Source: Felis catus
Lineage: Eukaryota
Direction: 5' to 3'
Assembly (NCBI RefSeq): GCF_018350175.1
Contig: NC_058379.1
Coordinates: 2,976,001 to 3,040,000 of the forward strand
Length of the DNA: 64,000 nt
Shown here: positions 1 through 64,000 of the stretch, piece by piece
Numbering within the stretch: the stretch's first letter is position 1
Layout of the letters: every line of letters begins with the position of its first letter
Notes under the pieces: model-generated
Seen by the model: only the letters and a program-made list of their open reading frames with translations
Told to the model about the DNA's origin: nothing
Database searches by the model: none
Made by a program: the position numbers and the translations under genes

Positions 1-126
1 CACTGCCTCCGTGCCGACTCTGGCCGTGCGCGGAAAACCAAAGAACGGTGGGGCGGAGATCACAGACCCTCCAGTCAGACATGTGTCGTGTTTTTATTAC
101 TTGCCATAAACACTTTATGCTTGCAC

Positions 127-891
127 GCACCCATGCACATATATGCACACACCTGCACCTGCACACACACATTATACATGCATTCCCACACGGGTACACA
201 TACACACACGGACACACAACATGTATGCTCACATATGCACGTGTATGCACGTGCATGCACCCAGATGCACACATGCATGCACATGCACATTATACACACA
301 TATATGCACACATGTATGTACACACGTGTGCGCACACAAGTACATGTGCACACATGCACACGCGTATACACACGTGCACACAAGTACATGCACACATGCG
401 CCTATGCACACGTGCACATACACATGTGTTCTCACACGTGCACACATGTGTGCACACACGTGCATCTATACATGCACATTATACATGCATGCCCACACGG
501 GTACGCATACACACGTGTATGCTCACACATGCACGTGTATGCACGCACACGCACCCACACACATGCATGCACACGCACATTATACACACACATACACGCA
601 CACATGTATGTACACACATGTGGGCACACAAGTACATATGCACACACATATACACATGCACATGTGCACACAAGTACATGCACACGCGTGCACCTATACA
701 CATGTGCACATACACATGTATTCTCATGCATGTCCACATGGGTATGCATACTCACGTGGACACACAACATGTATGCTCACACATGCACATGTATGCACGC
801 ACATGCACCCACACACACATGCACGCACATGCACACTGTACACACATGTCTGTACACACGTGTGGGCACACGTGTGTGCACCTATACACAC
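127..891. repeat. CA/TG-rich alternating purine-pyrimidine repeat with higher-order structure (TMEM132D intron)
   Basis: Near-continuous RY alternation (cacacatgcacgtgtatgcac...); landmark ccaca(c/t)gggta recurs at ~186, ~493 and ~734. Confidence 0.95.
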
Positions 892-1586
892 CCCCCTTTT
901 CTTAGTACTTTGAGGAATAGACACTGAATTTCACAACAAAACAGAACTCTAAGACCTAGCCCTAAGTTCACAATCTACCCCGGCACCTGCTCCCACCTTC
1001 CATAGGAGGCTCTTGGTGGTGGCCCCGCCTGAGATGCTCTCCCATCTCCCCCCCACAGACCTCGTCCGGCAGGAGGGCCGGGAAGTTACATTCACGAAAT
1101 GGTCAGTTTCCCCAAAAACAAGTCTTACAAACCCGACCTTCCCCCCATCTCCTTCTCTCTCTCTCCCTTCCTCCCTCTCTCCCCCCCCTTCCCCTACCTC
1201 TCCTCTCTGTCTCAGTCCCCCTCCCTCCCTCTGCCTCCCCCAGTCAGCTCATCTGTGACAATTCAGCCCAGTTTTTTGGAACCCTTGAAAGAGGAAAAGC
1301 CTGAGATTACGGGCTGGGGGCAAGGAGAACCGTGGCCGGGCCACGATGGTGACCAAGCCGCCGAGCTGCTCCGTTCGGCCTTTGGATCAGATTTAAGTAC
1401 TTTTGCTAATGGCAGATATTTAGGATGACAACCTGGTCTGACTCATGTAAACGGGCCTGAGTCCGCGTTTCCCTTCAGAGCCGTTGATCATCAGCGGCCG
1501 CGGAACCTCTCAGCGCCCCTCGGTGCCTTTGTATCCTCGCTGCCTCACCGCGGAGATGAGCGGGGCCTTCCCTGGAAATGCTTTTT

Positions 1587-1804
1587 TTTTTAAAATTTTT
1601 CTAACGTTTATTTATTTTTTGAGACAGAGAGAGACAAAGCATGAACGGGGGAGGGTCAGAGAGAGGGAGACACAGAATCTGAAACAGGTTCCAGGCTCTG
1701 AGCTGTCAGCACAGAGCCTGACGCGGGGCTCGAACCCACGGACCGCGAGATCATGACCTGAGCCGAAGTCGGCCGCTTAACCCACTGAGCCACCCAGGCG
1801 CCCC
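1587..1804 (-). mobile_element. Can-SINE (felid SINEC_Fc-like), full length
   Basis: Reverse complement starts ggggcgcctgggtggctcag, has a B-box (ggttcgagccc), CT tract and A tail; TSD tggaaatgcttttt at 1573-1586 and 1805-1818. Confidence 0.95.
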
Positions 1805-2111
1805 TGGAAATGCTTTTTATGATGTTCGAACAACCTGATAGTTTCTGCTTTGCTTTCCTCGGCCCTTCGGGCAGGGATGCTGCACTTGTAGGAGGAGGCA
1901 GCAGGGCGGACGGGGTGGGGAGGGGGTGTCCAGGCTGTGCATTTCCAGCTGCGTGTAGTTTCTAGCAGGGTAGTTTCAGCGAAACCTAGCCTCCGCCTGA
2001 CCCCAGGAGGTGCTCGGGGTGGTGGCTGTGTGCACAGCGGGTCCTTTCACCAGGCAAAGCGGGGGGCCAGCAGGTCAAGAGGAGGGTGGGCAGCACGCGG
2101 CACCCAGGTAA

Positions 2112-2549
<438 letters not shown>

Positions 2550-3105
2550 TAGTCAGGACTCCATATTAGAGACCCACGCCAAACAGGCTTCGGCTAAAAA
2601 TGGAAATTTGCAGGGTAGCTAATTTCAGGCCTGAGTGGACCCGGGGATCCCTTACGGGTGGAATCTCTCCCTACCTCTCAGCCTGGTTTGCTGTGTGTTG
2701 GCCCCGTATTCTTTTTATGTGAGGCTCCAGACTTGCACTCCACCCACAGAAGGTGCGTCCTTCTCCTCCCCAGTGGCTCCAGCAGAAGTCCTGGGGTTAG
2801 GCTATCCTCCCTTGGGCTGTGTGCCTGTCCCTGATCCAGTCACCGTGGCGAGGACACGCAATACACTGCCTGGTGAGGCCTCATCCACAGTCCCCTGGAG
2901 GAAGAGGTCAACCCCGCCTGAACCAATGGGCTGATACCAGAAGAAGAGGGCCTGGGAATACATTCTGGCTGGACCTGGGCCACCTCTCCATGCCCCCAGC
3001 CCAGAAGCTCTCAGATTGCTTGGTCCTAGGGAGATGAAGTCAGAGCCTGTGACCTGCATGCCTGGCCCTTTGTGCTGATGGTGCCTGATAGGGCGATAGG
3101 TCTTC

Positions 3106-3296
3106 TTTTTTTTTTTTTAGTTTATTTGGGGGGGAGGGGGATGGGGAGGAGCAGAGAGAGAGGGAGAGAGAATCCCAAGCAGGCTCCACACTCAGCACAG
3201 AGCCCGACACGCGGCTCGATCCCACAACCGTGAGATCATGACCTGAGCTCAAATCAAGAGTCAGATACGTAACCAGCTGAGCCCCCCAGGCGCCCC
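3106..3296 (-). mobile_element. Older Can-SINE (SINEC_Fc2-like)
   Basis: Poly-T, gagagaatcccaagcaggctcc...tgagatcatgacctgagc...caggcgcccc. Confidence 0.9.
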
Positions 3297-4039
3297 AGTG
3301 ACAGGTCCCCTCTGTCTGCACCGGGCACCAGATACCAAGAGAGTTGCAAGAGGTCAGGCTCTTTGTTCAGGGACTTTGTCACCTCGGAGAAACCCGTGCC
3401 TGAGGACTCGCCATGCCGGCGACCCACAGAAAGTCAAAAATGAGCATGCGCGGAATTAGAGGAGGAGGAAGCTCTCCTGGTGTCTGTGTGCTCAGCGGGG
3501 GAGGAGACCGGCACTGGTCTGAGGGGTGACCTCTGTTTACACCCCTGCCCTTGGAGCTCCATCCCTGTTAGTCTTTGTGCTGCTGGGTGAGGGGGAAGCT
3601 TGCAGGCCGTGGGTCCCACGCGTGGTTGGAAGATGGGCTCGGCAGTGATCCTCTCCTTGGTGGCCGGGGTCTCTGATGTGGAGGTGGCAGGGCGGCCTTA
3701 GGAGGGGTTACTGAGCCCACGAGGGCAGGTGGGTGCCAAGACTCCCCCGAGGACGGGCCGAGTCTGATCTCGGCACATCAAGACGCAGAGTGTCACGGCT
3801 GTCCTGCTCAGCTCTGACAACAGAACGGGGCTGTCGCTCAGATAGAGACCACGACGTGCCAGAAAGGATGGGCTGGGTAGAAGGCGTCAGACACGAGGGA
3901 GCAGCTAACATCTGTCCCCGAGCCGAACCATGGCGGCCCTTTCTACACTTACTGCCATGTGACCTTGCCTTGAGCTCAACACTGACCTCCTTGCGGTGCT
4001 GGTTTTAGGGCCATTCCCACTGTCCCCAGCCCTGTCATA

Positions 4040-4580
4040 GGAGTTACCCGTCACTGCACAACTTAATGACGTATCCCCAAACTTAGTGGCCTATGCCCAC
4101 GCTTGACGACCTATCCCCAAACGTAGTGGCCGAAAGGAAACACGTATGATCTCACCCTTTCTCCGGATCGGCTGTCCAGGCGTGGCTGAGCTGGGTCTCC
4201 CGCAGGCTGTCTGGTCAGCTGGAGCTCGTGTGGGGAAGGCTCTGCATCCAAGCCCACGTACGCGGCTGCCGGCCGGCCATGGCCGTGGAACGGAGGGCCC
4301 TGGATCCTCATTTGTTGTCCTGGCATGTGGCCAGCTCCATAGGGTGGCTCACGATCCCGTAGCTTGCTTCAGGAGAGCAAGCGAGAGAGGAACCGAGGAA
4401 AGGATACGTGTCACAGTCTTTCAGACCCTAATCTTGGAAGCGACTTCCCCTACCATTGGCTGTGGTCTTGCACTGGAGGAAGGTTCCCGGTTCCAGCTCA
4501 CACACAAAGGGAGGGGGTTCCACCAAGCACGTTCCTGGAGGTGGGGCTCCCCGGGGACCTTAGGAGCTCTGCTGACCACA
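4040..4580. mobile_element. MaLR (MLT1-type) LTR remnant with a local 40-bp-period duplication
   Basis: ccccaaacttagtggc motif typical of MLT1 ends; gacgtatccccaaacttagtggcc (4068-4091) repeated as gacctatccccaaacgtagtggcc (4108-4131). Boundaries approximate. Confidence 0.6.
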
Positions 4581-4713
4581 CCACAGCCCCTTCTGATTGT
4601 CAGGACTCATACATTTGAGGGTCACCTGTGTACCCACCGGGCTGGGCTCGCTGCCCACTCCCCCTTGCAGCCCCTGCCGTCGGCCCAGATCAGGACCTGT
4701 TAACCTGAGCTGA

Positions 4714-5100
<387 letters not shown>

Positions 5101-5537
5101 TGAAAGAAATCGTCCCCCAAATAATGCAAGCGGTGCAGTGACGTGACCGGAATCTCGAGATTCCTCGCGTGTTGCCTGCATTTATTTGGCAGACCCTGGA
5201 CAGCTCCTCTGGTCGGGTCTTGTTTGAAAGCCGAATACGCTGTCTGTCTACGCCATGGCGGGTGTTACCATCCTGGGGAGAAGGCTCTTGGCCCGAGCTA
5301 GCCTCATGGGAACCGTGGGCATGGCCAGCGGCTTCTCGCTGCCCATCGTCGCGTGGAACAGCTCTCCATCCGCCGTGATGCCCGGCCGTGTGAGGTCCCA
5401 CCCCAGGCTGGACGAAAAGTGGGGCGTGTCAGAAATGTGCTGAGGAGAGGAACAAAGTTATGTCGCCCCCAGGGTGTCGGGGGCACCCGTAGCTGGGAAT
5501 GAATGGGAGAGGACCTGGGTACAACAAGGGGGTTGGC

Positions 5538-5704
5538 AGAGAGAGGGAAGAGGCAGAGAGAGAGGGAGAGAGAGAATCCCAAGCAGGCTCCACGCTGTCC
5601 GCGCAGAGCCCGATGCGGGGCTTGATCCCGCGAACCTTGAGATCACGACCTGAGCTGAAATCAAGGGTCAGAAGCTCAACTGACTGAGCACCCCAGGTAT
5701 TCCT
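5538..5704 (-). mobile_element. Older Can-SINE, tail degraded
   Basis: gagagagaatcccaagcaggctcc...gagatcacgacctgagctgaaatcaag...actgagcaccccagg. Confidence 0.85.
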
Positions 5705-6733
5705 GCAACATGGAGTTTTGAAACAAACACTCCTCAGGACGCTATTCCAGGCGGCCCCTTGGCGTTAGTTGTCTACCTCTGGTCTGAGAACAAGCATGGT
5801 TCCTCCGTGGCTGCCCCCGATCCCGCTCTTAGCCATTCAGTGGGGTTTCTGACACAGCTGTGTACAAGGAGGCCTTGTCAGGGAAGTAGTGGATTGTGCA
5901 AGATTTAGAGCATGTCCGTTCTGGAAAATCGGCTGGTATTTAAAAGAGATCATTTTACTCAAGGAAGAAAATAAACGGGTTTGAGGTGACCCAGGGGTCA
6001 CATGCTCCAGTGACCTCTAAGACCTGAGAAAGTAACTGTGAGCAAAGCAGGCCGGGCGTGAGCTGAAAGACAGCTACTGACTCGGGCCCCCAAGTGCTGG
6101 GAACACCGTAGGGGTCGGTGCGGACAGTGGTGAGGGCCCGGCTGCCGCTCACATCCTAAAGCTGACGACGAAAACTCGAGTCTCGTACGGCCAGCTGTTG
6201 CAGCCTTTCCAGAAAAGCGAGAAATCTTTTTGTAGTAAGTCCTCTGATTGTCTTAAGGGTGGCCATTAATTCCGTGTTAAAGTTTTATTTATGTGAAACA
6301 AAATATCTCTGCCCCGTAGACGAGAGCTCGAAACCTCCACGGTTGGCGTTGAATTGAAAGATCTAAACCAAAGGCCTAAATTCCTGGAATCTGTCTACAA
6401 CAGGCTAAATTAATGCCTGGAAACCGGATACCCACACGGGGCATTAACCACTCCCCCTAAATGGTAGCGTGGGCACAAGGGGAACAGCTGCTGCTGACAC
6501 CCTCTTACCGACTCCCACCGAGTCCTCCTCAGTTATAAGTCGCTTGTCCGCTTTGTCTGAGGACTCTCATGTCATGCTGACTACCATTCAGGTTGTCCTA
6601 ACCAGACCCAGAGACGGAAGGTGGCACGTGGGGGTCCTGGGAAGAGCTGCCACGGTGACACACGTCTTCATAAACATCCGTAACAACAGGCACCGAGAAA
6701 CGTGTCAGGAGAGCAGGTTAAAGGGAGCTGGGA

Positions 6734-7376
<643 letters not shown>

Positions 7377-9565
7377 TAGCAGTGCCTCTGGGAGGTGCCC
7401 GCGGCCTGCTGCCGAGTCCCCGCGAGGAAGACGGGGCGGCAGGTCTGGGGCGACGGAGGTTCCCTTCCCCAGGTTTATAGTTCAGCTCAGGGCAGAAGGA
7501 CCTCGTGGGGATGTCAGCCGCATTCGCAACCCGCGTGCTCCAACGGGGCGCTGTGTGTGTACGTGTGCGATGTGTATCGTGCGGTGTATGTGTTTGCGTG
7601 TTGATGGCACGGTTTCCAAACGAAGGGTGCTGCAGATAGGCCATCTGCAAAGGTTGGATGTGCTCCTCCCTCGTTAGAGGGGGGCAAGCATTCTTTTTTA
7701 GGGGGAACACGGAGGCCCCGGTGAGCCTTGCGGAGCAACAAAGCCGTGGTCTCCGGCCGTTGATTCGCCCCGTGCCTCGTGAAGCAGGACTGTCCTCCCG
7801 CGGGGCTGCGGGGAGGCCGCCAGCCCACGCAGGGGTGTTCCTGGCAGCTTCCCTCCTGGACAGGAGCCCCCTCCCCCGGCACCCGCACCCGCGGAACCGC
7901 CGAGGCTGTGCCCGTGCTCCGAGCCGAGCCAGGCTTGTCCCAGGACACACGGAGCCTTCGCGTCCCCCCCCCCGCCTGTACCGCTCACCGGGTGTTCCTC
8001 GGCAGGCGTCACTCGGCCCCTTCTCTGTGGCCTGTGCGTGCAGCGGTCTGGGTTATAAAACCCTGGGAAGGGCGTGATTCCCATAGCAGATGTGAATGGT
8101 CGCCAAAGACCAACCTTTTTCTCGGGGCGGGATGCCAGCCAGGAAGCAAGGTGCAGGTCACAAAGGAGAGATACCCCGAGGCTGCTTTCCGTCTTCGTGG
8201 GGAGATAAATTCAGGTGACCACCAACTAGGCGTTAAGGAAGCGGTAAGATAGAGTTAGAATTAGGCCAAAGAGCTAATCCGTTCCCAACAGGCAGAGCTC
8301 AACAGGGGACCCTGAGGTTTGCTCCGTGCGTGGCTTGGATGGCCCTTAGTCCCTGCCTGCACCTGGCTCTGACATTTCAGTTGCAAGAAGCCCAGGGGCG
8401 TTTGAATTTCCTGCTCTGATTTCGAGGCAGATCGGAAGAACCTGGCGACTCAGAGTCCCGTCCGGGGGCTCCTGCACCGTCTTGGTAGCATTTTGCACCT
8501 AGCAGCTGGGCTAAGCCGATGCCGACCAGTAGTAGAGTCTAGTGGCTGAGCCCAAGGAGCTGAAGCCACGAGCCACGTTGGAGGAGCCTTCCTTCCTGCT
8601 TCCAGAGACTGAACAGCCCCCATGCAAAACTGGCTTCTGTCACGCTCAGGGGCCCTTGGCTTGCGAGAAGGTGAAATCCACTCAGGCGAGCCCACCAGGA
8701 TTGGGGGCTCTCACGGACCCCGGCTGTAGGAGCTCAGAGGAGGAAGAGTGTCTGCGGTCTCTCGGTGGCCACACCTCCTTTTGGTCTGTCTCTTTTTCTT
8801 TTCCTGGAGATAAGTGCTGTCCCCAAACACTTGCTTAGCCCTGCTCCATTGCGGTTGCTCCGAGGGGGACTTCATCCCCCAGATTTTTGTGAGGCCCCCA
8901 CACATCCTCCCACAGCTAAGGCGTCAGTCCCGTCTGTCTTATTTCAAGTCTGACAGATAGAGAGAGATGCCCGTTGGCTGGGAGCTGCTGAGATGTGCGC
9001 CTCATCCCTGGTCCAGTCCGCCCGGGCTGGGTGTACAGGATCACGTGCCTGTCCAGGCTAGTAATCCTTCCGGGCTTGGGGTGGGGCAGGTTCTCCGACA
9101 TCTGGGGGAGGCAGGTGGCAACGGGCCCACCAGTTCGCTGTCAAGCACGGTGACGTCTCCACTCCCATTAAATCGGAGGTGTTTTCGTCTGCCTGGTCCA
9201 CCTAGTCCCAAGGAAAGTTGGTCTAAAGCAACAAAGTAAAAGGCAAGAGACTGAGATGCGTGCAGACCTTGGCCTTGGACGCCCTTTGGCCTCCCCGTCT
9301 CCCCAGCTGGTTGAGGGGGGAGTGGTTGGCAGAGAAAGAAAAGCCAGATAGCGCCGGCTTTATCCCCCTGGCTGGTTTGACTCCTGGCGTCCCAAGCCCA
9401 CGCTGGGTCCGGAAACATGTACAAACCTAGTCCTGTAGACCCAGGTGAGGCGGGACCAAAGCCCACACTCCTCTGTGTGCCCCTGTCCACATCAGGGGCT
9501 TTCATCTGTGTTGTGAGTAATGAGCAGAGACTCGGTATTAAAGCAACTTAAAAAGTAATGCAATA

Positions 9566-9788
9566 GGGGCGCCTGGGTGGCGCAGTCGGTTAAGCGTCCG
9601 ACTTCAGCCAGGTCACGATCTCGCGGTCCGTGAGTTCGAGCCCCGCGTCAGGCTCTGGGCTGATGGCTCGGAGCCTGGAGCCTGTTTCCGATTCTGTGTC
9701 TCCCTCTCTCTCTGCCCCTCCCCCGTTCATGCTCTGTCTCTCTCTGTCCCAAAAATAAATAAACGTTGAAAAAAAAAATAAAAAAATA
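9566..9788 (+). mobile_element. Young felid Can-SINE (SINEC_Fc-like)
   Basis: Near-consensus ggggcgcctgggtggcgcagtcggttaagcgtccgacttcagccagg...; TSD aaaaagtaa(t/c)gcaata at 9550-9565 and 9789-9804. Confidence 0.97.
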
Positions 9789-10190
9789 AAAAAGTAACGC
9801 AATAAATATTTTCCGCGTAAACGTGTAACACTTGCAAATGATCCCACTAACCAGTAATCTCCTTTGACGTGCGATTTATGTTTGCGCAGACGTAGATCTC
9901 GCCCTGCCTCAAAACCCCGTCTTCTTTTCCACACCCCAGAGGGAAAAAGAGGATCTTATTCTGGAGTGTTTGTTACGGGCCCGGGTTCATTGTCATTTCA
10001 GTCTGGTGGTGGTTTGCTGTCGGTTTTGCGTCTTCCCAAGAATTGGTTTTCTTCCGTGACCTCCCGTGCGTCTTGTCTCTTATTTCTGCACTGCTTAAAA
10101 GGTTTTCCTTTGTTCTGGTCGTATTATCCTGGCCACAGAATGTCTACTTTACAAAGACTTGGTGTTCGGTGAGCTTTGGGGCCATGTTGA

Positions 10191-11393
<1,203 letters not shown>

Positions 11394-14135
11394 GCCGGGA
11401 CACTCGCACACATTGCTTCGCACTCAACTCCCAGCCTTTAATTTGGGGACGGAGCGTAGCAACCGGACACGATGAGGTCGTCCCTGTCCTCAGAGCCCCG
11501 GAAAATGCCCCCGGCTCGCCTGGGGGTGGCCCCACGTCGGGACCCGTGCACACGTCCCACCATACGGTGTCTTGGTCAGTGCCGAGAGGCTCACCGTGCA
11601 TGGCAGGATTTTTAAAACTTGCAGGAAAAACCGAGTTCTGAATCACTGAGCTTCCGAAAGGTTCTGGGAATAAGCAGCCCCCCTCTGCCCACGGCCCTCT
11701 TTCTGTCTTTAATCACAGCACTTTGGAGATTGTGAAGCCGCGTGGCTCCCGTGTGCGGTCGTGCAGACCGTGGAAGGCGACCAAGACTCCGCGGAAGCGT
11801 GTGCCTCGCTGGGAGGCGGCGTGTCGCTGGGGTCCGGACGCACAGCTGGCCGTGCGCGGGGTCCGGGGCAGAGGCCAGGGCGAGGCAGCTCCTGGGAGGC
11901 GTCACCGCGACGGATTGTCTCCCAAAGCCCAGCCCGGCCCAACGACAGACCGGGGCGCTGCTGACGGGGACTGAAAGGGAGCACGTGGGCAGAGGGGCCA
12001 CAAATGTCTCTGTAACTGGATGCGGAGAAGAAACCAACAGACCCCTCGGAGCGGTTCGGGCGTTGCTTCCTTCGTAAGCTCGGGATACAGGGCGTAGAAT
12101 GTCAGGCCGGTTCCAAGAACCAGGCTTTTTGGGGACGAGTTCACTGTGTTAGAATCTGTACTCACCCCCCCACCCGGCCACCTTTCTGAAAGCCGTTGGT
12201 CACTCATGGGCAGTGGGGGCCTTTCCAGCGTTCACGGCATCCTTCTTCCCCCACGGCCGGTGTGTCAGCTCCAGGGGACAGTCTGCAGTGGCCCTGCCAG
12301 GCGAACGTCACGTGTCCTTCTTGAAGAGGCAGGTCTCTGCAGGCAAGCGGTTCTCGCGGTGAACTCAACCCCAAGGGACACTGGCTCCCCTGTTCCTCCG
12401 GAAAGACGGGAGAGCTGTTCGCGGACAGCCCCGCGACGGCCACACCAGGCCTCCCGTCTGCGGCCACAGAGACACGTGCTGGCGTCCCTGCGGGGTGTGG
12501 GGCCGGGGAGAGCCGGGGCAGGAAGCCCGTCCACACCCCTGCGCGGGCTTGGACACGTGGAGGGACCAAGGTGTCCGTGCGTGGGGTGCAGACAGAGACC
12601 CTGCTCAGCCCTGAGAGGTTTGCTGTGGCTTGAATCCGAAGGACTCGGAATGCCCCCCTCCCCTCCGTGGGAAGCCTAAGAACGGGGGGTGGGGGGTGGG
12701 GGGGATGAGCGGCTTCCGGCCCAGCTCCAGCTCCCGCCACAGTGGGGGAGGGGTGGGAGAGGGCCAGCGGCCTGGGGCACACAGAGGCCGGGTCTCTCTG
12801 GGTGTCTTCCCTGTCACTTTCCGTCCCTCTGCCTTCCTTCTCCTCTCCAGTTCCTGTCTCTGTGTCTCCCTGACCCTGGTTCTCTGCTTCCTCTGTGTCT
12901 CTCCCTCCCTCTCTCCCCCCTCCTCCTTCCCTCCTCACCCCTCCTCCTCCCTTCCCTCCCCCTCCTCACCCTTCCTCCCCTTCTCCCTCTCCTCCTCCCC
13001 TTCTCTCCCTCCTCCTCCCCTCCTCTCCCTTCTCCTCTCCCTCCTTCCCTTCTCCCCTTCCCTTCTTCCTCCTCTCCCCCCTCCTCCCCTCCCTCCCCCT
13101 CCTCACCCCTCCTCCCCTCCCTCCCCCTCCTCGCCCCTCCTCCCCTTCTCTCCCTCTCCTCCTCCTCCCCTTCTCCTCTCCCTCCTTCCCTTCTCCCCCT
13201 TCCCTTCTCCCTCCTCTCCCTCCTCCTCCCCTCCCTCCCCCTCCTCACCCTTCCTCCCCTTCTCCCCTTCTCTCCCTCCTCACCCCTCCTCCCCTTCTCT
13301 CCCTCTCCTCCCCCTCCCCTCCTCTCCCTTCTCCTCTCCCTCCTTCCCTTCTCCCCTTCCCTTTTTCCTCCTCTCCCTTCTCCTCCCCTCCCTCCCCCTC
13401 CTCGCCCCTCCTCCCCTTCTCTCCCTCTCCTCCTCCTCCTCTTCTCCTCTCCCTCCTTCCCTTCTCCCCCTTCCCTCCTCCCTCCTCTCCCTCCTCCTCC
13501 CCTCCCTCCCCCTCCTCACCCTTCCTCCCCTTCTCCCCTTCTCTCCCTCCTCACCCCTCCTCCTCTTCTCCTCTCCCTCCCCTCCCTCCTCCCACTTCTC
13601 CTCCCTCCTCTTCCTCCTCTCTCCTTTTCTTCCTCTCCCTCCTCCCCTCCTCCACTGTCCTCCCCTCTTCCCCTCCTCCCCTTCTCCCCATCCTTCCATC
13701 CCCCTCCTCTTCTTCCTCCTCCCCTCTCTCTTTCTCCCACCCCTTCTCCAGTGCATATAACTGAATTCTCCTTAGATCATGGGTGTCGTTTCTGCCAGCT
13801 CACCCTTCCCACCTTAGCACCCCCCCACCTGAGGTGCTCCCCATTTGCTCTAAGACTGGGATTCCAGCAGCCATAAGCCACCTGCTCCTGTCCCCAAGTC
13901 TACTCACCTTGTCTGGTTGGACAATTAAATTGTCACCCTTTCGCTCAATGACGGGGCTTTGCTCTCTGTAGCCTCCTTGTATTTCTTTCCATTTTTACCC
14001 GCGTGATGTCGTTTAATACAGCAGCCGCTGCCCGCTCCCAGATCCGCCTCCCTGCAGAATGTATCGTAGGTCGTAAGGATGTAATATATGTTTATAAACT
14101 TACTGACTGTAAATATAAAGTTTGCATTCAGCGGC
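11394..14135 (+). other. TMEM132D: Predicted TMEM132D 3'UTR
   Basis: Runs from the stop codon to the AU-rich 3'-end-like block at ~14080-14160; the end is inferred. Confidence 0.6.
12898..13749. repeat. Homopyrimidine (C/T) low-complexity tract with internal duplications
   Basis: ~850 bp almost entirely C/T; blocks such as ccctccccctcctcacccttcctccccttctcc recur. Confidence 0.97.
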
Positions 14136-14160
14136 TTTATGGCTGTCCTTTGTCTTTCCA
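14108..14160 (+). terminator. Candidate non-canonical polyadenylation signal of TMEM132D (AATATA/TATAAA) with U/GU-rich downstream element
   Basis: tgtaaatataaag at 14108-14120, CA at ~14129, then ctttatggctgtcctttgtctttcc; no AATAAA noticed earlier in the UTR. Confidence 0.55.
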
Positions 14161-15639
14161 CACTCTGACCCCCTCCGCGGGGCTGGCGTCGAGGCGGACG
14201 GCTCTCCAAACGCTGCGGCTTCTGGTAAATGAAAATGCAGATTGAAGGGGCCCAGCACAATCCAATTACACTCTTACACGGTGTAATGTGGTCTGTGCAC
14301 CGAGACAATGTTGACACATGGTGACAAAGTGCACTGTGTGCTAAGTATCTCTCCTTCAGGACCCGAAAGGATTTTCAGATAAATCACACGTGCAATTCCC
14401 TGCTAAAAGCCTGCTGACGGATGGTGGTAAGTGAGAGCCGTGGCAGGCGAGCGTATATCCCGGCTCCCTCTGGGCTGCAGCGGGGAAAATTGCTCTGTCC
14501 TTTTTTTTGGATCTCACGTGTGCATTCAGATGTCAGCTTCCTGAGGGACGCCCACCGTGGCTCTGGGCTGAATGAAAAAGGTTGACTTTTCCTTTCCCCT
14601 AGTAGTCAAATGCAGCCCCAAGGCCATTCCACAAAAAAAGAAGTCGCGTGAAACTCTTGCATTCATGCAACAGCATCAGTGGGCCAGTTACTTACTGGCA
14701 TTTACTGGGCACCTACCGTGTGCTAGAAACTACCGCAGGCTTGGGCGATGGAACAGTAAATGTGACAGGTGGGACAGGAAACATCACATACTTGCTCTCT
14801 GGGATGTTAATCTAGTGGGGGCAGGGAGATGACCTCAAAACACATTTCAGATCGTTCTCCGTTACAGACAGGAGATAAAACACGTTACGGGACGAAGACG
14901 GAGCCGACCCTAGATGCTTCGGCCATTTCGCTTTTAAAAATCTGGATTTGTATCCCCTTTTGAAAATTCGGACACTGGCGAAATGGGGCTGACAACCCAA
15001 CCTGGCCCTGGTTGGAAACGGTGGGTTTGCTATTGCCGCCTCCAGGCAGGACACCCAGATTGTCTCCCTGACCCAGAGTTGCCATTTGTGCCACAACTTT
15101 CCGTATAATGGAGGAATATTTCTCCCTGCTCATGACTCTACGCAAAAGTGAGAGAGGCAAATGTAGGCTGAGGGGAGTGCTGTGTTCGCAAGGCAATTAG
15201 GGGAAAGTATATTGCTCTATGAAACAGAGAATAACAGCCCTGTGGTCTCCCAGGAAAACAGAGACGTTGTTGTCTAACACACGCAACCCCAGAGGCCACC
15301 ACCCCACAGCCTGTAACGCGATCTCTGCCCAGAGCTCAGGAAGGAAGAAGCCGTGTGAAAGTCTTGACGGGATGATTTTTCGGCCGGTGTCTTTTATAAT
15401 AAAGAGCTGCCACCGGCTGTCCCTCGCACCCGGCCTGCGCCCTCCCCTCTGCCCCCCGCGGGGCCCCCTCGAGCCAGGAAGCTGCCCAGCTGCTGACTGA
15501 GGCCAGGCCCCCGGGGAACAGGAACCGGGCTCACCCGTGCCTCCTGGAGGTTGCGGCTTCACGGCCCCTCGGTGCCCGGGACGTGGCCGACCGACTGCCG
15601 TCAGGGGCCTCTCTCTGCTAGGCTGCCTTCGTCGTCCCG

Positions 15640-16016
15640 GACCCGGGCTCGGACCGTAGAAACTTCCCGTCTCCCCGCCTGGAGGCCGCAAGTGCCGGAT
15701 CAGCCGTGTCAGGGGCGAGCAGGGTGGGAGGCCTCTCTCCAGCACCTGCTGCTCTGCTGGCCGTCTTTGGCATTCCCGGGCTCGTAGTGGCCTCACCCCC
15801 TCCCGCCTTCATGTTCCCGTGGTGTTTGTCTGTGTCCAGATCCCCCTTTGGTCAGGACGCCAGGCGCATCGGAGGCCCCCCCCTCCGTAAGCCCTCATTT
15901 TCACCAATCGCCTCTGTAAGAACCCCAAAGACCCCATTTCCAAATAAGGTCCCCTCTCCCACCGAGGGTTAGGACTTCGGTGTATGAATTGGGCAGGACA
16001 CGTTTTGACCCGTAAC
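15640..16016. mobile_element. MLT1 (MaLR) solo LTR remnant
   Basis: Typical motifs ctggaggc...aag, ggcattcc, atttccaaataaggtc...gggttaggacttc...atgaattgg. Confidence 0.75.
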
Positions 16017-16689
16017 CATGACCTCTGGCCAGAGGCCCGGCAGCTACACTTGCGAGCACGTCGAGGGCAGCTGACGGTGACACAGGCCAATCCAGAACCG
16101 GGCACAGGCCCAGCGGGCTTCCACGAATGCGTCCACAAAAGCCTTGCGTCCCTCTATCCACACCCGCTTTGCAAGTGGGGTGGTGCCAGGACACCCTGGA
16201 AATGTGAGGGGACGCGTATCCTCTCCCTCTGGGAAGGCTCGTAACTGAATTAACTACCCCGATGGGCGCCTCGCGGGTGTGGTCATTAGCGCTTCCCTGG
16301 GGGACACCCTCCCCCCCCCCCCACTGTAGCAGCAGCCCTCGCGGCTGTGGCAGGATGGGGGTGAACTGGGATGCACCCGCGGGCGGCCTGTGTCCCCCCA
16401 GTCCAGTGGTGATCGAGGGCCTGGGTTTGCGCCGGGGGTGACCGGGGGGGGAGGGGGGTGATGGAGCGATGGGGAGGGGGAGAAGGACGTTGTGGCCAGA
16501 GGTCTAACGGAAGTCTGACTCGGATCAGTGGACGCCTGCTCAGGACCAAAAGGCCCCCCTCTCTGCCGCGCGCCTGCCCCCGGCCCTGGCCCCGATGCTG
16601 GGTATGTGGGAAAGGACGCTAATCTGCGTATCGTACGTGTGTGGACAGGAGCGAGAAAGGTACCGGAAAGGCTAAGTGACTCTGGGAGG

Positions 16690-17079
16690 TGTGTTCATTT
16701 CCCTGGGGCTGTCGCCACAGCTCCCATAACCTGGAGGCTTCAAACAGCAGGAACCGACTGTCCCACCGCTCTGGAAGCCAGATGCCCCCAAATCAAGGTG
16801 CGGGCACACTTGGTTCCCCCTGAGGGCTGTGACCATGCCTCCTCCCTGGCTTCTGGTGGTCCTCATGATAGCCTGTCACCACACCGCCTTCTCCTTGTGT
16901 CTCTGGGTCTACATTTTCCCTTGTTAATAGGGTCTGCAGTCACCCCGCTCCAGTATGACCCGATCTGAACCCAGTTCCATCTGCCAAGACCCTCTTTCTG
17001 AACAATGTCATATGCACAGGTTCTGAGGGTTAGGACTTCAGTATCTCTTCTGGGGGGAGGGACAATTGTACCCACTCCA
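16690..17079. mobile_element. MLT1 (MaLR) solo LTR remnant
   Basis: ggggctgtc...ctctggaagccag...aaatcaaggtg...ctggcttctggtgg...ttctgagggttaggacttca...ggacaatt. Confidence 0.8.
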
Positions 17080-17444
17080 GGGACAAAGTAGTCCCCTTGG
17101 GAGGGAAGGAGACCTGTCTGGATGTTTGCTTTAGTGAGGATCTTTTTATCACAAATGATATTTCAAAATCTTTTAACTGGACTTCGGAAAGGAAAATAAA
17201 AAATTCGGAACAGGCACAGAATTTATTATTCCAGGGAGCACGTCGGACTCCCAGACAGTTGACCCAAGGGTCCTGTGTCTTACCCTCCCCAAGTCCCAGC
17301 TCTGCACCTGCCCGTTTGACTTCATTCTCAGGCAGAGCTCTTTCACATGGGGCCCCCAGAAGCTCCAGCCTCGTTGGTTTCCCAGCTAAGAATCTCAGAG
17401 TAAAGACAGTGACTGTCCGGATGCCTTCAGAAAAAGTCATTCAG

Positions 17445-17660
17445 GGGGCACCTGGGTGGCTCAGCCAGTTAAGTATCCGACTTGGGCTCAGGTCATGATC
17501 TCATGGTTTGGGTTCGAGCCCCACGTCGGGCTCTGTGCTGACAGCTGGGAGCCTGGAGCCTGCTCCGGATTCTGTGTCTCCCTCTCTCTCTGCCCCTCCC
17601 CTGCTCGCACTCTGTCTCTCTCTCTCTCAAAAATTAATAAACATTTAAAAAAAAAGAAAA
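17445..17660 (+). mobile_element. Can-SINE
   Basis: ggggcacctgggtggctcag...ttcgagccccacgtcggg...A tail; TSD agaaaaagtc on both sides. Confidence 0.95.
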
Positions 17661-18314
17661 AGAAAAAGTCGCTCCGTTGACCCCTGCAGGCCAGCTTGGG
17701 TCACGAGCTGAAGCTAAAAGGAATCTGCCACCTGTAAGATGTAGTGACCCAGGCCTTGCTCCTGGGTGTCTCCCTCCAGGCCTGGGAGCTGGCGAAGGGC
17801 TAAGTCCCCGCCTAAACCACAGGGGCTCACAGGAGAGAGAGGACGGTTTCCGAGAGGAAAACCAAGACTCGCGCCTTAAGAATGGATCAGCTCCCGCAGA
17901 GCAACTGAGGCCGCTACTGTTTCCTTGCCTTTTCTGGAACCGTATGCAGGAGCCCAGAAGACCGAGGGCCAGGCTGAGGAAGCAAGAGCAAGCCCCCTTC
18001 ACAGATGGCTGCAGACACCCTCCACTCTCCGGCTGGGCGCCGCCCCCCCAGGGTCTTGCGGGGCCACACGCTGCCTCTTTCCTGGTCGGCCAGACTTTGG
18101 GCTTCCCGTGGCTGCTGTTCCCTGATGGCCCATCAGGTCGGATCCACCCGCCATGCTAATAGCTCAGAGCACCCTGGCCAGCGTTTGGTTTATTGGTTTA
18201 TAACTTTAAAGGCTCCTGCCTTGCTCTACTCTGCTCCCTCTGCGTCCAGAGCATTTCATGGCTCTTGGATGAATCTACTAGGTAGACACTTCACTGTTTG
18301 CTAAATGAAAATGA

Positions 18315-18870
18315 ACAGGGTGACCTTTGAAAAGCATCAATCGCGTCACTCCCAGCTTCAAACCCTCCAGTGACGCCCACACATCCTCGAATGGAGTCCC
18401 GGAGTCGGGACTGTGGCCCGCAGGCCCAGGGTGATGTGGCCTCACCCGTCAGCCTGCCCCCACCCAGCCTCTGCTCATCTCTCTCACGAAGTCCAGACCC
18501 ACTGGTCTCCTTCAGTCTCGTCCTCCCACAAAAGAGGCTCGTCCGCACCTCGGAGCCTCTGCCCTTGTTGCCTCCTCATCATTGGGGCCCCAGCTCCTCT
18601 GGCTCTTCCTCAGGCCCGCTCCAACCACCTTCAGAGCAACCTCATGCTCTCCTGTCAGCCCTCCCCACCTACAATCCCCTCTTCTGCCTACCATGGCTTC
18701 CAGAACACTCTGGAGCTGTCCTTTCTAAGTATTTCCTTTCTTGCTTGTGTCTTCCCTCGTAGATTATCTTTCCAGAAGAATAAGGACCTAGTCTAACCTG
18801 TTCTATGCTATATTCCCTGTGACTAGAGCCATGCCTAGCAAGAGTCAGCAGTCAATAAGCATTTTCTGGA
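18315..18870 (+). mobile_element. L2 LINE 3' remnant
   Basis: gtcactcccagcttcaaaccctccagtg and tattccc...tagagccatgcctagca...tcaataagcattttctggatg resemble L2 3' end motifs. Confidence 0.65.
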
Positions 18871-19136
18871 TGGATGGATGGATGGATGTCTGTATGTTTG
18901 CATGGATGGATGGGAAGAAGGATGGATGGATGGATGGATGGGTGTTTGATTGCATGGATGGATGTCCATATAGATGGACAGATGTGATGTGGATGGGTGC
19001 ATGGGTGGATGGATGGTTGGATGGATGATTGGATGGGTGGATGGATGGATGAGAGGTGGGTAGACAGATGGACAGATGACTGGATAGTTGGATGGATGTT
19101 TTTATGTTTACGTGGATGGATGGAAGGACAGATGGA
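18867..19136. repeat. Degenerate (GGAT)n microsatellite
   Basis: tggatggatggatgg... over ~270 bp, directly at the L2 3' terminus. Confidence 0.95.
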
Positions 19137-22100
19137 AAATGAATGGCTTACAGATCAGGGAAGATAAAGGCATGGTCTAACAAATTAAGGTGGTATTTAG
19201 TGGGAACCAGAAAACCAAACTACAACTAGGGGAACTTTAAAATAGAATCTAATTGTTGCCCCATGTGGATGTGACACCAGCATCTTCCTCTGGGCCAATA
19301 GGGAAGTCCAGATTTGGTCTTCAAGGGAGGGAAACTAAAGGCGCTGCAATTCCTGTCCTCGGGAGACACGCAGATGATGATACCTCTTCTCGTCTTTCTA
19401 TAGAGACCTTTCTGGCTTGCTCTGAAGGCCTAAGCTTCGGTGAACAAAGCATGGTATGAGTTCAGTATCCCGCTTCTTCCCAGATTAACCTCACCGGACA
19501 GACGTCTCAGTGTTCTGCCAGTTGTGTTGTGTACAACCTATCCCCAGAGGCTGCTGACAAAGAGAACTTCTCTGGCTCTTTCTCGTCCCCACGGACAGGA
19601 AGGGGGTCCCTTCTTTTCCAGCCCCCAGGTACTTGGACATGATTGGGCATGGGGGCGTCGGGGGGCTCACAGCCTGCCCTGCACTGCACTCGGGGCCACG
19701 TGACTGGCACCAGCAAGGACTATGAAGGGTAGTGACAGTGCGGGTGGGGAAGAGACAGTGGGAGTTCTCCATACTCTCTCTTACCCTGTTTTGGTGACCC
19801 AGAAGCCACATGCTGACATGGGGCACAAGTCAGAGCAGCCTGGACCCCCCACCCAGAGGGCACCGACCCTCCCACACCCCTCTTGACACGAAAGAAGCCT
19901 GTGTTCTGTTACATCACCGCAGTTACGGTGTAATTTTTAGTGTCGCAGCAACCTGGTTGATACAATATCGTAATACGATATGTTCATCACATGCCGCTTG
20001 GTTCACTGAGCCGCTGGATCCCTGAGAGCAGACCTCCATGCTGAGGCGGGAGCTCCGAGGGCAGGAGGAGGGCACTGGATTGCTGCCAGACCAGCCACTT
20101 CCCCACCCCCATCAAGGGTCTGCATGACCTAGATGCCCCCGTGGGCTGGGCCAGGAAGAGCAGGACGAAGGCACCACCTAGAGACAGGAGTGTTCTCTGG
20201 AGTCCTAATCTTCATTCTGATGCCAACGTGGGGAAAACACTGGGGACCCGCTTGTCGGCCTTTCATTGCTGCTGCAGGCTAATCAGTCAGCCAAGAACTG
20301 TGCCTGCTTTGCTCTGCCTGTGACGGTGTCACCCAAGAGCCCGACTTCCCCCAACGGCCTGGGTGCTGGCTGGTTCTCCGGCCACACCGCCGGCCCCCTT
20401 CCGCATCCGCCCTTTGGAGCCGCGTGGACATGGGGTGCAGGTGTCATGGCGCTGGGCTCTCACTCAGGACTGGGCTCTCCCACTCCTCCCCAGGGGCAGA
20501 CGTGGGCAGACTTCCAGGCTCAGACCTTGGCGTGGCCTCAGCTGCTTAGAGGACAGCTGGGGTCACTCCCTTGTCCGTATTTGCAGCCTTTTGTGGTGCT
20601 GCCGTGACCCTGTGATAGAGCCAGGGGACGGACACAAGTCCCTTCACCACCCCCAGCCTCAGTTCACCACCTACAGTGCGGAGAGAACGTCGCTTGGCCT
20701 GGGCACCCCTTGCAAAGCCCTTGCGGACGCCTTGCTTCTCACACCTGTGCCCTAGAAGCTCTCACCTGCTGGAAGCCACCTCCCTGTGACCCCAGCCAAG
20801 TCCTACGGCTGAGTGTATGCTTTCTGGTGCACTACGCGGGGCTTTGCCATAGCAGGCGAGCCGGTCCCACGGGAGGACCAGGCTGCCTCGTTAAGATGGC
20901 GGGAGCGATCCCGTAGGTGTCGCCATGGGACCTTGGCCAAGCAACAAGGTCTTCTTGGCGTGGACACAGAACGCTGCAGCCCGCGGTGAAGACGGCCGAC
21001 TGGCACTGGGCCTGGAGGACCCTTGGGGCTTGGGGGCCGTGGGGCATCCTCTCGGGCTGTGAGCCTGGCGCTCGCTCCCTTCCAGCCCAGTGGGTCTACA
21101 GGGCAGCTGGAGTGATTTAAGGTCCCCAGCCGGCCACCTTCTCGAACGTTGTGCCCCTCTACCAAAACACACTGTGGTCTTTCAGCCTTAAAACGAACGG
21201 GAAGGGCGTGCTACTCCCCGGAAGACAGGGACACCGGTGAAAGTGGGAGTTTTGTCCCTTCCCAGCACGTACACAGACGTCCCGGAAGATGAGATCCTCG
21301 TTTTCCTTTTAGCGCCTTCCTTTTTTCCCCACAATCTTAGGAAAATGTCAACCCGAGAATATCTACCGAGTCACCAGATTCAGCTGAATATCCCACTGAT
21401 ATCCCAGATTTTTCCTTGCTCCCAAAAGGAAGGAGCGTAAGTCTTGAGGGTGATCTGGGCTCCCTCTGTCCCCTCTGTCCTGAAGGGGCACGGTCCTCAT
21501 GCCCCGTGTCCTTCCTTCGTCCCGCCTGTGCCCTGGCCCCACTGGCTGCCATCAATGTGCCACCGCATCAGGTGCCTCTCGCTGATGACTGTGGATCTCT
21601 ACGCTCCCAGTTTTAAAAAGCCTCAAGGAATATGCAAAACTCAGTGTTCTCCTTAAGGTATTTGAAAATAACTGTGGTTGAGAGAGAGAGAGAGAGAGCG
21701 AGAGAGCTCACACATGGGTTAAATAACGAGCCTGTGGTCCAAACAGTCCCCCAATGGTGTTTCAGTGGATGCAGGGCCGACTCTCCCCCCACGGAAACAG
21801 ACAGCAACCAAACCACCGTGTGGAGCAAGAGGGTTTCAGTGAGCGCTTAATGGGGCAGGACCCACCTTCCCCAAGGCGGGGTGCTTCTGCACCCAAGCTA
21901 GTAGCATGTACTCATTATTCACTGCCGCATAACAACACCCCCCAAACTTAGCAGCTCACAGCAATGCATACTTATTACTCATCACAATTTCTGAGGGTCA
22001 GAAATCTGGGAGCCGTCCCTCGGGGGATTATGGCTCAGGGTCTGTCGTGATGCCGGCTGAGGCTGCAGGCATCTGTCAGTTTGGGGCTGGATGATACACT

Positions 22101-22390
22101 TTGGGGTGGCTCGCCCACTTGTCTGGAAACTTAGTGCTTGTTTGAAAGTCTTGAACATTCCACTCTGCTAAAGTTTTGCTGGAGTGACCTCACAGCTTGG
22201 CAGTCAGCTTGCCCCAGAGCCGGAGATCCGAGAGACAGCAGGAAGGGAGCCACAGTGTGTTTCATGACCCAGCTCTGGAAGTCACATGTCATCGTTTCTG
22301 GTATTCTGGTCACACAGATTAGCTGTATGTAGTATGAGAGAGAACCACACGAGGCCCTGAATACCTGTAGGTAAGAACCACAGATGGCCA

Positions 22391-22831
22391 GGGCACCTGG
22401 GTGGCTCAGTTGGTTAAGCGTCTGACTCTTTTTTTTTTCAATATTTATTCTGGGAAGACACAGAGATAGAGTACAAGCAGGGGAGGGGCAGAGAGAAAGG
22501 GAGACACAGAATCCAAAGCAGGCTCCGGGCTCTGAGCTGTTAGCACAGAGCCCGATGCGGGGCTCAGACCCACGAACCATGAGACCATGACCTGAGCCAA
22601 AGTCAGGCGCTTAACTGACTGAGCCACCCAGGTGCCCCGAGCGTCTGACTCTTGACTTCAGCTCAGGTCATGATCTCATGGTTTGTGAGTTCAAGCCTTG
22701 TGCTGGGATCTGCACTGATAACTCAGAGCCTGCTTGGGATTTTCTCTCTCTCTCTCCTTCTCTTTCCCTCTCTCCCTCTCTCTCTATCTCTGTCTCTCTC
22801 TCAAAATAAATAAATAAACTTAATCAAAAAG
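22391..22831 (+). mobile_element. Older Can-SINE (outer), split by an inserted SINE
   Basis: gggcacctgggtggctcagttggttaagcgtctgactctt continues at 22640 as agcgtctgactcttgacttcagctcaggtc through to the CT tract and A tail. Confidence 0.92.
22431..22638 (-). mobile_element. Can-SINE (inner), inserted antisense into the outer SINE
   Basis: Full SINE on the - strand; TSD agcgtctgactctt at 22417-22430 and 22640-22653. Confidence 0.95.
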
Positions 22832-24445
22832 AAAGAATCTTAGAGGGCCATCTTGCAGACTGGAGATCACAACCCTTGCAGGTAGGTTCTGTCCAACTAT
22901 TAACAAAACTGACCTTCTCCATATTGATGAGCTTATATCCAACTGCTCAGAAAACCACTAAGGAAAGGGAATATCTCTTTCCCAGTGGTTCCAACAAGAG
23001 TCCAGAAAGGGAGTCATTGGTCTGGTTTGAGTTAGGTACCCATCCTTGAACCACTCACCAGATAACCAGGGGAAAATGGGAATCTTCCATTGGCCAAACT
23101 TTGACCCTATACCCACTCCTCAGCAGTGGGTTGAATCCTTCCCGCCCAAATCACATGATACTCCTCTTGGAAAATTCAGGTAGATTTTCTTATTTCCATA
23201 AAAAAGGGGAACGGATAGAGAACAGGGAAGATCAACCAAGGTCAAGTAAGGCTCTGGTTGCCCCTTCAGAGAATGAAGAATTGGCTGCCGGCCCTGTTCC
23301 TCACTCACCAAGTAAATCGATGAGCATCGGACCTTCAACTTGGGGACCTTTCGTGTGGGATGAAGGGGAGAGGAGACCTCACCGCTGCCTCTCTGGGCTT
23401 CCTGGGCGATTCACCACACAGTAGGCTGCTCTGTCTCTTTCCAATTGCTGAGATGGTTTAAAGTATATGAAGGCTTTGAAAATCATACCCAGCCTGTCTA
23501 AATGCTCCTCAAATAACTGAGCCGTAATCAATGTGTGCAATTAAAATTGTCCATTTTTTGATGTATAATTGTACAGACAAATAGCCTGAGCCATACGCGT
23601 CAATATATAGATCTTGGCAAGGAGGATGACATATTACCAGCAGCTATTAAGCATATTGTACCCACGCTCGAGCAGGGCTAAGCAATTTGGGTCAGTGGAT
23701 ATGGATTGAGAGAGAGAGCCTGGTCTTGAGCTGTAGACGGAAAAGGTCAAAGGGATTTACTCAGAGTCACATGGCCTGTGAGTGGCAAAGCCAGGGTTTG
23801 AACCCTGTCTCCTGACTTCGCACCCAGTGCTTGTTGGTTAGGGCCACTGTATTATCCAGCCCCGTTTCCTAGTGACAGTCCAAGTTATTAGGGGATGACC
23901 TCAGTTGTGTGCATTCTCGGTGGGACAGTAAAGACAGGTGGCTGACCTTCTGCGCAGAAGTCAAAGATCACCTGGACGCCCCTTGACCCGGAGCTTTTCT
24001 ATCACACCTGGGGGCCCAGCCAGCAGGTGCACTCACATTCTAGGCTTGGTTAACCAGGCACATGCTCTCTCGGGCCATTACCTCTCAAACAAATGACCAA
24101 GGACAGAAGGGGCTGGTGAAATGCATCCATTCTCTCGGGAGCTGCTCAGCCCATGTGTCCCTGCTTGGGACCTTTCCTGCCACTTCTGCTTCCCAGTCTC
24201 CAAAGCTACCCTGCTCCCTGCCTGTGTCCTCTCTCCCCAGTGAATTTCTGAGCTTCCAGTGGCCTTCCAGAAAATTTTACTTTGCTTGTATTAATGAGTC
24301 AGTTCCTTGCCTTCAAACATTCTACCTGAAAACAAACAAACAAACCGATCTTCCTATTATATGTTTCCTGATAATAATGGGGCATTTCTGGTCTCCGAGT
24401 ATTACAGCCAGGCCACAGTCATTTGGGATCTCTGACACTTATGGG

Positions 24446-24645
24446 TTTTTTTAATGTTTATTTATTTATTTTTGAGAGAGAGAAAGAGAGATGGAGGGGC
24501 AGAGAGGGAGAGAGAGAATCCCAAGCAGGCTTTGCACTGTCAGCACAGAGCCTGATGTGGAGCTCGATCCCATGACCCATGAGATCATGACCTGAGCTGA
24601 AATTAAGAGTCAGATGGTTACCCGACTGAAACACCCAGGCACCCC
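24446..24645 (-). mobile_element. Older Can-SINE
   Basis: Poly-T/tttattta tail, gagaatcccaagcagg..., ends acccaggcacccc. Confidence 0.92.
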
Positions 24646-24727
24646 TGCTCTGATGCCTTACATTTTGATTAAAGTCCCATATCAGGGTACAAGCTAAGCT
24701 TCTAGGAAAAAGAAAATACATTCATTA

Positions 24728-24925
24728 CATCCTTTCTCAACCTCAGAATTATCAATATTTGGGGGCTGCATAATTTTTTGACCATTGAAGGATGTTTTAC
24801 TGTGCCGCTGGCCTCGGCTCTCTAGGCACCTGTTGCAACCCCCTCCTTGTCTGACAACGGAAAATGCCTCCAAACGTTTCCAAGTGTCCCATGGGCAGCA
24901 AAATTGCTTCTGGCCAAGAACCTCT
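24728..24925. mobile_element. MER20-like hAT-Charlie DNA transposon remnant
   Basis: tttctcaacctcag...atttggggg...ataattt...tgacaac..aaaatgcctccaaac...tgtccc...caaaattgc...aagaacc resembles MER20. Confidence 0.75.
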
Positions 24926-26943
24926 CCTCCACTGAACCGAGCCCTCGTTTCTGCCTCCAGGGAGAAGTAAAAGGCAGAGGAGGGGAGGGAGCAATTTCCC
25001 TTCAGATGGACGTGACCCTGGAGTTGCACCCCTCTCTTGCACTCACCTCCCATTGGCCTGGACTCGTCCCCACCCACCCTGAGCTGCAAGGGACGCTGGG
25101 AAGTATCACCACCCGGGAAGCCATGTGCCTAGGTCAAGTTTGGGGGATCCTTTCACGCAAAGGAAGGCGGGAAGAATGGATTCTGGGGACCACGGGCAGT
25201 CTCTGCTCAGGCCCTGACCTCTCGGAAAGCCCATCTCATGGGATCTTCCAAAGGCAGTGCCGAGAAGGCCCGTGAATTCCAGTTACCTTGGCTGGGTATG
25301 TGTGGAGAGGATTGTGTGTTATCACATGCACGCACACACACACACACACACAGACACAAATACACACCATGTGTATATCTTCACATGCACATAAATATAT
25401 TTCTGCATTATTATATATTTATACACACCTCTGTATTTTATTGTGTCCCCCCCTCCCCAGAGGCAGAGGAACCTAGAACAGGTAGCGGTTGTAATAAGAG
25501 TCACTCGGTATTATCTTTAATTGGAGAAGCACATCCTTATGCAGTGCAGTAAGGTCTACGGGCTAAGAGCGAGGGCTTTGGGGGCCTTGGGGATGGGTCT
25601 GGGCTGGCTGCTACCACCACCCCATCTCACAGAAGAGGCAGTTAGGGACAAGGAGGGCACAGGCTTTGGGATCACATTGTCTCTGGTGTGAACCTAGGTT
25701 CTGCCGCCTCCCAGCCCTGGGCCTTTGTTCACTTCCGGTCTCTGATGGTCAGTTGTTTCCATGGGAAGTAGGGAAAATACATGCACAGCGTAGGGGTGGG
25801 GGCGAGGACGGCTGGGCAATGAAGCCCACCGCCTGGCTATAGTAAGTGCTCAGTAAACAGGTATTGCCATCATCGTGGGTATGTCCAGGTCCGTCTTTCG
25901 TGGGTGTCGGGGTGTGGATGACGGCCCTGGGCTGTGTCAGCAAGTCCCAAAATCTACCCGGAGAGCGTTTAGGGAATGCAGACGGAGAGACCCCCCCCCC
26001 CCCAAGAAATGTCAACTTGGTGGATCTGGGGCAGGGGGCCTGAGGGCTGGTATGTTTAAAAGCTTCCCTCAGTTGACCTTGGTAGATGGCTGGGTTCCTT
26101 CCAACTCTGAGATTTTATGTTCCAATTCTGTACCTTCCCTCTCTGCTCTTTTATTTTCATGCCAGAAACCCCAGCGCCAGCCCCTTCTCTGCCGTTAATA
26201 AGCGTTTATGACTCCCCGTTATCCCTTCTCCTTCCAGGCCTGATCAATAGCTTTCCTCTTAGCCTTTGGCATGCCTATGCATGCGCCGGGCTGGTTCCCA
26301 AGGTCGGAGATGGGCGAGGAATTTTCCTCTTAAACGGTAGCGCTGACCTGTGGGGCGGGATTTGGGGTGCTCTGCAGTATCGAACCGTCAGGCAGCGATT
26401 TGATTTACTGCATCCCTTTGCTCCGCGTGCATGGCAGGGCGAGACCCGGGAGGAGGCGCACTCAGTGGAAGGCGCGGGAGGCCCATGCTGACTCCCGCAG
26501 AAGTGTGCTGAGCAAATGGGTTTGGCACAGAGACGGCCGCGGGCCCAGGACCACTGCCTCTGATGACGAACGAGCCTTCGGGAGCAGGTCTCAAGGAGCT
26601 CTGTTCTCGTGCGGGGCCTGCGTGTAGTTGTTTAGATATCTCGCCAAATGACCCTCCCTCTCCCCCGCCCCCGCCCCAGGAAAGAGAAGATTCCTTCTGC
26701 GAAGCACACTGGGTATTTGATCCTCTCTCTGGACCTGCACGTTTGCACAAAGACAGATGGGGATGTGCAGATGTTTCTTGCAGAGCTCTGGGAAGTAACA
26801 AAACACTGGGGACAACCTAAATGTCTGTCAACAGGGAACTGGCCATGGCATCCACGGGGCTCCCTTGAAGGCAGGCTGGGCTCCGCAGGCCTTCTGTAGA
26901 CACAGAAGCGTCTCCAAGGCTCCTGGGTCAGTTACTCCACTGG

Positions 26944-27453
26944 TGTGACTGCCTCATTGCAGAAAGGGGTTCCAGGTCTCCTGCCTGTGTGCACACGCCA
27001 TTTCCAATGTGACTTGCAACCCCGTCTATCAAGAGGCGGAGCGTTATTTCTACGCTCTTTGAACTTGAGCTAGTCTTCTTGTTTGGTGGGGGTGACGTTG
27101 GACCGCCCCCCCGCCCCCCCAGGCCTTAACAGCCCTGCTCCTGGTCACCCTTTGGAAGCTTCTCCCTCCGTATCAACAAGCCCAGGCCAGCCTGCTGGGG
27201 AGTGCATCATGTAGACTAGTAGAGGCGATTGCATCATCCTAGCCAAGGCCCCAGACACCAGAGTCTGGTCAAAATCGGCAAAGTCAACCTGACGATTGAC
27301 TCACCAGCTGACACAGGAACAACAGTAAGCCCGGCCGAGACTAGCAGAAACGTGCAGCCAATGCACAGATTCGTGAGCTGAACAAGCATTTATTAACTTA
27401 AGCCATCAGATTTTCATGCCTGGATGTAAATGTAGCAGTGGCTAACTAGGACA
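26944..27453. mobile_element. MLT1 (MaLR) LTR remnant
   Basis: TG...CA bounded; caatgtgacttgc...atcaagaggcggag...ttaagcca...tagcagtggctaactaggaca. Confidence 0.7.
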
Positions 27454-29082
27454 CCGTGCTAGGGCCTTGATGGCTTCCCTAGTCTTTATAGGACCAGTGT
27501 GGCTTCCGAGTACCACGCAGGATCCCGCAGACTCCACGGTTATGTAGGGTCTATGGGGTTATACAGGGTCCTTGGTGTCTTTGGTAGTATGATGGTTTCT
27601 GGGGAAGCGATGGCCACGGTGCCATCAGAGCCATCAAAGGGGGTCTTGTCATTGTGGTTGGATTTGGGAAAGTCAATCTGGATGTGGGCTGAGCTGCCCA
27701 CCCCTTAGTTCACCAGCATGATGTCACTCTACCAGGAGTGGCTCAACACCGCTCACACCAGGGACAGCTCTATGTAATGGGGTTTAGGTAAAAGATGGCA
27801 AAAGAAACGAATACCTTTGCATGGTGTGAAACATTGTGTCCTGTTATGTCAAACATGTATAAATGTAAGGACTAGATCAGGTAGCCTTTCAATCAAACTC
27901 TGTATTACTGGGATGATAGGTAAGAAATTAGTAATTATGTTTGGCTCGGGAGGGAATCAGAGGCAAAGGGGTGGGAAGGACATTTGTCTCCTGACTTACC
28001 ATGTATTATCATGCCGGAGAAGCAGGGCGGAATAATGGTTGAGGGCAAGGACTTGGAACCGGAGTGCCTGGCCTTGAATTCCAAGCTCCCGGGTCCTTGA
28101 CCAAGATCACACAGCTCCTAAGTAGCTCACCCAGGATACGACATTAGCCTGGGTGTTTTCAGAGCCTGCATCCTATGGATATGCTTGGTGCACGCGCACA
28201 CGCACACACACTCACACACACACACGCTCAACATGACGATCCCACTTTGTATCTGTGCATGTCTACTACAGATAAGACCCACTTAATGTAAACTCTCCAT
28301 TTTCCGTTTTGTTTTCAGAGCATTCAGCCGTTCAAGTGAGGCTGTACTTCTCAATGATTCAATGGAGCGCACCTTAACTGAAAACAATGATGCGTGTTCC
28401 TTGTGATTTATATCCGTAGATTAAATGTCGTGTGCAAAACATGATATTACTTGCAGCCCCTCAATCTGTTAACTGGGCTGGGCCGGTGATCGTGTGTTTA
28501 TGACACCGAGGCTGAGCCCAGGGCTCAGCCCCCGCCCCCCCAGGGTTGCAGAAAGTCCTGGGTGGGGTTTAGCAAGCCTCCTGCATCCCCAACAAGGTTA
28601 CTCTGAAAGTACCCCCCATCCACCTTTCCTGATTTCAAAAACTACTTCGAGTGCACTGCCGCTCCTCAATTTCAACACCATATTGAGTACAAGGTTGGGT
28701 GTTTTACTGTGTGGTCTGTAAATTATATGAAAATAACAAAGCAAGATGCAGGGAGCTGTGCTGTAACCGTATCGCAGTGTCTTTGGACAGGAGGAGTCCA
28801 AATTCTCTAAGGTGTGGGGGGGGGGGGGGACCAGGCACAGCAAACTTAGCCAGGACCCACACAGAGGGGCCACGGCCACCGGATGATTGGTAAAAGCAGC
28901 AGACGCCGTCCCCCGTTTCCAGATCAGTAAGGTGTCCAGTCTGTGGTGTCACCTAAGTGATGTGGTACCACGGGAGGGAGGGAAGTGGAATTTCAGTCAG
29001 CCACTCTGTTTGGGGAGGATGCTCAGGGCACCCCCATTAGCACCAAATCAACCTTATCTACCAAGTAAACCAACAGTCTTTC

Positions 29083-29315
29083 TTTTTTTTTTTTTTAATT
29101 TTTTTAACGTTTATTTATTTTTGAGACAGGGAGAGACAGAGCATGAACAGGGGAGGGCCAGAGAGAGAGGGAGACACAGAATCTGAAACAGGCTCTAGGC
29201 TCTGAGCTGTCAGCACAGAGCCCGACGCGGGGCTCGAACTCACGAACTGTGAGCTCATGACCTGAGCCAAAACCAAAAGTAAGACGCTTAACCGACTGAG
29301 CCACCCAGGCGCCCC
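29083..29315 (-). mobile_element. Can-SINE (SINEC_Fc-like) without recognisable TSD
   Basis: Full-length - strand SINE ending ccacccaggcgcccc; the two flanks do not match. Confidence 0.95.
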
Positions 29316-31526
29316 AAGAATTGTATAATGTTATAAACGGACATCCGTAGGGGCACCTAGAGGCATTTTATTCCTCAAGAGAGGCAATGGAATGCGGTCC
29401 TTAAAAGGGAAGAAGGAGCCAAAGCCACACTTCCTGGGTTCAGCTGCGGGCCTTTCTGCCTCTTGATCCCGTGCAGGTAACGGATTTACCAGTCTCCCTG
29501 CTTCAGTTCTCTAATGGGGACAATAACGAGCCACCTCAAATTATAATTGCAAGGATTGAGTTGATAATAATTAAGTAATAAATTATCTGTAATAAATAAA
29601 TAACAAAATAATAATAATTTAATGTTTAATGTTACTATTAGTGATATTCAGTGAGCTGTTGTTTTATAATGAGGATACTTCGCTAATTTTATATTGTAGT
29701 TTGTCGTAAGAAATAATAAGTTATTTAGAGCAGTTCCTGGCCTATGGCGAGCGCTCGGTGAATCTGCTGAGCATGGCCTCATCTTCAGCCCTAGGATGTT
29801 GTTGAAATCGCCACACCCGGGAGGCTTCCCGAGAAGGATCTCAGTGCTACAGCCAGAAAACGACAAGGGCCTGCCACGGTGGGAGCCGCCTCTGAGCAGC
29901 GTTCTCCTCGTGGACGACATCTCCCACGGGTGGCCCGCCCGCGGATCCAGGAAGACTTGACTCCCAGGAACGTGTCTTCTGCCGTCCGATGGAATCCGAA
30001 GCAAAAACTTGGACTTGGAAAAAAGGCCGTGATTCTTCTTCTCCCACCTTCCCGTTCTTGCTCACTTCCCGAACAAAGTCCTGAAATCCAGCACAGCGAT
30101 GACGCTGCCTGTTTTCCGCTAAGAAACGCGTGTTGGTGGCACCTCGCAACTCAGCCATCGTGAGTCACGTCTTCCTGTGGTTCGCGCGCTGGGGGTGGTT
30201 ATAAAAAACAAACAAAAACAAAAAACAAAAAACCAGGAATGAGCGCTCGCATTATTCACTTCATTTATTTGGATACGATATTTGGAGCTCCTTCTTTACA
30301 TTTGCTAGAGCGTCCTGTCATCTTTCCCTCTGCCACCGTCTGTTGGACACAGATAACGTAACACACAGAGGGTGGGAAAAAGTTCCCTTAGAAGGGAACA
30401 GAATTATTCAACTTGATTTATAGATTGGGGTGAGCTTTTGTTTTTTTCTTTTCTCCCCTCAAAGGAGCCAAATAGCATGAGACATTTCATTAGTGAACGT
30501 ATCACTGCATTTGGTAACCAAATGGCTGAGGCAATTAAGCTGTTGTTCTCCCGGATGAAAAGAGACACCGTTTGGCTTTGTACTTATTTTTTTTTTCCTT
30601 TGGAAGAGGAGGTGGGTTTCTCCACCTGGCTGCGAGAGCAGTAACGCTAAGTGTGTGTACTTCTAACTGTCGTCAGAGCACGAGACGGGGATCTTCAAGT
30701 CCTTGGTGACCGTGCTTTTCCATCCGAGGGAGCGGCCGCAAGACGAGTGGCGGTCTTACTCAGGAAACGTTGCTTTCTGACAGTTAATGAATGAACTTGT
30801 CATCCGTCACAGAGAGATGCTAGGTGAGGAGGATTCTAAGGAACCGTTGTCGGATTCGATTAGAGTTAAAGGACCACAACCCCAGTTTCACGATCGGAAA
30901 TCTGAGGCGCAAATAAGACGACGGGGCTCAATGTCAGAAGGGCAGTTGAAGTGACAGAATGTCAGAATTCCTAACCCGGTACTCATACCCTTAGACACGC
31001 TGGTCCCGAAATTATCCAGAGAATATACAGAGGAGGGAGACAAGGTAAACAAGAAAGCAGTGTGTTTCTGTGTCGACCTCTCCAGCCTTCAGGGAAAGAA
31101 ATGATTCTGTAAGAGTGGAATCTGAACGCCTATAGTTGGGCTGCTGTTCAGCTGGTATGTCCAGGAGACCCATCCCCATGACTCCCTCTCTGATTGGTCA
31201 GTGTCATACTGGCCCTTAAATATTTTGACTACAATCCCTCTGTCCATCGAGAGAGAGTAGGGCAACACAGGGTATAACAGGCATGTGCTGTTTTGCTGAT
31301 CACCCTTTTTTTGGGTGGCAGCATCCCGAATTTGCTCTGGGAGCGACATTCCTCCCATTGGATGTGGGTGGAGCCATCAGTCAAGACATCCCCTCCAAGG
31401 GGCGTCCCCACAGGTGCCCTCTGTTCCTGTGACCTACCCCGGTTCTGCTGCCTTGTTCCTTCCTCTCCAGCCTAAGTCCAGAGTCTCAGCTTAACTTTCT
31501 ACTTCGTAAGGTACCCCTTAACCTTC

Positions 31527-31731
31527 TTTTTTTTTTAATTTTTAAAAATGTTCATTTATTTTTGAGAGAGAGACACCGTGTGAGCAGGAGAGGTGCAGAG
31601 AGAGAGGGAGACAGGATCCAGGCTCTGAGCTGTCAGCACAGAGCTCCACATGGGGCTTGAACCCACCAACCATGCGATCATGACCTGAGCTGAAGTCGGA
31701 CACTTAACCGACTAAGCCACCCAGGCGTCCC
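31527..31731 (-). mobile_element. Can-SINE
   Basis: - strand SINE with imperfect TSD accccttaaccttct / acccataaccttct. Confidence 0.92.
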
Positions 31732-33669
31732 ACCCATAACCTTCTACGAAACCCCTTCCATCTTTAAGCTGGTCAAAACCAACCTGTCACTGACAACCGA
31801 AGAACGCTGGAAGAACCCCCAAAGATGCTCCCCTAATCTTCCAGAGACGGTGTGAATCAAACTGTGAGATGGTAACAAATCACACAAATGGAATTAGCTG
31901 TCTGCAGACACGCTTCCTGGAAGCAAATCTTCCTGAAAAATACAGCTCCGACAGAAGTTATTGATGAGATGCGAGTGCCTCTATATGTCACCAGGAAGCA
32001 TCAACCAGGCAGAAACTTCTGGAAGTATGAGATGCCTCCCATGTTAGGAAAAGTCCGTGGAAGATAAAATGCTGACTCCTGTGAGTGGGAAGCTCCGAGA
32101 AGAGGGGCCTCAGACCGAACACGGCTGATGGGTGGTCTCTGCAGCACCGGGCGCGTGGTGGTCGGCCTCCCCGCAAGCCACCTTCCCCGGGTCTCGCGTG
32201 CACCTGCGGGCATCCGTCCACACAGCTCCGCCACACCCGGGCCGCCATAACCAGAAGGCGGGACTCCCAGGGCAGGCACCACCCAGACGCGGCCCCGCTT
32301 GGTGCGGACACCGCAGCCGGTCTCAGACACGTCGTCCCTCACGTCACCTGCTGCAGCGCAGAGGCCGGGTCTCCTACAGAGAACCTCTTTCTCTTCCTCT
32401 TCCGGGCCCTTCCGGTAAATGTCCCGGACTTGAGCCTCATTGGCTCGTGACTGAGCCATGTGTCTACCTCCGAGCCAATCACGATGGGCCTGAGGCTGCC
32501 ACCTTTGGATTGGCTGGGCGCGGGTCACATGACCCCCTTTGGAGCACAGCTGTGGTGTGTTAGGCGGTTTCCCGAAAGGAGAACCGGGGAGGCTGTGACG
32601 AAGACAAGGGGGGCGTTCGGATGTCCGCTGGCCTGGAAACCAGGTCCCCGGCTCGTTTCCTCGGCTGAACAGAAAGACTTCCTGTAGGCGGCGGAAGGCG
32701 ACCTCATGTCGCCCGGGGCCTGAAATCGCCCCATTTCTCTGCAGCTGCCAAGCGGGGCGAACTGGATTTCACCCTTCCCAGCCGAAGGGCCCTTCCTCCT
32801 CAGCTGCATGGCTGTCCTGTCCTGCTGCGTGGCTGTGCGGGGACACAGAGCCCACCCATGGGGGCAGGTGCCTGGCCACCCCTTCCCACCTGCCCGTCCG
32901 CCTCGCCCCCGACACCCGGCGCTTCCAGGAGCCCCCTGCCCTCCCGGACCTGCTCTCAGTCAGGTAACCTGGTGCTGCGAGGCCCACGGAGGCCGAGAGC
33001 GGCAGACGCGACACGCCGATCGGGGACCGAGGTCGTGACGTTTTCCTGTCCTCAAACTGTACGTGCTCTTTCCGGTGCAGACCGGACAGCCAAAGGGCGG
33101 GCGGGGTGGCGAGGGTGGACATTTCGGTCACTGTTGCCAGCTGTGCACAGGATCCGTGGGGAAGCAGGATGGAGGCCGCCTCCTCACGCCTCCTCTGTGC
33201 TCCCACGGGTCATCCCACGGCGATGATGGTGACTGAGCTTTGAGGCAGCGCAGGTGCGCACAGAGGCGTCTGCTCACCCCTGCATGGCCTCTCATAATTT
33301 CAACAGACAGCATGACTTCTTTTAGGTGAATGCCCTCAAGAGGCCGCTCTGAGCATTATGCCCAAAACTGAGCCCTAGTAATCTGACCACTCTCGGGACC
33401 GGAATGGGGACGAGGGGTCTGCAGGCCGGATCCCTTGCCTCCATGTGTTCTCAGCCCAGAGAGAGGGGCGCGGCTCTGGGTGGGATGATGCCTCAGTGGC
33501 TCCTCCATCAGCACCATGGGCTCACACAGCCACATCCATTTACTCATTCACTGACTTGCTCACTCGTCCATCAAGCTCTGAATCCTGCCGGCCACATGCC
33601 ATGGTCAGAACCAAAGACACAGAGACTTACAGTCAAATGAGGAGACCAGTAATTACAGTCCAGGGTGAT

Positions 33670-34065
33670 TTGCAACCCCCCACAGAGCATGCCAGCGTCC
33701 ACGAGCTGGGTGGCTTAAAACCACAGTTTACTCCCTTGCAGTTCTGGAGGCAGCAGATCTGAAATCAGATCAAAGTGTGGGCAGGGCCATGTCCCCTTCA
33801 ACGCGTCCTGCCTCTTCCAGCTCTTGGTGGCCGTAGGCATTCCTCTGCCTCTGTCTTCACGTGGCCTCCTTCCCCCGATGCATCTTTCTGCCGCTTCTTT
33901 CGTATAAGGACACCGGTCCTTGACTTAAGGCCCACCCTGAATTCAGGATGACTTCATCTTGGGATCCCTAACTAATGACATCTGTGAAGGTCCTGTTCCC
34001 AAATAAGGTCACCCCTGGGGTTCCGGGCGGACGTCAATCCAAGAGGACCTCTTTGTCCCACTACA
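33670..34065. mobile_element. MLT1 (MaLR) LTR remnant
   Basis: ctgggtggcttaaaa...cagttctggaggc...cctcttccagct...tataaggacacc...gggcccaccct...ccaaataaggtcac...ccactaca. Confidence 0.8.
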
Positions 34066-37000
34066 GACAGGGACGACTCCGGGAGGAGACGAGCACCCCG
34101 TGGGGTGAGGAACGGGACCAACCTAAGGAGTGTTCTACCACGTTCTAGGTGGTGTTAGAGCTCCACAGAAAAGCCGAGTGCCAGGGGTCCTACCTGACAA
34201 ACTAAACTCTGCACCTCGGATCTTGACAGCTTTTCTCTGACGACGTCTTTCCCGAGTGCCGCGCAGTAGGGAGACGAGGCCCGTGCACGCGTGTGCCTGT
34301 ACGTGCGTGTGTGCGTGTGTGTCTGTGTGTGCAGGGAAGGGTCCAGAAGCGGAGCGGCCCGTCAAGCAGGACCGAGATGACTGTACACAGTGCCTCCCCT
34401 CAACCCCTGGTTTTAGGGGCAAATCCGAGAACACCGGCCGTCTGCCAGCTCCTTCCCTGCCCGATCCTGGCGGGCCGTCAGGAGGTGTGGGCACGGCCTG
34501 ATTGAGCAAGAGCGCGCCTGTGAGAGCTCCCTGTTCACTGTGTCGGGCGGTCAGACACGCACTTGTCTGCTCCTCTCCTGGCTGACGGTGGAGAGCTGGG
34601 TGGCAGTGTGGGACGCTGCCTGGCTCCCCGCGTCTGAGGGCTGGAAGGCTTGGACTTACAGGCAGAGTGGAATCGCCCTCCCAGGCGGGATGGGAGCACA
34701 AAGCTGGTGGCCGTCAGCTCCCTGGGGGGCAGGCCCACAGCCACCTTAGCCCGATCCGTGACCCCAGGGGGCCTGCCTCCGGTGGGGGAGGTTACGGCCA
34801 CTGTGGGTCTCCTGCCTCAACCCGCCCTTGCTGCAGAAAGACGGACCCTTGGGATTCGAGGCTCCTGCATCGTGAAGGTAGGTGACGTCGGCGCAGCCTC
34901 AGCTGGGCGCCCAGCCCCCGCCCAGCCTCACAGACCGTGTGTCACGCAATTCTCTAGCAACTCGGGGATACGCTTGTCTGTTCTTCAGATGCCCCTCAAG
35001 CACCTGCCGCGGGCCGGGCGGGGTTCACGGCACTGGACGCAGCTTCGCCAGCGTGACTGCTTTTCCGGAGTCGTTGTGGTGAGGGGCGGGGAAGGGGCAC
35101 GCAGCACAGGAGCAAAGCGGTAAACGGACGAGGTGGTTTCAGATCGTGCCACTGGGCCACACATGAAAGTCCTGGGGCGGATGGCCCTTTGGAGGAAGTG
35201 GTGTCTCCAGAGGGTGTGACATTTGAGCCAGCCTTCCGAGCAGAGGCGGGCTGGTTATCACAGGAAAGGGGACCCCGAGGGCTGACGTGCATCGTGTCTA
35301 GGGGTAGGGGAGGTGGGGCACGGGGCGGTGCTGGGGCGGGAGACTGGGGCCCTGGGCAGGGCCACCTGGCTGTGATGGGGATCCTTCTAAGTGCAAGGAG
35401 AACTCCTGGTTGGACCGGAGCCTGGTTTGCAGCTCGTGCAGGGTGGCTCTGAGTGCTGGGTGGAGCCTGGACATGGAGGGGTGAACGCGGAGGCCAGCCG
35501 GGAGAGAGGGGCGCCCCCTGCAGGTGGGGCACGTAAGCACCGCGTCTGCAATTTACTGGTGTCCAGACCAGGGACCAAAATAACTTAAAAATCACCACTC
35601 CAGGAAAACAGAACAGCCAGCCTTGAGTCCGGGAGCACCCCGAGGAAAGGACCAGCCGACACCTAAGTGTCACGAGCTGTGACTCCCCGGGGGCCAGATG
35701 GGGAGGGAGCCCGCGAAGGAGCAAATTCTCCTAAATTCGCCCACGGTCTGAAATTCAAACATGAGCCATATGGCCGTCTCTGATCTGAGCACCACAGACC
35801 TACACACTGCAGACCCCCAGCTTGTCATTAACCAACTGAAAAAATGTCACATCTTTCGAAAACAAAAATGACCTTTGAGGGGATGTTCTGGCTGTCAGGA
35901 GGACCGGGCGGCCGTGAAGAGCAGGCTCCCTCTCAGGACCCGCCGGGCCGCTGGCGAAGCCGCCAGGCCGGGAGGCGAAGGCAGCTTTTGTGGCTGACTG
36001 CAGACGCTGCTAAGCGCAAAGCTGACAGACCCAGCTGATGGGCACGTGTTGTGCTGAGGTGTCTTCCTGACCTAAAAAAAGCCCTCAAATTCCGATTATC
36101 CTTCCCTCCATCTAGGTGGCCAGATGCCACAAATCCCTGCGTTAGAAATTGCTTTCGGTTAAGATGCTTTAGGTCTTAGGTGGATGCCAGTGTATTCCCA
36201 GGGAAGAGGGACTTTAATCCGTTATTTTCGACAAGATTGGCCGTCATTACTCAGCAAGGTGGCACACAGGGCTGGTACGTTTTCTCTGGGGATTGGGGAC
36301 AGTGGCGGGAGGGGAACGCCTTAGTTGAGGTCCCCGTTACAAAGGAGCATATAACCTTCCAGGAATGATAAAAGGGGCTTTGCTAAAACACTGGCGATTT
36401 AGAAGAACCCCTAAGTGAAACGCGGACAATTAACTTCAGCAGATTCGCTGACACTTGCTCAGAGGCAAAGAAGGTGAATGAGCAGGAGAAAGAAAAGCTG
36501 TGCGTCCCGGATTTCCCATACAGGGACAGCTGCGGAAGGTTCCGGCACGGTGCCTTGTAAGGGATCAGCAAGAATGATTCTGCAGAGCTGAGAGCAGAGA
36601 CCCAGACGGTTATTTAGACACCTGTGCTCCCAGCAGCGTTGCTCACAACGCCTGACTACAAGGGGACAGGATTCGTCCAGAAAAGGAAATGAAATGTTGA
36701 CACTGTGCTACGATGCGGGTGGACCCTGAGGACATTGTGGGCGGTACAGTAAGGTGCAAGGACTGGGCAGGCGAAAATACTTCCCCGAATGGTCCTGTGT
36801 TGGCGCCTCTGCTCCGAGGCACCAGGCACCGTGGCTTCTACTGTGTATGCCCCTCTCTCGGGCTCTGCCTCACTCAACGGATTTTCCCGCCCGGACGGCA
36901 TCCCTGGCAGTCGGGGCACAGCCTCGTTCTGAGTAGTTCACCCCAGGCTTCGGGCCCTGGTGGCATCTTAAAGCGCAGGAACAGTTTGAGGCAGCCTTTT

Positions 37001-40000
37001 CTAAATTCTAGCCCGGGCCAGAGACTGCACGCTCACAGAGCGTTCTGGATCTGTCTGCATCTCGGAGCATGACCTGCGGGCCACTGGCTCTCGTAGGTGT
37101 GAGCTGCACCAGCCACGGACTCGGGAATGCAGTCCCCATCTATCGTGCTCAATGCGTCATGCTTCCATCCCCCTTGAAGTCACACTGACACTGATCCCAA
37201 GAAAACCTGGGCTCGTTTGCTCCTGTGGTAGAAAAATAAAGGAATATGGCGGGGGAAAGGCAGCACCAGAAAGGAGAAGACAGAAGTCCCACAGCAGGCT
37301 TTGTGAAGGATTTCCTGTGTGACATCAGGCCAGTCACCTTACCTCTCTGAGCCCGTGTGTCCAGTGAGGAGTCTGCATTCCCTGAGTGTGACCGAAACAA
37401 CGTTCCCTAGAAAGATTTCCTTCCCTCGCTGCCCCCTGGGCACACATGCTTTTTCCCCAAATGCAGTCTGTCTCCACCGCCTGCTCGTCACTGACAAAAG
37501 TAGTGACTTACCTTCACGGGGCCCGGCCTCTGGTGGCGGCCCCCGAGGGCCCCCGAGGAAAGACCACTTCGCGGCTCCGCGGCACAGCCGGGTTCCAGGA
37601 GGCACGGAAAGGCTAGGTATCTCGTCCAAGGTCACACACGAGGAGATGCTGGGGCTGGGGGCCCGTGTAAGCTGATCCAGTGCCAAAGCACGTGTTCTCA
37701 TCATGCGCACCCTGCTTCCTCCAGGGACAGGAGCGTTTGGTGGCTCACCTCCTCGTTCAGGCTGCACAGTGCTCTTCTGGATCTCTGTCACTCCTCAACC
37801 CTCTTCTCTTGTTGGCTTTGCCAGACCGATCCTCTTCCAACGCCCAAGGTGTAGTGTCGACGTTTACAGGGTTCCTGCGTGTGCCCGGGACTGTGCAAGG
37901 GCCTCTGTGCACCCTCACCGATCTGCAGTCCCTCATCCACAGTTCCCAAATTACATAAAATATGTCTCTACGACCCAGAAATTTTTTTCGGAGGTTTGTG
38001 GCAAAAGTATTTCCCGGTGTAATAACGAGGAACCGTGTAAAGTGTTCGTTTAGCACACTTACTGCAATTACGTTTGTGTGCGTTTTGCTGCGTAAATGTG
38101 AAAAAACGTGTCGTGATGGGGTGCTCCCCCAGAAGTGGGTACCACTGCGTGTGTTACTGTATGTGCACGTATATGTGCCTATCTGGCCACACACGTGCTG
38201 TGTTGACTCCCTCCCCCCCATACCCTCCGCGTCACGGCCCGTCTCCCCTCTCTGAGGCCATTTGTTACGACAGATGACTTCTCTCCCGCGAGGATCCAAG
38301 TTCCGTGTCCCATTTCCCTTCGACAGCCCTCGGTTTCCGGGAAAGCCTCTTACATAACCTCGGGTCTCTTTTTATTTCTGGAGAAGTCAGCTGCGTGTTG
38401 CCTTCAGACCAGCAAGGCCCACGGGGCCTCATCAGCGCCGGGCCTAATGAAGGAAGATTTTCCACAGAGTGCTGATTTATTTTCTTCCCTCCTGAGGTGT
38501 GAGCCGTGTGGGTCAGAATAACTTACCCTGCTCTACTGAAGAGAAATTATGTCTCGATGGTTCCCCAAAGGACAATCGAGTCCTCCGTCCGTATGTAAAG
38601 GCGGCCGCGGGAATGTTCCGTTCCAAAGCCATAAAAACAGCACAGGGTGTACCTCATTATCATGCTTACGGCAGACTGACTCCTTCCTTAACTGTAAACT
38701 CTCCTGACATCTCCAACTGGGATAATTGCGGTGCTTAAGGGAACTTTTGGCCTTGCTAAAAATACTTAGCCACGGTCTGCACAGCAAGGGGTGCACTTAC
38801 AGGTGATCCAGGAAAGCCTCTGTGGCCAGCAAGTGCTAATTCGTCAGGGAGCCCTCCTGGCTCCCACGTGTCTTCGTTCCTCCTGCGTCGCCGTCCACCT
38901 CGACCTCACACCCCTGCTTCCGACGCTAGGGAGCCTAGGGGAGCTCGGTCCTACCCGGCGGCGAGGGGGCAGGAAGGAGATTCACCTGCTTCGTTTGGAG
39001 ACTATACACGCTGCTGCTGCCTCACCAAACCCCAGTTTCCTTCTCTGTTGGGAACGCAGCTCAGCTAAAGCTCCTGGTGTCCCGGCAGCCGCATAAAGCA
39101 AATGCCTGAGATTTGGTCAGTGCACTGCACACGGACACGGCATATGCCGATGAAGGCCCGGCCCGGAGAAGCCTGACTCTTATTCCCCATCCACCAGCTG
39201 GACGAAGAAGCCTCGAAGGAGGACAGAACCACAAGGTGGAGAGGACCTGGGTCCCAGAGTCACCATGTGGAGGACGGCCTCTGTGCACCTGCCCAGAACA
39301 CGAACATGACCACTGTTAAATCACTTAACCCGGCCCTGACCAGGCGTTGCCCATATTCACGTTCCAGAAGTCTTCCGCTGGGATCTGGGCATTGCCCGAG
39401 ATGCCCTCGTTGAGATATTCTCCCTCTACCCTGAACCAGCTTACCCGCCTCTTTAGTTGTTCAGCAAAGACCATGTAGGCTCAGTCGCCCTCCCCGGGAA
39501 TACGGAGTCCGGCTGGGCATCGGCTACGCCATATTCCACTCACATCACCCTACCAGAGGGTGGTCCGTGCAGCTGTTAGTGCCCAGAGAGGAAATCCCAC
39601 TTATTTCTTCCTAATCCTGCTGTAGCCGAGAGAACGGTTTTATTTCCATACCCCAGAACCCTCCCAGGTGTCCTGGGCTCTTACACTCTTAGGAGTCATT
39701 TGAACCCATCTCGGAGGTGGCTCTTGCAAATCAAAACCAGACATCTCACCGGCCATCTCTTGGTCAGACGTCCTCGCTGGACGGGAAGGAGAAGTAAGTC
39801 TGGGTGCTGAACCAGCTCTCTCGGGGCTTCTGGATCGTGTCAGTGGAAGAGACTCGTTATCTCCATCTCGATCCGGTATGCAGAGGGCTTCTGGTCCCTT
39901 CTCCTTCCCCAGCCGGTGGGAACTTTTACATACATGGGGGCAGAGAAAAGCTGGTCTGCTAACGTGCTTCGGGGGCTTTTGTACCAGCAGCCGTTGGGGA

Positions 40001-41270
40001 TAATAATCAAGTACCAGGTTGTCAGTCGAGAATTTACAGCGATACCAGTGGGTGCAGGTGGATGTTTCCCCCAACCACCTTTACCTGCCTGGGTGCAACC
40101 ATGTAGGAACGAGGGTTAGATTCAGCTGGGGGCGGTTTTTCCCTAGGTGAGTCTAACACATGGGAAGACAGCCGGGAGAGTTGGGGGGGGAGGGCAGGGT
40201 GTAGCAAGAGCCTGGTGATTACCATAGAACGTGCTGTCTCAACTAGGTAGGGAGAGCGGGCGTGAACAGCAGAACTGGGGGGACTGTGCTGGAGGGTCTC
40301 TATCCCAACATGTCACAGAGCCGGGGGTGAGGTGGGGGAGTGGTGGTGGGGCGGTGAGGGAGGTGGCCGCGGGCTAGCAGGACGAGGGATCGGCTGTCTG
40401 CAGAGAGCATCTCAGCCCCTATCAGGTAACCATTCGTCTAGTTGGGGTCTTCCTGGCGGTCTTTTGGGCGCTTATGTAGAACCTTATGTAGGGGAGGGAA
40501 TTCGCATGAGTGGTAACGTAGCGTATCATGGAGTTTTATCAGTGTTAACGCATATGTGCCTACCTTATTTATTTATTTTTTTTTACGTCTGCGTGGTATT
40601 TCACACACTGTTTTTACCTGTTTACTTAACTATTCCCCTGTGGGTGTACTTTTAGGTTAGTTTCGATTTTGCATTATTAGAGATGATAGCCAATCTCAAA
40701 AGGCCCATCACATCTCTCCATTTCTGTCTTATTCTCAAAAACAACAAAACCAAAAACCCAACACCTGTACTGATGGAGAAGCGGTCCCAGTTGCCAGAGG
40801 CGGGCGGGCGAGGGTGGGAGCATAAAGGGAAGGAACGCCCGCGAGGGAATTTCGTGGGCCCTGGCTGTGCTGCTAGGTCCAGAGTCCATACGTGTGTTAA
40901 ACTCAGGGAACTACAGAGGAAAGAAGGAGAATGTTGTCTGCCAATTTTTTTAAAGATTCGGTTAATTTTTAAAAGTTAGCCACTTTTGTATGTGTCATCC
41001 TGACGGCCGGTGCACTCGCGAAAGTACCCTCTCGAGTGGCCTTTCAGAAAGGGGGTCGCGGTCCCAGAGCATCGCATCCTTAGTTTCCGTCTTTCCCGCC
41101 TCACTGTCTTACAAAGTGATGACACCCATGGGCTTTTCTTGAAGGCAACGTGGCCTGAAGGATGCTTCCTGCCATGCAGTCTGTGGAAAACCTCCACAGA
41201 GAATTGGAAATCGAGGTATTCGGAATCCTACAGTGACGCCAATCTGTTTTCCAACGGCTGTCCTTTCTTT

Positions 41271-41332
41271 TTTCCTGGTTTCCTGCCTTTTCCTGCCTGG
41301 TTTCCTGGTTTCCTGGCTTTTCTTGTTTCCTG
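41271..41332. repeat. Six TTTCCTG copies in 62 bp
   Basis: TTTCCTG starts at 41271, 41279, 41289, 41301, 41309 and 41326. Confidence 0.85.
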
Positions 41333-42757
41333 CCAACGCGGGAACAGAGTGGGAAAGAAGAGTGGAAGGGCATTAGAGCAGGGGTTGAGACCTCGCGTAC
41401 CTGCAGGGCATAGCTGATAACACAAAGTAGCAATCGTAATTAATAATCGTAACAAATAGCGGAAAACCCTTACGTGTTGCTTTCAGGGTGGTAGGCGCGG
41501 ACAAGCTGCCTTGCCTGCTGCCAATCATCTGAGCTTCACAGCCGGCCTTCAAGTCCCCATCCTACAGAGGAGGACACCGAGCCATAGAGAGATTTGAGCA
41601 GTGCACCTGCTGTCACAGCTAGCAGGCGGCCGAATCAGGACCGAGCGGGCAGGGCGGAAGCGTGCGCCACACGGAGGCCGCAGCCGGAGTCCGCTCTGTG
41701 CACCTGCTGCCCCTGGGGAGGGCATATTCCGCATCCTCCTGAAAGGGGTCAGAAAGGGGGTTTCCTTACGAAACGTCTCAGTTAAGTATTGATTCAGTTA
41801 GATCACGTCACAACCTCTGGATAAGAACTGGGTAAAAATGCGGGCTGGAAGATGCTGACGGCGACCTCGTGGCGTCTCGGTGACTCTCGGAGACCCGGCT
41901 GGCGGAGCTCACACAACGCTGGCCCTCGGTTCTTCTGACTGCGAACCCAGTGCGCGCGTCACTGCGTAACAGACGTCAGCAGACCCCCGTGACATAAAAA
42001 TGAAATGATGGACCTTTTGTTTTCGTTTATTGTTGTCGTTTATTAATTGTGATATAGGAAACAGTTTATGATGACACTTTAATGGCTGGCTAACGGTTAT
42101 AATTGTTGCCCGTGGACTGGGTGCCGCTTGCGGCTGGGCTTGCTCAGGAGTCTGTGCTCGCCTCCCGGCCTGCTGGGGGCCGGCCTGCCGCCTCCTCGGT
42201 GTGGACTCCCCTCCGAAGCCTCGGCCGGTTACTTTAATGAGAGCCGAAGTGTGGGGAGAGCAATTAGGCTTTCAGAAGGGCGATTAAGGGAAGTGGCTCA
42301 TTGACACCTGACAAATTCCAACTGTTCAGGCCCAGTTTTAATCTTTGCTCCTATTCCCAGGGAAACAATCATCTAAGGAAGCTGAAATTAGAGGCCCGGC
42401 ACCATCGGGAGTTAATTCTATAGACCGCAAACCTTGCAAATGCTGGAAAAGTGAACAGGCTTAGCAAAAATGGAGGCTGGGTGCTGCATTAATGGCCCAG
42501 AGAGGGTTTTCCTGCCTTCCTCCAGGATGTGCGGATTCGCGTGAACAGGACAGAACAGTGGGGCGCCTGGGTGGCTCAGGTGATTGAGCGTCCGACCCTT
42601 GATCTCAGCTCGGGTCACAATCTCAGGGTTCGTGGGTGGACGCGAGCCCCGTGTCGCGCTCTGAGCTGGCAGAACAGAGCCCGCTTGGGGTTCTCTGTCT
42701 CTCGCTCTCTCTCTGCCTCTCCCCGATTCTCTCTGAAAATACATTTTAAAACTTTTA

Positions 42758-42984
42758 TTTTTTTTTAAATTTTTTTTTCAACGTTTATTTATTTTTGGGA
42801 CAGAGAGAGACAGAGCATGAACGGGGGAGGGGCAGAGAGAGAGGGAGACACAGAATTGGAAACAGGCTCCAGGCTCTGAGCCATCATCAGCCCAGAGCCC
42901 GACGCGGGGCTCGAACTCACGGACCGCGAGATTGTGACCTGGCTGAAGTCGGATGCTTAACCGACTGCGCCACCCAGGCGCCCC
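42758..42984 (-). mobile_element. Young SINEC_Fc-like element, 3' member of the composite
   Basis: Near-consensus full-length SINE with a 3-bp duplication (ccatcatcagccc); no individual TSD. Confidence 0.96.
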
Positions 42985-43086
42985 TGGGAGCATGATTTTC
43001 TATTTATAAATATGCCATTGATAATCAAGTTGTTTTCAATATTTTGCTTTGATGAATACTATATACACATTATTTTTCACATTTTC

Positions 43087-43314
43087 TTTTTTTTTTTTTT
43101 AATTTTTTTTTCAACGTTTATTTATTTTTGGGACAGAGAGAGACAGAGCATGAATGGGGGAGGGGCAGAGAGAGAGGGAGACACAGAATCGGAAACAGGC
43201 TCCAGGCTCTGAGCCATCAGCCCAGAGCCCAACACGGGGCTCGAACTCATGGACCGCGAGATCGTGACCTGGCTGAAGTCGGACGCTTAACCGACTGCGC
43301 CACCCAGGCGCCCC
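43087..43314 (-). mobile_element. Young SINEC_Fc-like element, 5' member of the composite
   Basis: Near-consensus full-length SINE with intact A/B boxes; its 5' end abuts the right TSD copy. Confidence 0.96.
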
Positions 43315-44268
43315 CATTTTAAAACTTTTAAATAAAATAAATTTAAAAATAGAACAGTTCCTAGAATAAAGGTGAACAATATTTGTGCAAACTCACTATG
43401 ATCACTCAAACCCCAGAAAATCTTGGTGAGAACCTACTCAGAGCAAGACATCGCAAATGTGCTGGAGGGCTTACTAAACGTCCACTGAGTGGAGGGACAG
43501 CTGACCACGAAGGTTGACGGCCTGCTTCTCAGAATGAGACACTCACAGGGCACACCCAGCACAAATGGGTTTGCAGAAGCCAGCAGTGTGGGTGAATCAG
43601 ATACGATCCAGGCATCTCTCCCCAACTCTTGATTTAGCTGATGTGGTAACTAGAATGTGAACCCTCCCCACCCCCCCAAAGAAAAGACCCACATCCTAAT
43701 CCCTGGAACTCGTGGATGGATATGCTGCCTTCCGTGACCAAGGACACTTTGCAGATGGGATGAAGGTCGGGGGCTGGAGGCAAGGAGGTTGCCCGGACCA
43801 GCCAGGTGGACCCTGTGCTCACGGCTTCTTACGGGAGGGACACCGAGGGCCAGGGGAGGGGGAGGGATGGCTGTCCACTCCCCTGTGCCTCAGTCTCCTT
43901 ATCTGCACAATGGGCGACGGTCGCAGCCCGTGCCTCACAGCAAGAATGCAAGGACCACGTGAATTAACACAGGAAATGTGCTTCTAGCTTCCAGTGATAA
44001 AAACAAAGGTTATTATGTATGAAAACAGCCTGATTCCTGGGGAACTTCAAACCCTCTTTTTTCTTTTCTAACTGAAGTGTAGTTGCCACAATGTTGCATT
44101 ACTTTCAGGTGTAGGACACAGTGAGGCGACACATCTATACATCATGCTGTGCTCACAAGTGTAGCAGCTACGTGTCACCATGCAACACTAATCGCCACCG
44201 ACGACCTCCATCCGCGTGCGGTACCTCCGGTCCCCAGGACTTCAAACCCATTTTTAAAATACACAGTA

Positions 44269-44511
44269 GGGGCGCCTGGGTGGCTCAGTCGGTTGGGCGT
44301 CCGACTTCAGCTCAGGTCACGATCTCGCGGTCCGTGAGTTCGAGCCCCGCGTCGGGCTCTGGGCTGATGGCTCAGAGCCTGGAGCCTGCTTCCGATTCTG
44401 TGTCTCCCTCTCTCTCTGCCCCTCCCCCGTTCATGCTCTGTCTCTCTCTGTCCCAAAAATAAATAAAAAACGTTGAAAACAATTTTTAAATAAAAAATAA
44501 AAATAAAAAAA
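44269..44511 (+). mobile_element. Young felid Can-SINE
   Basis: Near-consensus, long patterned A tail; TSD taaaatacacagta at 44255-44268 and 44512-44525. Confidence 0.97.
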
Positions 44512-45285
44512 TAAAATACACAGTAACTAACAGAGTATTAATGTAACATACTGCCATTTCAAACTCAGTCCAAAGACAGGAGGAGACTCGACCGTAGCTT
44601 CCGCGAGCCTGCCGGGCAGTGTTTCTCTGTGCGAGCCTTACAACTAAGTGAGCGTGTGTGCGCATGTATGGGCCTGTTTGCACACATAAATTTTGCCGGA
44701 TCGCTTGCGTTAGATTAAAGTTACTGCTTCCCATTTAATTTCCTCAGGGCCCTGGCAATAACTCGGATCCCTCTGTGGTGTGAGTAGCCTCCGAAAATGG
44801 TTCCGACCTGGCTGAATGGCTGCTTAGGTATTGGTTAGACTAAGCTGAAGCGATAGATGACCTTCATCCAGAAAGGCGGGAGAGACGCGTCATGTGAAGG
44901 GACACATATCCCGGTGGTCCCCAGCTCCCTAAAGCCTTGATCCAGAGCACCCCTGAAAGTGCCCCTTCGCATCCGTCTTACTGATGCCCATCCTTGCTTC
45001 CCTGTAGAGAAACACGTGCGTGTGCTCACACCCTGAAAGCTCACGCTCTACAGACCCCCCATCTTCCCTCCAGTCCCCTCCTCGGGAAGGCTTGCCCACA
45101 GTGCGGTCTGCCGTGCCGTGCGGAAGGATGGGTTGGAAATTGCCGGATACTGTAAAGGTGGATAGGGCGCACGTGTGTTTGATTTGGAACATTTATTTCT
45201 TCTTTTCTTTTCCTGAGCAATAGTTATTTTATTGTGCTTATATTAGTTTGTGTGTGTGTGTGTGTGTGTGTCTTGAAAAAGATGA

Positions 45286-45494
45286 GTGGCACCCGGGTGG
45301 CTCAGTCGGTTAAGCATCCGACTCTTGATTGGCTCAGGTCATGATCTCACGGTTCGTGGGTTCGAGCCCCGTGTCGGGCTCTGTGCTGACAGTGCAGAGC
45401 CTGCTGGGAACTCTCTCTCCTTTCTCTCTCCCACTCCCCATTCTTGCTCTCTCTCTCTCTCTCTCTCTCTCAAAATAAATAAATAAGCTTAAAA
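45286..45494 (+). mobile_element. Older Can-SINE, preceded by (TG)n at 45249-45271
   Basis: ggcacccgggtggctcagtcggttaagc...; TSD aaaaagatga. Confidence 0.92.
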
Positions 45495-46199
45495 AAAAAG
45501 ATGACAAGTTACTCCTGCCCTCACGCTTAGCGTTCATGGCCACGTGATGTAATAGGAGTCGGGCCTTCAACGTGTCACCGGCGTGTTCTACACGGTAGGG
45601 GTGGGGCTGTGGGTGGGGGAGCTTGGCGGGGGAGGGGTGCCTGGCCACTGGGGGAGGTCACAGAGGCTCAGGGGCAGGGAGGGCTGGAATCAATGCCAGG
45701 GCTCTGTCCCCAGGCTGTCACAAACCTGGCGGTGGCCGCTGAGCCTGACCTGGGACCTCACAGGTGGGGACAGAGCAGGTGCACACAGAGGCTCACCACA
45801 CTGAATTAACAGGAAGGGTGACAGGTCTTGGCTGCTGTGCCTACCTGTGTGGCCACTCCCGCCCCCCCCCCAGGGGCCGCCGAGGGAGAGCTGGGTGCTC
45901 CCACAGGGACCCCATGACCCCCAGAGGCCGGCAAGCTTCTTCCGGGCTGAGGGAGGCAGGGGGCCCGGGGTCCAGCTTCAGCTCTGCCCCGTCTGGCCTG
46001 CTCCTCACCCGAGGAATCAACCAGACCACGCTCCTCACGTTTCTGGGCATAAAGCCCCCGGAGAACCTGCTGGATAGTCTCTGGGCCCCACCCAGAGGCT
46101 CCGATGCAGCAGAACCGGGCAGAGGCCCAAGCAAAGCGGGGCTCGGGAGTAGGACCGCCCTGGGTCCCACACCCCCACCTCACCCAGCTGTGGGACCTT

Positions 46200-47110
46200 G
46201 GACAGACCCTCCCCCTCTCTGTGTCCTCATCGCACCGCGGAGATGGGACCCCCGTGCCGGTCGAGCGGGACGCAGGGAGGCCGCTCTCAGGCCCCTGGGA
46301 AACTCAGCTGCCCTGGGGCGTCGTCAGCGTCCGGCCCGCACGACCCCGTGGCCCGGCTGCGAGCTCCGTGGACGCCCTTCGTGATTCCAGGCTGGCGAGG
46401 CGGCCGGTGCTTGGCGCACAGGGAACCCATGAGTGTCTGCGATTCCTGCTTTTCCCTGTGGGGACCGCTGTGGTGAAGTCTCTCTAAAATAAGCCCGGAG
46501 AACGTCACAGCCGCGAGAGCCACGGCGCAGGTGACGGACGCGCGCCTGGAGCCCGTGCTCCTGGGTCACCGTGACCTCGTAGCAGAGCTCCCGCCGGTCG
46601 CGCCGTTCCTCTGGCGCTTCCCGAAAACCTGGGGCCGCCGCGGGCGTCTCGGCAGGAGGCCCCAGCCCTGACCCACTCACCCCAGCCTGCACTCCCTCCC
46701 ACACGCCACGGAGGGTCCCCCCCCCGCCCCCCCGGGCCCCAGGCACACGCCGGACCCGTCAGGAGAAGCGGGAGCCGGTTCCTGTCAGTTTGGAACATTT
46801 CTGGAAAGACGGGCCTCGTTCTCTGATCTTGCGAAGCTGCTAAAGAAGCAGTTTTCTCGTAGGACGTGAAAAGCCGCCTGCTTCCCTACTGCGCAGCGTC
46901 GGGACTAATAACGAGCTAATTAATTAACCCTGCGCTCCGGCCCAGACAGACCCTCCGCCTCCGACCCCCCTTACGGGTAGGGTGCAGCCGCGGGGGACAA
47001 AGGCAAGAGCCACATAAACACAGCGGGCTCCAGAGGCGGGGGGGCGGCAGCCCGGGCCTGACCCGGCGACCCCCCAGCCTCATCGGAGACCCGGGCTCCC
47101 GCCTCAAGGC
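46200..47110. promoter_or_regulatory. CpG-island-like intergenic segment
   Basis: Very high GC with dense CpG (ggacgcgcgcc, ccgccggtcgcgccg, gccgccgcgggcg); judged by eye only. Confidence 0.5.
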
Positions 47111-49967
47111 CTCAAGACGAACCCTGCAGCTCCGACTCTCACGTAATCATTCCAAGTAACGAGAAGGAGAAAGTGAGCCTCTGGGGCTGCTCCCTGTGAG
47201 AGATCTTTCTGGAAAGGTCTCCCGGTGCTGCCTCTTTTGTCAGATTGACCAGGACTTCGTTGTGCGGTCAAGGGAAGCCAGGACGCGTGGACGGTCACCT
47301 GGGGAAGGCGTCACCCCTAGCAGAGCCAAGGTCCTGTGGTCGTCTTGGGGGGGGGGGGAGCATCAGCTGCACCACCCACGCCCACCGCGCCCGCTTTCCC
47401 ACCTCCCGGCGCTGCACCCACCCAGCTGCCCAGCCAGAAGCAGGGGGCGCCCCTGACTCCTCCCTTCCCTGCGCCCCCCACATGGAGGGGACAGCACACT
47501 CCAACAGCTCCACCTCCAGAACGGACCCCGAGCTGTCCGTTTTGCTCTGCTCCCCTCCTCCGTCCTCCGCAAGCCTCCACTGTGGTCTCCTCCAGCACCC
47601 ACTCTGCTCCCTGCCATCCACCTCTGCTCGGGAGCAAAGTCTGACCGGGCCACCCCCTCCCTGCTCAAAACTCTCTGGTTTGGCATCGAAACCCCGGGGC
47701 CGTCAGGGGCCTCCGCAACCCGCACCCCCGAGACCTAAGCGCGCGGCCCACCTCTCTCCAGGCCTCTCCTGAGCTCCACCCGTGGCCGCCGCCTCTCCTG
47801 TTCCCCCAGCTCCGGGGCCCCCTTCCGTCCCAGGGCACCGGCATCTGCTCTTCCGGCTTGGGGTACCTTCCGTTCCAGCCTCTCGTGCACCCACATCAGG
47901 GTAAGGTCCCCTGCCCTGATGCCAGATCTCGCCCAGCTCACCCAGACCCGGGCCACTCTCCAGCCCTGTTTTGTCTCCTCGCCACACTCATCACAACCTG
48001 GAAATACCTTTTGAAAAATTGATTTGTGTCCTGGTACACGGTTGGACTCCGCCCACCAGAAGATGGCCAGCCATGGGGCAGCGAGCAGAGCTGGCCTTTC
48101 CTGGCTCACGGCCGTGGTCCCCAGGGCCACAACAGGGCCCGACCCAGAGTAAGTGCTCGGAAACGACTTGTGGGGACGACGGATGAGTGGATGAATGCGC
48201 GAAGGCCGTTTGAGGCACACTGGATGAGATCGGAACAGACAGCGGATGAAGTGAGGGGCAGGCCTGGGGGCAATCAACCAGTGTCCCCTTTGGAAGAACA
48301 AAGCCGCGGGCAGAGGTGCTCGCAAGTCAGTGAACAGCAAACCGGTAAATAATGCATCTCGAGAGCGCACTCTGAGAATTCTTCCCCGACCACGAAGCGG
48401 GGGCACCTAGATGCAGCGTGGACTTTCTAGCATCTGGCTTCCGCCCAACCCAGAAGCACAGAAGAAAGGGGGCTCCTTCCCAGAATGACGAGATTGCACT
48501 GGACAACTTAATGGAAAATTCTCGGTTCCCGCTGAGGCATTAAATCGTTGGCTTCCACACGGAAGCCTCGTCGCCTGGGACAAGCCCTTGACAAACTGTT
48601 TCTTTATTTTTTCATGGAAATGTTATGGGCGAAGAAGATGAACCAGAAAGTTCTTCGCCCAACTACAGCATCGTCTGTGAGCCTGACTGATCGATCAGCA
48701 GCCACGGCCGGAAGGACGAGAGAGTCCGCAGACGGATGGTTGCTTTGTGCGTGCGATTATAGTGAGTTATTAATTATGTGTTTGGTCTCAGCTTGAGAGC
48801 TTGAGTTACGAGTTGCTCATGGAGAAAGAGGGCTGTCTTCCTCTGCCTACGTGGCTCATCACTGCCCTCCACCTGGAAAAATAGAGCCTCCTGCCCGGAG
48901 ATTCTCGAGTTCTCATGACTGAGGTTATTATATAATGAAAGTTAAGCTCGGAGAGCTCCGATCTGGGTAGTTGGGTGCTCCAGGGATAAGGGCCGTTAGG
49001 GCTTTAGGTCACCCTGGGCACCCGTGAATGGAAGCCGGCATCCCCAATGTGTGCCATTAAGCCACTGTGACTGGACAGTCACAACACAGCTCAGGGTCGT
49101 GTCAGCCGGGTTAAGAAGTACCTCGGCCGTATTTGCCTGGAGAGTGACTCCAGATCTCCCCCTTAAAGCCCTCGCAGGTGGAAGGCAGGTGCTGGTCTGG
49201 GTGGGTGGTGAACTCCCACGGCGCTGTATTTGGTGCGTGCCCTATTGCTTCCATTCTTTAACTACTTCCCAAGAAGATCAAAATACAGCCTTAAACCAGA
49301 AGCCTGTGAGATATGAAAACAAAGCATGATTTTAGCTTTTGATGAAGATTTCAAGCCTTTTTTTTTTTTTTGGAAGAGATAGCTCCCGTGAGACCCCCCC
49401 AGAAATGAGAGGGAAGGAAGCCCTTCGTTTCATGGCACGGCCTCAGCCGGTTTGTTCCAGAAATAACACATAGGCACAGCATGTCAGTGTTTGGACCTAG
49501 TGGGAACTCGGGAAACAGTCAGCGAGACTTGGGGGGACTCAGGGCTCCGTGATGAATTTCCCTGCTTAGTTTCCTTCACTTAAAAAAGGAAAAAACGTAG
49601 TTTTAACCTGCAACAATGCATTACATGCTCGTTTTGGGAAAGCAGAAAGCCACAGGAAGAACGCCTAGGAAAATAAATCCCATCCGTCACCCCATCACCC
49701 CAACCATGGATGCATGTGCATCATTGTAAGTGCCGCTTTATGCATATCTATGCCTAAGTGTTGATAAAACTGTCACCATACTCCACGTACTATGGTGACT
49801 ACGTCTCCCTGTTCAGTCATATCATTGATAATATAATTTCTAAAGGCAGCACACGATTCCGGGTTATATAACCAGATAATAATTAATTGGTTATTTCTGG
49901 ATGTTTGCATTGTTTAAAATTAGGTATCGTAATGAATGCCGTGAGGGATTTACCTCGTACACAGATC

Positions 49968-50162
49968 TTTTTGTTAATGTTTGTTTATTTTGAGAAAGGA
50001 GAGAGAGAGTGGGGGAGGGGCAGGGAGAGAGGGAGCCAGAGGATCCCAAGCAGACTCCACTCTCAGCTCAGAGCCCGATACGGGGCCCGAACTCACAAAC
50101 CGTGAGATCACGACCCGAGCCGAAACCAAGACACTTGACCGACTGAGCCACCCGAGGGCCCC
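49968..50162 (-). mobile_element. Older Can-SINE
   Basis: Poly-T tail, gatcccaagcag...gtgagatcacgacc...gactgagccacccgagggcccc. Confidence 0.88.
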
Positions 50163-50923
50163 AGAATTTTTTTTTTTAAAAGAAGGGTTACTGTGGCCAT
50201 GGAAAGAGACCCTCTAGATATCCTTCAAGAACATCTCAGCTGCCGTCTTCCTACCATCCTCATGCTTGCAAGATGGCTGCTGGAGTTCCAGCCATTGCGC
50301 CTGAGTTCTGAGCAAAAAGGGGAAGAGGTTAAGGGCAGAGGTCATCATAATGGGCGGAGGTGTGTCTCATAATGTCACACCTGGAAAATCCTGCTTACAA
50401 CTTGGACTCACGGTGTGTGTTTTTAACGGGCGCGTTGCCTCCTTGAGCAAAAGCAGGGCTTGGTGGTAAGCGAGAAGGAGAGAGTGGATATGGGCCTGCG
50501 TTTAGCATTCTCTGGCCCCCACCGTGAATCCACTTGCCGGAAGTCTCATAGCCAGTGGGAGGGTCCCTACCCAGCAGCTCCAACACGGGTTGAGAAGGGC
50601 ATGACCCGGTGCTCCCTCAAGGGCCTGGACCAGACCCCAGATTTGGTGAATGGTGTAACTCACCCACCGCTAATCTTGACTCGGGCGCGAGCTTTTAGAC
50701 TCGACCTGCCGGTGCCTGGTTCCGATGACACTGTCGTCTCCGAACAGCCCGGAGTGTCACCTTTCTGGAGTAACTGTAGCCTCTTTTCATTGCGTGCAAC
50801 CGAAAATAACAAGAGATGACAGAAGAAACTGTTTGAAAGACAAGGGGGTCCCTTGGAACCGAAGGGCTGGAACTATAGCACGGACGACCGGAATCTGGGA
50901 ACTGAACACGTTAAAAAAACCCC

Positions 50924-51070
50924 CTGTCCCTGTCTCTGTCCCTGTCCCCGTCTCTGGCTCTGTCCCTGTCTCTGTCCCTGTCCCCGTCTCTGTCTCTGTC
51001 CCTGTCTCTGTCTCTGCCCCTGCCTCTGTCTCTGTCCCCATCTCTGTCTCTGCCCCCGCCTCTGTCTCCG
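50924..51070. repeat. Hexamer repeat (CTGTCC/CTGTCT)n
   Basis: ctgtccctgtctctgtccctgtccccgtct... for ~24 units. Confidence 0.93.
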
Positions 51071-52582
51071 TTTCACATTCTGCTCTGTTCTGAATATTTG
51101 TTGCGTTTTTCCCTCTTTATCCCAGCTCAGAATTCTCCGAGAAAGATTCCGATTGCCTGTCTTAGATCAAATGTTCATCTCTGGACCAACGAACGGATTG
51201 TAGCCAGAGGAAGAGATTGTACGTTACGTATATTATTGGTAATAATGCGTATGTTAGTGATTAGGACTCAGACACGTAGAAATCTGCAAAATCGGATATT
51301 AACCAAATGATTCTTGTCATAATCGCAACGCAGCTGATTTAGAGAAGTCAACCACGACGTTTGTGGCTTTACCTGATCTTACTTTACAGTTTTTAAAAAT
51401 GTCCCCGACGGCACCGGTCCTAGCGAATTCGACCTCACTTCCTCCCTGGGCGGGGCCAGTAGGGCAAGGCTGTTGCCTTTCCCACAGAATTTTCTCTGAG
51501 TGCGAGTTCGGGGAGATTCTGCGTTCGCGGAGGGAGATGAGTTTTACATTCTCTCAAGCAAGAAGAATTTGTCCCGGGTGTGGAAAGTCGTTCGTCGTGG
51601 CCGCAGGCGTCTCAGGTCACACAGTCAGGTGCAGAGTTATCTTTCTGGAACCGTCCCAGGTCGGGGTCCCCAGGAGGCAGACCCCAACACGGAGACCGTC
51701 TTGGGAGAGAAGGACAGGAAGTGAATGGAGACGCAGATGTGCAATGCTGTCCCGAGGACGGCCTCAACCCCGCGTTCTGGAAGCCGTCCGGGGTGGGCGA
51801 GGGGGCCAGGCCTCTAGAACCCACGTCAGATCATCTCAGCGTCCGGGCCCCCCAGGAAGGAAGCTCTCTGGGGCTCAAGCCGTCACCAGAGAAGGCGGGG
51901 GGGGGGGGGTTCTGTCTGCAGCTTGCAAGGAACGGGGGGCCAGGCCTCCCTCTGGAGGGGGGAGGGGAGGAGGCCTCGCAGCCTCTGCCACCAGTCACAC
52001 CCCTTGGCTGCTGCGTTCATCGGCCTACTTCCGGGCCGACGTGTCCCTCCCACGTCCCCTCCGCCCCCTCGTGCCTCTGTTTCCTCCTGTGTACCGTGGG
52101 AATCACAGCAAAACTTGGGATTTTTGTGGGATTAAAATCAATAGGAGACCCTCAGGATCGCGTCTGGTGCAGAGTGAGCTCTCTCCAGCCTTTGGTATTA
52201 TTCTTATTACTTTGGATGTTGGGCTTAAACTCAACCGTTTCGGGGTCCCCCTCCCCCTTCCTTTTTCCCCTGGTCCCTGACAGTGTGTAACTAGGTTTCT
52301 CGCTTTGGTAAATCTGAGGTTTTAACATCGGCCCTACGTCCAGATGTGGACACTCTCTTCCGGCCTGACCCGCGACAGCCTCGTGCCGGACAACTAGGGA
52401 CAGTCCCCAGGTCCTAGAGCCCATGAAAGCCACTCACACGGGCCAGCCCTAATCGTGCTCCCCCTGACGAGCCCATTCGTCCCTGTGGAGGCCTCCATAA
52501 AGGCTGCTGCCCACATCTGCCCCCTTCCTGCTGAGGGCCCTGGTGCTCCCTGTGGCCCTGTCGGGGACTGGGAGTTAAAATC

Positions 52583-52759
52583 TTTTTTTTTGAAGTATAT
52601 TTATTTATTTTGAGAGGGAGCACACGAGCAGGGGAGGGGCAGAGAGAGAGGGAGGCATAGAGAATCCCAAGCAGGCTCTGAGCCGTCAGCCCCGACGCGG
52701 GGCTCGATCTCACAACTGTGAGGTCGTGACCTGAACCGAAACCAAGAGTCAGACGCCCC
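52583..52759 (-). mobile_element. Older Can-SINE with internal 5' deletion
   Basis: gagtcagacgc runs straight into cccc, so the A-box segment is missing; flanks ttaaaatc / taaaaatc. Confidence 0.85.
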
Positions 52760-55579
52760 TAAAAATCCGTCTTTTAAATGTTGGTTTTACCCTACCTCAA
52801 ACGTTCTAATGTGCGTATTTTAGAACAGCTGCTATAAACGGTCACGTCTTCCTGCTCCGACGTCACCGGGGGCCAGGCTGCGGCTCTGGGGCCCGCACCC
52901 CGCCCGGGCTCCACGAGGGGAGGGTCCCCGCACTTAGTGCATGCCCCAGGCGGGGTGGGGGAGGGAGGCAGGGCTCCGGCACCCAGGCTTCAGGCTCAGC
53001 TCCCGGCTTTCTGCCCCCCACCCCACCCCACCCCGCCCGCTCACCTGACCCCCCCACCCATTTCTTTCTAATCGGATCATGAAAGCAGCTATCGGCTCCT
53101 TCAAGAGCTTGCTTCTGACACTTGCCTGGGCCTTGCATTTTGGACATGAAAACCTTCCTCTCTCAAACACTCCTGCTGTGCGATTCGAACAGCTTCCTTT
53201 TCCAAGACTTGTTTTCTCTGTCAGGAAATTCAAAAGCCCCCTCAGAAACCGAAGGCCAAGGATGTGACTGTTTCTTCTCGAATCTGGCATGGATGTGAGC
53301 CCATCTCCGTCCCCAAACGTAATAAGCTCAGAACGGTCTTATCTGCACGAAGAATTACGCACGTGTGTGTGCATGCACAGATATACACACGTATCCATTA
53401 ATACGCTGGTATGTTATTCTTCCGTCAAAAAAAAATAGAAAAAAATTTGTGTGAAGGCAGAATGTCAGCTTATGAGGCTCTTCAAAGAATACTTGTTCCC
53501 AAACTACTTAAGAAACACTCTAGAAACAATCAAGTCTTATTGTATTTAAGTCCTATGGATCAGAATTCCATTTCCATATCACCAAAAAAAAAAAAAAAAC
53601 ACTTCTTGTAACTAGGTACCTCGTTCAAAATATACGGGCTGATATGAAAGCTGAGGGGAGGAAACCCCCTTGTAGGTTCTGTACCCGGGGGCCTGCAAAC
53701 CAAGTCCCATGAACTGGAGAAAAAAGTTTATTCCTTGTGCATATGGGGAAGGGAGGCTCACAGAAATGAACCGAATCCCCCCAAAGTGGTGGCCAGACCC
53801 GCAGACTTGGACGAAACCCACTTTAACAAGGGGCAATACATTTGTGGAGAAGGGTTTTGAGCTCGTAGGGCAGCAAAGTGTGGGAAGGAAGGTGAATACA
53901 GAGGGCAACTCACGGGAGATAAGGGTGGTTTAGTTAAGTTCCTTCAAGTGCGCCAACTTGGTGCTGCCTTTGACCTGGGCTGAACCCTTGTCTGACCGCC
54001 ATGCAAATGAGATTCCTCGGTGTCCAGCTGATGATGGCTGCATGGGATATGGAGACGGTGCCGCGTCCCATCAGAGAGTGACAGGGAGAGACAGGCAGGG
54101 GGAGGAGGAGAGAGAGCCAGAACGAGGTCCCGGGGCTGTCGTGAGCACAGACTTACTGCGGAGAAGAGACTACTGAATGGGAAGTAAACCCCGCTGAGCA
54201 AAGAGACATTTCATCGGAAAGGACGCCTGAGAGTTCTCACGATAGGGAGGACTCTGCCCGTGAGAGCAGCGGGTGTCTCATGGGTTTGGGCACGTGGGCT
54301 TCTCTCTTATGGGAGGAGGCCCCCAAGGCTGGGAAGGATGGGGCTCGGAAGTGGCTCCGGGGAGACCCAGGGAGGGAAAGAGCCTGAACGTAGGTTGACG
54401 AGCGGGCGTGTCGTTCGACTGGTCGGCAGGGAAAAGCCACTGGGCTGACCCCTGGTGAGACCAGCTGGGCCTTGGCAGGATCTGTGTCTGGCAGGTGGGG
54501 CTTCCGTGAGTCCAGACGAGTCGTGTGGGGACAGGGTCCTGTGCGGTAAGTGTTTTCCAGAAGGTGCAAGTCCGGTGGCACCTCCCAACCTGCGCTGTGT
54601 TCCAGGAGCTCGGGGGACGGTCAGCGTTGCCGGCACGTGGGCATTCACGTTCACCCTCAGTGAGTGACACAAACGGGGTCACAAGACTGTTGACGTCACA
54701 AACGCAGGTCCTTTGCAGTCACAGGTGTTTCTGTGCCCGCCAAGCCTCTAAACGCGTCTAGAGATCCGGGAACACGGGCCAGAGGCGCAAAGAGGGGAGG
54801 AAGCCTTCGAGGACGGAAGTCAGCAGCTCTTGAGACCCGTTTTTCTGGGCGTTTCTGAAATGCGAGAACCGGGCACGGAAAACCCACGTCAGAAAGCTCA
54901 CTGCGTAGAACGCCCGGGCCCCTTGGCCTCCGGCTTCTTGCAGACGTCTGCTTGCTGGCCTTTCTGATCTGGGAAAATGCTGAGCGTCTTTCTACATTAG
55001 AAGCTAAAGAAGAAAATCCGTTTTAAGCGGAGCACGAGCCTTCTGAGGGCGGAGGCTTTGGGACGTGCGCAGTGAGCTCAGGGCCTCTGCTGAGAAAGGC
55101 TTCACTGCGCTAATTCTCCTTCCCAGGAACAAAGCCTTTGCGATTTAGCTGAATTGTGTACATTTTTGGAGAGACGTTTCTCCCAGCCTGGATTTTTAAG
55201 GCCTATTTACGAGTCTGATAGAAGTGGATTGTAAGATAATCTCTTCCGAATAGATCGTGGCCACAAAGATGAAGTCGTTCCTTTTATCTAACGCCCCCCT
55301 CCCCCCGCCCCCCGCCCCCCGCCCCCCTGCACCTTATTTGTAATCGTTTCTACCAGAAGTCGCCTTGGAGTCTGCGATTCTCCGAGAAACTGCTCGGCCG
55401 CCGTTTCCATTCTGATTGGGGCCTCACTGGCCTGCAGGGTGTGTCCTCTCTGACTCTGACCCCAAGTCCTGCCTGTGGCTTGACCCCACGACATCCCCAC
55501 ATCCGCGCCGGGGCCCCAGCACGGGGCCTGGCTCGCCGTTCCCGTAAATACTTCTCTACACGGCCAACAGGAAAACGGA

Positions 55580-55773
55580 GGGGCGCCGGGGTGGCACGTC
55601 GGTTGAGTGTCCAACTCCTGATTTTGGCTCAAGTCACCATCTCAACGACGTGAGTTGGAGCCCCGCGTTGGGCTCTGTGCTCACAGTGCAGAACCTGCTT
55701 GGGATTCGCGCTCTCCCCGCTCTCTCTCTGCCCCTCCCCTGCTCATACTCTCTCTCTCTCAAAATAAATAAAA
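55580..55773 (+). mobile_element. Older Can-SINE
   Basis: ggggcgccggggtggc...cctgcttgggattc...(ct)n aaaataaataaaa. Confidence 0.88.
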
Positions 55774-56512
55774 GAAACAGGATGAAATCACCCCCAGCGG
55801 GAAACGGGGAGGCTTCCCCGCTTCCTGCGAGGGATTCAGTTCTCCATCTAAGATCTGGAACCCTCTGATGACCAGACATGCAAAGGTCGGCTTTCCCTAA
55901 CCTCACACCGTGGGTTCTACAACCTGCCCGGACCAGGACTGAACGCACAGGGCGCTGCACTCCGGGGCTGTTCGTGCTGGTAACGTGACCACACAAGACT
56001 TTTCCTCTAAATGCTGCTTGTAGAGCCTAAACCCTAGGCAAGAAGGTCGTTCGCTGTATCTTCTTTTTGACGTAAATTCTTCCTTTGGGCCAAACTGTGA
56101 CTCATGGATCCCTTCGGAAAGGATTTCAATTTCCCAAGACCTTCCAACGTGAACGGTGACCTGCCTACGCATCCAGGGCGATCACGAGAACATTTACAGT
56201 GGCTGGAATTACATATTCCCATTTAACCGTTTTGTTGTGTCTTCCAGGGTGGTGTTTCACCCAAGACGGGTGAACCTCTTAGGAGATTCGGGTGAAAACC
56301 CGTGTTCTTTGACTCAGAGCCTTTAATTTAGGAGCTGCGGGGTGTGAGGCACTAATCGATACTCTGCACTAGCTGAGAGCTTGTATGCAAATGAGATCTT
56401 GGGGAGAAAAGGTGAGCTGTGTCTGGGTGGGTACATTAAAACCTCGTGGGAAAGAAACACTTCTCTTGGCATTAAAAAGTACCCAGCGAGTAGTACAAAG
56501 TGGGATGCCCGA

Positions 56513-56697
56513 GGGGCGCCTGGGTGGCTCAGTCGGTCAAGCGTCTGACTTCTGCTCCTGTCAGGATCTCACGGTTCAGCACTGTCAGTGTGGAGCCTGC
56601 TTGGGATTCTCTGTCTCCCTCTCCCTGTGTCCCTCCCCAATTTGTGCTCTCTCTCTCTCCCTCTCTCAAATAAGCAAACTTAAAAAAAAAAAAAAAA
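56513..56697 (+). mobile_element. Older Can-SINE with internal deletion
   Basis: ggggcgcctgggtggctcagtcgg...ggagcctgcttgggattctc...poly-A; flanked by aaagtgg on both sides. Confidence 0.9.
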
Positions 56698-57529
56698 GTG
56701 GCCTCTCCCATGAGGGCGGCTTGCCTGGGGGGGAGGTCTTTCCAGATGAGCCCCCTGACCCTCCCAGGACTTTGGGTCAGGAAGGAGAGGTGAGGGTGGG
56801 GCGTGGGGAGAGGCAAGGAAAGAGGAACTCGGGGGTGGGAGCAAGACACGGACTGCGTCCTTCATCGGGGAAACGCGTAAGAGTTGCCCTCCCCACGTGG
56901 CGGAAAGCTCTGGATCAACGCCAGGCAAGTCCCGCTACCAAGAGCCGCCCCCAGAGAGCCCACGTGGTCTGCGTCTGTAAGCCTTGAACGCCTGTGAGGA
57001 AGCTTTCAGATCAGAAGGGCCCCGAGGCAGTGAGCTCTTCCAGAACAGGGTGGAAGGGCAAGGGGGGTGTTCAACGGGAAGCCAGCAGCGCCAGCTGTCG
57101 TGGGACCAGAGGCCGCGAGGAGGCAGCGCCCCTTGGCTCCCTCACACGATGCCTCCTTAAAATGCAGTTTCCCCCCGTATGTGAAGGCTGTCGTGTCTCA
57201 GCTCTATCTGGAGATTCAGTCCTGGCGTCACTCAAGCCTGTGCGTCAGCAGATTTGAAAACGATACACAAAACGTTTAAGCGTAAAGTTAACTGAGTATG
57301 AAACTAGAATCATCTGCCGTGTTTGTGGAAAAGCACCGTTTTTCGTCTGCGCTTCGGCATTAAAACAGCGATGGTGTTTGAAACCCCTCTTGATGAGGTT
57401 CTGGAGCGTTGGCACCTCTTGGGTGGGGGCTGGAGGCGGCGGGGGTGGGGGCGGGCGGCGCTTTCTCGCAGAGCGCCACACACAACGTGAACACACGGCA
57501 GCCGTCTCCCTGGGCTGATGGTGGCGCAC

Positions 57530-57535
57530 TTTATT
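57530..57535 (-). terminator. Candidate AATAAA polyadenylation signal of GLT1D1
   Basis: tttatt on +; on - it is followed by CA sites and a GU-rich element (gtgtgttcacgttgtgtgtgg); 1.6 kb after the stop codon. Confidence 0.65.
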
Positions 57536-58456
57536 CGTTCAGAAACACGCCCATCCCCAAAGTGCGTCCGGCTTGGGAGCATGTTTATCTAGGGACGCAA
57601 ACCTATGGCGTTCAGGTACGGCGTGATCAAGCATCTACTGCAGCATTCCAACAGGGAATGGGTTCAAGCTTCCGAACAACTAGAGTTTTGTAACCAGCAG
57701 CACCGCTGGGTGGCCCCTGAGCCATCACGCGGCTCTCTCTAAGGGGCACTGCCAGTTCCAGATTCAGGGGGAGCCGCCTCGGGCTCGGCTTCTCCCTCGA
57801 GTCCCCTCCTTGCTGTGCCCCCAAGGAACCTCGGCCCCGGCAGGGTCACGAGTGCAAACCCCAGCTGTGAGGAGCAGCTGCCTTCCTGGCTCGGCTCTGA
57901 GCAAGGTGGACAGGGAGCGTCCAGACCCTGAACGTGTCCTTGCGTCCTGGATGGAGGCCCAGTCGAGGTGACTGCTTGCCCCCAGGTCTGCCGGCGTCTA
58001 GAGCGACCAACGAAGCACCACGTGCCGTGGGCTCCCGAGGCTGCTCTACCTTCTCAAGTCCCCACTGCTTTCTACCTCTCACCACGCGGGGGAACTCTCC
58101 ACTCCCTTTGCTGCCACGGCACGTCCTCGGGAACGCGGTGACTCAAGACCCACCAGGGGCCGGTGTGGCCTCCAAAGGCGAGTAGGCACCGGTTCTGGGG
58201 ACGCCGTGCTGCTGCGGCAGGGACATCACAGCAGTGACGGCTCCACTTGGCTAAACTCGCCACACTGGGTCTCCAAGGTGGGGTGTGGGGTAACATCACC
58301 AGATGGCCGGTCCTGCCACGGGCTGGAAGCTTGTGACCCGCTGGGCCCCCACCCCTGGGTCCCTGACGCTGACCGCAACGACCCAGGCTCCATCTGGGGG
58401 TTACTGGAGTGTCTTCCAGGCTGTGAGCACCCGTGTACCCCGTCCCCTTGCTCCTG

Positions 58457-58571
58457 CTTTCCCAGGAGGAGCCTGCAGTGTGGACTGCCCGCTTTCCCAG
58501 GAGGAGCCTGCAGTGTGGACTGCCCACTTTCCCAGGAGGAGCCTGCAGTGTGGACTGCCCGCTTTCCCAGG
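58457..58571. repeat. 35-bp minisatellite, 3.3 copies, in the GLT1D1 3'UTR
   Basis: ctttcccaggaggagcctgcagtgtggactgccc(g/a) starts at 58457, 58492 and 58527, with a partial copy at 58562. Confidence 0.97.
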
Positions 58572-59134
58572 GCGCATGCCCTGCCTCTCAGCTATGGAAC
58601 TGCTGAGCGAGCTGTGCTGCCGGGAGACTCACCCACAGCCTTATGTCTGGTGTCCCAAGGAGCAAACCTCCCCGAGCCGGGGGCCCCGTGCACATACCTG
58701 CCAGGGCCCCTCTGTGCGGACGTGCGATTTTGCTTTTGCTTTTTGAACAACGACGGGTCCTAAGTCATCAGAAGACCCACAGGGAAGCGTCTGCACTGGG
58801 TGGTTTGCAAATGAGGCCCTGTGGTACCTGGGGTCCCACGGCAGCTAACGTGGTCTCCCCCATCCCCCACCCCCCACCCCCGTGAGCCCAGGAGCTGCCT
58901 CGTCTCCATCAGGACCGATCTGTAAACACATCCGGGATGTTATCTGGAAGCAGAGACATCCGGATGAGGTTCTGCCTTATAACTGATGTTGTTTATCTAG
59001 GATTCCGATAAAACCGGTGTGACTTGTCCCGGGGTGGACCCGGTGGCCCAGAGCTCTGTCTCTGGGTATCTGCCCGGGGCTGCGCATCTGGCGGCGGCCA
59101 CAGGCGGGCTCGTGAGGGCACCAGGCGAGCGCCC

Positions 59135-59296
59135 TTAGTCCTGGATGCTTCCCTCGAGGGTCCTGATGAGGTTCTGGTAGGTGCATCTCTCCGCCTGCCA
59201 CGAGTGACGCGCTCTCACGTACTCCCTTCCGTTGGCCACGATTTCTCTCTCTAGTGCGGGGTCGCTGACCAGTCTCTTTGCCAGCTGCACAAACTC
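59135..59296 (-). CDS. GLT1D1: GLT1D1 (glycosyltransferase 1 domain-containing 1) terminal coding exon, [53 protein letters not shown]
   Basis: Pyrimidine tract + gcag acceptor on - (59297-59325), 53 codons + TAA; matches the recalled GLT1D1 C-terminus; GLT1D1 converges on TMEM132D in mammals. No upstream exon recognised in 59300-64000. Confidence 0.92.
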
Positions 59297-61639
59297 CTGC
59301 CGAGAGACGGGTGGGAGAGAGACAGGTGTAAGCAAACACACACACGTGCTGGGTGACCGTCCGGGGAAAGCTCACGGAGCCACCAACCATGCCTCCCCCC
59401 TCTCCTCCCTGGATTGCCGACAGCTGCTGTTTCCTGCCTCCGCAATGACTCTTAGGTCCACTCTCTGGTCCCTCGCTCATGAGTGTCGGCTGAGAGGTGA
59501 CCTGGGTCCTGCTCCAGGATCTGAGCCCCACACGCTGCCCGATGCTACCCCTGCCCCATCGGTTTCCCACTGTGCCGGGCCTTCTTTCCTCTCTCCCGGG
59601 CACAGAGCCTGTCTTCAGATGCTGTGCCGTGGGGGGAGAGTGCCAGGCTGCAGAGTCAGAGCTGGGCTCAAATCCTTCTGCAGGACCTAAGTGAGCTGTG
59701 TGCTTTTGGCCAAGCCAGTTAACTCTCTGAGTCTCACACTTACCCTCTCTTCGGGGTCAGTGGCACCAGATGGGTCAGCCCAACCCTGCCCCAGCCTCCC
59801 CGGGTGAAGGAGGGAGAGGAGACCGAATGTCCTCGGTTTTCTGGCCTTTTCCTCCGTTAACTAACTGTACTATCTATTGACGTTATCTATTGGCACCCTC
59901 AGACAATCGTCACTAACGCAAGTGCGGTCCTGCTGACGGGTTTCGAATATCAAAGCCCTTCGAAACTGGAAAGAATTAGAATGATTATTTTTCGGTTGTT
60001 CAACAGTATTCAGAGAGAGGAGGGTCACACGCATACGTGTTAATACTGCGTTTCAGCCAAGAGCCAAGTTCGTGAGCCAGGAGGCCTGCGTGTACCCTCA
60101 CACCCCACCTCCAGATGGGGACGCTTCCTAACCTCTCTGTGCCTGTGTTTCCTCATCTGTAACTGAGGGACAATGACAGCATCTGCTTCATGACATGCTT
60201 ATGGGATTGAACGAGTCAGTACAGAGGGCCCCGGGCACAGCCCGGCACACGCTTGGCCATCACTGTCCCCAGGACTCGGGGAAGCCTGTGTAAACGCCAA
60301 GAAGACAGCCAGGACTCGGATTAACATACGGTGCTTTGCTGTTTGAAAGGAATGTCCACATACTCTCAAAATTATTGTTAATTAAACGTTGAATGCTCTT
60401 TATAGCTAGCAATATAAACAGCGATATTTATGATAGAGTGGAATTATATTTTTATGTGTTATGTACATAGTTTTTAGTAAATGGGTGTTCTTTTATAATA
60501 AAAACGTAACATATTTATTCTCACCTTATAGTAGAACAACATTCTTATAAAAATTATTCGAGAGGCTTATGGCTTTGGCATATTATTTTACGACTCTGGT
60601 CATATCTTGGATTTATCTAACGCACGGACTTTATGATTTCTACAGAATGTGTGGCCGTTTGGCAGCAAAATCCTGAATGATGGAGCTTGGACGGATGGAA
60701 TGTGACAAAGTGCACTGTCTCCTCTCAGCACAGAAGACCAGACGGAACGCAGACTTAAATAAATTAGCATGAGAGACTCAGGTGGGGAATCAGAAACACC
60801 GTGGCCATCACATAACAAAACCCTGGGTGAGTGGCCGGAGGTAAAGGGAGAGAAATATCAGGGAAAAGAAAAGGGGAACCTGACTGGTGGGTGGTCAGAC
60901 TCCCTCCCAGGGGCTCTGGGACTATTTTCCTGTGGACTAAACCAGCTTCTGCATGACCGCCAAGGCCACACGCGGAGGGCACACCCATGGACCCTGAAGA
61001 ACGCCGGTGGACAGGTGGCGGGGCACCTGCCGGGGCCGACTGCACACGAGGGCGTGGCCACAACCCCCGTCCCCACGTACACCCTGCTCTGTAGTACGAC
61101 TCAGCCACTCCTCCCGCACACCAGGTGGGGGTGGGTCCCCAGCTCTTGAATCCCTGCTTGACCGGCGGGATGTGTCACGGGTGATGTGTCTGACCTCCAC
61201 GCAAAGCCCCCCGGGCATCTCCTGCTCGCATTCGGGCCCTGAGGTCGCCGCTTGGAGAAACCCGAGCTGGCCTGCCTGAGGACGACAGCACGTGGACAGA
61301 GATGCCCGCCAGGACCGGGGCGGAGGCGTGCCTCGCCAAACACGCCGGGCAGCGAGGCGGTGAGAGTTTCAGCAGAGCTCCTCAGAAACCAGCACGGGTC
61401 CCAAGGCATCGGCGGGCCGGCCAGAGCGCCCTGGATTCTGCAGAGCTGTTGGCCGTAGAACTTGCCAGAACACTGATCAGCTAGCTGACTCTCCCCCCAT
61501 GGGGCAAATACTGGGGGCGGGGACGTTCATCAGGGGCTTCATGCAGAGTAACGGTCTACTCTTGACGGTCATTCAGAATGGTAAGTTAAAAGGTGTGAGA
61601 GGGACATCCGCTGAGACAGTTAAGAGGAAACAGAAATGT

Positions 61640-61825
61640 GGGGGCCTGGGGGGCTCAGTCGGTTAAGCGCCCGGCTCTTGGTTTCAGCTTAGGTCATGAT
61701 CTCGCGGCTCGTGAGGTCAAGCCCCGCATCGGGCTCTGCATTGTCGGCGGATTCTCTCTTTGCTGATTGGGATTTTCTCTCTCCCTCTCTCTCTGCACTA
61801 CCCCTCTCCCCACTCTCTCTCTCAA
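61640..61825 (+). mobile_element. Older Can-SINE running into the assembly gap
   Basis: gggggcctggggggctcagtcggttaagcg...(ct)n caa then Ns. Confidence 0.9.
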
Positions 61826-61968
61826 NNNNNNNNNNNNNNNNNNNNNNNNNNNNNNNNNNNNNNNNNNNNNNNNNNNNNNNNNNNNNNNNNNNNNNNNNNN
61901 NNNNNNNNNNNNNNNNNNNNNNNNNNNNNNNNNNNNNNNNNNNNNNNNNNNNNNNNNNNNNNNNNNNN
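61826..61968. other. Assembly gap (143 N), followed by (CATCCCA)n to ~61997
   Basis: N run; catcccacatcccacatcccacatcccac on its right edge. Confidence 0.99.
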
Positions 61969-64000
61969 CATCCCACATCCCACATCCCACATCCCACCGT
62001 AGAGAGCCCAAACACAGATCCAGATCCAGACAGGGTTCTAGGCCAGCGCTGGAAACTCGAGCGCCCACCCGAGCCACAGAAAATACAGGCCTGGACTGGA
62101 GGTCACATTCTCCATGCTCCTCAAGAGAGGCCCGGATTCCGGATGTTTACATAAAAGCTCTTCGTGATAAATACCAACAAGTAATGCAAGACGTGAAGCA
62201 CGTGGCAAAGTAAGTGAGACGCAGGTGTGGCCCCGAGCCACCCCAGGGCCACAGGTGTGCAAACCAGGGCTCAGGTCACACGTTTCTAAAGTTAAACACA
62301 AAACTCAACGCGAAAGAGCATGGTTTCGTTTTCCCAATGATTCAGCGAGCAGTTTGCCATTTTCTGATCCCCTTCCTCCCCGAGGAGTCTTCCGGGGCTG
62401 GTGGGAAACTCGCCACGGAGTCCGTCTGACCCGCCTTCTCTCCTGGTGGCACCCGCCGAGGTCCAGGGCATGGCGAGCAGGGACAGTTTCACAGAACTGA
62501 CATTTAAAGCCCTGTTGGGACCCTTGTCACAACAACGTCCCCCTAACGCCACAGGGCAGGGGGGAAGCCTCCCTGGAAAGCAACGCCCTTGCAGCCGGAA
62601 TGCCGCATTGGTGCTTAACTAGATGGGTCTCAGGAGTTCTACCCTCCAACCACCTTCTCTGAGCCATTTATCCTTATTCCTCCAAGAGAAGCTAGACCCG
62701 ACCATATAAAAGCCGAGCTTCGGGCTATTAAACAACCCCCTCGCTCAGGCCACTTTGTAGGACGGCACCTGGCTCGTGCCCAACCGGTCACCCCACAGAC
62801 GAGGCCCCCGAAGCCGCCCATGCCCCGGGACGAGGGACAGCGTGCCGGAGGCCTGGGCGCGTGTTCTGACCCCCCGGGCTGCGTGGGACAGGCGGGGAAA
62901 GGGCAGCCCATGTGATCCACGTGGTGCAAAAGCTAATCCCCTCCTCCTTCTCTCCGGCTCCCGAGCAAGTCGAGGAGAGAGCCTCGGGGAGGTGCAAGCC
63001 TGCTCCCACTCTCGTCTCCGCGAGGACGGCTGGAGTCTGGCCCAGAGCCTCCAGCGGGGCTGGGACCGGCCGCAGATCAGCAGCAAACGGCAGCCGGCAC
63101 CTGTCACGTGCTCTCTGCCGGGCAGCGGCTCATGATCAGAATCCGGGATTTGGGGGATTTAACGATGGCGTTTGTGCCCTTTTCCCTTTCCGCGCGCCCT
63201 GCGGTGGCTTCAGACGGCGCCCCGTACGCGACAAACCACAATTTCCGAATCAGAACGTCCAAACGGTCACCCTAAGCAGGATAAACAAAGCCACAAATAA
63301 CTTCGCGTCGGCTCAGATACGACTTCGCTGCCAAGTCGGTTTTGGCACGAAGCTCACGGAAAATTAGATTGTTTTCCAAGCGCTTCTCTGGATTTCGGAA
63401 TTGCAGAAAGGGACGGGGACCCTGCGCTGTTCTCACGGCTCCTCGCACAGACAGAGGCAGGAGCACAGAGAGGTCCAGGAACTGTGCTCAGGGTCACACA
63501 GTAAGAGGCAAAGCGGCCGAAGCCGGAATTACACTCAGACCCTTCAGCCTCCGGTCTCGGGAAGCAAAGAACCAGAATGGGAGAGAAGGCGTTGGGAGGA
63601 GAGGTGGCTGGGGGACGGTTCTGGGGGATGCACGGTGACCGCAGCAGGGTCAGGAGCCTCACAGAGCGAGCCGGAAAGAGCAAAACCCTCAAGAAATGCG
63701 TAAGGAGAGCGGCCATGAAGGTAGCCCGGCCGCACTTCGGGGACACGAGAGACGAGGCTGGCTGCGGTGGGCTGTGGGAGGCAGGCCCGGGGGTCAGGGC
63801 AGAGCCCGGCCGAGGCCGCCTCCGGCCCCTGCAAAGCCTCCTGACCAGCGCTGTCCTGCTGAGTCCGTGCGTGGCCGCCTCGGCCCACAAACCCATAGGG
63901 GAGGGTGACAGCCACTGCCCTCGTCCACACGGATGTCCGCACACAGCCTCACTCGTGGCGGTCACGCTCTCCTTCCCTCGGACCTCAGCCACCAGCCGTG

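Follow-up and report, generated by a model that had tools for sequence, protein, structure and literature searches.

Can a SINE carry flanking DNA along when it retrotransposes? The question is raised by a locus in the cat genome at which two young SINEs and an unrelated 102-bp sequence lie together inside one target-site duplication (TSD). Source copies of SINEs are hard to trace because SINE insertions, in contrast to those of L1 and SVA, reportedly bring no transduced flank with them (PMC3412727), and none was confirmed in bioRxiv 10.1101/2024.04.29.591526. We analyzed the locus within the window, that is, the whole 64-kb stretch of DNA under study.

Anatomy of the composite insertion

The unit reads on the minus strand as SINE1 (43314-43087), spacer (43086-42985) and SINE2 (42984-42758), and is enclosed by a direct repeat:

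42742..42757, no strand assigned: TSD of the unit, copy at the 3' (tail) end, exact repeat
42758..42984, minus strand: SINE2, the 3' element, a full-length young felid CanSINE of 227 bp, tail with TTT and then A9
42985..43086, minus strand: spacer of 102 bp, 24.5% GC, no TTTT on the minus strand and five such runs on the plus strand
43087..43314, minus strand: SINE1, the 5' element, a full-length young felid CanSINE of 228 bp, tail with TT only
43315..43330, no strand assigned: TSD of the unit, copy at the 5' end, adjoining the first base of SINE1, exact repeat

A first-pass annotation of this DNA had described an exact 16-bp direct repeat around two same-orientation young SINEs and a 102-bp spacer. 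All of its coordinates hold on re-checking, and the arrangement within one TSD is confirmed, with an insert of 557 bp. The 16-mer occurs at only these two sites in the window when both strands are searched, and the chance that a 16-bp repeat recurs within 600 bp is about 2e-7 under the local composition and 2e-5 against an 80% AT background. The proposed TTTT/AA nick fits if the TSD proper is 15 bp and a further base is shared; its position is ambiguous by that base, and we read the TSD from the sequence as 15-16 bp long. At 16 bp it lies within the 5-27 bp range of L1 TPRT; de novo Alu insertions have TSDs of 14.0 ± 3.0 bp (range 5-27, n = 192; PMC3415434, excerpt). Further hallmarks of L1 TPRT are the A8-TTT-A9 tail adjoining the TSD and the endonuclease-type target site. 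At the opposite end the insert begins with the first base of SINE1, which is the Pol III start, and this base directly abuts the TSD, as in a SINE (Pol III) transduction. The A and B boxes of SINE1 appear intact by eye, judged against what we take to be the consensus.

To place these ends among the SINEs of the window, we scored for each SINE 5' end the longest exact recurrence (at least 8 bp) of its upstream flank within 4 kb. Four of the 19 5' ends had a TSD at monomer distance (208-243 bp), and a displaced TSD was found only for SINE1 (557 bp) and for the older SINE that hosts the unit (791 bp). The remaining 13, namely SINE2 and 12 elements without any match, had no credible exact TSD. The best exact match for SINE2 within 4 kb was 9 bp long and 2161 bp distant, in agreement with the earlier statement that SINE2 lacks a TSD of its own. 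SINE1 and the spacer had likewise been said to share only a short match, which we confirm as 6 bp at the start of the spacer:

43080..43085, minus strand: 6-bp match to the target end, right behind the SINE1 tail, either chance or a very short TSD

Of the 474 A runs in the window, 38 are followed by such a 6-bp match (8%, or about 15% over two tries). Neither SINE has its own TSD of normal length. Tandem Repeats Finder reported 0 arrays in 42400-43800, so the unit is not a tandem expansion.

As a separate observation from the same scan, a fairly young full-length SINE on the minus strand at 29080-29315, 84% identical to SINE1, also has no TSD-like match of at least 8 bp; it is possibly an insertion with target deletion.

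The unit interrupts an older SINE

The composite unit lies within the tail of an older element of opposite orientation, which has a TSD of its own:

42552..42559, plus strand: TSD of the host SINE, left copy, exact 8-bp match
42560..43350, plus strand: older host CanSINE, its A-rich tail split by the insertion, 218 bp after removal of 573 bp
43351..43358, plus strand: TSD of the host SINE, right copy, exact match 791 bp downstream of the host 5' end

Once the 573 bp (the insert plus one repeat copy) are removed, the host SINE, which is 72% identical to SINE1, reads continuously across the unit, and its own TSD brackets everything. Since the host SINE is continuous and keeps its TSD, the spacer came after the host SINE and is not ancestral at this site; most likely it arrived together with the insertion. 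A single insertion that carried foreign DNA is well supported by this arrangement, and the case is stronger than the one made in the first-pass annotation because the unit splits an older SINE with a TSD of its own.

The window holds a second SINE-in-SINE case at 22391-22834, where a minus-strand CanSINE (22638-22430, 14-bp TSD) is nested in an older plus-strand CanSINE.

The two SINEs are young and of similar age

SINE1 and SINE2 are 94.8% identical to each other. Relative to the majority of the four closest SINE copies in the window, SINE1 has four and SINE2 three substitutions in 197 body positions; all are at CpG sites and there is no non-CpG change. SINE2 has one 3-bp duplication besides its CpG changes. 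Both SINEs are young and of similar age. In box A, SINE1 and SINE2 have G, and both the copy at 44269 and the host SINE have T. A T>G change in box A, along with low divergence, characterizes subtype IIB (SINEC_Fc1) in the available text of PMC4084570, and the G of SINE1 and SINE2 fits this subtype, the position having been matched to the text of that paper rather than to its figure. The GGCTCGG motif named in the same text reads GGCTCAG in both SINE1 and SINE2.

The spacer is foreign to its surroundings

The description of the spacer as AT-rich DNA unlike its neighborhood proved accurate: its GC content is matched or approached by few parts of the window, where only 3 of 625 tiles of 102 bp have 25% GC or less. 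A blastn search of the 64-kb window found no second copy (best other match, E 0.2). The spacer is thus single-copy there, and nothing supports the composite SINE family that had been suggested. The spacer does not end in T, unlike a terminated Pol III RNA. Its last 17 bp could instead be the remnant of a SINE target site:

42985..43001, minus strand: final 17 bp of the spacer, starting with a purine run that resembles an endonuclease site, the putative 5' TSD copy of SINE2 at the donor locus

A purine run at -17 of the spacer end also occurs in 7% of spacer shuffles (P 0.07) and in 4 of 17 other SINE copies; the run is not significant, and the resemblance to a genomic SINE target site is suggestive only.

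All six sampled spacer words were present in 20 of the 24 public sequencing runs listed. These 20 runs come from 12 studies under three organism labels, and six of them were not flagged as possible sources (14 were). The presence of the words in many runs indicates that the spacer is real DNA beyond this assembly, although its location is not thereby shown. The other four runs listed (all under one organism label, 2.5-2.9 billion letters) had 0.00 of the spacer words, which is not proof of absence. Six small runs (64-121 million letters) contain all six words, and if these runs are RNA they would hint at a transcribed second copy of the spacer. A 24-base spacer pattern had 0 matches in metagenome and viral contigs, where felid DNA is not expected, so that this result is uninformative.

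A possible likeness of the spacer to a decayed 3' piece of L1 ORF2 was also considered. It is unsupported: one of the three minus-strand frames, with stops read as X, gave 0 PDB matches (E 10) and 0 Pfam families.

Pol III terminators and the tails of the two SINEs

If the unit arose from a Pol III transcript, that transcript had to run through the SINE1 tail and the spacer. The first-pass annotation had stated that the spacer contains no TTTT terminator on the transcribed strand. T4 (TTTT) is indeed absent from the minus strand across all 557 bp, but a weaker signal is present:

43008..43012, minus strand: TATTT within the spacer, a Pol III terminator of moderate strength, as read from the sequence, with its efficiency taken from PMC8466645 (excerpt)

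In B2 constructs TATTT stopped 42% of transcripts and TGTTT 20% (PMC8466645, excerpt); TGTTT occurs once in each of the two SINE bodies. Passage of Pol III through the spacer would be incomplete, though feasible. Shuffling the spacer gives sequences without T4 in 60% of cases by base and in 87% by dinucleotide; elsewhere in the window T4 is lacking in 9 of 38 strand-windows with GC up to 32% and 50 of 146 with GC up to 40%. Because the absence of T4 is so frequent by chance (24-87%), the terminator argument is weak when taken alone.

It had also been assumed that Can-SINEs lack internal terminators. This does not hold in general, as Can is a T+ SINE family (PMC9599045 and PMC13756887, excerpts), but it is true of these two copies, with tail T runs of 2 and 3. 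Among seven other SINE copies checked in the window, three have a T4-T5 run in the tail; SINE1 has TT and SINE2 TTT. According to the available text of PMC9599045, Can terminators precede the tail, decay to TT or TTT, and then permit read-through. The tails of both copies have what read-through needs. A terminator-less SINE1 tail combined with a T4-free spacer is perhaps 2-7 times likelier under read-through than by chance, a figure that is our own estimate from the 4 of 7 tails without T4 and the 24-87% for the spacer.

A read-through model for the origin of the unit

We favor, at roughly even chances, the explanation that the 557 bp are one L1-driven copy of a Pol III transcript that comprised SINE1, its flank and SINE2, i.e., a SINE 3' transduction. 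At the donor locus SINE1, the spacer and SINE2 would have lain in tandem, as two same-strand SINEs 102 bp apart. With the terminator of the donor SINE1 decayed to TT, Pol III would continue into the flank, partly pass the TATTT in the spacer, and produce an RNA whose 3' end lies at or beyond the SINE2 tail. By the T+ route, transcription would stop at the T run of SINE2 and the RNA would then be polyadenylated, and the TTT plus A9 of SINE2 fits a shortened terminator; by the T- route, termination would occur at a flank terminator past SINE2. L1 ORF2p would cut the older host SINE within its A-rich tail and prime from the distal (SINE2) A tail.

A read-through RNA is a plausible substrate, because in cells ORF2p nearly always makes full-length copies of tagged Alu RNAs that contain long T4-free inserts (8 of 226 truncated; PMC3415434, excerpt). 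The retrotransposition of a read-through transcript proposed in the first-pass annotation stands as regards a single insertion with foreign DNA; the Pol III route is the likeliest one. The case for read-through is circumstantial, and makes the unit a good candidate rather than a demonstration. The product is likely a one-off passenger insertion, with no sign of function.

Alternative explanations

The same or nearly the same layout can also result from a template-switch chimera, from ectopic SINE-SINE recombination, or from two stacked insertions, none of which the first-pass annotation had named, and the weights that we give to all explanations are a matter of judgement. A chimera formed by template switching or RNA ligation is improbable, though the likeliest of the alternatives. 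ORF2p would copy an RNA ending in the SINE2 tail, such as a Pol II or L1 read-through RNA using the SINE polyadenylation signal, halt 102 bases upstream of SINE2, and jump onto the poly(A) end of an unrelated SINE RNA that became SINE1. The A-rich SINE1-spacer junction provides microhomology for the jump, and the end product would be identical to what is observed: one TSD enclosing a truncated partner and, 5' of it, a sense SINE of full length. The class is documented by 113 Alu/L1 cases, 88.5% of them sense and mostly with a full-length Alu (bioRxiv 10.1101/2025.02.02.635956, excerpt). However, two rare events are required at once, an orphan truncated RNA piece and a jump, and a terminator-free SINE1 tail or spacer is not predicted. 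The reverse chimera, in which SINE1 RNA with its flank is joined to SINE2 RNA, predicts a spacer ending in T, contrary to what is observed. Ectopic DNA recombination, which we judge distinctly unlikely, dispenses with RNA for the gain of the spacer: a lone SINE with a 16-bp TSD would later gain the spacer and a second SINE, either by gene conversion with both ends in SINEs from a SINE-spacer-SINE donor or by integration of a small SINE-spacer circle. This yields exactly the observed layout between young copies that are about 95% identical, and SINE-SINE non-allelic recombination is established (PMC3415434, excerpt). The strand-specific absence of TTTT is left unexplained by it, and the seven scattered CpG differences allow no mosaic pattern to be read. 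Ectopic templated gain inside a SINE is generally considered rarer than deletion, which also counts against recombination.

Two stacked insertions would begin with a 5'-truncated copy of the spacer and SINE2, which made the 16-bp TSD; SINE1 would later have entered the upstream TSD copy and produced a TSD of 6 bp. The 6-bp match flanking SINE1 does begin at a canonical endonuclease site, and SINEs often insert in tandem at a single site (cited in PMC3415434, excerpt). We nevertheless regard this as very unlikely: a TSD of 6 bp would fall close to the lower limit of 5-27 bp and would have to stop precisely at the earlier junction, the match also arises by chance at the rate given above for A runs, and SINE1, with four CpG changes against three, is not younger than SINE2. 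A shade less probable still is a Pol II passenger, in which the donor pair was embedded in a longer RNA, either a Pol II transcript or an L1 3' transduction, and reverse transcription happened to break off at the first base of SINE1 (an orphan transduction). L1 3' transductions occur frequently in dogs (about 36 per genome comparison, PMC12458276; 322 loci, PMC13103737; both excerpts), orphan transductions exist (PMC4859970), and Pol III read-through would not be required; truncation exactly at the first base of a SINE, without donor flank or L1 sequence, would on the other hand be a coincidence. We give least credence to an assembly artefact, or to the view that two SINEs inserted independently on either side of an ancestral spacer and that the repeat is fortuitous. 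The assembly is of draft quality, and in the window it has a 143-N gap at the tail of a SINE, but the exact 16-bp repeat at both junctions, the read-through of the host SINE after removal of 573 bp, the distinct private changes of the two SINEs, and the finding of the spacer in many runs all argue against it. Under any of these rivals the unit would be a routine by-product of L1 activity, and neither reading suggests a function for it.

Comparison with known transductions and chimeras

Among known systems, the unit behaves like a 3' transduction, and its sequence makes it a candidate member of that class. As in 3' transduction by L1, canine L1 included, and by SVA, an element is followed by downstream donor DNA and an A tail within one TSD at an L1 endonuclease site, and the carried DNA marks the parent (PMC12458276, PMC13103737 and PMC7980453, excerpts). 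The transductions in those sources come from Pol II transcription past a polyadenylation signal, whereas the present unit has a Pol III SINE as its 5' element. A second SINE, the source of the tail, would form the end of the carried DNA.

Alu-mediated transduction has been proposed to work by the same mechanism: Pol III runs on into flanking DNA, and the lengthened RNA is retrotransposed (Halabian et al., bioRxiv 10.1101/2024.04.29.591526). That survey confirmed none among 118,489 human AluY, with 633 candidates of which 24 had possible sources, and none in chimpanzee or macaque either. Its pipeline dropped segments containing another Alu, SVA or L1 and was therefore blind to a SINE-spacer-SINE layout. 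The present case differs in involving a tRNA-derived carnivore SINE and a 102-bp unique spacer. Two earlier candidate cases are cited by Halabian et al., reportedly the Kojima Alu monomer case and AluSx-WaluSat. Alu insertions are elsewhere said "never" to show 3' transduction (PMC3412727, in its available text). SINE 3' transductions are thus reported as absent or very rare, which counts against the read-through reading. Our literature search, which covered few subscription papers, found no felid, canine or other carnivore SINE 3' transduction. The phrase "SINE-mediated transduction" is used speculatively for enhancers near old SINEs in an excerpt of bioRxiv 10.1101/150482.

The T+/T- retrotransposition of Can SINEs (Kosushkin et al. 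2022, PMC9599045) is alike in that decayed TT or TTT terminators let Pol III run beyond the tail, and termination then falls to secondary sites that lie in tails or TSDs. It is described there for dog-like carnivores and for tail modules, and "transduction" has 0 hits in the main text as available. The Alu/L1 and U6/L1 chimeras of Law and Burns (bioRxiv 10.1101/2025.02.02.635956, excerpt) likewise have one TSD, a second part and, at the 5' end, a sense SINE of full length; their 3' part is the 3' end of a young L1, whereas that of the present unit consists of unique DNA and a SINE. Dimeric SINEs such as Alu and Urop (PMC13023118, excerpt) likewise consist of two related tandem monomers mobilized as one, but they are families with short A-rich linkers, and the present unit has one known copy and a 102-bp unique spacer.

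If the read-through reading is true, the unit would be a clean counter-example to the absence of SINE transduction and would show a route by which it can occur, with a neighboring SINE donating the tail. It would also name one active felid SINE source locus, pointing to the parent copy, and would expose the blind spot of a survey that discards segments with a second SINE. The unit would also picture the first step toward a dimeric SINE. As a tentative and rather doubtful extension, carnivore SINEs might make such 3' transductions recurrently, by read-through of decayed terminators with a neighboring SINE supplying the tail; the class would have been filtered from surveys, its spacers would barcode source copies, and some members may found dimeric families.

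Genomic context

Domains of the TMEM132 family (Pfam PF23486, PF23487 and PF15706) are encoded on the plus strand at 6909-7376 and 10191-11390, which we assign to the last coding exons of a TMEM132 family gene. They lie in two of the 98 ORFs tested by Pfam scan, out of 194 ORFs of 100 aa or more, and no other coding sequence was recognized among those 98. About 31 kb separate the last TMEM132 coding exon from the unit, which lies beyond it. A 143-N assembly gap at 61826-61968 begins in a SINE tail. From about 43640 the sequence has a likeness to an old LTR fragment, putatively of MLT1 type. Just upstream of the host SINE, at about 42200-42500, the DNA has the look of a conserved non-coding, enhancer-like element, an impression gained by eye only.
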